A model generated the notes under the pieces. That model was not told the origin of the DNA and did not search any database. It was given only the letters and a program-made list of their open reading frames with translations. The position numbers and the translations under genes are program-made. From the NCBI GenBank assembly GCA_951804945.1, contig OX638154.1, forward strand, positions 47,244,001-47,308,000: a DNA stretch of 64,000 bases. Reading direction: 5' to 3'. This DNA comes from Podarcis cretensis. Taxonomy: Eukaryota. Within the stretch, counting starts at the first letter, position 1; every line of letters begins with the position of its first letter. Of this stretch, positions 1-64,000 are shown piece by piece.

Positions 1-1491
1 CAATCAAAAGCCCCTTTCCACCAATGCCTGGTGTTTGTCCACAGCATCTAGCGACAGTAATTATAGCCATAATAACATCCCCAGATAATAGGTAGGTGCC
101 ATATAGTGGATAAAGGCAGTGATCATTGCCTGCAGTATAATGATAGAGGTTGGGAACTCCATGTTCCCTTCAACAATGTCTAGTTTGGCCCTGATAGACA
201 AGGAAAGTGTGGAATGGAGCTCTATTAGACAGGAGGATGTGATCCTAATCGGGCAGATGCCCATAATGTGTATATGGATGTTACAACTGACTGAGGAAAT
301 GAATATTCTCTTTGACAAGCATTGCAAAAATAAGCAGAGACATCTTTGGAAAAACAGGTTCCCATGTCTTTGTTTTTGTTTTTTTTTTAGAAAATCTAAA
401 AACCCCACTTGTGTTTTTGTTCTGCCAAGTATTTTCGGCGCTTGATTTCCAGCACAGTAGTTTTATGGAAAACTAAAAGTTTGCATCAAGCATTTTTCAT
501 ATTGCAGGGGAAATGAACATTCTGTTCCATTCAAAAGCTTTCTTTTTTATATGAAAAGGGGGAATCATGTTTTCTTCTTGACAAAAGCATTCCAACCACT
601 GTCTTTTTAAATTCTCTGTACAAAGGCAGCTAGAGAAAACTCTATCTCCACTTAATTTCATAGTCATTGTGGCTGTGCACTGAGCTCTGGCACATTTATT
701 TTCAAAATACCGCTTGAAGAGCCAGGGTAGTGGCTTTTTTCAAAGGCAAAGGGAATGGGCTCCATATTTTTCTTCTACCTGGTTCACTAGGTAGCTGAGC
801 AGCTTAGTTAATTAATGCCTGTAAGGCACTCAAGATTCCCTGATGAAAGGTGCTAATGAAGTGCAAAATATTAATTACTGTTGTTAATAGTGGGCCAAAG
901 TCTGAAGCTATTAATTAGTTTATCTGCAGACATCTCCCACTCCAAAAATAAAAAATAATAAAAAATAATCACTGACTTCAATGAGTCAAGAATCCCTGAC
1001 ATTTTCATGCCCACAAACTATTATTTCACTAGTACTTCCAGACTGGAAATAGGAAAGCAACTACTTTAGAATATCCACAGCATTAACACTGTTCCACTTG
1101 ACCTTTGCTAAGAGCCCTCTTCTATTAAGCAATCTAATCTGCCTGGTTTCTCAGCAGGCAAATTAGAGCAGCCATCAGTGTAAATGTAGAGTATGGTTAC
1201 CGTTTACTTTTGCTTCTCAGTGACCATAATGTCAGAGGTGAAAAGTCTTGACATGTGTGATGGGGGAGGGGAAAAACTTTCTTGATATAGGTTGATACCT
1301 TGATCTATCTAAAAGTTCAAGACTGATTCCAAAGTTACCATGAAATCATGCTAGTTATATGCTGGAAAACAGTTTTTGTGTCAGGACTGGGTGGGTAGGT
1401 GGATGGCGAAAGTGTCTCACATTTATTAGCTCTGCAATCACAATAGAATGGACAAATGCCCAATTAAGAGGTGACCATTATACCTGATCGG

Positions 1492-1838
1492 TATACCGGA
1501 AGGAGCGTCTCCACCCCCATTGTTCTGCTCAGACACTGAGGTCCAGTGCAGAGGGCCTTCTGGCGGTTCCCTTGCTGCAAGAAGCAAAGTTGCAGGGAAC
1601 CAGGCAGAGGGCATTCTTGGTAGTGGTGCCCACCACGTGGAATGCCCTCCCAGCAGATGTCAAAGAAATAAACAACTATTGGACTTTTAGAAGACATCTG
1701 AAGGCAGCCCTGTTTAGGGAAGCTTTTAATACTGGTTGAATCATTGTTTTTTAATATTCTGCTGGAAACTGCCCAGAGTGGCTAGGGAAACCCAGCCAGA
1801 TGGGTGGGGTATAAATAATAAATTATTAATAATAATAA
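1492..1838 (+). mobile_element. L2-clade LINE 3' fragment (5'-truncated) with AT-rich tail
   Basis: Closely matches the 3' end of the L2 copy at 7170-8026 (gaaggagcgtctccaccccc...agaagacatctgaaggcagccctgttt...gggtataaataataaattatt). Confidence 0.9.
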
Positions 1839-2109
1839 CCATTAAGCAGAGAAGTGCCACTGCCATTGGCACCAATTTTGACAAGATCACAGCCATTTGG
1901 CACAAGGTCTGACCCCAAATAGGCATGATCCTGCCTAAAATCTGCACAGATGTTGGTGCTGCTTTTTTGCAGACAGCAGGTGGGGCATGGCGCATGGCAG
2001 TGGCAAAACAGGTGATGGCAGCAGGAACAGATAGGTGGTGGCAGGAGGACAAAGCCACCAGGACAAAGTGGCACATCTCGTTTCATCTCAAGTGGTGAAA
2101 TGGGACTCT

Positions 2110-2770
2110 CTGCCCCTGCTGATGGCACTACCATACAGATCTCCCCAGCAGCTCTCAAGTCACAAGCTGGTTGGTATATACAGTGGCTGGCTCTCCAGTA
2201 ACTTGGCCTCCACTTATATGTGGGTTTATACGTCAGAACTAAAACAATGAATTTAACTCGGTAGCTAATTGGCAACCACTGCAAATGTTTCAGCTGCATT
2301 TTGCAATTGCTGCAGCTTCCAGACTGTCTCCAAGGACAGCCCCACTTTGAGGGCATTGCAGTAATCCATATGGGAATTTACTAGAGCATGGAACACAGTG
2401 ACCCAATTTTCCCTGTCCAGGAACAGCCATCTGAATCTGGAAATAGACACTTGGGCCTCCAGCAACAAGGTGGAATCCAGGAACACTTCCAGCAACCCCA
2501 TCTAGAATAGCTTTTGCACCTAATTCCCAGATACATCAATCCACCGTGCCTCCATCTTGCCAGGATTCAACTTCAGTTTGTTGACCCTCACCCATCCCAT
2601 TATCACCTCCAGACTCTGATCCAGTACCTGCATGGTGTCACCTGCTTCTGATGACGTGGACAAATGGGAGAATCATCAGCATACTGACAACACCTTGCCA
2701 CAAAATTCCTGATGATGATCACTCCCAACAACTTTAAGCAGACATTAAAAATGGGTTTCCTACATGGTTG
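2110..2770 (-). mobile_element. Older, degraded L2 LINE ORF2 (RT C-terminal) fragment
   Basis: Minus-strand ORF pieces CQYADDS (RT YADD motif), HALVNSHMDYCNALKVGLSLETVWKLQQLQNAA and LQWLPISYRVKFIVLVLTYK, spread over several frames. Confidence 0.85.
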
Positions 2771-4924
2771 GGTGGTCATCTGTATGAGTAACCTGTGGCT
2801 GACAGTGTTGAGGAAAGGAGACATGTCCCTGCACTATAAAGTTTCATGGCTATGTGGTAAGGCAGGGTATAAATTTAAGTAAATGGATTAAAGAAATCAC
2901 TTCAGTTCCAGTTGCTGGAGCCTCCAAATCAGAGTGTCATGACTTTCTGATCCTCAGACATCATAGTTAAGTCACAACTCCACCTCTGAAGCCTCCAGGG
3001 AAACATACAGAGCATGTGGAAGGCAGAGTCGTGAAGAAGCATCATAATGAGAGAGGTCAAAGGAGACAACTATCTTCTTTATATCTCTCAGTCGATTAAG
3101 AGATTGTTCCTAAAACACCAGGGGAGAATGAAAACATATATCACCTGAATCGGCCGGGGACAGGCAATAAAACAAAAATAAAAAGGGAATATAATTTATG
3201 AGGCACAGTAAAAAATATCCTGGGAACTGGGTTATGGAGAAGAATTCATTCAATCTGATTCAGTGCATCTTTTAAAAATGATGAAGTATATTACAGACCT
3301 TCCTTGTAGTTGAAAAAATGAGGGAGGGAATCTGTTTTCCCCACCCACTCAAGGCTTCTTCAGTCATAGGCCACTTTGCCCTCTGAAACCTTGCAATGAA
3401 GAAGCAAAGTTCATTGTTTCTAATATCCTTTCCAAATGTTGGTGTTTTTCAGAAGGTGAAAGCGCAGTTGTTACTATTAGACATTATGGGTGATGCAGCC
3501 AGTATCCCCCCAGCCAATCATCAATTCCTGTGAAGTCTCATTTTCCCAGCACTAAAATTGGCAACACCCTCTGCAACTGCAATTTCCCCCAAAATTGACT
3601 CTGGGGGACAGAGGCACCATCTTCTGAAGAACATTGAGGGGGCCCAATGCAACCTTCTCACATTGTGCACATGACATCATGCAATGCCCTGATGTCACTC
3701 CATGACCAGCTCTGTGTTTAGCCTCAACAATGGGGGGCAGCAACCCACAGATTGAGGGGGCCCATAGAGCCTCAGCCCAAAGGAGCCAGCACCTATGCTG
3801 GGGGGAATTGCAAGAATCCCCAGAACAGTGCATGTGGGGAGGAGAGGCAGATTGTTCCATCTGGCAAGCTGCAATGCTTGTGCAGAGGGAACAGATTAAT
3901 GTTGAATTCCACCCACTGTAACCTTTATTTGTAGAGGATCTCCTCCAGCTTCATGACCATTTTAGTTGCCCTTTTCTGCACATGTCTCCCAGTTGCCTGA
4001 ATCCACCCTGAAGTGCTTCAAAAAAATAAAGAATCTAACTTGACCAGAGACTGCAGAGGGGGGAAGTGTTGCATGCATGGGTATAAACCCAAAGGGAGTA
4101 ACAATAGCTCCATAATACAATCTTCAAGCCTCTAAACATCACTGTCTGCGTGTACACGACATAGAACTCCACAGTCCATGCATCAATTTCCTAAGAATAA
4201 CAGCAGAGATGGGGGAGAAGGAGGCATACATAGGTGTGTGGAGAAAATGAGACACATATCTCAGCCAAGGGAAGGCTACCTGAAATATAAATATGACGGT
4301 GAAGAGGTCTGGGACATGGACCCGCTCCATGCTCCCTCGAAAGAGGTCTTTGGAGAAGCTCTGACCTTGTGCACATGAAAGAGAAATGGTTCTTTGTAGG
4401 AAGTTTCTCCTTCTTTAAGATCTGGATGGAGTGCCCATCCCTACTGCCAGCTCAGCTCCCTTTGCCTGCCCAGCAGGTAATTAAACCTTTTATTCCAAGT
4501 CTCGAGGCATCAAACATGCCCATCAAAGGGTGAACCCCTGGCAAGCAGGTTAACTGGCTTTATAAAGACCATGAGAGGAATGGGACTGGGATGCTCCCAG
4601 AGCAGTTCTCACAAGAAAGTTTACTTTCAGTGGGTGAAATTCAATGTCACACTCTTCCGGCTGTTCCATTTGAACAATCATTTCAGCTAGTCATATGGAA
4701 CAATCTAACCCCCACCCCCACTCCATCTCCTTCTGCTGGTGCCACCACAACTCATTTTGCCATCTGCAAATGGAGTGGCAAATGATGGGAAGCATGCAGA
4801 GAATTGTGCTCCCCGCAAAGAGGCAGTAATCTGAACACATAAACACATGAGCCCAATGGACAATTAAAGTCATTGATTTCAACCAGCTCCTGTAGCTGAC
4901 ATGGCACGAGGTGGTATTCTTAGT

Positions 4925-5103
4925 GGGAATGGCCATAGATTAATGTTTGAGCACATGCCTCACATGCCAAAATGGTCCCAGGTTCATTTTTACATATACA
5001 AGTAAAGATGGGAAAGACACGCTGTCTGAATCCCTCCAGGTAGACAGTACTGAGCTAGATGGCCTAATGGTCTTATGAGTATAAGGCAGCTTCCCATATT
5101 CCA
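4925..5103 (+). mobile_element. Degraded tRNA-headed squamate SINE (Squam2-like)
   Basis: Decayed tRNA head (ggccatag...gagcacatgc...ggtcccaggttc) and 3' part gtagacagtactgagctagatgg...gtataaggcagcttcc; an inverted relative lies at 31840-31995. Family name from memory. Confidence 0.6.
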
Positions 5104-5189
5104 TCAGAACTTGTGCACAATATAAGAGGTGCAAAAGGTCTCAACCAGCAAATGGATGCCTTTTAGGACTTGAGAGACTGAGGGGCACA

Positions 5190-5320
5190 GAACAGCAGGA
5201 GTGACTAAGCTGTGGACCTCCACCTCTAACTCTCATCAGACCCAGCTGGAATGGCCAGTGGCCAGAGATGAGAGATGTAGTCCAACAACATCTGGAGGGC
5301 CACATGTTAGCCACCCCTGT
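5190..5320. mobile_element. Short palindromic MITE family (hAT-like); related copies near 6420-6565, 8360-8485, 11400-11520, 12050-12165, 59390-59490
   Basis: Shared core ...actcccatcatcc...ggcca...gatgggagttgtagtccaacaacatctggagggccaca with internal dyad symmetry; related to the copy at 30943-31075 that has an 8-bp TSD. Confidence 0.7.
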
Positions 5321-6286
5321 TGGTGCCATAATAAAATGTGTTGGTCTTCCTTGGTCTTTGTTGTTTTTGCTGCCACAATCCAGCATGGCCACCCTTCTGG
5401 CAATAGCTCAAAAATATATAATGTGCCTATGGTCCTGGGATCCAAAGTGTCAGACGGCTCATTCTTGTAAGGAACATCTATCAGCTTCTTTGTGAACGAC
5501 AGCAGATTTGTTTTAAAGGTCTCAGAACCTTAAAGTTTTCCTAATTGAAAAAAAGTCCTATGGTGCCCTCATCCCTTGCCCTTTGCACATTGGATACAAC
5601 AGAGCAGATGCAGGCATTACCTTACACCAGGAAATTAAAATCAGATAAGAGGCCAGGTCCCTACTCGCTGCCCTGTGGAGTTTGATCTTTCACCAAGAAT
5701 TCATATTAGAGAGGAGATGATGAGATCTCGTGTTATTGCTTGTAACAAAGCACCACAAAGGTCATGAGCTGTCTAATACAGAGAAGTTGATCTGTATGTG
5801 CCTCTGAGACACTCCTAGATTGACTTACTGCAATGCCTTGTTTGTCAAGGTATCTGGAAATTTAGCAGTATTTGCCAACCTGTTTGGAATACAAAAGACT
5901 CAATGGCTTTGACAAAGTCTTAAGGAATTCATCATCTGTTCTTTTCCTGTTTTCAATAACATTCAGTCCCCTTTGCATGTAAATCCCACTTGGGTGGTTT
6001 GAACATAAACAGTAAGACTTTGAACAGAAGCCTTCACAAGCCAAAGTGTCCTGTTCAAGCACAGCAGGAAGAAGTTTTTGTTGTACTGCAATCCTCCCAC
6101 CCACCCAACCCGCCAAAAAACCACGCTAGTCTCAGCAGAAATTTTCAACTTTCACTAGATTGTTTTGACCATGATCATTAAGAAATTTCAAAACATTCAT
6201 AGGACATTTCTCTGTTTTTGTGATAGTTTAGAACAGTTATCAATAAAAGAGAATCCAAGTGGAAAACTATTTTAAGGATTTTATAT

Positions 6287-6320
6287 ATATTTATTTATTT
6301 ATTTATTTATTTATTTATTT
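6287..6320. repeat. (TTTA)n microsatellite
   Basis: Direct reading of the tandem repeat. Confidence 0.9.
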
Positions 6321-7169
6321 GTTGTTTCTTTTTTAAAAAAACTTCATTTGAAACCAATGTCTCAGAAAGTACAGTTGCAGGGTTTTAATATGCAGAGATT
6401 TATGTTTTATTCTAATTCATAAGGTGACCCTTCACCAAACTAGTACACTCTAGATATTTTGGACTACAACTCCCACCATCCCCGGCCATTTGCCATGCCG
6501 GCTGTAGATTATAGGAGCTGGAGTTCAACAAGATATGGATAATATCAAGTTGGGAAAGGCTTCATAAGACTACCTGTTAAGCACAATATCATTGGAAGAT
6601 GATCCACATTTAGGAACTGTAGTACTTACTTATGAATTGGCATGTACAGAATGGCACTGTTGACAATACATACTGAGGATTTCCCTTCTAAGTGTCAGGC
6701 CCTGGTTGGCATGAAACACTCTAAGCTCCTGCCAAACTCAGCCTGATAGTACTTTTCTGAGTCTTTCAGTGCCTTCCAACTCTTTCCCTACACCTTGCCT
6801 GGATGAAAACTCAAAGCATTGTACAGAGCTCCAAAGAACTGATAAGAAGCATATCCATTGCTTAGCTTCCTTAATTTATTCATTGCAAAGCTCATTTTGA
6901 TTTTGGCTTGATTCTCTTTTACTCTGATTACAGATTTCTTAAGTTGTGGCCTGGATGTGTGTTTTTGATACAATTTGTGAATGGCATTTCCATACTGGAA
7001 AGCATTTTATTCAGCAGTCTACTGAATACTGTTCTACTGCCAAACAATCTCATCCACTGGGAAGTTTTCCTGGGCGAGCTTCATTGAAATGGATGGGATC
7101 CATGCAAAAACACCACAAATCCAGCTCACAATGAGCAGCAAGATATGAAAGTAGGTGCATTGGTGCCAT

Positions 7170-7986
7170 TTGAATCCTGACAAGACAGAAGTACTGTTTC
7201 TGGGGGACAGGAGGCGGGCAGGTGTGGAGGACTCCCTGGTCCTGAATGGGGTAACTGTGCCCCTGAAGGACCAGGTGCGCAGCCTGGGAGTCATTTTGGA
7301 CTCACAGCTGTCCATGGAGGCACAGTTTAAATCCGTGTCCAGGGCAGCTGTGTACCAGCTCCATCTGGTACGCAGGCTGAGACCCTATCTGCCTGTGGAC
7401 TGCCTCGCCAGAGTGGTGCATGCTCTGGTTATCTCCCGCTTGGATTACTGCAATGCACTCTACGTGGGGCTACCTTTGAAGGTGACCCGGAAACTACAAC
7501 TAATCCAGAACGCAGCAGCCAGACTGGTGACTGGGAGCGGCCACCGAGACCATATAACACCGGTCTTGAAAGACCTACATTGGCTCCCAGTACGTTTCCG
7601 AGCACAATTCAAAGTGTTGGTGCTGACCTTTAAAGCCCTAAACGGCCTCGGTCCAGTATACCTGAAGGAGCGTCTCCACCCCCATCGTTCTACCCGGACA
7701 CTGAGGTCCAGCACCAAGGGCCTTCTGGCGGTTCCCTCACTGCGAGAAGCCAAGTTACAGGGAACCAGGCAGAGGGCCTTTTCGGTAGTGGCGCCCTCCT
7801 TGTGGAATGCCCTCCCACCAGATATCAAAGAGAACAACAACTACCAGACTTTTAGAAGACATCTGAAGGCAGCCCTGTTCAGGGATGCTTTTAATGTTTG
7901 ATGTATCATAGTATTTTAATATTCTTTTGGAAGCCGCCCAGAGTGGCTGGGGAGGCCCAGCCAGATGGGCGGGGTATAAATAATAA

Positions 7987-8026
<40 letters not shown>
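7170..8026 (+). mobile_element. Young 5'-truncated L2 LINE; uninterrupted ORF2 C-terminal frame (ORF 7155-7901) plus 3' UTR and (TTA)n tail
   Basis: LNPDKTEVL...RSLGVILDSQLSM...ISRLDYCNALYVGLP...LQLIQNAAARLV...HITPVLKDLHWLPV...RAFSVVAPSLWNALP are L2 ORF2 hallmarks; (TTA)n tail at about 7988-8026. Confidence 0.95.
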
Positions 8027-8028
<2 letters not shown>

Positions 8029-8583
8029 TTGCTCATGGTGGATCCCTCAGATCAGTAGTTTGCTGGACATAGACACAGATCGGGCTAATAAAGAAGGTTA
8101 CCCTGATAGTTTATAAAGCAGGTTCAGGGAAGCAAGCATGTGAGCTCTGCTGCAAAAGAAGGGATCAGAAGAGTTTTGGTGCCTGGTTTGATACACCATT
8201 GTTATTCTCTCCAGGACTAAGCTAATCATTGGACATATCTAAGTACTTCCCTCTTTCAGCAGCAGCATAAAATCAAAATTGGGTATCTGGTACAGGGCAG
8301 GCACCCTGTCAAACTTGGCTTTCATTTAAAAGAGGGAGAGAAGTCTCTAGTCCATGCATAAGAAACCTTTGACCTTTCAGATGTTGCTAGAGTGCAACTC
8401 CCATCATCCTGCGACAGTGGTCATGCTGGCTGGGGTTGATGGGAATCCAACAACATCTGGTGAGATAGAAGTTCCACATTCCTGCTGTAGTCCTCTTGCT
8501 TATAGGGAATCATAAAACTGTGGGCCTTGTAAGCCATTTAGTCCAATTCCTGCTCAATGCATGGAACCCAGATATAGGGTATC

Positions 8584-8830
8584 CATAAGAACATAGGAAG
8601 AGCCTGCTGGAAACAAGCCTGTGGCCCATCTAGATGAGCATCATGTTCTCATAGTGGCCAACCATGGGAAGCCAACAAACAGGATCTGAGTGTAACAGCA
8701 TTCGCCCCTCCCACAACTGATTTTCAGAAGCATGCTGCCTCTGACAGCAGAGGCAGAACATAGCAATTAGGGTTAGCAGCCATTAATAGTCTCCTCCTCC
8801 ATGAATTTGTGTAATGCGCTTTTAAAGCCA
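8584..8830 (-). mobile_element. CR1-type LINE 3' end fragment; relatives at about 53510-53790 (-) and 56840-56995 (+)
   Basis: cataagaacataggaagagcctgctgga...tgttctcatagtggccaacc...agaagcatgctgcctctgac is the reverse complement of a CR1 3' end with a short tandem tail; three similar copies occur in the window. Confidence 0.7.
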
Positions 8831-10854
8831 TAGGTATGTCACCTCACGCAATATAGTACAGAAATTCTTCTTCTTGCTATTTCCACGAAAGAGCACCTGG
8901 GACACAAATGTAAGACAATGTTACTGACATATTCAAGATGCAACTGCCTCAAATGTTATCTCAGTCTTTCCATTTAACTGTCTAGTAACATGCCCTTAAT
9001 TATCTGTCAAGTCTGGCTCCACTTTGGGCAGGCAGCACCTGTCAAATCCATCTCTGCAATATGAATCGTGCCAACATGTCAGGGTGTCTGATCGCACCTC
9101 TTGACAGTTGCTGAAGGCACAAAGATCAAACCTTCAGTTCAAGCAACAGGGAAATATCACAGTTGCAGGTTTCACAGGGGCTAAATGAACTCAGCCTTTG
9201 GCAAGCCTTCTGCTCTCTATGCACTGGATTGCAGCAGACATTATAGTGTGATCTGGCTTAGCAAACATCTCTCTTCTGAATGCCAACAATTTTTTCAGGC
9301 AATGGATGTAATGGGGAATAACCAGAAAATATGAGGGACAATGGTCCAGCTTTGGTTTTTTGAAGTTATTTTTAATGTTCCTAAAATTATAAGCTTGAAG
9401 AATTTTGAAGATCAGGGATTGGCATAAGGCATTTTGCTGCCTGAAGTGAAGGACAAGATGGTGCCCCCTCTGTTGCATGTACAAAAGCAGACTGGACTGG
9501 AAGATGAATCTTATTTCAACACCGGCAATGGGCAAGTTCACCTGAGGGCAGCAGACTCACATCGGTGATGCAGTGCAGACCTTGTTGTACACATAGCTTT
9601 GTCCTCCAGCATCTGCTAGTCCTGAAACGTTTGTAGGAACTGCTCTTTCCTGTTGCTATTTGTCTGGACTGGTTATTCTGAACAAATGATTTCTTAACAA
9701 GTTTTTGTCGTTCTTTTATACACATAATTGAAGAGTGATAAAAAGCTGGGTTTTCCCCACTACATGAATACACATTATACAGTAACATACAGAATAAAGA
9801 AGCAAATCCTTTGTGGCAGTTGGTAGTGTGAGTATGGAACCAGGGGACCATTCTCAAGTTCTCTTAACAACCTTCGCTACTGTGTCACAGTCAGGAGTGT
9901 GGAAAGACTATTTCCCCACCATTTTAATCCTTCCTTATTGGTGAAGCGTGGCTTCCAATCCACTTTAGTGGCTTTTAACAGGCGGTTGTAATTATTCCCA
10001 ACTCACACAAACTGCAAAAGTGTGATTTTGTGTAAATGATGCATAGATTGGAATGGATTTCCAATTGAACCATGCTTGAGGAAATGGGGGGGGGGGAGAT
10101 GTGTTGGTATGAAATATGTAGGCTTTTCAACCCTGTTCTGTTATACATCCCTTAATTTCTTTATATTTACTATTAGGAAGTCAACATTGTAAATTTTTCA
10201 CAATAACGTGGCTGCACCCAGCAGTTCAGTGGTGCTCTTAAGGGATTCTGTCCTTAGGAATGCTGATCAACAGAAATCCTCTGTCAATTTGGAATGCAGT
10301 ATGATCAATGTGCTGATGAAACCCACCTCTATTTCCCCCTGCCCCACTCCTATCAATTCCATGATTTAGTCCATGTAGAAAGACTGAACTGAAATCTCCT
10401 CTAGCCATTTTTCTGCCTCATTGGCAGATGATGAGATTGAGGACGTATTTTGATAATTTGAAGCAAGGTGTATATGTGGCTGAATTTACCCATAGTGGTA
10501 GCAGAATTCTTCTTAAAGTTGTCAACCACCATTTCCCCTTACAGGTTCCCACATAACACATCCATGCCAGTGCATAACATCATTCTGGGGAGATGTCTGG
10601 ATAAAGGGGGGGGGGCATTTTCCAACATCTTCCACTAAGGGAAGCAACACCATTGTGAAACTGGTGTTGATGAACAAAGGTGAGCTAGGTTTCAGGATCC
10701 ATCGTCCCCATCCATCATCCAATTTTGAGCGGAAAATTAACTATAAAATGTTTAGCTCAGTAATCCCTGAATTAATGCCTGAACACTGTTGTAGGCTGTG
10801 TTAAGCTAACAAGTTGAAGCTTACTAGAAAGAAGATAGGGATTATCATGTGAGT

Positions 10855-11170
10855 CCGCCTAGGGTCTTGGGGTGTATGGGGCATTAGGGGAGAGATAGTA
10901 CCTCTAGTGGGGGACACATCATGCTCCCTCTGGGATAGTTTGTCCACCTTTGGTCCCCACATTGCACTCTGCTCTCACCTTTGGCTCCTAGAAGCTGTCA
11001 GCATGCAACAGCGGCCACATCCCAGGAACGGCTTCTACTGGCCAGGTGAGAGTTGCCAATAGATTTCAAACCCTCAGTGAGTTAGGGTCTTACCCTGCAT
11101 ACAAAGGCAGGCTCTGTCAGATTGTGCAGACAAGACCAATAGTGAATCCACAGGGACAGAAGATCCCAAT
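10855..11170 (+). mobile_element. Probable RTE-clade LINE 5' UTR fragment
   Basis: gcactctgctctcacct.tggctcc...gctgtcagcatgcaacagcggccaca...ccaggtgagag...gtgagttaggg resembles RTE 5' leaders as I recall them; not verified by search. Confidence 0.5.
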
Positions 11171-12939
11171 GTAGATCTCTCCCCCCCGACACACACATTC
11201 CTGATTTAGCTCTTCACTCCTTCTTCTCCAGTGAGGAGGGAGGTGCCACTCTGTGGTTTGCCTCAGGTCCCAAAATTTATTGGGCCAGCCCTGGAGAGGA
11301 TATTACTTCCAGTGCAAGTTTTTCTGCATGTGTTCCTTGTTTGCTTGCAGACCCAATTCAAAGTAGTGCTGATTACCTTTAAAAGCATTTCAGTGCAGAC
11401 AGGGAACCTATGACCCTTCAGATTCCAGCTTTCATCAATCCCAGCCACCATGGCCAATAGGCAGGGATGACAGAAGCTGGAGTCCAACAACATCTGGAGG
11501 GCCACAGGTTCTCCATTTCTGCCTTACATGCTTGGAATCCATACCTTCAGGACTACATCCTCCAGAGTCAGGATTGTAAGGACACAGGATTCCACCTCCT
11601 CCATTGTGATCCCCACATTTTGGGAAGCATTGCCTCCTTATTGACTTTTTAGTAGCTAGTGAAAATAAAATTTTGGAAAGCATTTTATACTGGTGAAGAG
11701 CATATGGTGCTCATTCTTCTTTTATCTCTCTCTCTCTCATTCTTGTACTTTTAAATTGTTCAACAGATATTATAATGGATATTTTTGTGCCTTTTAAAAT
11801 GTACCTTGTATTTTTATGGTTGCGTCTTACAACTATGGTTCAGATTATTGTATTGTGTTTCACTGTTATCTCATGCATGTTGCACACTATTTTAAGTGCC
11901 ACTTCCTCGCTGTGAATTGCAACTAAATTTGACAAAATAAACACATAAATGTGTGTCTGTGTGTGTCCTGCCTTCCAGCTCATCCTTCCTTGGGAATTCC
12001 AAAAATCCCCAGCAGCAGTGTCTCAGAAGAGTTTGTGATGTCTTCTCTAATGTGGTGCTTTCCAGATGTTAGGGGATATAACAGTGACCATTGGCTATGC
12101 CGGCTGCAGCTGATAGGAGTTGGAATTGAACAACATCTGGAGGATACTAAGTAATGGAATGCTGGTTTGGGGGATATAACAAATTATATATTCATTCCCT
12201 GAAAGTGCATTTGCTGACAAACCTTTTCAAACAGACAAAATTAAGACCATTCCAGTGTCTTCATTACTGTATTTAATTAAGCAGATGTTTTCCTTAGTTT
12301 TGACATCTGGAGATTCCCATGTGATTTACATTTCTACTATGAAATTGTATACAGATGGTAAAACAAAAAACCTGAATATACCCTCCCACCTCTCAGGCAA
12401 TTGATGATATTTCCTCTATATAAACTGAGCTCTTAATAACTGCTCATTCTACCCTCCGCCTTTACTGTTAACTTCCAATTTTTCCTTGCATGCTTCCAAA
12501 TGAGTTTTGTAATGAATTCATAAATGTAAATAAGAATCCTTACAATGAAAGATTAGGCAATTGGAAAATGATTTAATTTTTCATCATTCTGGATTATAGA
12601 GTGCAGATATTTATATCAATTGAATGTGCACTTTTAAAGCAAATTTTGCAAGTTGGGTGTTTTTCTTAATCTGCTCCTTCTAGTCTTCTGAATACATGAT
12701 GAGAGTCTCAGTCATAAATGTAAAGTGCATGTGTTCTGTTTTGTATGTACCAAATGATTCATCTTTGATTAGCCATTCTATCACTAATTCAAGAGTTAAT
12801 TAATATGGGATATATTAAATCATGTCATATCAAGTTTTGCACAGTAACCCATAACTCAGAAATTATTATTCACTTTTTCAGCTAATAGCCTCATAATGAA
12901 GTTTTATACCAACTAATGAACAGGCCTTATACTGTCAGA

Positions 12940-13220
12940 GCCGTGGTGCTATTTAAAGAAAATGCTGCTTATAAGGCTGTAACCCTTGTAATGGTTTGTA
13001 ACCAGCTAGATTACTGGCCTGGGTTTCATTTAGAACTCATATTAACCCCTGCTTTAAATCAAATGCACTGGCTGCCAGTTTGTTTCCAGGCTCAATTCAA
13101 GGTGCTCATATTAGTGTTTAAAGCCCTGAATGACTTAGGCCCCAAATATCTAAAGGATAATCTCCTTCTCTACAGACTATTTCAGGTATTAAGATTGGCA
13201 GTGGGGACTCTCTAGGTAGC
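12940..13220 (+). mobile_element. Old L2 ORF2 fragment
   Basis: LNQMHWLPVCFQAQFKVLILVFKALNDLGPKYLKD in ORF 12916-13215. Confidence 0.85.
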
Positions 13221-16200
13221 TCTACCACTCACCCTCAAAATTGTGTACAAATTGACACAATTTGGTTCAGGGTTCAGACAAATCAGTTGTGTGGTCCTAT
13301 TGTGGACCTCCTTCTCTGCCCATGAAGAGTGAAGTCCAAGGCCAGAAAAGGAGGTCCACCAGTGGAGACCTCCTTATTGTGATGGCAGAAAGCTATTCCA
13401 GCACCACCCCTCTGCTGTTGATAGTCCAATGATGAAGGGGGTGAAAAGAGGTGTGTTGGGAGAAGATTGGGGGAGGCTTTGTAGCCACATGATTCAAAGC
13501 TCTCTTTGCTTCTGCCATATCTCTGAATAGAAAGAACAACTACACCAGTCCTGGAGCTAACACATACCCGTCAACTGCCCTGTTTTAAGCAGGACATCCT
13601 GGAATCACAGAAGCCAATCCTGGCTTCCATTTGATTCCCAGGTGTCCTGCTTTTTTTGGTCTGGTGCTCTAGCGCAAGTCCTTGTTCAGAGCACTGAACC
13701 AAAAGACTCTCACTTTGGCACTTGTGAGGAGGGTCGCACCAGAGGTTCAGGGCTCAGGCATCACCCTGCTCATGAGCGCCAGAGCGCTTTTCAGTCTGGT
13801 GCTCTGGGCTCATCAATAGGGTCAAAGGTCCAGCACACTGGCATAACCCTCTGATGAGCCCAGTGCACCATGCTGCAATCTTGCTCTCTCTCTCACCCCA
13901 AAAAAGCACTCTAGAACATATATTTGCCCCACCCCACTCCCAGTTTTTTTAGCTAAATATCAGACTGAACTCTGCCCCCCTCCCCTCTGTTTCCAGCTGG
14001 CTTGCATCTTGGGCAAGACCAAGGAAGATCTGTGTCTGCTTGAAGAACAACTCATAACTCTGAGTGGTGTAGGCTACCTCATTAACATAAGTAAACATCC
14101 TGAAATTCTATCCAAAGACCTATAAGTCATAAAACCTAGCCTTCCCCACCTCACCTTTGCAATGGAAAAATACAAGCCCTCATTATGTGTTCATGCATTT
14201 TTCACAGTAATTTAAAATACAACACAATTACCATTATACACCATTTGATGTAACATTAAATAACTCCAGCAATCCAGGCATAAATGGCTTTAGAAGCAAG
14301 CAAACAGGAAGAACACATTTTTAACTTTTCAACTTGACTTCTAATGGGTAACATTGCAACAGGGGAAACTATTTAAATCAAAATGCATACCACTCATAGA
14401 TTATTATTATTATTATTTTAGTTCATAATAACTTCACTTGCTGATAACTCTTCTGGTTTCCGTGTAGGCCATTTAATTCCAGACTTCCTTGAAACAAACA
14501 AACAAAAATGGTGATACTTATGGGAAACATCATGCAAACCTCAGCTTTCAAATTTATCATAAAAGTTTTAACCCTCACAACTTAAAAAGGCAACTTGAAA
14601 GTACTGTAGGTGTGTGGGTTAAACAGAGCAAACAAACTTGACAAGCATTCAATCATACCCCATCAGTGCTAATTCCTCACAATTTTTAGCTTTGTAAAGA
14701 AATCAGTGGGACAATGACTGTCCTAGAACTTATCTGCCCTTCCAACAACAGAATCTATTCTTTCAGGGCAAACAGTCACCCTTATTCCCCATAGAAACCA
14801 GTTAAACACAGAGGAACTCCATGTACTCCCAAAATGAGCCATTAAACAGATCCTGCTAACAGGTGTTCTTTTAGAAAGGCCTCCTAAGCTTTTAGAAACA
14901 AGGGGGGAGGGAGTGATTGCCTTTAATCACGCACAAAAAAGCATATTCATTTTCACAGCAGGATGGCAGGCTGCCTGGTCCAAAATGCTGCTAGGGACGC
15001 ATGTGTTTCTACAGTCACGGTTACAGCACGGCCAAGGGAAAAGCAAAATCCATCCTTTCCCCTGCCTGCAATTTCTTAATCTAGTTTGGAATCTTTTATT
15101 ACCCCTGACTCCATCCCATTTCCATTTGTTTCTCTTTCCATCACCCTTTTTGCTTGCCAATTAAATTATGCACCCAAACCCATTGTTTTTACTGGCAGAA
15201 GTATGACCTTCTAGTATGTGCAGTTTTCCATGTAAGTCCCTTGTTGTTTCTAAATAATGTATTGCGCGATATGACAACATTAATTGTAGCTTGGACTCCT
15301 GGGCCCCTGTTCACAGAGCTAAGAGAAGCTGGTTCTTTATCTATTTCTGCTGTTCTTTTGTCAAGTATCTGGCTTGTTTTAATATTTGGGTGACTAGGAA
15401 GGCAAGTGGGTAGAATGAAAACCCATTTTTCTCCTTCATGTCTTAGTTCTAGAGTTTTTTTTAATTAAAACATAATTATTTGAAAGACCAAGCAGAGGGG
15501 GTTCTGGGGTTGGCCCAACCCACCACCACCATCATGCCACATTCCACTGACATCCATGCATTCAATGAACATTGGAAGGAGTGGTACCCACATACAGATA
15601 TATGTTGGTAGAGCTCCATCCACATGAGAAGGAATACTTCCCAATCAGGGTCCCTCCTCACATTAAGGCACTCTACCTACATGTGTCTGTATAAAGCACC
15701 TTCTAACATCCATTGAACATGCAGAAGTTAGCCCTGGAGATAGATGGGACAAGCTTGTGCAGTGGTGGGAGGAGATGAACCATGCAGCTCTGCCCATGTG
15801 TTATTTCAATGCATGGGGGCATTTGCATGGACCCCCTTAACAGAGATGCACATTTATCTGCACAATCCATGAGTCTAATGCAGTCATACAGTTCTCCATG
15901 AGATCTTTACACATGTGTTTGAACTTCATGGCAGAAATTCTGTTGGTTAGAGCTCTAACCCAGCTGGAATTCATATTGGAGCTACAGCTTCCACAGTAGT
16001 TAGAATGATTTCCAGAAAGGGCCCTGGATCTTCTGCTTCCCGTCAGGTTTTGAACAGATCCTGCGAATACATTGAAGTACAGAAAGAGGGAATATAAATA
16101 AATGGACTTGACATGACATGTGACTTGACATGAGAGACACAGTTGTCGCTGGCTGGACTGCATTCAATTCCCTTATCAACAATATCACCATCCACTGATG

Positions 16201-16849
16201 TACTTGAGGACTTGATGATGAGAAAGAGTCTAGTATGGCCCAATGAAGCTTCCTCAGACTACACTAAAATTCTTTTCATCAGTTTTAAGCTATAATGACC
16301 ACAAACCCTATAAGCTATCTAGGTTCAGTCAGAGGCTGCAAATTCTCTCATTATGGAGTCAGACCAGGTTTAAATCTCTGACCCTGAAGATCAGGAGATT
16401 ATTGCACTTGAGGCCGACAGACAGGAGCCCCCAGAAGAACCTCCCATACCAACATGTCCTGTGGGACCAGAGCCAGGACCCTCACAGACACTTTCCCCTG
16501 TGCGCAAGTAACCCAGTGCCTCCCCTCATACCTCACTGGTCCAGAGGCACAGGGAGTGCACCAGGAGGGAGGTAATGGAACAGAAGAGATAGTTTGGGGC
16601 AGATGCATAACGAGTCACAGTCCAGTCTCAACCTTGTTGGAGCAAGTTGCTCACTTAGAGCTATCCGTGGTCCTGCAACCTCTGACCTGCATTGCTGGTT
16701 CATTTTATGGGATCTGGCGCTGGAAAAGAATATGACAGTTCCTGGTGCACAAAGGCAATACTACCATCTCTTTGGTGTGTTGAAGACCTTTGAGTATTTG
16801 AAGAGGCCTACCTATGCAGACACCTCTGTGATGTGATTAGGATGCCAGA

Positions 16850-17030
16850 TTAAGAGTGGGGAGACCCCAAACTGAATCCCCACTCAGCCATGAAGTTCAC
16901 TGGGATGATCTTCAGCCAGTCACTATATCAGCTTAACCTACCCGACAAGATTGTCGTGAGAATAAAAGATGGGGAAAGAACTATGTATGCTGCTTTGAAC
17001 TCGCTGGAAGAAAGATATAAATTAAATATA
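16850..17030 (+). mobile_element. Old MIR/Squam3A-like SINE
   Basis: ggagaccc...aatccccactcagccatgaagttcactggg.tgatctt..gccagtcac...aacctacc...ttgtcgtgagaataaaa...tatgctgctttgaactc..tgga is a CORE-SINE-like layout with an A-rich tail. Confidence 0.6.
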
Positions 17031-17769
17031 CAAATGGAGTGGTCTGGCATTTATTCAAAATACTGCAAACCATTTGGAGTTTGGGTGGCATGGAAAGGTT
17101 TAATTCCATACTCCATCAAAAGTATTTGAATCCACACAGCTCTAGTTATTTCATGTTGCTGAAGTCCACTCCTATGAATGGATTTCCATAATCATTCATT
17201 GTCCACATTTTAATACAGTTCTGGGCTTCCACCCTCCACTGCTTTTTCAATTGTTTGCTCCATCATGAGCTCCTGGAGGCTTTGCCAATTTGGAGTCTTA
17301 AAGCTTTGTAATATATACATAGTAGCTCTTGCGTGTGTCTATTTTGCTTGGGGTCACCCCTGAACCATGGGAGCTATAATCTTAAAACTGTGGAAACTGT
17401 CATTCAAGTAAATTGGATAATAAATGTTCACATTTTAAATGGGTCTTTGCACATAAAGATTATCATGGGATTCAGCAAGATTGCAGGAGGTGGTTCTGTG
17501 TGAAAAGGATGAGCCACTCAAGAAGATGTAGTATGCTCCTTGCTATGGTGCTGAAAACATTAGAGCATAGCCTGGGAGCACATGGGATATGATGAAAGCA
17601 GAGCTGATTTGGGCCAGCATTCCTGAAATGGCAGACTTGCTGTTTCACCTTACCAAAACTGCAGATTTTGCCTCAATTCTGCTTCTGAATAGCTGAGGTG
17701 AACGGACAGGAAATACTCCCATCACCAGGGTGGGGTGAGAATTGAATTCAGCATACCTTTGTGGCATTA

Positions 17770-18040
17770 ACAACTTGGGAGCAGGATATATAAGGGACCG
17801 CCTCACCCAATATATCCCTTCCTAGCAACTGCACTCCTCAGATGAGGCACTGCTGAGAGAACTATATACCTCAGGGAAGCACTTAGCCTATACAGGAAAC
17901 TGGGCTTTTAGTGTTGCAGCTTCAGCTCTCTGGAATCATTTGTCAGCCAAAATCAGACAAGCACCTAGTGTCGTGATATTTGGGTGCCTACTGCAGACAT
18001 TTTTGTTTAGGGCAGCTTTCCTGAGGTTTGACCCTGTCAT
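17770..18040 (+). mobile_element. Old L2 3' fragment
   Basis: ttgggagcaggatatataagggaccgcctc...gggcttttagtgttgcagct...ctctggaat corresponds to the decayed LGP.YL.DRL...AFSVAAP.LWN motif; a relative lies at about 41310-41400. Confidence 0.65.
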
Positions 18041-18644
18041 TCATGAAAATAGGTTTTACTGTTTGTAGGGATGGTTGTATTGCTTTCAGAGTTGGTTGAA
18101 TGTTTTTTAAATTGTTTTTAGTGTTTGTGTTTTACCCACATGTACTCTTACAAGCTTGCCTGAGTATTAAGATCAGTCTCGGGGGGGGGGGCAGTTAGAT
18201 GGGTAGTCCCAGAACTTTGGAACCGCTTACTCTTCAAACATAGAACAATAATAATTAATTAAATGCAAACTGGAGTTTTTTTTAAAAAAAGTTCATCAAG
18301 TTTCCCAACAATTAGCAGTGATCTGGCAGTGATGGCTGGATCCCCACTAGTTGTTAAGAGACTATGAGGATTTTTGTCCCAGTTTTTATTTAATTATCAC
18401 ACTGTGCTTGAAGAATTGTGGCTGCCACTGGTTTAATTAATGATTTTAATTGATGTTTTTTATCGTAACAGTTATTATTTTTATATGTTTCTAAAGCTTA
18501 TATAAATTGCTTTCTGGGGGCAATGGGCCCTGAAAGGTGAGTTATAAATCCTTGAATAATAAATAACTAAATAAACCATTTGTCTCCCTTTCCCCCTCCC
18601 AGCTATTCTAGATGCTTGTGCTGGTCTTATTTAGGCAATGGGAG

Positions 18645-19040
18645 AGAAATGTGGCTCCATTCACATTTGAATATGAAACAACCTAATTCACACTTCCCAT
18701 AAAAATATGTGAACCAAGACATGGCTATTCTTCAAAATGCTCCAGATTTGACTGTGCAAACTCAAAAATGAGTAGAACAATGTATATATTAAAGGAAAGT
18801 GTGCCTATCATGCATTTAATAGTAAAAATAGTAAAAATAGCATACAAAGATGCATTGTATTAGAAAAAAGTGCTTGCAAAAAGTTTATATCGGGCACAAC
18901 TGCATACACTGAAATACTGACAATTTTTCATGTGATTTTTTTTTTAAAGTCCTACAAAATAATGTGGAAATGTGATGAACTGAGTGTAGACTGGAAAATA
19001 TAGACACTAAGCGAAACCAAACTCAATAGATCTGCCAATC
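18645..19040 (+). repeat. Old dispersed AT-rich repeat of unknown class; relatives at about 22960-23110, 39810-40060, 46260-46620 (-), 48720-49030
   Basis: Recurring blocks ggagaaat...aattcacactt...aaacaatatg...ctccaaattttgca...gaaatgtg...gactggaaaaatgagaaactgagag... Confidence 0.6.
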
Positions 19041-19872
19041 CTTAGCCTTGCTGCACTCCAAGGGGCCTCAGCAACTCACTTTAAATATAATTAGAGATTG
19101 TGGGGGGCAAAATCTTATCGTCATTTTTTTTTCTATGCTGCAAAAAAAATCAACGACTTCCAAGGAGTTTATGAGAACAATACACCACAAAATTGTGATT
19201 GCAAGAACAATTTCATAAGAACTGCAACAATAAAGCAGCAATATATAGCAAATGCAATAGCAAGCTAAATGGCAGCTGGCTCCCTCATCTCTTCTCTCAA
19301 GTGGTACTTACCTACATCCACTGCTTTACATTTGGTATTCCTCTTCAATGCTGGGGCACCTGTGAGATTCTATTTCTCCAAGCAGAGCAGAGTCTGACTT
19401 GATGTTGAAGCCACATAGGTAGTAATGCTCTTGCCAGAGTCATGCATTCCATCAGCGGTGGTGTGGCAGTCCATTGAACACATTGCTCACATCGGTGCCA
19501 GCTTGCTTGGCAAAGCAGAGGTGCACAAAGGCCAACAAGTTGCATATGTGATAGTCAATAAGCACCAAGCAGATGACCTGAGCACAGTGCTGCCATACCG
19601 CAGCACAGCTGTGCAAGAGGGACCCACCTAGAAAAGGGACACATGGTCAGGCAGTTAGGCGGCACACAGTTCCAGCTCCTACTGCAGATCACAGGGCACC
19701 ATGACAGAGGTAAAGCAATGGGTGAAGAAAAGATTGGTTGAGCATAAACTTTGCTGCCTTCAGAAGGACAATGCCAGTTCAACTCCACTGACTTGAAAGG
19801 GGTTGTCCTTCTTGATTCCAGTCTAAGCAAAACACGGTTTTGTTCATTTCTCTCTGGACATAAGAAGCTGTA

Positions 19873-20215
19873 TGTCAGGTTCCCAGGTTCCCAGCTTGGT
19901 AACACAGTAAGCGTAGATAATTAAAAAGGAGAATTTATTGCAGAAACAAACAGATAGCTCCAGACAGCTCTAACAAAGTCTCTGGCACCATTACTCAAGA
20001 TGACCCTTCTGAAGACTTCTTCCAGCACCTCCAGCAGATATTGAACTTATGACCTTTACATCATTTGTTTTGCTTCCTATCAGCAACCCTTCCATTCATC
20101 GACTCCTCGGACTGATTGGATCAGCTCCAACCTCTTCCGGTTCTGAGAGGCTGTCTCTGAGTTTCTTTCTGCAGTTGGCTGTAAACCTTTGCTTGGAGCT
20201 GGCTCATTCCTGACA
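19873..20215 (-). mobile_element. Solo LTR (343 bp), probably Ty3/Gypsy
   Basis: TGTCAGG...CCTGACA terminal inverted repeats; perfect 5-bp TSD CTGTA (19868-19872 / 20216-20220); AATAAA on the minus strand near 19935. Confidence 0.85.
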
Positions 20216-21873
20216 CTGTATTTTAGTGAATCAACTCACTGGTCTCTGGAATAAGCCTTTCCAATTGAGATCCTTTAACATGTTGTTCTATGGATTAAAT
20301 GTGGGACTTTTTGTGGTCAAACCACATGCTCTGAGCCATGACATCGCTCCCTATGACACCTACACTGCAAGATCTCTATGGTTCTTTTCAGTCTGACACA
20401 TTGCCTTAGAGGCCTACAGCAATCATGCTAATAGAAAATCAGCCCGACCACACTTTTATTTGTCCTGTGGTTTCAAGTCACATGTCCAAAAGGGGGGAGA
20501 AATTGTGTGTGTGTCCCACCATCTTCCCTAGGAAAACTTGTTGTTTGCTGCTAAATGGGAGCAAACATCAGTCCACAGAAAACCCAACAGCAGGTTTTCA
20601 CAAGGAAAATGGTAGGATAAAAGAAAAACCTCTCAGACCCATGACTTAAAATCACTTGAAATCATGGAACAAATGAAAGTGTGGATGAGCCTTAACAGAG
20701 AGACTGCTAATCTCTTCAGTTGTTTTAGCATCACTGGAGCAAGTGGCACAGATTGTAACAGGGTGGTTCTGCTGCTAATCAGATTGAGTTGTTGGAGGAG
20801 GAGGAAGGCAAGCTCCTTGTGGATGTATGAACTGCCCTCATATGGTATGGGTTCTCTCCACCCCCACCCCAGCATCCATCCTCTAGCAGTCAATCATCTC
20901 AATCAATGAAACTGAAGCTGAAAACAAATGACTTTGTTGCAATCAAAGGTTATTCATCAGTTAAGGATTTGGAAAGCTTTGTCATGTTAAAACCAAAATT
21001 AAGTCATGATCAAAGGCAGAACATTTTGATTGTATACCAATATACCACACACTGGCTGTGGACTAATATGCTGACAAATATCAGATCTGATCTGATCTGA
21101 ATCTAGGAAGAGGAAATAGAGCAAAGAAAGTGAAAATCAAATCTCTTCTTTTGGGGATTATTGCTGAGAATTATTTCATTTCTCTGTAGAAAAACAGCAT
21201 GCAGTCTAAATAAGTCCTGAGGGAAAGATGTATCTGTCAGCTAACTAAAGACCTAGATTTTGATTGATTAAAAGTAACATTACATTTGCATATTAGCGCA
21301 GCTTCAGTATAAGTGTCCTCCCAAAAACATAGTTTTTTCCCCAAGGATGAGATGACTTTCTGTTTAATAAGCAAACACTCACTGTTAAAAGGAAAAACCA
21401 TCTTTAACATTTTTGTAAATCACTTCAGGATGTTTAAAAAAACCCTCTGTACAAAAATATAAAATGAAACATAACAAGTATCGATAAAAAGTTAAAATAG
21501 GTACTTAAAATATTCAAAATATTATTAAAATCAGCAGTACTTAAAAGAAATAAAACAAATGTAACTTCTACATGTCTGTATAGAATTGCCTAAACATGAA
21601 TCTTTGAAGCAGGTGCCAAAAAGAGTATAGTGAAAGCTTAAGGTGATCTCACAAATTGATCTAGTATTGAACAGATTAAAGCTAAGTGCGCTTTTGTACA
21701 GAGTAACAGACATAATTTTATATTGTGATTTTAATTTGACTTATTGCGGGTTACAATGGGAAGCAATGCCCACGAGAGAGTTGATTTCTCATATATGGTC
21801 CCACAGGTGGGGCTCTGGATATGCAGAACAAATCGTGAAGGTAAGGCCTACCCATCTGTGGATCTGTTTGGAG

Positions 21874-22009
21874 CAGGCATGGCCAAACTTGGCCCTCCAG
21901 CTGTTTTGGGAATACAATTCCCATCATCCCTGTCCACTGGTCCTGTTAGCTAGGGATGATGGGAGTTGTAGTCCCAAAACAGCTAGAGGGCCAAGTTTGG
22001 CCATGCCTG
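21874..22009. mobile_element. Palindromic hAT-like MITE
   Basis: Long terminal inverted repeats caggcatggccaaacttggccctc...gagggccaagtttggccatgcctg; no clear TSD. Confidence 0.85.
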
Positions 22010-24020
22010 GCGCCTCTGTGGGATTTTCCTTTCAGGTGCTTCAGCCAGACATAAATTAGACCCAGTTGCACATTAAAGCCTTCATGCTGGAGACTGCTCA
22101 CAAGGCACCTACATATTCTCACATTTTATTGGCCTGACTCTAGCCAGAATATATTTGATATCCCTGTTACTGTACACACAGGCAAATATCATTCTTGTTA
22201 ACAATTACGCACCACTACTAGTAAAACTGTGCAGTAAACCTACAGGCACTGTGAGCTGTTCTCTAGTCAGGGATTTGCTGAAGTTATAGGCATTGGCACA
22301 GATAGACTCTCCTGCTGCTTAATACCCCATTAGAAATTCTCCAGCTGCTTCTGGTTATATATACAATTTTAAAAGTAGCTTGGCCAGATTAAAAGGGCAG
22401 GCAGCCTGTCCATGCCATCTTGTGGGCATTCACCCAACTCGTGAAAGGTGCTTGTTCTGAATTGATCAGATCCCCATGTAATGGAAAGTGTGAGAACTTT
22501 AACTTTAGTTTCTTATTAGAAAAGCATTGCTAGGGACCATGCTGTCCTGTTACTCAAAACTTCCCTTTGTCTTTGATATGGCTTAGGGGGGAAAATGCAA
22601 AGAATGCTAATCAGCAGGCAATCAAACAGACCATCTCAGTCTTTGGAATGATCACTTCACATTCATTAGCAAGATGGTTATATACTTTATTTGTGAACAG
22701 AGTAAAGCTCGGTTTTTGGATACCAATGGGTACAAAACATATTAAGGGGCCATTGGGAACAGGGCTAGTCCTCTCCCTCCAGTGACACTGAAGGCAGCAG
22801 TGACATCCTCCAGCCAACATCTGATCCTCTCAGTTTTACACATGCTGAATAGGACACCTTGATAGGCCAGGTTTCTTGTCCCAATGGAAGAAGCTTTGCA
22901 CACACAGAAGATGCTTCCATCAGCTGAGACGCTGGTGTGTGTGTGTGTACAAATGTGTGCATATCAGGAGAAATTCTTACCCAAATGCTAAACACTTTTC
23001 ATGAGAAATTAAAACAAAAGAAAAAAGAAATTGATGTGGTAATGTGGAGAACTAAACTAAAGACTGGACAAATGAGAAACTGAGAGGAAGCCATCCCTAA
23101 ATTCACCATCCCTAAATCGGCATTCTAGTCCAGTTGTTGTCCAGAGAACCACAAATTCACTACTCCTGCCCTTAAGGGGTTTAATAAAACTCCCTGGCCT
23201 TTTTTTCCCACTCACACACATTACTTGGAAACAAACATACGCACCCTCTCCGCAGCTAGAAACTTAAGTACACCATTAATAGCAGCTGTTCACCATATAT
23301 GCACCAAGAAATGTTTGTAAACAGAATAGTTCTTCAGCCTAGGCAGGAGAAACAGATCTATTCAAAACTTTCTATTCACACACTTTCTCGGCAATCCAAC
23401 TCTACACAATACTTAACATGAGTGTCAAGTAATCAAGCACTGAGGCACATTTCCCCAAGGAGGAGGCTTCTCTGATCCCATCGCCCAAGGCCCCAGCTGA
23501 CATTAGCCAACCAAACTGTTCAGATGTATTTCCTGCCACTGTAATTCCCTTTCCCCTTCTCTCCCTCTCTTTTGCTCTCTCCCTCTCTCAATCGCTCTTG
23601 TGCGCGCCTTTGTTTATTTGTGTGTTGATGTATCTATTGATTTATTGATTGCCGCCAGCTGCGCTTCATTCCTGGTTCTGCTCGCTCTGCTTGCCTTTGA
23701 CTGCAGAGAGCAAAGCAGAATCAACCAGCCGTGACCTCACCCGGTGTCTAAAGAGACCTGCTCAATCGCATGCAGCTCTTCAGCAGTTCCTCATTGAGCC
23801 ATGGGAGGAGCATGGAAATGCAGTCAGATCCAGCAGCTGTTTGCAGAGAAGGGAAAGACTGGGAGACCCAACTCAGCAGACTAAACCTTCCCATGAATGA
23901 TTTGCACTTTTACTGTATATACAAACAGACGTCTATGCACAGAGACCAGGTGCATCTAAATCCCATGGATCACAAGCGAGTTTTAACAGAGCAAAGTTAG
24001 AAATCCATATAACTAAGACT

Positions 24021-24429
24021 TTGTTGTTTAGTTGTTTAGTCGTGTCCGACTCTTCGTGACCCCACGGACCAAAGCACGCCAGGCACGCCTGTCTTCCACT
24101 GCCTCCCACAGTTTGGTCAGACTCATGTTTGTAGCTTCGAGAACACTGTCCCACCATCTCGTCCTCTGTCATCCCCTTCTCTTTGTGCCCTCCATCTTTC
24201 CCAACATCAGGATCTTTTCCAGGGAGTCTTCTCTTCTCATAAGGTGGCCAAAGTACTGGAGCCTCAGCTTCAGGATCTGTCATTCCAGTAAGCATTCAGG
24301 GCTGATTTCCTTAAGAATGGATAGGTTTGATCTTCTTGCAGTCCATGGGACTCTCAAGAGACTCCTCCAGCAGCATAATTCAAAAGCATCAATTCTTCAG
24401 CGATCAGCCTTCTTTATGGTGCAGCTCTC
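24021..24429 (-). mobile_element. Bov-B (RTE-clade LINE) 3' fragment
   Basis: Minus strand reads ...gaatgacagatcctgaagctgaggctccagtactttggccacct...cctggaaaagatcctgatgttgggaaagat...gaagagtcggacacgactaaac, with a (CAA)-type tail; 9-bp TSD ACTAAGACT (24012-24020 / 24430-24438). Confidence 0.9.
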
Positions 24430-25375
24430 ACTAAGACTAGGGACATGCATTATGGGTTGTTTTTTTCATAATACAGAAAGAGGCAATGGACAGAAATACC
24501 AAAGGTGAAGCTTTCCCTCCTGTTTTGCTTGATATTCTGCTTTCTACTCTGCTCTCAAGGCACAGGAGCCTTGTCCAGAAATCATGCTGGCGCCCTATCT
24601 CCAAATTTAGCTTGGCAAAGGGCCTGTTCTTTAAACCAGCTGTGTCCAAATCTTGGTCTTCCCTGCCTCACAGTCAAGGATATATTCTACCAGCAACAGA
24701 CTTTCCATGCCCTATGGCAGAGATGATTTAATAGAGATGAGCTGGCATTTGCATAAATGTTATTAAGAAGTTGCCAGAGCCCATTCGTCTTTGCAAACCT
24801 CAGCCATCCGCATCGTGTTTGTCAACTGACAATCTCATAATTCTTGCAGTCCATTTCTAATTCCAGAAATGGCTTTCAGGTATAATACCGAAGCTGCTGA
24901 AAATCTGCCTTCTGAAATTTAAAGATTGGAACTATTATGGAAACCTATGATATTGCGGGGGGAGGGGGGATGCTGGGAGGGGGGACCAATTGTGCCAGCT
25001 GATGGAAAATGTTTTTGAGATGTGCAGGAAATTCAGAGGGGGGCTGGCAGTTTCAAGGCTTCAACAGCCTACTTGTGCTGCCTCCTCTCTGCCATGATCC
25101 AAGGTAGGCAGAGGATTCCCAAACCCTGCCCTAGATGGAGCTGCTCCACTTTTCTCAAGAAGAATACTGCTGTAACTGGATCTGCACATACTGCCATGCA
25201 CCCTAATAATCACTGCAACATACATCTATAGGAACATGAAGAAGTCATTAAAACCATTTATGACTCCCTGCTGGAGATTGTAGAATTCAGAAATACTTAA
25301 CATTGTTGCCTTCCCTGTTCCAAAATTATTATTATAATTATTCATTGCATTTCTATACTGCACTATATTTTTAAG

Positions 25376-25757
25376 GGGGACACAAGTGGCGCTGTGGTCT
25401 AAACCACTGAGCCTCTTGGGCTTGCCGATCGGAAGGTAGGCGTTTTGAATCCTCACAATAGAGTGAGCTCCCTTTGCTCTGCCCCAGCTCCTGCCAATCT
25501 AGCAGTTTGAAAGCAAGCCAATGCAAGTAGATAAATAGGTACCGCTGTGGCAGGAAGGTAAACAGTGTTTCCGTGTGCTCTGGCACTCGTCATGGTTTCC
25601 CATTTGTGCCAGAAGCGGTTTAGTCATGCTGGCCACATGAGTCGGAAAGCTGTCTGTAGACAAACGCCGGCTCCCTCAGCCTGAAAGCGAGATGAGCGCC
25701 GCAACCCCATAGTCTCCTTTGACTGGGCTTAACCATCCAGGGGTCCTTTACCTTTAC
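25376..25757 (+). mobile_element. Full-length Sauria SINE
   Basis: ggggacacaagtggcgctgtggtctaaacc head, agataaataggtaccgct core, (ACCTTT)n tail; 13-bp TSD CTATATTTTTAAG (25363-25375 / 25758-25770). Confidence 0.92.
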
Positions 25758-26167
25758 CTATATTTTTAAGGGGGGGAATCAAAATCACAAAGCATTTTAC
25801 AAATGACAGTAAAACATTAAACAAACCAAATCCAGAATACAACATTACAGAAGAACGTCAAATATAAAGTATACATTCAAAGCAACATAATTAACAGGAA
25901 ACAAAAACAAATATTTCAAAATTTGGCAGGTGGGATTTTGCTGTACATATGCCTTTGAAATGCTTAGTCTCTTTTCCATCATAAGTAATATCAGATGACA
26001 TGGTAGGGTGGAGGAACTTACCTGACCTCCCAGAAGGTGACTTGCTGCTGCTTACTGAGAGGGATGAGGCGGCGGCAGGCGAGCTGGCAATACAGTGGTA
26101 CCTTAGTTCTCAAAAGCCTTGGTACTCCAACAACTTGGAACCCAAACACTGCAAACCCATAAGTAAG

Positions 26168-26992
26168 TGTCAGGGGCTCAGGAGCAGAGGCACAGGGGAG
26201 AGAGGAAATGGAGAGCGAAGGGGAAGAATCTGAGGGCAGCGTAGGGGAGTATGAGAGTGGCCCGAGAGATTCCATAAGCTTCTCCAGCGAATCAGAAGAT
26301 TCCCAGAGGGGGGCGCCGACGGCCAGGGCAAGGGGAGTCCCAGGGGGGACACACCAGAAGCAAGGGGCCAGCGGGGACTCCCAAAGCAGCAGCGAGAGAT
26401 CAGGACCAGCTCCTCCACCAGAGCGTAGTGGAGGGGAAGAATCTCATGTATCAGGACCAGCTTCTCCTCCAGCAGGGAGAGAAGATGAATCAGGGCTGGC
26501 CACGCCTCCATCGCAGAGTGAGGGAACGGAGGGGAAGTCAGGTCCAGCTAGCCTCTCTGAAGGGGGAAGCAGTGACAGGAGCAGTGTAACGGTTAGGAGG
26601 AAGGTTGCCGGCTGGGCGCGCGTGCCAAGTTAAAATGTACAGGCGCGGGGCACAGCAGGTAACCCGGATGGGGAACCAGGTCCTAAAGCCCGCCGGAGGG
26701 AGGGGGAAGACTCAGGGGACTCAGCGTCAGAAGAGTCTAGAAAGGGTAAGACCCCAGCAGACAGGCGGACCCAGAGGAGGAAAGAGCAAAGGAAGAGGTG
26801 GAGCAAGGCTAGAGTCTTAAACTGGTGTCTGGGGGGTGGAGATTCAGACGGAGCTTCAGCGGTCTAGGGTTTAAGACGTAGGGCTGCACGCCGCGGCTTT
26901 GAAATCGAAACTGCGTTTCAATAAACACTTTTGTATATAACAACGGACTGGCGTTGGTCCTTTGTGAGCTGGGACCTCGGGCAGCCCTGACA
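26168..26992 (+). mobile_element. Solo LTR (825 bp) carrying a long acidic/Ser-rich reading frame
   Basis: TGTCAGGG...CCCTGACA termini; near-perfect 5-bp TSD GTAAG/GTATG; AATAAA near 26920; CpG-rich, suggesting it is young. Confidence 0.88.
26169..26867 (+). pseudogene. LTR-internal reading frame (ATG at 26208; one in-frame TAA at 26631-26633; ends TAG 26865-26867), product unknown
   Basis: VRGSGAEAQGREE-MESEGEESEGS...RVPS*NVQARG...GKTPADRRTQRRKEQRKRWSKARVLNWCLGGGDSDGASAV*, translated by hand past the single stop. Confidence 0.5.
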
Positions 26993-28392
26993 GTATGTGT
27001 TCTGGTTTTCAAACTTTTTTCAAAAGTCGAACATGCTCCGTTTTGGGTGTCACACTTCCGATATGAGAGCCACACTTCTGTTTTGAGTGTTACACCAAGG
27101 TCTGTCTGTTTTTGCTATTTATTTTGCGTTTTTGTTTTGGCGGCTCTTTTTTGTTTTGTGACTGTGTGGAACCCAGTTCAGCTACTGATTGACTGATTGT
27201 GTGACTGCAGTACATTGTTTCATTTTATGGATCAATGGTCTTGTTAGACAGTAAAATTCATGTTAAATTGCTGTTTTGGGGTTTGTTTTTAAAAGTCTGG
27301 AACGGATTAATCCATTTTGCGTTACTTTCTATGAGAAAGCGCGCCTTGATTTTGGAACAGACTTCCGGAATAGATTAAGTTTGAGAATCAAGGTGCTGCT
27401 GTACTGGATTGGCTTTGCTGGTACATTTGCACCATGCCAGTCTTGCCACCTTCTCACCCTCCTGGCGAGTAGCTGCAACTCATATGTCAGGAGGTCAGTT
27501 AAATGCCTCTGTCCCACCATACTATCAGCTGCCGATTGTAAAGGCACTTGAAAAAGAAAACTACCTACACACCTAGGGCAAAAGACACACATAAAACTGA
27601 AAGAACCAGCATTACTTAAATCCTGCAGCACCCTATCATGTTAAATAGGTAGCAAGAGCAATACCCTTCCTGGGACAGAATAAAACTCAACAATCCAGGG
27701 AGGCTCATTTGGCTGTTCTGCTGTATTTGTTTTAGGCAACCTTCATGGCAAAGGCAGCAGCAGCAAATATCAGAATCGTTGAATCCCATTATTACAGATC
27801 ATATCACAATGCAAATGAGCCACTATAGGGGAGCCTAGATTTCTTCTCTATTTGTTTTACACAAAGAAAGGCAAAAAATGTAAAAGATATCTAAGACTCA
27901 ATTATTTTTAAGATGGGGTACTTTGATATATTGTTTTAATTTTGTCACCGTGTGTGTGTGTGTGTGGAAGTGGAGAATAAAGAATATAGAGACAAATCTG
28001 GCTATGAAAGACAGGCCCAGTGTGCTTCTTAGCTTTAAATCAGACTTCCTCAACCCACAAAGTCCCTGTGTGATATTAGGCAAGTTGTAGATTTTGACCA
28101 AATAGAACCAATGGACTAGAACTCCGTGACTCAAATCCCCGTGAAGGCCTCAGTTCAAGGGAGCCATAAATATAAAAATATGGGTTAACTCTGATCCTGC
28201 TTTCGGTTCTCTTTGAAACTGCAAGAGTTTCGGGCCAGACATACTGATTTGTTTCCAAAGATGTCCTGTAGATGTCAATTATGCAGTAACATTGCACAAG
28301 CATCGCAGAACAATTACAGTGGAATAATGTGTGGACTGTCCAATATAAATTCACCACTAATGTTCTATTATTTAATTAATGTCATGTTGCAG

Positions 28393-28393
<1 letters not shown>

Positions 28394-28430
<37 letters not shown>
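28394..28430. repeat. (CA)n microsatellite; another at 34206-34243
   Basis: Direct reading of the tandem repeat. Confidence 0.95.
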
Positions 28431-28433
<3 letters not shown>

Positions 28434-29359
28434 CGCACCATCTGGTTTTAATTGTTTCTATTAAAGATTGTCTTAGTTTGCAAAAGTACATATATTGTCC
28501 CATTTTCAGATCATAGAATCCTTTCTACAGATCAGGTAGATTCGATGTGAGACTATATTGTTATAGAATGTGGATTGGGAAGAGGGGGTATCTGTAGCCT
28601 GTGGGGAATCTCAAGGTCTTGACAGAGAGACCTGGAGGGCTGCATTCAGCTCCAAGCATAAGGTTCTCCACCACTGGCATACCTAAACAGTGGGAATGGG
28701 GCAAAAATAATCAGAGCCAACTAGAGCCACATCGCTGTCAGAAACAAATGGCATATCTCATGCATACCTACTAGCTCCAACACTTTAGAAAGTCTTTCCA
28801 CACCATTCAGTATCTGACACCAAATTCCTGCTTTCAGTTTTCCCTCCCTCATGATGGTGCCTGAGTTAAGATGTTTATGGTTCTGAATGGTAGGGCCAAC
28901 CCTAAGATAAAAACAAAATAAGCACTTTTTACAACTTATGCAGTATAACACATTCCTAGCCTTCTGGCACAGCAGTCTTAGGAAGGTCTTTAGGGCAGTT
29001 GGAAAGGGAAGGGAAAGGAAAGGTGACGCATTTAGCCTACTACTATGACATGGTTTTGCTACTTGATGGAAGGTGACAGAGATGGTATTGATTTCAATTC
29101 ATACCCCACCTTTCTGCACAATGGTGTCCAAGTCAGATAAATACAAAATAAAATACACAACATATACAACACACAACATAAAATACACAAAAGGAATCCT
29201 CACTGGAATAGTTATAGACCCCAAACACACACACGCAATGTAGCTGTCTAACACTCAGTAGCAGAGTGATTCATTTATTTATGCTGGACTTGGGGTGAGG
29301 TTGGCTTGAGAACCGCTGAACCAGCCTTCTGCTGGTTGCAGAACATGTGGTTGGACAGG

Positions 29360-29610
29360 AAGAAGAAGAAGAGTTTGGATTTGATATCCCGCTTTATCAC
29401 TACCCGAAGGAGTCTCAAAGCGGCTAACATTCTCCTTTCCCTTCCTCCACCACAACAAACACTCTGTGAGGTGAGGGGGGGCTGAGAGACTTCAGAGAAG
29501 TGTGACTGGCCCAAGGTCACCCAGCAGCTGCATGTGGAGGAGCAGAGACGCGAACCTGGTTCCCCAGATTACGAGACTACCGCTCTTAACCACTACACCA
29601 CACTGGCTCT
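29360..29610 (-). mobile_element. Young tRNA-derived SINE with (CTT)n tail (Squam3B-like)
   Basis: Minus strand: agagccagtgtggtgtagtggttaagagc (A box), ggttcgcgtc (B-box-like), gctgggtgaccttgggccagtcac CORE-like block, gatatcaaatccaaactcttcttcttc tail. Family name from memory. Confidence 0.85.
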
Positions 29611-30719
29611 CACCAGGAGACATGCTGGTGGGGTCACCGCTAGTATTGACCAGTAGAAAGCCCCAAAGGAGGGTGTGACAGCTGAAGGTGAGCCAGCTGG
29701 GCAGGACCCACTGGATCCTGAGCCAGTTACACTGCCATCTCTAGAGTTGGTACAAGGATTTGGCCTGATCATCTCCCCATCCCAACACTTTCGACCACGG
29801 CCATTGTAAGCCCCACCACTTTGCAATGCCCCACCCACAGGAAGTGGTGGTTTGGATTATGCCATTCCTTATTCTGGCTATTTCTTCTTGTTGCTGAACA
29901 TAAACAAAATCAAAACTGAACTTGTATGTGATTCAAGTTCCAGACTCCCTCCCTTCAAATGCACACCGCACTTATTAAAAAGAAAAAGGGAGCGGGATTC
30001 TCCTATGAAAACAAAGATGCATTTCTTCTTCTCCGTCCCTCCCCATTCCAATATGTTGTTGGCTTCTAAAAACTGACAGTTCTCTTTTTGCTTCCTTCAA
30101 CTAGCTAAGCTCAAAATGAATTTCCGATGCTCAAATAACCTAAACAGATTTTTTGCTCTCACGGCAACACCATAAGTTCCCATGGCAATGAAGGAACATT
30201 TTCGCTGTTCTAATATGCACATTCTATATATTAGGCTGGCAAGCGTGAATAAATTCCAGGACAGGAACGCCCAGGTAGCCTGCAGGTTCAGTCTACAGAA
30301 ACTTGGCAAAACATTAGCTAAAGCTATTATGAGGTAGTGGACATTTTAGATAGGGAAGGAAATGGCAAGTAGTAAATTTTAGAGATCCCTGCTGGATTAG
30401 CAATATAATGCTGCCTGTTGGAGCCGTGAATGTTCCTACCTTACAAAAGATGGAGAGTACATGCAAGTTTAAGGTGGCCAGCAGACTACATTGGGGGGGG
30501 GGGATAGGAAGGGATACCTGGGATATGCATCCCTTACTTTAGAAGGTAACAGATTATGTATTTCAGTTATTCATATGCCACTCACTCACCAAAGTTTATA
30601 AATGGGGTACATAGAAATTACGAAAAGCATACTGTTGATAAAATCAATTAACATTAATCATAAAACTGAAAATCTCCTTAAAATTCTGCCTAGGATAGTA
30701 AGGCATTTGTCAAGTACCT

Positions 30720-31300
30720 GAAGGTCAACATGACATTCAACTGGGCCTGTCTGACATTCAGCTTGTCTGACTTTCAGCTTGGTCTGTCAGCCAAGAGGGT
30801 GTTCCACAGATTCAAGCCCACAATACTGAATGCACAACTTCTGGTGGATGTGGGGCCACACATCTGAGCCATGGGGGACCACGTACAGAGAATCCTCTCA
30901 AGATCTCAGTGATAAGGCGTAGATATAAGGCAGTCCTTAAAGCAGGCATAGGCAAACTCGGCCCTCCAGATGTTTTGACTAGAATTTCCATCATCCCTGA
31001 CCACTGGTCCTGTTAGCTAGGAATGATGGGGGTTGTAGTCCCAAAACATCTGCAGGGCCAGTTTGCCTATACCTGCCTTAAAGTACCCTGGACCCAAGTT
31101 GTTAAAGGCCTTGTAAATCCATACAAGAACACTGAACTTGGCCTAGTGGCTTTGAAGTACTATGTGCTGGCAATAGTCTGTCCCCATCAACAATCTAGCC
31201 ACAGCATTTTGCACTAGCTGGTGCTTCTGGACCAGGACCACATAAAGCATGCTGCAATAATCAAATTGTGTTTACCAGCGCATGAATCACTGTGGCCAGC
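30720..31300 (-). mobile_element. Old L2 fragment interrupted by a hAT MITE
   Basis: gttccacaga...agatataaggcagtccttaaag[MITE]taccctggacccaagttgttaaaggccttgtaa...cagcattttgcactagctg is the reverse of L2 ORF2 motifs. Confidence 0.7.
30943..31075. mobile_element. hAT-type MITE with 8-bp TSD
   Basis: caggcataggcaaact...agtttgcctatacctg inverted termini flanked by CCTTAAAG (30935-30942 / 31076-31083). Confidence 0.92.
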
Positions 31301-31354
31301 AGTTGGCTTTGTAGGTCCCCTCAACCTTCTGCAATCCAGGATTTTTGCCCCAAT

Positions 31355-31573
31355 CCAGTGGTATCTCTGGTTAAGAACTTAATTCGTTTCGAATGTCCGT
31401 TCAAAACCTGAAACTGTTCTTAACCTGAGGTACCACTTTAGCTAATGGGGCCTCCCGCTGCCGCGCCTCATCCTGAGGTAAAGTTCTTAACCCGAGGTAC
31501 AACTTCCAGGTTAGCAGAGTCTGTAAGCTGAAGCGTTTGTAACCTGAAGCGCTTGTAATCCAAGGTACCACTG
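31355..31573. mobile_element. Tc1/mariner-type MITE
   Basis: cagtggtatctctggttaag...ttgtaatccaaggtaccactg|ta; related to 46619-47765. Confidence 0.8.
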
Positions 31574-31839
31574 TAATTATGCTCATCATGCTCTTTGACA
31601 CAGTACAAGGTATCAGGACACACATCTGCTGTGGATACAGTACGGCAGCTTTCTGTGGCAAAGGATCTTTGATCAGTCCTACTTTTGTTGCCAACTTCAG
31701 GTCTGAACTGTAACTTGCAGATGGGGAAGCTGGCATGAAATGTTTTTGAGGGCCAGCCGCTGCCATCTATTCCACAATGCTCTTTCCTAGGCCTGCGCAA
31801 CTTACAACGAAGCCAAATGCAGGAGCGCAAGGGGACGCT

Positions 31840-31995
31840 TTATCCTGAGGCAGACCATAAGTCCATGTCGCTTGTATTGTCAAACTTAAATGTCAGATTC
31901 CGTACAAGGTTTCAGTCAGGGGGCATTCCCAGTTCTATCTGGAGATGCTGGGGACTGAACCGGGGACTTTCCGCAAGCAACGCAGATGCTCTGCC
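31840..31995 (-). mobile_element. Degraded Squam2-like SINE
   Basis: Minus strand gcagagcatctgcgttgcttgcggaaagtccccggttcagtccccagcatctccagatagaactgggaatg is a tRNA-derived head plus body. Confidence 0.6.
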
Positions 31996-34201
31996 CTTCC
32001 CCATCAATCAGGTGGCCAAGCAAAAGCACATAATATTTTCATTTTGCAGTCCAGGATAGAAGAATGGGGGTGAAGCTCTACAAGCCACAGTACAAGACAC
32101 GCTGACTGATTTGGCTTGATGGCTTGCAAGATCTCTGAACTTGGTCCTTGCTGTCCTCCTGGACATTATAAAATCATGTTGGAGAATCTCTTGTCAGAGT
32201 CATATTTCATCCGCAAATGTTTAATTAAGGGACTGTGAGACCCTTATGCCCACCCACTGGCTTCAGGACCTTAACCTTAAATTAAATTCAGCCTCTGCCT
32301 ATGAGTTTTGCATCTTGTCATCAGCAAAAGTCAGTGTAAAAAGTGTCAGTTGAAGATGGAAGATGCTGGCAGTAACAGATGTGGGGCTTGCCACTGCAAT
32401 ATTTTTTAAGCAGTTTTCGGACGGTTACTGATGATGCTCTTGATGTTATGCTGTTGTTTCCTGGTAATTACAATCTCAGTTGTAAGCTGCCATGGATATT
32501 TCATAGAAAGGCAGGTTATAAATCCTGCTAATAAATAAACCATAAATATTTCTAGCTGGAGCTCTACATAGTGACAGCACTGGGCAGTCATAGAGCTACA
32601 TTCCAGAAAGCAAAAGTCAAAGATCTGGACAAAATAACTATGTTTGACCAAGTCATTTTTGCAGTTGTCATAGGGGCAAGACAAAAATGCTCCACAAACA
32701 ATGGTATAAACTTCAGGGGTGGGTGAATGCTTATAAACTGGAGGATGGGTGCTCTTGCCTTTAAATATTAGGTGGATGAAAAATCTTTTTTCCTTTCCTT
32801 TCCTTTCCATTTCCAAGCTTTTTAGATGGTGTTCCCCATGATACACGATTTCACATATACTTGTGGTACCCAGGAACGTAAACCTACATAAGTGGGGAGA
32901 TGCCTGTACTGTTGATGGGATGTTATTCTATGGGATGTTAAAATCACCCCATAGAATTGGAGCAAATGGTGCTCTGCTCACATTCACTGACTGAACTGTC
33001 ACCACAGTAAAGTCACAATTTTATCCTCAAAATATTTTGCAAACTCATCAGTGTTGGTTTAAACTCACTGCGCTGGCTCATAGCCACTGTGAGTTTTCCA
33101 GCACTTACATCCAGCCATCTCCCAATTTGCAAGTTGTAGAACTGACAGCTCCTGGCAACATGATAGCATTAGCAATTTCTGCATCAGATCTAAGCCTCTA
33201 AGGTAGTTGCTGTTTCATACAGGCAAATCATCTCTGTATGATCCCACCCAATCAACCAAGCTCACACAGGGAAGTGTGTTGTGCAAACTGGTACCCCACA
33301 GAAAAAACACACACACTGGGGGTTAAAGCAAGCTGCTCCCCCAGTCCCAATCTTTGTCATCCTGTTCACAGGCTTTTGAGCTGAACATTCATGATTTCAA
33401 GGACTAAAACAAGTGATTACAAAATTGAAACCATAAAGAAAATCCAAAAGTTACAACCACTTAGTACATGTTCCTTTTCTCTTTATAGTTCTGGAACAAT
33501 AAAGGAAAATGACCTGGGATTCTAGTTTTTTTTGTGGAACAGGGGTCCCCAAACTGTGATGAGCTTCATTCAGGTTGTCCATGGCATGACTGTGAGGAAT
33601 ACTTATAATCTGATACGATACAATACAATAAAATAAAATACAACATAAGAAATAAATGAAGCAATAAAAATACAATTAAAACCATACAGCATCTAGCACA
33701 GTGCATTATAGTTGATACAATAGGCAGGAAAATCATCAAGTGGTTTGCCAAGAAGTTTGGTGCCCATTGCTGCAAAACTCACTTTCTATATAGATGGACA
33801 AGTTTTCAGAAAGGGCTGAGTGCCTGGCAGCTTCCATATGACACTAAATCCCTTGCCCAAAAGGGAGCTCAGCATTTGAAAAATTCAGCCCCAAAGCACT
33901 TTTCAATATCTGTTTGAGCGTTTACAAGACTGCCAGCCTAACCCCTGAAATACACCACCACAAACCAAGAATATTGCTTGGGGGAACAGTTGCCTCTAAT
34001 TGTTACAGAAGTTTAGAAAATAAGAAGCAACAAAGAAATAAAAACCGAAGATAATTAAGTACATAATTGTAAACACACAACTCCTTAATTAAGCTTTTCC
34101 TCTTTAAACCTGACAGAAACTGCTTACAAGGTGATAGCACAGGGGGGAGTTTGGCATATGGCAAGCCATCTGCAGACTGAATGCGCCTTCTATGGAAGTG
34201 G

Positions 34202-34245
<44 letters not shown>

Positions 34246-36421
34246 CTTTCCAGTACACAAAAGCATAAATTGCTTAAATGTAGTGGCACAGTGATTTGTC
34301 TTCATCCTCTGAAGAGGAATGATTTGATGCAACATCAGCCAGATAAAAGGATGTCAGAAAGAGCTAAGATGCATATTATGGTAATCTCATAGATGTTCCT
34401 CTCTTGTTGCAGCTGCACTTCACAACTTCTTTATGGAGACAAAGGAAATTAGCTTCCCCACCTTTGTTGTACTATTAATTAGACTGTGCAACTCACCGCT
34501 GGACAAGACAGATGCAGGCAATAATTTAACAAAGTTTCTTAAAAGAGCTTTGACACTTGTGAGATTATGAGCCCCATTCATTCCAAGGTTGTTGATTATT
34601 CAGGTGGGCTGTGACTGAATATCAGGCTCTCCAAGTTATCTGAGGTAAAGTGCTTCTAGCTGCTTGCGAAAAGGGAAAGGCCACATTTCACAATCAAGTG
34701 GCTTAGAAGTTGAAAAATGCTAAATAGCTAAAACAGATTAGCTGAATTAGAAGAAAGGGAAAAGGGACAGCAATGCCAGAATTCCCAAGAATATACATAG
34801 ATATGCAAATAGGTACATGGTAGAGGATAGTGCTACCTCTTCAGGTAGAAGTAAACCAGTTGAGAGGGTTGTGAACCATCCTTCACAGTAGAGTAAAGCT
34901 GTCCAGATCTCTCTTTAGCATTCAGCTCAGATACAGATCAGTGAAGATAACTTGTCTGTTGTGCCTCTGCAAAATAAACCAGTTGGAAGAAATGAGACTT
35001 CAGGACATTGATTCCTAAGCTGAATATAGCTGCCTGTTGTAGCTCAGCAAATTAATGGCACTGTTATCATAAAGATGCAGCAATAACTTTCTTATTTAGG
35101 GCATGTTCTGTATCTATAGAATTATTTCTTCTTATATTTCAGATATCCCTGTACTGAAGACACAGTTCACATCCCCAGAGATTGAAAGTATTGCTGAGAC
35201 AAATAGTGCTTCAGTTTTAAGGTGATGGATGTCCTGAATATGAGTGAGAAGAGAGGAAAGCATCGCTATTTATGACCCAGCAATGCTCCAAAGAGTTATA
35301 GAAACCCTATTTTTAGCTAAGGAATGTGACCTTTTCTATATGTTCAATGCTCCAATTCAAGACTATCAAGACTAAGAAAGGGGACAAAACCAAGGAGATG
35401 AAGAAGGAAAAGAACAAGCCGTGATCGCTCCACAGGGAGAAACTTCCTGAGCAAAGTGAATGTAGACTTTTATCTTTGAGATCTCTGGAATTTGGGGCAC
35501 AAAAATACCAGATGGTGAAGTGTTAACTCCTTTTATTCTTTGCAGTGCATGGCCAGGGAAAGACATGTTTATAACAGAACTTCATCAACTAATTTGACTA
35601 ATTCCCCTTTGTGAGGAAGCTGCAAAGAAAACAGAGGGCTTAACAGTAGAGCTGTGGCCCAGATTCAACCTAGGCCCCAATCCCAAGCCAAATTGGGCCT
35701 CTTTGAGTCAGATTCAGGCACCCCCAAACTGCTAAAAGTTCAATTGATGGCCCACAGCCTCCCAGGGCTGTCAGGCAAGAAAGAGAAGCATGATTGAGAT
35801 GAAGGCAGAGGAACCATAAAAAGGAGAGATCTACACAGTGCCTGCATTTTCATGGGAGGAGGTTTCTCAACCAGGCCTCTTTCCCCCTGTGTCTCACCTT
35901 CTTCCTGCCACTGCCAAGCCTTCCTTCCTACCTCTTCCTTCTTGTCTGATCCTGCATAGTTCGCTCCTTCATCAGCAGCTTCCTTTGCATGCAGGGAAGT
36001 TGCTTGCGGAGGAGCAGTAGCTAGCACTTTGCAGGACTGGATCCTCCCATTTAACAGCTGTGGGAGCACCTGATCCCGCACAGTCCCAGTGCACCACCAC
36101 CCCAACCTTTGTTAAACCCTACTTTAACTGTATGCTAAAATAGAGTTTTTAAACCCATAGCTCTGCCCACTAATTGCTTCAAGCACAGATCCAAGGTGGG
36201 GCAGGTGGCTCCCAGGGCAGCACAGGGTAAACTGGCCTGATCCAGAGGCCACAGGTTGGGGTGATCCATGTACAGCCGTACTATATAGCATAAGTTAAAA
36301 TGGGTCAGAGTTACACCTACTGTGTAAACTCTACATTTTATACAGTAAAGCCAAGAACTTGGGGCATGATCCAACAAAAGTTGTGTACTAAGTTTCACTC
36401 CTTTTGAAATGAATAGGATCT

Positions 36422-36892
36422 GTACATGGAACTGGCGGAAATGACTGGCAGAATCCGAGACCAGGGAGAAGAGTCGGTAGAAGAAGATTGGAAGAAATTT
36501 AAAGTTTATTTACAGAAACACTGTAAAATTAAGGAATGTTAGAGGGAGGTTGGAATGAAGCTAAGTGGTTTTAGCAATAATGTGGTTAAGGGGTACGTAA
36601 AAATGGATTGTTAACATGTAAAAATGTAAAGTTATAATATATTACAATAAAGTATCAAGATAAATGCAAAAAGGGTAAGGACTTGCTGAAACAACTATTG
36701 AACTAGAATACAAAAGAGGGAGGTGTGAGGAGGTCAGGGAAATATGTAAATGAAAGACAAGACATGGAAAGATTGAAATGTTTTTAATTGTTTTTTTACT
36801 TTTTCTGTATTTTGTACTTTTTGTTTTCTTTTTCTTTTTTTATTTTTGAATTTTTTTTTTGAAACTTTAATAAATATTATTATATAAAAAAA
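36422..36892 (+). mobile_element. 5'-truncated L1/Tx1-type LINE (ORF2 C-terminus, 3' UTR, poly-A)
   Basis: YMELAEMTGRIRDQGEESVEEDWKKFKVYLQKHCKIKEC*, T-rich 3' UTR, AATAAA plus A tail; 16-bp TSD GAAATGAATAGGATCT (36406-36421 / 36893-36908). Confidence 0.88.
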
Positions 36893-37541
36893 GAAATGAA
36901 TAGGATCTAATGTTGCTTAATTCTGCTGGATTATGGGCCATTACAAAATTATTTATAGTATGGGCCCAATGAAAGAAAGATTAAAACATGGCTGGTTGAA
37001 TAAATTCTAATTTTGAATGATTATACTGTACATGGTATTCCAAAATGACTAACTCATGTGCTCCTACAAACCTTAGAAGCCTCAAATCTGATACCTTTCA
37101 GGTATAAGGGGGAAGCAGGTTTGTCTGAATGGAATTTAATCTTGCCCACTGGGAGGTCTCACAACATTGAACTTCAGCAATAAACAACGCCAAAGTAAAG
37201 ATGAAATATGTTTGCAACTACTCTGTATTGTAACTTCAGGACCATGTGAATGAAAACACATCATTCCTGAACTTTTCACCCTGAAAAAGAGAACATAAAA
37301 TTCCCACACAAGTGATCACTACTGCAACGAGAATTTATTATGTTACCATCTCACAATGTCCCCATAACAAGGCCTTTGTGGGTATGTTACAAATGACTGG
37401 TTATACCCTTTTATCAGCCTCTTTCTACAAACTATGGTATTAACCAAGCAGACTGGTGCTAGAAATTCTGAGTTTCCACAGAAGATGCAAGTCCCTGCCA
37501 GAAATGGCCAATTTCCTAATTTAAGGTGGATGATAATATTT

Positions 37542-39384
37542 AGAATCATAGAATTATAGAGTTGGAAGAGACCACAAGGGCCATCGAGTCGAACCCCCTG
37601 CCAAGCAGGAAACACCACCAGAGCACTCCTGACATATGGTTGTCAAGCCTCTGCTTAAAGACCTCCAAAGAAGGAGACTCCACCACACACCTTGGCAGCA
37701 AATTCCACTGTCGAACAGCTCTTACTGTCAGGAAGTTCTTCCTAATGTTTAGGTGGAATCTTTTTTCTTGTAGTTTGGAACCATTGCTCCGTGTCCGCTT
37801 CTCTGGAGCAGCAGAAAACAACCTTTTTCCTCCTCTATGTGACATCCTTTTATATATTTGAACATGGCTATCATATCACCCCTTAACCTCCTCATCTCCA
37901 GGCTAAACATGCCCAGCTCCCTTAGCCGTTCTTCATAAGGCATCGTTTCCAGGCCTTTGACCATTTTGGTTGCCCTCCTCTGGACACGTTCCAGTTTGTC
38001 AGTGTCCTTCTTGAACTGTGGTGCCCAGAACTGGACACAGTACTCCAGGTGAGGTCTGACCAGAGCAGAATACAGTGGCACTATTACTTCCCTTGATCTA
38101 GATGCTATACTCCTATTGATGCAGCCCAGAATTGCATTGGCTTTTTTAGCTGCCGCGTCACACAGTTGGCTCATGTCAAGTTTGTGGTCAACCAAGACTC
38201 CTAGATCCTTTTCACATGTACTGCTCTCAAGCCAGGTGTCACCCATCTTGCATTTGTGCCTCTCATTTTTTTTGCCCAAGTGCAATACTTTACATTTCTC
38301 CCTGTTAAAATTCATCTTGTTTGTTTTGGCCCAGTTCTCTAATCTGTCAAGGTCGTTTTGAAGTGTGATCCTGTCCTCTGGGGTGTTATCCACCCCTCCC
38401 AGTTTGGTGTCATCTGCAAATTTGATCAGGATGCCCTTGAGTCCATCATCCAAGTTGTTGATAAAGATGTTGAATAAGACCGGGCCCAAGACAGAACCCT
38501 GTGGCACCCCACTAGTCACTCTTCTCCAGGATGAAGAGGAACCATTGATGAGCACCCTTTAGGTTCAGTCAGTCAGCCAGTTACAAATCCACTGAGTGGT
38601 AGCATAGTCAAGTCCGCATTTTACCAGCTTCTTTACAAGAATATCATGGGGCACCTTGTCAAATGCCTTGCTGAAATCAAGGTAGGCTACATCCACTGCG
38701 TTCCCTTCATCTACCAGGCTTGTAATTCTGTCAAAAAATGAGATCAGGTTAGTCTGACATGACTTATTTTTCAGAAATCCATGCTGACTATTCGTGATCA
38801 CAGTATTCCGGTCTAGGTGCTCACAGACTGTTTGCTTAATGATCTGCTCCAAAATCTTCCCTGGTATTGATGTCAGACTGACTGGGCAGTAATTATTTGG
38901 GTCCTCTCTTTTCCCCTTTTTGAAAATAGGGACAACATTTGCCCTCCTCCAGTCTGCCGGGACTTCGCCTGTTCTCCAGGAATTCTCAAAGATGACTGCC
39001 AGTGGTTCTGAGATCACATCTGCCAGTTCTTTTAATACTCTTGGATGCAGTTCATCTGGCCCTGGAGACCTGAATACATCTAAACTAGCCAAGTATTCTT
39101 GTACTATCTCCTTAGTTATTCTGGGTTGTGTTTCCTCTGCTGAATCATTTGCTCCAAATTCTTCAGGTCGGGCATTGTTTTCTTTATCGGAGAAGACTGA
39201 GGCAAAGAAGGCATTGAGGAGTTCAGCCCTTTCTGTGTCCCCTGTTTGCATTTCACCATCTTTTCCTCTGAGTGACCCCACTGTTTCTTTGTTCTTCCTT
39301 TTGCTATGAACATACCCATAAAAGCCTTTTTTGTTGCTTTTAACCTCTCTAGCAAGCCTGAGTTCATTCTGTGCTTTAGCTTTT
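37542..39384 (-). mobile_element. 5'-truncated CR1 LINE with the RT domain (pseudogenised)
   Basis: [86 protein letters not shown]; ATTCTATG-type 3' tail; two in-frame stops near 38560 and a frameshift near 37830. Confidence 0.97.
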
Positions 39385-40810
39385 ACAGACAAGGTCCACT
39401 GTTCACATTCACAGTGAAATTGTAAAGATAATAGTATGTCAGAAATTTTCACTGACACATGTTAAGCAAATTATATCCTGTGCTTAAGAAAATGTGCTCT
39501 GCCATGGGTTCTGTTCAGGGCGGTATAAGTCTTTCAAGTTGTTTTCTAGGCATGATCAGGAAACCTCTTAACGTCCCTATGAAGCAAAACAGAATCCAAA
39601 GCTGGGGCAGAATCAGAAAAGCTAGAGAGACTTCATTTAGGAGAACTGAATGAGGGCTTGAGTATAGTCCAGTTGACCATGGGTCTTGCCTCAGCTGAGG
39701 AGCAGAAGGGCAGAGAGTTCCCTGAGGAAAATCTCCAAGCCTGAGCTGAGCAGTAGGAAATAATTGCCTACTACTCCAACATCCAGTGACTCTCCAGTAA
39801 GGATGAGGGAGAAATTCAGTTTACATTTACAGGTAGACCTACATAATTCACACTTTCTGAAACAATATGAGAATGGAAACAGTCATCCTATGAAATTTGC
39901 ACTTCTCCAAATTTTCCCACAGTTTTCCATTCAAGTGATGTGTTCCAACATGCATATACTGCGGTAATCAAAAGGTAAAAATTGCAAACTGCTATGGAAA
40001 GATGGAGAACTGAACTTTGGGCTGGGGAAAAAAATGGGAACCTGAAAAATCAAAATTGACATTCACCCCCCAGAAATAGAAAGCTTGGTTTGGGCACTGG
40101 GAGAGAAGGTGGTGGGTTCTAAATATATTATTCCCTGTTCCCATCTCCACCTTTCCATCTCCCTCTCCCTTCCTTCCCTCCACTTTCTGCAGCATTGAAT
40201 CCCTATTATTTGTTATTTGTTTGTTTATTATTATATTTCTAGCCTGCTCTTCATCAGTTAACAATCCCAGGGTGTGTTACCGAATAGAAAGATAAAACCA
40301 TGCAATCACAGATAAATAAACACCAAAAGGCTGATAAAGTATAAAAATTTAAATCAACATGTATATCTCTAAATTTCTTTAAATTACTCATGATGATCCT
40401 ATCACTGAACAATTTAACAGTCCATCAATATCCTGCAAAGGACTGGACAAAAAGGTATGTTTTCAGTTGGCACTAAAAAGTCAACAACATCAGTGCCAGC
40501 CATACTTCAGAGAGAAGGGCATTCCACATGTGGGGAGCCACCACAAAGAAGGTCCTCACCCACATCACTGCAAAATCACCCCACCCAAGTAATATAGTCT
40601 GAAGTTTTATGCAAAATCTTCTGGATCTGGATATTAGACAGTGAAATATCTGTACAGCATTGGTTTTATACCACAGTTCTTAATTTTTCTTCAATTATTA
40701 TAATGTTGTTCTTGAATTTTAATGATTTTACAGAAGTTGCCTTGAAAGGGCTGTGCCCTAAAAGGCAGCCTAAAATGCATTTTTAAGCTACCTTTATTTA
40801 AAACAATCAA

Positions 40811-41071
40811 TAGGGGTCAGCAAACCTTTTCAGCAGGGGGCCGGTCCACTGTTCCTCAGACCTTGTGGGGGGCCGGTCTATATTTTTTTTTGGGGGGGAG
40901 GGAGAAGAAGAACGAATTCCTATGCCCCATAAATAACCCAGAGATGCATTTTAAATAAAAGCACACATTCTACTCATGTAAATACACGCTGATTCCCAGA
41001 CCATCCACAGGCCGGATTTAGAAGGTGATTGTGCTGGATCTGGGCCCCGGGCCTTAGGTTGCCTACCCATG
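40811..41071. mobile_element. hAT-like MITE
   Basis: taggggtcagcaaacct...aggttgcctacccatg imperfect inverted termini with multiple GGGCCG subterminal motifs. Confidence 0.7.
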
Positions 41072-41633
41072 CAATAGACTATATAAATATAAACAAATCC
41101 ACATCTAGGCACCCATTAGTGCCCCCTGGTGTGAGTTAAAAGTTGGAGAGTTGCCTAGAAAGAGTCTGCAGTGGCAAAGTGGGACAACTCTCCAAAGGCA
41201 ATGCTAACAGAATGACAGCTCCTGTTGGAACAGAATCAGAATTCTTTTCTCAGATACACATTTAAAAAATAAAAATGCATAGCAGTGTATCTTGGGACCA
41301 GATATCCACAGCTTGGGAGCAGTTTACTTGAAGGACTACCTTACCCCATATATGACTGCTTTGATCTGTGGCACTGGCACTTTTACAAGTGTCACATAAT
41401 GTTCATTCTCCGCTCACAAGGCATCCATCTTTAACTGAGCAAGCCTAAGTAAGCCAGAATAGGTTACGCCAGCATAAGTCACCCTTATTCCAAACTCCAT
41501 TCAGGAGAGATTTAATTACACTACCCTTTTCACCAGCTAAGTCTGACTGGGCTGCTAGATCATGTGACTGAACTAAAAGGGATTTGGAATAGGTGTAAAC
41601 CTTACCTTGTCCTATCTCACCACATGGCACTAC

Positions 41634-42030
41634 TGTGGCTAGTTTCAGAACTCACAGGGTTAAGGAGTTCTGAGTGACGTCTCTCCATTCCTGAGGCGTG
41701 ACTAGGAGGAGGGAGTGGCTTTTTCTCACTGCCTGTTTTGTTCCGGCTTCTGAAGGGAAAAGAAGCAGGATGAGCGCTCTGAGCCCAGGAAATCTGTCTT
41801 TTATTGTTTAACTGCTTGAATAAAGACTGAAACTATATACACACTGATGCCTAAGTGTGATTGATCTGCTAAACACCGCAGAGCAACAGCAAGCTGCGTT
41901 AGTACTCTGCAATTGTGGCTGACGTTGGACGGAGGATCGAAGCAGCAGAGGCGCGAAGAGGAAGTGTGCCGGGCTGCAGTTCAATTAGCTAATTGGGGTC
42001 CAATCCAATTAGCTACGCCACGTTTTCACA
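41634..42030 (+). repeat. 5' LTR (397 bp)
   Basis: tgtggctag...ttttcaca; AATAAA at 41819-41824; differs from the 3' LTR at 2 positions by my manual comparison. Confidence 0.97.
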
Positions 42031-42041
42031 GGTTATGGGTC
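42031..42041 (+). promoter_or_regulatory. Primer-binding site, half-tRNAiMet (hemivirus) type
   Basis: GGTTATGGGTC directly after the LTR is complementary to the tRNAiMet anticodon arm (…GGCCCAUAACC), as in Drosophila copia (GGTTATGGGCCCAG). Confidence 0.8.
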
Positions 42042-42245
42042 GCTGAAAAATGCTTTGAAGCTGTTGCGACGTTGTGCCGGTGTGTGTTTGAAGTCAGCTG
42101 GAAAGACGCTGCAGCAGAGCTGAGGTCCTGCATCTGAAGCAGAACAGCTTGCTGGAAGGAGCTGCACAGGCGCTGGAAGCAGCTGAAAGCCGGGTGCCGG
42201 AAAGCTGACTGGTTACGTGAGTACAGCTGGGGCCCCGGGGAGAAG

Positions 42246-43571
42246 ATGGCGGACAGCCATAAATCATGGGCGGTACCGTTCGAAAAGCTCACTATCCAAT
42301 CTTGGGCAACCTGGTCCAGAAAAGTGAGGGGTTGGTTTTTGGCTACAGGGCTGTGGAATGCAAGCCAGAGGGAGCCAGTACCCCCCACTCCAGGTGCTGC
42401 TGGGACAGACGCTGCAGGCTTTCAGGCTGCGTTGCCAGAAGATAGCCAGCAGGGAATGCAAAGGGAGTTTTGCATGTTGAAAACATGCGTACACGCATCG
42501 CTGTTGCCGCATTTGGAGGGCGTGGAGTCAGCAAGGGCTGCCTGGGAGGTGCTGAGAAGTTTGTGTGAAACTTCAGCAGGAGGCCAGAGCCCTGAAGAAG
42601 TCATGAAAAGCCCAGAGATGGCTGAAGCCCTTGTCCCTGATGGGAAGATCGGGGGGGGGGCTGAGAATTCCAAAGGCAAATTTGAAAAGTTTTCCACTGT
42701 GAGTGCTGAAGTGGAACGCCGTTCCAGAGAGGGCAGGGCTGGCACAGAGAGCTCTTCCGGAAGAAGGGGGGCCAGGCCGGCTGAAAGGAGCCCTGGGCAG
42801 TGTTTTTCCACTGTTTCTCGTCGTTGTTTTGTTTGCAATTCAACTGAACATCTGCGTCGCTTCTGCCCACAGAGGGGCAGGGAGGCTGGGCAGGATGTTT
42901 TGAAGGTCGCTTCCCATGGGAATCAGCCTGGTTTCCATGGTAGCCAGTCGTCCAGGAAGACAGCCAGGCGTGGGAAGCCGCAAGGAGAACGTGCCTTAGA
43001 CAATGATGATGCTTATCAGCTGACGGCCTCTCTTGCCAAGTTTGCAGATAGCTCCAGGAGAGACAATGACATGTGCTTTATAATTGACTCTGGAGCGAAC
43101 AGGCATCTGATAACAGAGACATCTACTGTCGAGATGTGGAATTGCAGATCTGTTCCAGCTGGAATAACTGTGGAATTTGCTGATGGAACAAAAAAATCTC
43201 TGTCTAACATAGCAAATGTTTATTTTTCTGTTTTGCAAGCGCAGTTGGAAGTTTACGTGGTACCTGGGATGAAACATTGTCTTTTATCTGTTCCTTGTCT
43301 GTTACAGGAAGGGTATAAGGTGTGCTTTGAAAACAATGTTTGTACAATCTCCAGGGGAGGAAAGCAACTAGTCAGTGTTGCAAAGGGGCAGAATAATCTC
43401 TTTGTGAGGGGAATGCTGAGAGGGCTCAAGCTATGCGTGCTACAGTTCCCACTCATGTTTCATGTGCCTGTGCATGGCACAAAAAGATGGCACATGGCAC
43501 TCTTGAAGAAATCCAGATGTTGCCGGAGTGCGCTAAGGGTTGCAAAATACAGGAGTGTGGCAGATCCCTAA
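42246..43571 (+). pseudogene. gag: Copia gag-protease (frameshifted near 43410-43435)
   Basis: N-terminal W..W motif, LLPHLEGVESARAAWEVLRSL (Copia gag), CCHC knuckle CFVCNSTEHLRRFC, protease FIIDSGANRHL, YVVPGMKHCLLSV. Confidence 0.9.
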
Positions 43572-44852
43572 ATTGTAGGGCATGCAAAAGGGCAAAGGTA
43601 AAAGGGTGCAGTTATCCCAGGGTGGAGCGGGTAACCACAAAACCCTTTGAGCTTGTGCACACAGACCTTTTTGGACCCAGTGCTGACACTGACAGATGAC
43701 CATATGCAGAACTCCTGGGCCTATGCATTGAAATGCAAGGAGGATGCAGCGCAACTAATTAAAAATTGGGTTGCGGAGGTGGAACTAAGGTTCTCCACCA
43801 AGGTGCAGGGAGTCAAGAGTGACCGATGTGCACAGTTTACTGGGTCTGCTCTGCAGAAGTTCTTTCACCAGAAAGGGATACATCACAAGGTGACTTCTCC
43901 TCAGGAGAAGGGGGTGGCAGAGCTCAGAAGTCAAGCTCTGGTTAAAGCTACAGAGGTTTTGCTGTCAGACTCTGGTTTACCTCCAAGCTTCTGGGGGGAG
44001 GGAATTCAGACAGTGAATTTCACTATGAACCGGTCCTACAATTCAGTAGTAGGTGACACCCCGTTCTTTATGCTTCACGGAAAGAAACTGCTGATTCATT
44101 TCTTCCATGTGTTCGGGTCACAGGCCTTGGTGCCGATACCAAAAGCACTGCAAAAGCAAGGTGGCCCTAAGTTCCAGAAAATGATCTTCTGTGGATATGA
44201 ACCTGCGACAAAGGGATGGAGGTTCGCATATCCAGAAGGTGATCAGACCAAGCTTCTGGTCAGTAAACATGCTGAATTCTGTGAGCAGGATAGTTGGTCA
44301 AAGACTCCTGCAAGGCATGACGTTCTCTCAGAATGTCTGTCTGATTCTGAGGGGGAAGGAGAGGCAGAGGATGAACCTGTTGCTGACGACCAAGTTTCTG
44401 AACAAGGTCAAGAACAGGGTTGGGCATCTCCACAGGTTGTTAAAAGAGAGCCCAAGAGTGAGCCTTCGTCTCCTGTTAGCAAAGTACAAAAGGCCCGAAG
44501 ATGCGTTAAGTCAGAGGGGGAGGATACTGATGGAGGAGACACACCTGCTGACTACAGTGAGTCAGAGGAAGTACCTCAGTTTGTGCCCAGACGGTCCACT
44601 TGCACCACGAAGGGAATTCCACCTGAGAGGTTTCAGGTCACTAATGCGTGGGTTGGTTTCGCACAGTGCGAACCTGGGAGTTGTGAGGAGGTTCAACAGT
44701 TGCCTGACAAGGACGCCAGGAAGGGGCACAAGGCACTGGAAAAGGGACTGATCTCACAGAGGTCTGTAAAGGTAAATACCCAGGTCACCTCAGGACTGGA
44801 TAGAAGAGGGGGTGTGGCTAGTTTCAGAACTCACAGGGTTAAGGAGTTCTGA
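43433..44852 (+). pseudogene. pol: Copia integrase (zinc finger, DDE core, SH3-like domain, linker), frameshifted near 43680, reading on into the 3' LTR
   Basis: WHKKMAH...CRACKRAK, PFELVHTDLFGP, KSDRCAQF, KGVAELR, SGLPPSFWGEG, MIFCGYEPATKGWRF, PRRSTCTTKGIPPERF, then only the EP...-type start of the RT region before the PPT. Confidence 0.9.
44802..44812 (+). promoter_or_regulatory. Polypurine tract
   Basis: AGAAGAGGGGG abutting the 3' LTR. Confidence 0.9.
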
Positions 44853-45209
44853 GTGACGTCTCTCCATTCCTGAGGCGTGACTAGGAGGAGGGAGTGGCTT
44901 TTTCTCACTGCCTGTTTTGTTCCGGCTTCTGAAGGGAAAAGAAGCAGGATGAGCACTCTGAGCCCAGGAAATCTGTCTTTTATTGTTTAACTGCTTGAAT
45001 AAAGACTGAAACTATATACACACTGATGCCTAAGTGTGATTGATCTGCTAAACACCGCAGAGCAACAGCAAGCTGCGTTAGTACTCTGCAATTGTGGCTG
45101 ACGTTGGACGGAGGATCGAAGCAGCAGAGGCGCGAAGAGGAAGTGTGCCGGGCTGCAGTTCAATTAGCTAATTGGGGTCCAATCCAATTAGCTACGCCAC
45201 ATTTTCACA
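44813..45209 (+). repeat. 3' LTR (397 bp)
   Basis: Direct repeat of 41634-42030. Confidence 0.97.
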
Positions 45210-46618
45210 ACTACGTCCCAAGAATGCCCCATTTGGGGGACTGGCATAAGTTGTACCTGGCTTTTGCCAGCATTTGAAAAATTGATGTTATTCACATTTA
45301 GATCATTCCATCCTGTTTATAAATAAAAGTCTGTTTTTGTGACCATTTTGTGACTGTGCAATATATAAAGATTGCTAGATAAATACCTATCCATTTAGCC
45401 TGCTTTCCAGAAATCCTTCCCTTGTCAGCAATGTCAGGTCAATACAGTAATAGGCAGGTGTGCTACTATTTGTCAGATCCTGTGCATTGCTGAATCTAGA
45501 CTGTCAGCAGAAATAGCACCACATGAATTGTTATGGGATGCTGGGCACAATCTTTTCCCAAAACATCATATTGCTTTTTCAGCCATGGCAGGCAATCAAA
45601 TTCCCAGTGCTAACCACTACAGGCAGACCACTGGCAACGTATCCCCCACTTTGTTACATCTGCCACCACTCATGCCCAGGTGGCCTAAACCAGGACAAGT
45701 GAGCTTTGCATGGTTTGCAATTTATTTAACCAGAATTACGGGGTCTATCAGCTACATTGTCAGTCTCCTGCCAGATAAGCATCAATCCATCTCCCTTTCC
45801 TTATCTCCTATTAACATAAATCCTGGAGCGTAATTCAAGTGGTCTAGGTAGCTTTGTGAAGAAGTGTATCTCCCTGGGCAGTACAGAAATCCAGTCAAGC
45901 CCAAGCATTAAATTAATTGAGTTCTATTACAGAAGAATAAATGGGGGAAATGGGGGCAACAGTCTCTGCAGTAAAAGAAAATAAATTTGTTTCCTGGTCT
46001 ACTTCAATCTCTACTGAACAGTCTAATATCCATGGGGAAATATTAAAGGTTTTATGCTACCTAATCAGGAAGGTCAGAAGTGGCAGTTGAAGGACTGACC
46101 AACAGTAGGATGGGCTGCTTTCCGGGGCTAAGCACAAGTGAAGCACAAGTAAACGGAAGTAAAAAAAAAGAAGAGATGTGATTAGTACTGGGAATTACCC
46201 AGAGAAGCTGAGAAGCAGGCCAGTAGGAGGCTAATCCGGACCTTCCAGAAGGGACGGAAGGATCTGTTCATTTAGGTTCTCTCAGTTTCTTATTTTTCCC
46301 ATCTTAAATTTAGTTCTCCATGTTTCTGCAGCAATTTGTGAATTATTTATTTTTAAAACAAAACCTCATGAAAATTCATCAGAATTTTAGTTACATTTCT
46401 CCTAATAAACACACTTGTATGCAGTTGCGAGTAATGTACACATTTGCAAGCAATTGTCCTTCATATAATGCATTTTGTGTACATTTCCCCCACTAAAATA
46501 TTCATTTTTATGCACACTATCTCTAAATGTATGCATTTTTCTAAACACCGTTTGGAGAACCGATTGCAAAATTCAGACAACTGCAAATTTCAAAAGACAG
46601 CTGTGTTTCAATTCATGT

Positions 46619-46692
46619 ACAGTGGAACCTTGGGTTACGTACCACCTTCCTTACGAACGCTTTGGGTTATGAGCGCCGCTAACCCAGAAGTA

Positions 46693-46734
<42 letters not shown>

Positions 46735-47765
46735 TTATTATTTGTACCCCGCCCATCTGGCTGGGTTTCCCCAGCCACTCTGGGCGGCTTCCAGCAAAGA
46801 TGAAAAATACACTAAAATGCAACATATTAAAAACTTCCCTGAACAGGGCTGCCTTCAGATGTCTTCTGAATGTCAGGTAGTTGTTTATCGCTTTGACATC
46901 TGATGGGAGGGCGTTCCACAGGGTGGGCGCCACTACCGAGAAGGCCCTCTGCCTGGTTCCCTGTAACTTGGCCTCTCACAGTGAGGGAACCGCCAGAAGG
47001 CCCTCGGAGCTGGACCTCAGTGTCCGGGCAGAACGATGGGAAAGGAGACACTCCTTCAGATATACTGGACTGAGGCTGTTTAGGGCTTTAAAGGTCAGCA
47101 CCAACAATTTGAATTGTGCTCGGAAACGTACTGGGAGTCAATGTAGGTCTTTCAAGACCGGTGTTATATGGTCTCGGCGGCCGCTCCCAGTCACCAGTCT
47201 AGCTGCCGCATTCTGGATTAGTTGTAGTTTCCGAGTCACCTTCAAAGGTAGCCCCACGTAGAGCGCATTGCAGTAGTCCAAGCAGGAGATAACCAGAGCA
47301 TGCACCACTCTGGCGAGACAGTCTGCAGGCAGATAGGGTCTCAGCCTACATACCAGATGGAGCTGGTGAACAGCTGCCCTGGATACAGATTTGACCTGTG
47401 CCTCCACGGACAGCTGTGAGTCCAAAATGACTCCCAGGCTGCGCACCTGGTCCTTCAGGGGCACAGTCACCCCATTCAGGACCAGGGAATCCTCCACACC
47501 TGCCCGCCTCCTGTCCCCCAAAAACAGTACTTCTGTCTTGTCAGGATTCAACCTCAATCTGTTAGTTGCTGTCCATCCTCCAACTGCCTCCAGACACTCA
47601 CACAGGACCTACACAGGTAGCAAACTTTGCCCCAGGATGTGAGCGGAAGTCGCGCAGCGGCAGTGGGAGGCCCCATTAGTGAAAGCGTGCCTCAGGTTAA
47701 GAACGGTTTTGGGTTAAGAACGGACCTCCGGGACGAATTAAGTTCATAAACAGAGGTACCACTGT
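46619..47765. mobile_element. Tc1/mariner-type MITE split by an L2 insertion
   Basis: ta|cagtggaaccttgggtt ... aaacagaggtaccactg|ta termini; internal sequence resumes at about 47612. Confidence 0.8.
46695..47610 (-). mobile_element. Young 5'-truncated L2 LINE with (TTA)n tail
   Basis: ORFs 47138-47557 and 46679-46933 are nearly the same protein as 7155-7901, with a TGG>TGA stop at LH*LP. Confidence 0.95.
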
Positions 47766-50219
47766 ATTTCAGAAAAGATGAATCTGACAGACTTTCCTTT
47801 AAATGAGAACTGGACATAATTTCTTCCACATCCTAATCTGCCAGATATAGCTGTGGATTTAATGGGGATGTTGAGGGATTCGATGCACAGCTTTTAGGAA
47901 TTCAGTCAAAGGCATGAGATTTCTGAAAGCGGCAGGTCTTCTGAGTGCAGGTCCACATCACCGCTTCACTTGCCTATTCAGCCTATTCCTGCTAGTGCTT
48001 ACTTGCAGAAGAAAAACACTGCTCACTGTAGGTGGTGCGAAGTACGATAGTGCATGAATGTTACATTCATAGCCAATGCAACATAATAGGCCTGTCAAGT
48101 TAGGCCTAGGATTCCTGCTCAGCCATGCAGTTCCCTAGGGCGACACTGCCGTGCTCCTTCATTCCAGTCTTATTTCACAGGTGGAGCTCTGAAACTAAAA
48201 AGGGATTAACTTCCATGTAGTTCACCCTTGGTTCTATAGAAATAAGGAAAATAAAGTTCAGCAGTGCATTGGAGAAGAGAATGTGACCTGTTATCTGTTC
48301 CAAGAGAGACCCGTTTTCTACTTTCATCTGCTAACTTTGGAGGATCAGTCCCACTTTTAGCAGCATCCCACCCTCTTTTTGTCAGGCTACTGAGGAATTC
48401 ATAGTCATTCTCATTACTCTGCCAATGCCTTGCACTCGTGACACAGCAACTAATAAAAAACTAATGTGATAGTGTTTGCTTTTTTTGCTGCTGACATTTT
48501 TGTGCTCTTGGCTTATCAGACTTATTTGCTTTATGCTTATTGACTCAATCAGGTGCTTCTCTTTCCTTCTCAAGACTCCAAATAGCAGCTTCATTCTAAT
48601 CTCCCAACAGCCGTCATCATTTCTAGTGCACAAGAGTCTTCCTTGGCTCCAGAGGCAGATGGGAAAAAAATGAATTTGCTATAGGAGTACGTGGTGTGCC
48701 TTCGTGAAGAGCACGGATGGGGAGAAATTGGAAGCTATATAATCCACACTCTGCAAAACAATATGCAAACCAAAACACCTCTCCAAATTTTGCAATGCTA
48801 TTCTGTAAGCTGAGTAACATGTACAAAATGCCTCTACTACTAGAGGAAAGTGTGCAAGTAATTGAAAACTGCATTATATTAGGGGGAACTGCTTGCAAAA
48901 ATGTATATATTAGGAGAAATTTACACTTAAATGCTGATTTATTTTCATGAGAACTTAAAAAAAAAATCACAAACTGATGTGGAGACTGAAGATTGGGAAA
49001 AATAATAACTGAAATTGGCATTTTGGCCTGTTCCTAGTGAGCAGGGGTTGTGCTAAAACTGCCATTTTCATAGTTTTCCAACTTGTTGCAGAATTTTTGA
49101 AAAAGTATGTCCATTTTCTTCAAAGCAGGGAAGGGGGCTTGATTGAGGAAGTTTCTTCTGAGGTTGATTCTGGAGGGAAGATGGGACATATACCCCTAAA
49201 GTTGTGAGTGCACCTCCATAGCGGGCTCACTGCTCAGTTGGAAAGTCTGTCTGAACTCTTAGTTTCTGTTTAGAAACTATGTTTCTAGCTCTTAGGTCAG
49301 TAAATGCAATCAAGGTGACAAAAAAAGCACGTTGTAATCTAGCCTCAGTTCAGGAATGGGTGCAACAAGCGAAATCTTAATGCAGATAAGATAGGGAAGT
49401 ACTAGTTAGGAATTACAATGGTGTGGGAGTCCATTATACCACCTGTTCTAGCTTAGACTGCACTCCACACACAGCCATCACATGAAGCAGCAGGCATACA
49501 GTTTGGCAGAATTCCTTGACCTGATGCTTTCCTTAGATATTCAGATGATGGTGGGTGGCAACAAGTGCCTTTTCACCAGCTTCTGCAGCCAGCATGGAGG
49601 AGCGATGTAGTAGAGCTGCCCTCCTGACAGCAGCTTCACAGCTGCGTACCTGGACAAAGTAGAAAAGGACAGCAGTGAGACCAGAGCTGTGGGGGACACA
49701 GCAGCTTCTCACTTTGCCATGCAGAGTCCCAAATTCTCATCTTTGCTGATGTACACTGACAGGAAATGGCTTCATGTGGGGGGGAAGAGGAAGTTGTTGA
49801 CTGAGGTTGCCTTATCCTTCTCCTCCTTCAGCCATGCTGAATAAAAATGAGGAGGAAGTGAGCCAGGTCAGGCTTATAAGAGAAGGTGGCGGCTGGAGGA
49901 GACCCTGAGCAGGAGCAGGCCCCAGGGTGTGTAGGGTGGGGTGGGAAGTGTGTAGCTGGCAGAGTGCAAGCAGGCCTGAGGGAGGCTAGAGTTTGAGGGG
50001 GGCAAGGAGGTTAAGGGGGTCAAGGATTGGCACTGGAGCTCGCTGGATTTGGGGGGGGGATCTGTATCATGAAAGACTTTAATAAAAATCTTAATGTGCA
50101 AAAAAAAAGAGCCCACCCCAGCAGTGATAGTGATGTAGAACAGAATGTCCTTATTTTCATCTGAGGAATGTTGGAGGGTATGTGGGTGTACTTATACAGC
50201 TCTAATAGCACCACTGACT

Positions 50220-50647
50220 TGTTAGGGACTGTGCAGAAAAGGAATGGTGGAGACTGCCTCCCCAGCCCGACCCTTCCAGAGAAGAAGACAGTTCAGAATT
50301 ATCATAGGAGAGGAGGAGGAAGAAGCACCAGAGGGGCAACAGAGGATGGACACAGTGTCTTTAGAAAGCATTCCAGACCCCCCACTCTCAGAACCCGGCA
50401 AGCATTGAAAGTAGGAGAGCAAAGAGCTCAAAGGCAGAGGGCACTTCTCAGCACCTGTAGTGATGATGCACGAAGGGAGAGAGGGAGGGGGTGGAGACCC
50501 ACTCGAAGCAACGCCCTTATTCCAAGAGGTGACATTTCCAAGCCTCTCTCTGTGAATATTGAATAAAAAGCTGTTGGTAAGAACTTTTCCTTGTCTTATC
50601 CATTCCTGGCTACCTGCCTTGGGGGTTGGAGCCACTGCCGCCTGACA
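50220..50647 (+). mobile_element. Solo LTR (428 bp), older, with a decayed internal reading frame
   Basis: TGTTAGG...CCTGACA termini; AATAAA near 50562; flanks TGACT/TGATA match only partly. Confidence 0.75.
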
Positions 50648-52988
50648 TGATATTCAAAGGCATTTGTTGACTCACGTTGGATTCTACTTAAACAGTACAC
50701 ACATTACGTAGCAGTACAAAACAAAGGAAAGATAGAATTGTGCCATGCCCTTCAAATTATTCTGAACATATCAGCGTTTAATTTCTTTTGAGATGGTCTT
50801 GGGCTGTATGGTGTGAGCAGTTTTGCATACAAACCTGTGAGGAAATCCCATTAAACCACATCTGCTGTCTTGCTTTTACTGTCTTTTTGATTCTATGCCA
50901 AGGATAGGGAACCTGTGGCCCAGTTCATCTTGGTCCTACATACTGATTCTTCAGTGGAAAAGGAAAAAAGCAGGTGCTCCTTTACTCACAACTATTCTTG
51001 TGGGAAATGAGTATGCATTTCAGAGTCAGTTTCATTGCATCTGCATCTGCGTACAGGAGAAGGATGCCAGCTTTGTCTGCTATTTTTTCATGGGCCATGG
51101 ATATTGCTTTTCCTGAAGACTGCAGTTTTCACAGATGTAAAAATCAAGGTTGACAGTCAGAATGGTTTCACGGTGGTAGGATTGTTTCAAATGCTTCTCA
51201 ATTGTATAATTCGGGTAAATAGTTCCACGATGTTTTGCTGTGGGCTGCAGTTTAGTAACAGTTGTAAACTTGAAACATGCTCTACACCTGAAGGAGTGTC
51301 ACTTTTTGATGAAAATGTTCACATCATCATCTTTTGGACCGTGCTTGATGAACTTGGAAGCTGTTTTCGTAACACCCTTACACCCTCAGGCTCCATCCAA
51401 CACTGTTGACTTAGACATAGGGCCTTCAGCATCCCTGCCAGTGTGAGCTTCCCAATTTCTGCTGGTTGCTGATGGGAGCAGGAACATATGACAGTGTTGG
51501 GGTGCAACAACAAGCTTTGCACAGGCACATTCCTGAAGTTCATCAAGCAGGTGAGAACATAGCTGCAAATATTGTATTGGCAAGTGGTGCATGAGGTACA
51601 TTGGCCAGCATAGCTGCTATAGGTGGTGGTAAACTGTTGGAGTAACCAGCATGAGCAGGGAATTTAGCTTTGCACCAGTAGTTTGGGATTGATTCCCCAA
51701 CCCCTTCATTCTGGTGCAAAGCAGTACGACAATAGACTTGGCAAAATGAACTTTTAGGTTGGAAGGATATGCAAAAGATTAGCAATTGAGGTGACTGAAC
51801 ATTTCCCCCCTTTTGTCCCCATCTAAACATCCCTATAGACGCACATCTTGTACTTATCCTGAAAAGCAATAAACTCTTTTTGAAGCATGTGGTAGAAACA
51901 GCTATAGTTGTGTGTAGACTGTGTAGAAAAACAAGTACTCAGTTTCCATTGATTCATGAATAAAATGCTGTGAGCAAACAGGCATGAGTCAGTTTACACA
52001 TACTTATTGAGTGGCACTGCTATCACTGGTTCCTTGGACACATTTCCTAAATCTATAATGTCCCCAAAAGGAAGCAAAACATAGAGAGACATTATAGAGA
52101 TATAGAATGTCTATCTCCATCATTTCCCCTCCCAGACCAACAAATGCGTGGACCTTGTTCTCTCGATCTCCTCCCTCTTCGTCTTTCATTCTGGTAAGAT
52201 GAAAGTCAGCAACTGATGAGGAAGATAATCACAGCTACTGCCTCTCTTCACACATTCCTTTTTGCATATGGCAAATGCTTTTATGACGAATAAATTCTCT
52301 AGCACGTCTAAATTTTGCAAGATGCTTTATGGTGATTATCTCGTGTATCCTCGCAGCAGCACTATGGTGTGATTGTTGATATTCTCACCTTATAAATAGG
52401 AGAATGAGAGAGAGAGAGACTTGCCCAAGGCTATGCAGAGAGTTTCTTGTTGTTGTTTTTCTGGATTCAGATCTCTGCCAGCTCCATATACTGTCTCGTA
52501 GACTGCTCTGCTAGCGCCAGTGTCCCATGTCACTCAGTTAACAGTAGCATAACTGCGCAGTGCTAGCAGAACCACTACGACCTCTGTTTTCCCTCAGGTA
52601 AAGACACACACACCCATCTTCCTTGATTGCTGCTTAGCAGTGACAGCAGGAAAATTCTGCCTCTTACCTCCCACACCAGAAAGGGAAAACACATGCTAGG
52701 TTCGCAGCCTAGCAATGCAGAACTGCTCAGAGCTTTCAAAGGGATTTCCATTTGTGTACTGCCTGCTCCCAGTTCAGTCCTCCTTCAGAAATGAGCACAG
52801 CAATTAATAAATCACTTCACACCTCCTTCCTTTTCTTTCTTTTGACACTCCACACAGTTCTCCAGCAACAGCCTCCCGGAGGCCAGCAGAAGCAAACACC
52901 CCACCACCTGCATGTAAATTAATTACCTTTAGCTTCTGCTCTCCCCCCTGTCTTGCCAGGAATAGTGGCCAGCTATACTTAGAGCAAG

Positions 52989-53351
52989 AGACGTGGGTGG
53001 CGCTCTGGGTTAAACCACAGAGCATAGGGCTTGCCGATCAGAAGGTTGGCGGTTCGAATCCCCACGATGGAGTGAGCTCCCGTTGCTCGGTCCCTGCTCC
53101 TGCCAACCTAGCAATTTGAAAGCACGTCAAAGTGCAAGTAGATAAATAGGTACCACTCTGGTGGGAAGGTAAACGGCATTTCCGTGCACTGCTCTGGTTC
53201 GTCAGAAGCAGCTTAGTCATGCTGGCCACATGACCCGGAAGCTGTCTGCGGACAAATGCCAGTTCCCTTAGCCAATAAAGTGAGTTGAGCGCCGCAACCC
53301 CAGAGTCGGCCACGACTGGACCTAATGGTCAGGGTTCCCTTTACCTTTACT
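52989..53351 (+). mobile_element. Full-length Sauria SINE
   Basis: gacgtgggtggcgctctgggttaaacc head, ggttcgaatccc B box, (ACCTTT)n tail; 15-bp TSD TATACTTAGAGCAAG (52974-52988 / 53352-53366). Confidence 0.93.
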
Positions 53352-54194
53352 TATACTTAGAGCAAGATTCATCTTTCTGCTTTACAGACATGCACACACA
53401 CATGCCACCAATTTGTCAACCCGTCACTTATCCCTTTTTTGCCCCAGAATTGCTTCTTACTCAGCCTTTTCTATCAGTTCTCCATTGTTCTCTCACAAGC
53501 CCTCTTCAGCACTGAGCCAAAGGCCTATCTAGTCCTGCCTCCTGTTCTCATAGTGGCCAACCAGATGCCTAATGGGGCATCTGAACATGACAGCAACAGC
53601 ACTCTACCCAGCTGTGATTCCCAGCAACTCATATTCAGAAGCATTTGGCCTTCAGCAGTGGGAGGAGGGCATAGACCTCATATAGTCATTGATAGCTTTA
53701 TCCTTCGTGAATTTGTCCGATTCTCTTTGAATGCCATCCATGTTGCTGGCCACCCCTACACCTTGTTGGAGTAAATTCCGTAACTTACCTACGCAGGGTC
53801 TGACATCTGTGTTAAAGCCTTACATGGTGGTGGGAGGAGAGTGAGGATGAGCCCATTGACTGTGCCCCTTCCATCGAATCTACATTTCCAGCTTCAGTGC
53901 TTTTCACAAGTTAGAAAGGGAACTTCTGCAGCCTACTTGTGTAGGATCCCCATGAGAATTAGAAGCCTGGAATAAGTTCATTTCCGCAACACATAGAAGG
54001 TGATTCACAAGTTCTGTTCCCAATACACAGAAGGCTATGAAGCCAATGACAGGGAGGGGATGGAGTCAATGGGCTTATTTGTGCTCCTCTACATGCAAGC
54101 AATGGTAATTGGGGTGTTGAGTAGAATGACTGACCAAGGGCTACAGTTTTTACGCCCTTCCTTCTCTTCTCCCACATAAACGCACCCCTCTTAC

Positions 54195-54349
54195 CTGTGG
54201 CGGAGGAGGGGGTGGGGGGTGGGTCACCCCGGGTGCCAGCCTGGGGGGTGACATTGCCGCAGGCGGGCGCCTCTCCCTTGGGATGCTCACATGTGCGGAA
54301 TGCCATGCCCCCGCCGCCCCGGGTACTGAAGCTCCTTCCTCTGCAACTG
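54195..54349. mobile_element. GC-rich hAT-like MITE
   Basis: ctgtggcggagga...ttcctctgcaactg imperfect inverted termini; degenerate 8-bp flanks CCTCTTAC/CCAATTAC. Confidence 0.55.
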
Positions 54350-57104
54350 CCAATTACAACTAGTCAAGTTGACTGCACTGCCCAGGTTCTCCATCTCATG
54401 CCCCATTCTTTCTGTCTTTGCTCCCCTCGTGTTCTTTCCTTAGTACAGCAGTATGCAGTTTGGTTTATTGGTCAGTAATATTGTAAGACATATATCAGAT
54501 GCATTTGCTCACCCGCCCCCCTCCAGCAATCCATAGTAGGGTTCCCTATGCTCCAGGGACATGTTATTTAGTGCACAGAGGATATATAAATGACAATAAC
54601 TGAAAACAGAGAGAGAATCTTAGGTTTTTCTATTGAAATTATGGGCATAACACTATTAAGAACATGATTCAGAGTTTATGAACGCATTATTTATATTGAT
54701 TTATCCCCAGAGCCGTCAAGACTCCTTGAACATAATTAGGCTTGACACATCCAATGCTGGAATTAAATGTTGATATCATATAATGAAAATTACATGCTTT
54801 GGATTTTCTGTGCTGCGGCAAAGCACTAAAACAAATACCAACATCTGCATAGTATGCCCTGCATGGCCTATTAATTAGGTACTGCAACCAATCAAACCAT
54901 TTATGACAGAGACAGGAAGGGCCTGTCTGATCCCCAAGAAAGGGAATGACTGGAGGGAGAGTGGAAACACAAAGCATCATAAAAGGAAAGGTGATGCTCA
55001 TAGCAAATGGACATGGACTTAATATTGTTTCATAAAAGGTTGCATTCCTATAACCCAAGATCTGTTCTGTCCCACCTGTTTCTAATTTCCTCTCCTACAA
55101 TTTGTATATGCAGTCTTTATACAATCACCCTGTTCCAGCAAAAAAAAGATCCCCAATCCATGTGATGGTTGTGGACCCATGGCAGGGTTCACCTAACGAG
55201 TCTCATGAGGGTCAGAAGAATGAGGGGATCAGGCAAGCTGCCAAGCTAGAACTGTTGGGATGCCCACCATAGCGCAACATTGAATTCCACCCTTTTATGT
55301 TAATTCAGACCTTCACAGAATCTTATGGATACATCTGTGGGATGGAACTACTAGGATGTGTAGCCCCACTGAGAGCCACTCAACATATTTAACATATGTC
55401 TTTGAAGGAGAGAAGGCTCCTTACAGTTTTCTTCTCCTGTTGGTGAACAGAACACTTCTTTCTGCTACAGAAAAGCTGCACCTATTCTGAACACATACAT
55501 ACTCTTTACAATTATTCTGTTTATCTTGGTAACATTTTGTGGCCATGAGTTGCATCCATTAATAGTATCTGGTATCAGTGCACAACCCTGTGTATTTTAC
55601 TCCTCCTACCAGTTAACGGTGCCATTTTCTTATGAAAGCCGAGCAAGAAAGAGCTCTTTTGCAAGAAGGAGCTCATTTATAATAGCATGTGGCCTATCAG
55701 TCCTTTCTCCCATACCATTTAAGGATGACACATTCAAATCTCTTTGATTTCTTGCATCTCCACCTCCCCCAGATTCTTTAATCTATGGACTCATCCTTCT
55801 TTGAAGAAAATACTGCTTGTCTCCTCATCTTCTTTGAATAGTGTCTTCAATAGTGTCACGATCTCTCCTTTATAGTTTAATTGTTTCATTACATTCCTTC
55901 ATGATTACATGATATTTAACACAAGAAATGCACTACAGAGGGGAAAGGTACATTCTATAATAGCCCGGAGCCAAGAATATGAAGCACCAGATATCACAGC
56001 AGATTTATCTCATGCACTTTCCCTATTGGAGCTATATTTACTTGACTGAATGTTGGATGTTTCTCCTTGGGGAGCATTAATCTCATAGATCTATGGAGTG
56101 GAGCCATATAATATTAACTGTCATGTAACATGGTGGATCTACTGCATAGGGATGCTAAGTTGCTCATTGATAAAGCTCTGGTCTGTTATTTGGGATACAC
56201 AAGGAGATTGTCATCTCAGCAATATTAATGTCTTGCCTATCACCTTAAATCCCAGTAGCCATCTTACATTAGCATAACTCAACTCTCCTATCTGTGCGGC
56301 ATTTCCTAATGGAGATTATGCCACAGCAAAGTCCTGTACCGCTCGGCACCAGCGCTGCAGGGTACATCTGTATGGCGGCAGTATGAAAACGAATTAACTT
56401 GTGGACTGTGTTATCTAGCCTTGGTGTGCAGAATTTCTTTCAGCTGGCCTAGTATCTCGCCATCATAGCATTTTAGAAATGCATTTCTCCTCAAAGCTTC
56501 CTCCAACAAAAGCTCAGGGATGTTTAGGGTGCATCCACATCACAGATTTCGACATGAGATCAGTTTAGCACTGCAGTGCTAATGTGAAAGGAGCAAAACA
56601 TGTCTAGTAAGAGTCCCTCACCCAAACAAAGCACTCTGGAAACCAGAAACTTCTGTATGCTGCATGACCAGTGCTCATATCTAGCTTTGATAGGCACAGG
56701 TTTGGATTTAAGGGGTGGTGGCTGCCTGGGGTGCCAGGCTTGAGGTGCCTGTTATAATCCCTAACAGCCTTCCCCAATCTGGTGCCCTCCTGATGGGTTC
56801 CATTACAAGTCCCACCAGCTCCAACCAACTTGGCCACAGTTGGGTGCAGTAATGCTTCCGAATACCAGTTGCTGGAAGCCACAGGAGGAGAGAGTGCTCT
56901 TGTGCCCATGGGCATCTGGTTGGCAACTGTGAGAACAGAATGCTGGACTAAATGAGCCATTGGCCTGACCCAGCAAGCTCTTTTTATTTTCTTATAGAAG
57001 TTGTCGGGCACAACATCTAGAAGGCCCTAGGTTGAGGAAGCCTGGATTATAGTAGCTACTCAACCAGCTGAAATATATGGTACAAATAGTTAACCTTACC
57101 TAGG

Positions 57105-57665
57105 AAAATTGGCAACACTGGCAACAGCAGCCAAATGGAAGACTGAATTGGGACTTACATTGCAGGACTGGCTTGCCAGAGTCTGGGAGGTAACTTTATT
57201 GGAGAGGTTAGATGGGAGGTTTAGAGGTCAGGTTAAGAAAAATAAGTTTTAAAGTACTTGGTTTATGTTTCTATTAAAATAAAAAAATCCTTCCAGTAGC
57301 ACCTTAGAGACCAACTAAGTGCATGCACACAAAAGCTCATAACAATAACAAACTTAGTTGGTCTCAAAGGTGCTACTGGAAGGATTTTTTTTTTTTTTGT
57401 TTCGACTACGGCAGACCAACACGGCTACCAACCTGTAACTAGAACTGTGTTTCTATTAATAAATCTGCCTTCCTAATCAAACTACCTGTGACACATGTAT
57501 TGTTATCGAGAGTTCTGATCCATGGATAAGCTGTAACCCTGTATGTTTTTGCACTTTCCTTTTCTCACCATCTGTACTCCATGTTTTATATTGATTTCTT
57601 TTTCTTCATTGTTTATTGAAAATCAATAACATACATATGCCATAAAAAGGAAAAGAAAAGAAAAG
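57105..57665 (+). mobile_element. Old L1/Tx1-like 3' end, interrupted by a Penelope-type palindrome
   Basis: LATLATAAKWKTELGLTLQDWLARVWEVTLLERL resembles the ORF2 C-terminal W motifs; T-rich UTR and A-rich tail near 57640. Confidence 0.55.
57278..57447. mobile_element. Penelope-like-element-derived inverted repeat
   Basis: About 40-bp stem tccttccagtagcaccttagagaccaactaagt / acttagttggtctcaaaggtgctactggaagga, then gcagaccaacacggctacc; flanked by the 12-bp direct repeat TGTTTCTATTAA (57266-57277 / 57448-57459). Confidence 0.75.
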
Positions 57666-58278
57666 CCGACAACACCTTTATGGCCATCATTTTCTTTCTT
57701 TTGTAAAATTCACAGGAAAATTGGCAGTATGACTGCTGACGCAACAAACAACGTGCAAGAGAGTATTTGTGATCCTATCCATGCATACAAGCATGTATGG
57801 CTGGGATAAATCATCCATTTCAAATAATATTAATTAATTAATTAATTTCAATTAATTTCATTAGAATTGTATACTGCTCTTCATCTATAGATCCCAGGGT
57901 GGTTGACAACTTAAAAATACAAGATTAAAAAAACACATAATAAAAACAAAACAAAACAAAACAAAAACTTCCCTCCCCCCCATCTCCTCCCACAACCTCA
58001 TTTAAAAGGGTATAGGATGTTAATCAGACAAAGGTGTATAATGAAGGCGCCAGCTGAACCTCCCCAAGGAGAGCATTCCACAAAAAGAAATCAAGCAGCA
58101 AAGTCATATTCTAAAGTCGACCAAATGGAGGGAGCACCGCAGATACTTCTTGATGGGTGTTATTTGATCTAGGGCCACCTATGGAAAGTGGGTGGGAAGA
58201 CTTTCCAGTGCAGTGAGCAGCTTGTCTTGTATTCCCATATAAAGCTACCAGGTTCACGAACATGCTTAGGTCTATAGC

Positions 58279-58912
58279 TGTGCTGGTCCTGAGGGTTAAC
58301 CGTGCGGCGAGGTCTGAGTCCAGTCCGAGGTTGAGGGTGTGGTATGGAGGCTGTCCGTCAAAGCTAAAGCTGGGTCCAAGGCAGGGAGTCGGGAGAGGTC
58401 AGGAACTCTGGCAGAAGAGCAGGACAGGGTGCAGGCAACAATGTTGGTTAGGTTGGACAGGTTGAACAGGTTACCAACAATGTTGCTCCTGCAACCTGGG
58501 ACTGGGGCTGGCTGGCTTTTATCTGCCCCGAGGCATAGGGCGGCCCTGGTCCACAGGTGACTCGCCTTTCCTGGCCTGGAGGCGAGCACTCCTCCTGATG
58601 GAACTTAGTTCCCTCCGCCTCTCTGCCCTGAGCCTCTGCAGCTCAGGAGAGACTGGTGGGTTACCGGACCTAGAGGCAACCTCAGCTTCCCCTGACAGGG
58701 CTGAGAGTGGAGCACCTGCAGGCAATGGGTCCTCCATCACCTCAGGAGCCAGAGCAGACTCAGCTGGTGCCTGCACCTGAGGGTCCAGCACAGGTGAGGA
58801 CACTTCAGGCTCAAGCCCCAGCCCCAGCTCAGCTGGTTCTGGAGGCGGGGACTCCTCTGCAGGCTGGGATTCCTCAGGTTCAGCCTCCGAGTCTGAATCC
58901 CAGGCCATCACA
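58279..58912 (-). mobile_element. Solo LTR (634 bp) carrying an intact 130-codon ORF
   Basis: TGTGATGG...CCAGCACA termini on the minus strand; perfect 5-bp TSD ATAGC (58274-58278 / 58913-58917). Confidence 0.9.
58519..58911 (-). CDS. LTR-encoded acidic/Pro-rich peptide with a basic RRSARL motif (putative Pol/integrase C-terminal tail; expression unknown)
   Basis: (V)MAWDSDSEAEPEESQPAEESPPPEP...PVSPELQRLRAERRRELSSIRRSARLQARKG; the frame starts at LTR nucleotide 2. Confidence 0.45.
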   Translation of the reverse strand: MMAWDSDSEAEPEESQPAEESPPPEPAELGLGLEPEVSSPVLDPQVQAPAESALAPEVMEDPLPAGAPLSALSGEAEVASRSGNPPVSPELQRLRAERRRELSSIRRSARLQARKGESPVDQGRPMPRGR

Positions 58913-59683
58913 ATAGCCCTTTGCAGGCATTACATCTGGGGGTGAAGTAAACGCACATCCCTGTCAACTGCCATGGAAAAAATGGAACATCCTGTTTTTT
59001 CTCACAAGAGGACAGCGGCCAAAATGGCCATCACAATTTTGGGCTGCACTTTTTCAGGCATGGTGCCCGCAAACACACATTATGGGCCACTGTGCAAGAT
59101 CACTACTCTGGTCTTTGCATAGGTACAGACTCGTGCAGGAGTGTGCAGCTGGAAGATGGTGTCCTGGTTTTGGTTTGCTTCATATCTGAAGGATATGGAC
59201 ACATGAGGAGGGCAGTGGTGATGAGTGCAGTAGTGCCATTCTCCCTCTTCCCCTGCTACCTCATGGGGAGTGATTTTGCAGTGGGAAGACCTCTGTACTT
59301 GTAAAAACTCTTCATGATTTTTAGAGCCCTGGAAAACCAGAGTTGGGCCATGATTTGACTCAAGGGTTTCCTTTGTCTAAGAGCGACACTCAGCCTTCCC
59401 CAACCCGGTCCCCTCTAGTTGCTTTGGATAACAACTCCCATCAGCCCCAGCCAGCAGCCATGCTGGAAGTTGTAGTCCAAAACATCTGGCTTTATTAGAT
59501 GGCATCTGACTTTCTGAGAAACTGCTTGGGGGGGGGGGAATCATCTTGTACTTAGAAATTTTATTGCCCTTATGTAGATTTTGGATTTCTTTTGTGGGCC
59601 AACATGACTACTTTAGCTCTTTTTTTGTGACTTGGAGCATACAAAATGTTTATGAAGGCCTTCCTCCCTTGATCTTCATCACA

Positions 59684-59727
59684 TATCTTACTCGGCTATG
59701 AGTGATTGCCAAAGAAGAAGAAGAAGA
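59684..59727 (+). mobile_element. 44-bp extreme 3' tip of a non-LTR element, (GAA)n tail, probably RTE clade
   Basis: tatcttactcggctatgagtgattgccaaa(gaa)n between copies of the 12-bp TSD ATCTTCATCACA (59672-59683 / 59728-59739). Confidence 0.8.
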
Positions 59728-61099
59728 ATCTTCATCACAATCTTTGCTAAGTCGTTAGGAAAGACTGTGCACATAGAAGAGCTTGGGCAGGGGGAATCAT
59801 GAAGATGTTGCTTACTGTAGCCTGCAGAGACTGTCATTATTGCCCTCATAAGGTTGAGGTCAAACACAGCTGACTTGGCAGTCTTAATGTTACACATAAG
59901 TACTGAATATATGCACAGCTCAAAAGGCCCATAGGGAGGGAGGCTGGAGATTAATAAACTGATATTAGGGAGTAATTCAATTATGTGCTTCCAATCTTGT
60001 GGGCAAAGATTGCTCAAGTTATTCTTCCACTTGGGATGGACTTTGTAAAATAATAATAAAAAAGACAATGAAGCTTGGTTGAATCATTGTTAAAATGGGC
60101 CTTCTTTTAGCCTTTTTTGGATGGCTGAATGATTTATATCGTGTCTGAAGGACACGAAGCCAAACAACCACCTCCCTGTAGCATCCTGAGTCATATCTAC
60201 CATGTGGGATGTGACAGGGTTAAACATCCTCTTGAAAAATATATCTTGGCTTGAATAGCACTCTATAATTATTTGACTTCCACAATCCTATTAGCAATAA
60301 GCCAGCCTCTCAGCTAGAACCATCACTCACTTTGCACCCAGGTTTGCCTTGCGTCCCACGCAGTGACTTGCTGTTATCTCACAGTTTATTACTGTAAATT
60401 ATTAATGTTAGAGATGCTGACACAACAGATGGAGGATGGGGAGGAAATTTATATCTATCAGACCAATGAATTCCCACATTTCTATCTCTGCTTTGCTGTG
60501 TCACCTCTTTTTGGCATTTTGCAGACAGCGATTTCATCCTTGGCCTGCTTTTCACTATCCCACTTATGTCTAATATTGCCTGAGGCAAGTGTAGAAATTC
60601 TAAAACAAAGTAAAAAAAAAAAAAGTTCATTCAGTAAGTGAGAATGGCTTGTTCAGCTGTGTGTACTAACCATGTTCAAAACCTGACTCAAGTGCCACCA
60701 GACTCTCATCACATGTTATATTGGGCTTTTCCAGCAGGGCTGGCTCCAGGATTTTCCCGACCCTCATTCAGCAGAGAAGCAGCGGAGCCCCTTTGGCACT
60801 GCATCTTTAACTTCTAATCCCACCCCTTCCCTCTGTGACCCATCCCCTTTGACCTTTCCCTCTCTACACTAAAACAAATCTTATAAAATAGGAATTTGAA
60901 GTGATGTGCTATATGGATTGGATAGAAACTTTGCCACAAAAGCACAATAAAAGACTTTGCATTGTTGGTGGTGTTTTCCTAGCCCATTTGGTTATCTCAG
61001 AAGTTCTTGTGGGAAATTAGGAAGAGAGGTCACTGATGCTATCATTGAACTAGATTCTTTCATATTTCTCCTTGTGTCCACCTAAAAACTTCATTATGC

Positions 61100-61125
61100 G
61101 CTCTCTCTCTCTCTCTCTCTCTCTC
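61100..61125. repeat. (CT)n microsatellite
   Basis: Direct reading of the tandem repeat. Confidence 0.9.
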
Positions 61126-62342
61126 ACCTCCAACCCAGCTCCAAGTTGATTTTACCTGGAGTCAATGATGATGTTATTGCACAGGACACAAAGCTTTTCT
61201 TCCCTTCCAGTGCTTCCAGAGAGATCACTCATGGACCCACCATGATCAAACAGCTCCCTGCAACACACACTTATTTCTCAATGCATCTCCTTAAACCTGA
61301 CTTAGAAACCAGCTTTGTTGGGTTTCAACTAAGCCACAGTTTTTAGGAGAATGCTAAGATTCCTTTTCACATATTCCTGAATGTGTACATATTCAGTGTG
61401 CTATGGGGCAGCATCTTCCCATCTCTTGTCCCAGACATGGTTCACCCCCATCCACTCTGTTTGCTAAGCTGGGTTCAGCTCCACCTGCGCCATCTCCTGG
61501 GGTCACCAACCCATTGACCCCATGCACAAATGCACCCACAGCAAAATTTCTAAATTAAAGTCCATGCATTATTGGACTTTGTAGCCTCCTAGCATTGACC
61601 CAAATGCACCCATGTGCCATAAATCCAAGAATCATAAGCAAGCTGGGACTAGGGGAGTATGGTTCAGATGAGAACAAACCAGGACAGGGCCAGAAGGCCC
61701 TATTGCCCTACTTGTGTTGGGAATAAACACACAGGTATACATATGAAAGCCACTAAACAAACATGGATTGCTATACTCATTCTCCCTGACAGTGTGCAAT
61801 GATCAACTTTTTCTTATTTATAAAGACATGTTTACAAAATGCAAGGCCACACATGCAGCCTGAACCTGTACAATCTATCCACAGTCTGTGAGAATTAGAC
61901 CTACATATCTGCTGCTGGCAAAGGATCTACGATGGATGCCCACAATACCCAGATCCTATTAGCTTGAAGGAAACATACTTAGATCTCAGTCTGATTGTTC
62001 GCATTATTCTGGGGCAGGCACCTGAAACATCAAAGCAGACCACCTCAGCTAATCCCTTTCAGTCATCCGGTAGGCTCCAGATGTGCAAATCCATGTCACT
62101 GACTTCCAGGTTGCATGTCATACAAACGCATTTAGAATCTGGAGGAAGAGTGGATTCACAGTTCATGCCTGCAAGATAACAGCAGAGGAATGAAAGCTAC
62201 CCTTCCAGCTCTATGCCTCTCTGAAAGGACCGTCAACACAATCATTTTGATGGAGTGCACAGATAAACTGTCTGTATTGTAAGGAGAGAGAAGCTGTACA
62301 GTGGCGAAGCTTTGCTGCAACATAAATAAATCAAGAGCCTAC

Positions 62343-62363
62343 CTTTGATCTTCCTCATGTAAA
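62343..62363 (-). other. Candidate 21-nt microexon of an unidentified host gene
   Basis: Minus strand: tgctaccatcttttctttctttctttttttAG|TTTACATGAGGAAGATCAAAG|GTaggc; frame-preserving, open as (x)YMRKIK(x) or (x)LHEEDQ(x). Confidence 0.4.
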
Positions 62364-63050
62364 CTAAAAAAAGAAAGAAAGAAAAGATGGTAGCACAGCG
62401 GGTCTGACCAAGTTCATCTCTGTACATATAGCAAGTGCTTACCAGGAAAGGGAAGTGCAGCACTTGTAGTTTTCTTTCTCTTTATGTAGACTGCCCTCTG
62501 TGTAACTTCAAGAGGACTCTTGCTCACAAGGCTGCTATCAGGCCAAATGCATAAAATAGTTTCAGAGCACATTGCAAATTAAAAGCAATAAACATGATAA
62601 GTAATAATAGAATTGTGGGTGTGAGAAGCAACAGCTACAAATTGCAGCTACAAATTAGGCTGGAGATCAGAATATTTTAAAGGGGGGGGATTAAAGCTAG
62701 AAAAATCCTGGTATAGCCTCCCTAAAATAATTGTGGGAACAAATAACTTCACGGGGTTGAAAACAAAGTCAGAATGATGAATAGTGCTTATTGTGCAAGT
62801 ACTATTCTGAATAGCGCTCCACTGAGGTCACTAAGGGGATGCACCCCACACATAAGGGTTGTTGCTTTCCAAGGCAGGGGCAGGGTGGAGAGATATGTTG
62901 TTTCTTTGCAACATTGGGAACTGCCACAGCCAGGAATAAGAAGCTGGTTGTCATGGGCTGGGCCCAGAAATCTTTCTGCTCAAGGCAAAGGAGAAAAGCG
63001 TGCTCTCCTCCCTTCCGCATACAGAAGCTGACTCAACTGAGAATTGGATA

Positions 63051-63418
63051 CAGTGGTGCCCCGCAAGACGAACACCTCACAAGACGGAAAACCCGCTAGA
63101 CGAAAGGGTTTTCCGTTTTGGAGGCGCTTCGCAAAACGAATTTCCCTATGGGCTTGCTTCGCAAGACGAAAATGTCTTCCGAGTTCCTGCAGGTTTTTTC
63201 CCCTTCCCCCCCCCCCTTTTTCTAAGCAGCTAAGCCACTTATCAGCTGATCCGCTAAGCTGATAAGCCGCTAAAAGCCGCTAAAAGCCGCTAAAAGCCGC
63301 TAAACCGCTAATAGCGCTAATCCGCTAAGCTGTCAATGGGCTTGCTTCGCAAGGCGAAAAAACCGCTATACGAAGAGACTCACGGAACGGATTAATTTCG
63401 TCTTGCGAGGCACCACTG
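63051..63418. mobile_element. Young Tc1/mariner(Tigger)-type MITE
   Basis: TA|cagtggtgccccgcaagacgaa ... ttcgtcttgcgaggcaccactg|TA: 22-bp inverted termini with 1 mismatch; CpG-rich. Confidence 0.92.
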
Positions 63419-64000
63419 TATTGCCTCAGCACTGGTGACAGGATAGCACCCTCCACCACATCTGAGGGCAGTATGCTAGCTTAGGTGGTAGAAGGCAGGC
63501 AATATGATGCACACAACTCTACCCCTTCAGCATCCCATTACCACAGCCCGACATTCAACATCTGCCAACTGAAGCACTTGTCACTCTGCCTATTGGCAGG
63601 GGTGGCCCTGATAGGCACGCTCAGTTAAATGTCCCTTGGGGAGACTTGGCTGGGTTCTCTCTTGCTCATATTTGGGGCTGTGAAGTAATTTTCACTTAGG
63701 TCAGATTAGCAGTGACCCTGTCTAAATGGCAACTTAATTCCTTCCAGCACAAGGACTCTTATCACCTGTCCACTTTCTCCTGCTGATATTGCTCAGGGGT
63801 AGGAAATTTTGCTGTCACCTGCTTATAAAGGGATCTTAGTTGATTAAATGTATGGCTTTGAGATGATCGTAACTGCATACGTTTTCAGTTGTTTCTGCAC
63901 CATATTTCTGAAGCAAGAAGCACACCTTCTGTATTTTGAAATAATTCCCATGTGTCAAATGCAAGCTTGTCTTAGCAGCCACCATATCAGAACAGACATC

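What the first reader, a model, noticed from the sequence alone, without database searches (positions are those of the whole stretch)
58279..58912. Solo LTRs encode a shared-architecture peptide in a fixed phase; this copy carries an HMGN-like RRSARL motif
Seen: this TSD-flanked (ATAGC) solo LTR has an uninterrupted 130-codon frame starting at its 2nd base (T|GTG ATG GCC TGG). The frame is acidic/Pro-rich and then reads SPELQRLRAERRRELSSIRRSARLQA. Three other solo LTRs here with no obvious nucleotide similarity (26168, 50220, 19873) also open at base 2 (T|GTC, T|GTT, T|GTC). Two of these show the same acidic-then-Arg-rich layout. The full Copia element shows where that phase can come from: its pol frame crosses the PPT into U3 as GGT|GTG. 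Established: RRSARLSA is the core of the HMGN nucleosome-binding domain, an arginine anchor for the H2A/H2B acidic patch. In plant CRM chromoviruses the integrase putative targeting domain is encoded in sequence extending into the 3' LTR. Inference: several lizard LTR-retrotransposon families may encode a chromatin-tethering Pol/integrase tail inside U3. Solo LTRs with their own ATG would then be dispersed mini-genes for a nucleosome-binding peptide. I do not know of a description of this in squamates.
Basis: partly seen in the sequence, partly recalled or inferred. Interest (0 to 1): 0.8.

Follow-up and report, generated by a model that had tools for sequence, protein, structure and literature searches.

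The report
Retrotransposon Pol tail encoded in LTR
This dead solo LTR of a very abundant wall-lizard (Podarcis) Gypsy-type chromovirus carries the last 130 codons of the element's polymerase/integrase protein inside the repeat itself, ending in a conserved HMGN-like RRSARL motif that may help dock the integrase on nucleosomes, though binding is untested.

Summary
Window 58279-58912 (minus strand) is a TG..CA solo LTR with a perfect 5-bp duplication (ATAGC). Its frame is open for 130 codons from base 2: acidic and Pro-rich, then SPELQRLRAERRRELSSIRRSARLQA.

The "fixed phase in four LTRs" claim holds for two. The 26168 LTR is open for 154 codons. The 50220 and 19873 LTRs stop after 28 and 16. 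The Copia frame enters its LTR for only 12 codons, in an element without RT.

Frame length alone is not significant: 35% of shuffles reach 130 codons. Relatives decide the matter. Two separate Podarcis muralis gene models read from an integrase-type chromodomain, through a purine-rich stretch, straight into V-MAW(D/E)SDSE, which is LTR base 2. Other models attach the same peptide to a Ty3/Gypsy gag-PR-RT. A subfamily only about 51% identical keeps the frame through in-frame indels, and it keeps the basic RRSARL block best (77-88% against 51-65%).

So U3 encodes a C-terminal tail of chromoviral Pol, as in plant CRM elements. There is no family-level similarity to HMGN, only the motif, so nucleosome tethering is an inference. 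The "solo-LTR mini-gene" idea is not supported.

The parts
58274..58278 (.). Target-site duplication, left copy (ATAGC)
   Evidence: ATAGC directly flanks both ends of the repeat.
58279..58912 (-). Solo LTR (634 bp, TGTGATGG...CCAGCACA) of a very high-copy Podarcis chromovirus family
   Evidence: In one search, summed contig depth jumps from about 40-60 to 10^5-10^6 exactly at 58276-58279 and 58912. The flanks of other copies are unrelated to each other (loose-end agreement 0.33-0.5).
58913..58917 (.). Target-site duplication, right copy (ATAGC)
58519..58911 (-). 130-codon frame from LTR base 2 plus TAA stop; the U3-encoded C-terminal tail of Pol in the parent element
   Evidence: Searches show the frame. 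Searches show that P0002 and P0010 join it in frame to a chromodomain; three-base periodicity chi2 is 31.5 here, against 5.2 for the rest of the LTR; the 99th percentile of control windows is 24.7.
58648..58911 (-). Acidic, Pro/Ser-rich part of the tail (codons 1-88); variable, with in-frame indels between subfamilies
   Evidence: 20 D/E against 1 K/R; 51-65% identity to relatives, with gaps of 4, 6, 6 and 10 residues; the tail has pLDDT below 50 and no secondary structure in the AF2 model of P0002.
58570..58647 (-). Conserved basic block PELQRLRAERRRELSSIRRSARLQAR (codons 89-114)
   Evidence: 77-88% identical to P0003 and P0001, against 51-65% for the acidic part.
58579..58596 (-). RRSARL motif, HMGN-like (7 of 8 residues of RRSARLSA)
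   Evidence: position; present in P0001 and P0003. RRSAR are the HMGN2 residues resolved on the nucleosome acidic patch.
58516..58523 (-). TATA-like box GATAAAAG that contains the stop codon of the frame
   Evidence: read directly from the sequence. Promoter function is inferred.
58279..58515 (-). Rest of the LTR (presumed R-U5 side): no coding signal, more variable among copies
   Evidence: chi2 5.2; depth is 3-5 times lower at 85% likeness, with many joints and small indels at 58334-58510.

Best explanation
Window 58279-58912 is a decayed solo LTR of a very abundant Ty3/Gypsy chromovirus of Podarcis wall lizards. In the parent element the Pol reading frame does not stop after the integrase chromodomain. 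It runs through the polypurine tract and enters the 3' LTR at its second base. It continues for about 130 codons, through nearly all of U3, and ends at a TAA inside the TATA-like box. Every LTR copy, solo copies included, therefore carries this frame.

The tail has two parts: a variable, acidic, Pro-rich, probably disordered linker, and a conserved basic block with an HMGN-type RRSARL motif.

Shown: the LTR anatomy; the frame; its in-frame junction to a chromodomain in two gene models; its retention with in-frame indels in a diverged subfamily; and the family's high copy number.

Inferred: the basic block tethers integrase to the H2A/H2B acidic patch, working beside the chromodomain, which has the three aromatic cage residues Y, W, Y. 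I put this step at roughly 35-40%.

This particular copy is a relic, not a gene.
For: -: phmmer over 1.84 billion proteins gives 7 hits. All are Podarcis gene models.
- P0002 and P0010 (90% identical, separate entries) carry Pfam Chromo (E 5e-15), followed by KPGPDPRLRGGPGRGDGV|MAW(E/D)SDSE. The V is GTG, which is LTR bases 2-4.
- P0004, P0009, P0007 and P0001 carry the same peptide next to Retrotrans_gag, CCHC, RVP_2 and RVT_1. This ties the LTR to a Gypsy element.
- P0003 is 51% identical in the acidic part and 77% in the basic block, and all gaps are in frame.
- three-base periodicity appears only in the ORF part of the LTR.
- none of the 13 listed family-majority letters makes a stop in this frame.
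- P0012, another chromovirus, stops just after its chromodomain, so the tail is an added feature of this family.
- CRM group A coding regions extend into the 3' LTR, which is the precedent.
- RRSAR is the part of HMGN2 that contacts the acidic patch (R23, R26).
Against: - The pol-LTR junction rests on predicted gene models, and such models can hide frameshifts.
- Protein databases hold only copies whose frames are open, so the in-frame indels and the retained frame are biased evidence.
- Frame length is not beyond chance for this GC-rich sequence. Other frames of the LTR are open for 80-104 codons.
- The conserved block lies 30-120 bp upstream of the TATA-like box, so its conservation could reflect promoter DNA rather than peptide.
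- There is no statistical similarity to HMGN.
- The RNA reads are strand-biased, but the library type is unknown. By the usual convention they would be antisense to the frame over U3.
Confidence: 0.75

Rival explanations
1. The tail is translated but has no function of its own. Pol simply lacks an earlier stop, and the conserved basic block reflects constraint on promoter-proximal U3 DNA rather than on the peptide.
For: The block lies just upstream of the TATA-like box. There is no similarity to HMGN beyond six to seven residues. RRSARL is short.
Against: If the tail were junk, a stop anywhere in the roughly 100 upstream codons would cost nothing. Yet subfamilies about 51% identical keep the whole frame open through several in-frame indels, up to the distal block. 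The ORF part shows coding-type periodicity.
Confidence: 0.2
2. The open frame is a by-product of GC-rich, stop-poor composition, and the gene models that contain it are annotation artefacts.
For: 35% of dinucleotide shuffles reach 130 open codons, and other frames are open for 80-104 codons. The models P0005 and P0006 plainly put LTR sequence into unrelated host genes.
Against: Two separate models join the chromodomain to LTR base 2 with the same 20-residue junction. The frame is kept in a diverged subfamily. Periodicity is confined to the ORF part.
Confidence: 0.07
3. The frame is a separate small gene that starts at the ATG at LTR bases 5-7. It would be expressed from a subgenomic RNA or from solo LTRs, as the first reader's 'mini-genes' for a nucleosome-binding peptide.
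For: MAW is kept in all relatives. NCBI and Ensembl models (P0003/P0008, P0006, P0004) start at this ATG.
Against: The ATG is part of the LTR terminus TGTGATGG, which is 7/8 matched to the other end. The frame lies upstream of the LTR's TATA-like box, so the LTR's own promoter cannot transcribe it. This copy has 11 amino-acid changes in 13 listed differences from the family majority, with no sign of constraint. The ORF and non-ORF parts show similar listed divergence.
Confidence: 0.04

Closest known systems
Plant CRM (centromeric) chromoviruses, group A (Neumann et al. 2011, PMC3059260)
   Same: A Ty3/Gypsy chromovirus lineage in which the polyprotein coding region runs past the PPT into the 3' LTR. 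The LTR-encoded part is the integrase C-terminal putative targeting domain.
   Different: In CRM group A the LTR-encoded CR motif takes the place of the chromodomain. Here a type-I-looking chromodomain is kept and the LTR adds about 130 further residues with a different, HMGN-like motif. The host is a lizard, and the copies seen in public runs have unrelated flanks.
HMGN nucleosome-binding domain and the HMGN-like motifs of tardigrade Dsup and yeast Dot5
   Same: RRSARL matches RRSARLSA at 7 of 8 residues when the following QA is counted. It contains RRSAR, the residues resolved on the H2A/H2B acidic patch, in a disordered basic segment (the Dot5 preprint is listed).
   Different: Pfam HMG14_17 and PDB searches find nothing. 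The Lys/Pro-rich stretch that follows the motif in HMGN is absent. The motif sits at the end of a retrotransposon polyprotein. Binding is untested.
Chromatin tethers of retroelements: chromovirus chromodomains and the prototype foamy virus Gag chromatin-binding sequence
   Same: A short peptide or domain of the element's own protein docks the integration machinery on nucleosomes. PFV Gag uses an arginine anchor on the acidic patch (papers listed: PMC9040877, PMC6282019).
   Different: The PFV tether is in Gag, not Pol. No LTR retrotransposon integrase with an acidic-patch motif turned up in the literature searches. That is an absence in the held library, not proof.
Retroviral genes that overlap U3 (HIV nef, MMTV sag; from general knowledge)
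   Same: U3 serves both as coding sequence and as promoter region.
   Different: Those are separate accessory genes with their own start codons and spliced mRNAs. Here the frame is continuous with Pol.

Membership tests
LTR retrotransposon solo LTR | TG...CA termini with short inverted ends, flanked by a 4-6 bp target-site duplication, with no internal sequence attached | tested here: met
   TGTGATGG...CCAGCACA, ATAGC on both sides, single-copy flanks.
LTR retrotransposon solo LTR | Dispersed multi-copy unit with the same edges | tested here: met
   depth rises by 3-4 orders of magnitude exactly at 58279 and 58912. About 100 contigs per run continue into unrelated flanks.
Chromovirus (Ty3/Gypsy with integrase chromodomain) | Gypsy-type gag, protease and RT linked to this LTR | tested here: met
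   P0004 and P0009 carry the LTR peptide plus Retrotrans_gag, zf-CCHC, RVP_2 and RVT_1. They are spliced gene models, so the linkage is by locus, not by one continuous frame.
Chromovirus (Ty3/Gypsy with integrase chromodomain) | Chromodomain at the C-terminal end of Pol, next to the 3' LTR | tested here: met
   P0002 and P0010 have Pfam Chromo (E 5e-15) about 20 residues before the LTR-encoded MAWDSDSE. The integrase core itself was not seen on the same model.
Chromovirus with coding region extending into the 3' LTR (CRM group A type) | Pol frame continuous across the PPT into the LTR | tested here: met
   Shown at protein level only (P0002, P0010). The phase agrees with LTR base 2 of the window copy. 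Parent DNA could not be fetched.
Chromovirus with coding region extending into the 3' LTR (CRM group A type) | CR motif in the LTR-encoded part | not tested
   No CR-motif model was available. The tail shows no Pfam hit, and the element keeps a chromodomain, unlike CRM group A.
HMGN protein family | Significant match to the HMG14/17 family profile | tested here: not met
   no Pfam family at E up to 10 for the window peptide or P0003; no PDB chain at E up to 10.
HMGN-like nucleosome-binding motif (as in Dsup) | RRS[A/S]RL core with the two anchoring arginines and the serine | tested here: met
   RRSARL is in the window copy, P0001 and P0003. One search names RRSAR (R23, S24, R26) as the contacts.
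HMGN-like nucleosome-binding motif (as in Dsup) | Binding to the H2A/H2B acidic patch | not testable with these tools
   This needs a binding assay. PMC12487698 reports that AlphaFold 3 does not place even HMGN2 correctly.

The most novel reading that the evidence does not exclude
A vertebrate chromovirus has added to its integrase chromodomain a second nucleosome tether, encoded by U3. This is an HMGN-mimicking RRSARL arginine anchor for the H2A/H2B acidic patch, so the integrase would grip both a histone tail mark and the nucleosome face. If so, the family's many LTR copies would also spread a ready-made ATG-led exon for a nucleosome-binding peptide, which gene models already splice onto host genes (P0003, P0006).
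Probability: 0.3. Interest if true: 0.75.

Novelty: new variant of a known kind. Interest (0 to 1): 0.55.

Why it matters
If the tail works as proposed, it would be the first LTR-retrotransposon integrase found to use the acidic-patch arginine-anchor route. That route is known from HMGN, Dsup, LANA and foamy-virus Gag. Here it would act together with a chromodomain, which gives a simple, testable model for how a very successful lizard retroelement picks its insertion sites.

It also shows that the 'coding LTR' arrangement of plant centromeric elements exists in vertebrates.

There is a practical point too. LTRs of this family are being annotated as protein-coding exons of Podarcis genes: a V2R-type receptor, a CEP63/Deup1-like gene and several 'uncharacterized proteins'. 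Long open frames in solo LTRs of this genome should be read as Pol relics, not as new genes.

Tried and rejected
- Word-index protein search with the 130-aa peptide found nothing at E 0.01. The full HMMER scan was needed.
No parent DNA, PPT sequence or nucleotide-level dN/dS could be obtained.
- A metagenome DNA scan for the start of the LTR gave 0 matches.
- tblastn of all relatives against the window found no second copy of this family here, so no within-window comparison was possible.
- Pfam at E 10 and PDB at E 10 found no HMGN or any other family for the tail.
- AF2 without an alignment on P0002 gave a low-confidence model (pLDDT 51). It is usable only to say the tail has no predicted structure.
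- RNA strand: one search shows a strong first-mate-on-minus bias over 58464-58912 and balanced reads over 58276-58416. The library chemistry is not on record, so sense versus antisense stays unresolved. I rejected it as evidence either way.
- I rejected the Copia element as a model for the phase. It lacks RT and RNase H, and its frame stops 12 codons into U3.
- I rejected capture of a host HMGN gene. No host protein other than LTR-derived models matched.
Family-majority letters were only classified one at a time against this copy's codons.

Full report
**What is there**

On the minus strand, window 58279-58912 is a 634-bp unit that begins TGTGATGG and ends CCAGCACA. ATAGC sits on both sides. 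From its second base a frame is open for 130 codons, from 58911 to the TAA at 58521-58519.

- The first 90 residues are acidic and Pro/Ser-rich: 20 D/E, 1 K/R, 17 P.
- The last 40 are basic: 13 K/R.
- The basic part reads SPELQRLRAERRRELSSIRRSARLQARKGESP....
- The stop codon lies inside a TATA-like GATAAAAG (58523-58516). The frame therefore fills what would be U3 and ends at the core promoter (promoter function is inferred).

**Is it more than chance?**

Not by length alone.

- The LTR is 61% G+C. An open run of at least 130 codons in some frame occurs in 35% of dinucleotide-preserving shuffles. Other frames of the same LTR are open for 80-104 codons.
- Anchored at base 2, the run is rarer (1.5%), but that frame was chosen after the fact.
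- RRSARL is expected 0.02 times per 64-kb window, so a single hit is ordinary on a genome scale.
- The ORF part does show coding-type three-base periodicity: chi2 31.5, with G at 43% of first positions and 18% of second. The rest of the LTR shows none (chi2 5.2). The 99th percentile of 390-nt control windows is 24.7.

| LTR | Open from base 2 | Note |
|---|---|---|
| 26168-26993 | 154 codons | Past one TAA, a further 82 codons in the same frame |
| 50220-50647 | 28 codons | Long frames are in base-3 phase and on the reverse strand |
| 19873-20215 | 16 codons | No long frame |

The Copia element has LTRs at 41634-42030 and 44813-45209, with 2 mismatches and TSD ACTAC. It does cross the PPT as GGT|GTG, but it stops 12 codons into U3. 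It has integrase core, the SH3-like domain and only the first residues of RT, so it is a deletion derivative. Its crossing phase says little.

'Fixed phase' therefore holds for two of the four solo LTRs.

**The family**

Public runs from several coded species hold about half of the sampled words. Contigs and reads were laid on 57900-59300:

- Summed depth jumps from about 40-60 in the flanks to 10^5-10^6 exactly at 58279 and 58912.
- About 100 contigs per run continue beyond 58912 into unrelated sequence (agreement 0.33-0.5).
- This marks a very high-copy dispersed unit with these edges.
- The part 58464-58912 is 3-5 times deeper than 58279-58463. The latter holds most of the joints and small indels, so it is the more variable part.

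This copy differs from the family majority at 22 or more listed sites. Of the 13 inside the frame, 11 change the amino acid, 2 are silent and none makes a stop. The copy is decaying without constraint.

**Relatives decide it**

The word search found nothing. A full HMMER scan of 1.84 billion representatives found 7 proteins. All are Podarcis muralis or P. lilfordi gene models, which also identifies the kind of genome.

- P0002 and P0010, found with P0002 as query, are separate 'Chromo domain-containing protein' entries, 90% identical.
- Both read ...[35 protein letters not shown]...KPGPDPRLRGGPGRGDGV|MAW(E/D)SDSE....
- The first part is a Pfam chromodomain (E 5e-15), with Y, W, Y at the aromatic-cage positions.
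- RGGPGRGDG is what a purine-rich tract encodes.
- V-M-A-W is GTG ATG GCC TGG, which is LTR bases 2-13.

So Pol of the parent element runs in frame across the PPT into the LTR.

P0004, P0009, P0007 and P0001 attach the same peptide to Retrotrans_gag, CCHC, RVP_2 and RVT_1. P0004 and P0009 share one 90% cluster and differ only where the LTR part joins gag. I take them as isoforms of one locus, so that join is a predicted splice from a 5' LTR, not a natural fusion.

A different chromovirus, P0012, stops right after its chromodomain. The tail is therefore an addition in this family.

**Is the tail constrained?**

P0003/P0008 (NCBI LOC114604991) come from a subfamily only 51% identical over the acidic part. 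They still begin MAWD and still read SPKLQRLRSERRRDLSTCRRSARLQAKQGG.

- The basic block is 77-88% identical to relatives, against 51-65% for the acidic part.
- All gaps between subfamilies (4, 6, 6, 6 and 10 residues) are in frame.
- A functionless read-through would be expected to pick up stops in the 100 codons before the block.

Two cautions apply. Protein databases contain only open copies. And the block lies 30-120 bp upstream of the TATA-like box, where DNA-level constraint is also likely.

**HMGN likeness**

RRSARLQA matches the HMGN core RRSARLSA at 7 of 8 residues. It contains RRSAR, the residues of HMGN2 resolved on the H2A/H2B acidic patch (R23 and the anchor R26). The tardigrade Dsup uses RRSSRL in the same way (PMC12487698).

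Beyond the motif there is no similarity: no Pfam family and no PDB chain at E up to 10. The tail has no confident predicted structure, as expected of such motifs. It may work like an HMGN motif, but it is not an HMGN family member.

**RNA**

One stranded RNA run shows reads over the whole LTR. First mates lie about 10:1 on the minus strand over 58464-58912 and are balanced over 58276-58416. The library chemistry is not on record. By the usual convention the U3 signal would be antisense; by the other convention it would be the 3' end of element transcripts. I draw no conclusion from it beyond this: RNA reads 85-99% like this copy, so from other copies of the family, occur in that related species.

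**Mechanism proposed**

Gag-Pol of the full element is translated from genomic RNA, whose 3' end includes U3. Integrase therefore ends in chromodomain, acidic linker and RRSARL block.

- Shown: the frame, the junction, and the conservation pattern.
- Inferred: the chromodomain reads a methylated H3 tail while the arginines dock on the acidic patch, holding the integration complex on nucleosomes.

Solo LTRs inherit the frame passively. Their own promoter lies downstream of it, and the 'start codon' is part of the conserved LTR end (TGTGATGG, against TGTGCTGG at the other end).

**Known or new**

Coding regions that extend into the 3' LTR and encode the integrase targeting motif are described for plant CRM group A elements (PMC3059260). 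Acidic-patch tethering is known for foamy-virus Gag. Searches for lizard or vertebrate chromovirus tails, for Podarcis LTR elements, and for acidic-patch motifs in LTR-retrotransposon integrases found nothing specific. That is an absence in the held library only. I class this as a new variant of a known kind.

**Second family**

For the 26168 LTR:

- Logan-derived ORFs P0015 and P0016 read on where the window copy has its single TAA, giving well over 200 codons inside the LTR.
- P. lilfordi models P0014 and P0017 read ...GGASRGMD|VRGSGAE. An internal frame therefore enters that LTR at base 2 as well.
- No domain identifies what that frame belongs to.

**Earlier notes of the scan**

About 20 first-stage notes on other pieces of this genome describe open frames in solo LTRs. 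Some mention Arg-rich ends or RRSxR. They are unchecked and I give them no weight as evidence, but the scan has met this before.

Noticed in passing
window 26168-26993 (+): An 826-bp solo LTR (TGTCAGGG...CCCTGACA, flanks GTAAG/GTATG). Its base-2 frame is open for 154 codons, hits one TAA at 26631-26633, then runs 82 more codons to a TAG just before a TTTAAG and AATAAA region. Relatives P0015 and P0016 are open through that point. P0014 and P0017 show an upstream frame (...GGASRGMD) entering the LTR in the same phase. No known domain was found.
   Followed up: partly
window 41634-45209 (+): A young Copia-type element: 397-bp LTRs with 2 mismatches, TSD ACTAC. It has a gag-like ORF and an integrase ORF but no RT or RNase H. 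After PRRSTCTTKGIPPERF and a few RT-start residues, the frame jumps to the PPT and ends 12 codons into U3.
   Followed up: partly
window 57994-58087: A short very high-copy repeat fragment just left of the LTR, with summed depth up to about 136,000. RNA reads on it are strand-biased, mostly first mate on plus. Its identity was not determined.
   Followed up: no
Podarcis gene models P0005, P0006, P0003/P0008: Pieces of this LTR's frame are annotated as coding exons of host genes. They form the N-terminus of a family-3 GPCR model (P. lilfordi), an internal stretch of a CEP63/Deup1-like model, and the start of 'uncharacterized protein LOC114604991'. These are likely annotation carry-over from the repeat, or possibly real exonisation.
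   Followed up: no
window 7170-8026 and 46695-47551; also 1491-1790: An 857-nt pair of inverted copies, 92% alike and 38.7 kb apart, with a third copy 85% alike near 1491. This is another dispersed repeat family with ORFs of 126-248 codons. It was not examined.
   Followed up: no
window 50220-50647 (+): A 428-bp LTR-like unit (TGTTAGGG...GCCTGACA) with an imperfect TSD. Its base-2 frame reads VRDCAEKEWW...SREEDSSELS, then a stop, then ERRRKKHQRGNRG. This could be a decayed version of the acidic-then-basic layout, but the long open frames are in other phases.
   Followed up: partly
protein P0011 (source not named): Another chromodomain protein runs on past the domain as ...SRRGGNV|MIHYSS. This looks like a second chromovirus whose Pol frame crosses a purine tract into an LTR.
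   Followed up: no
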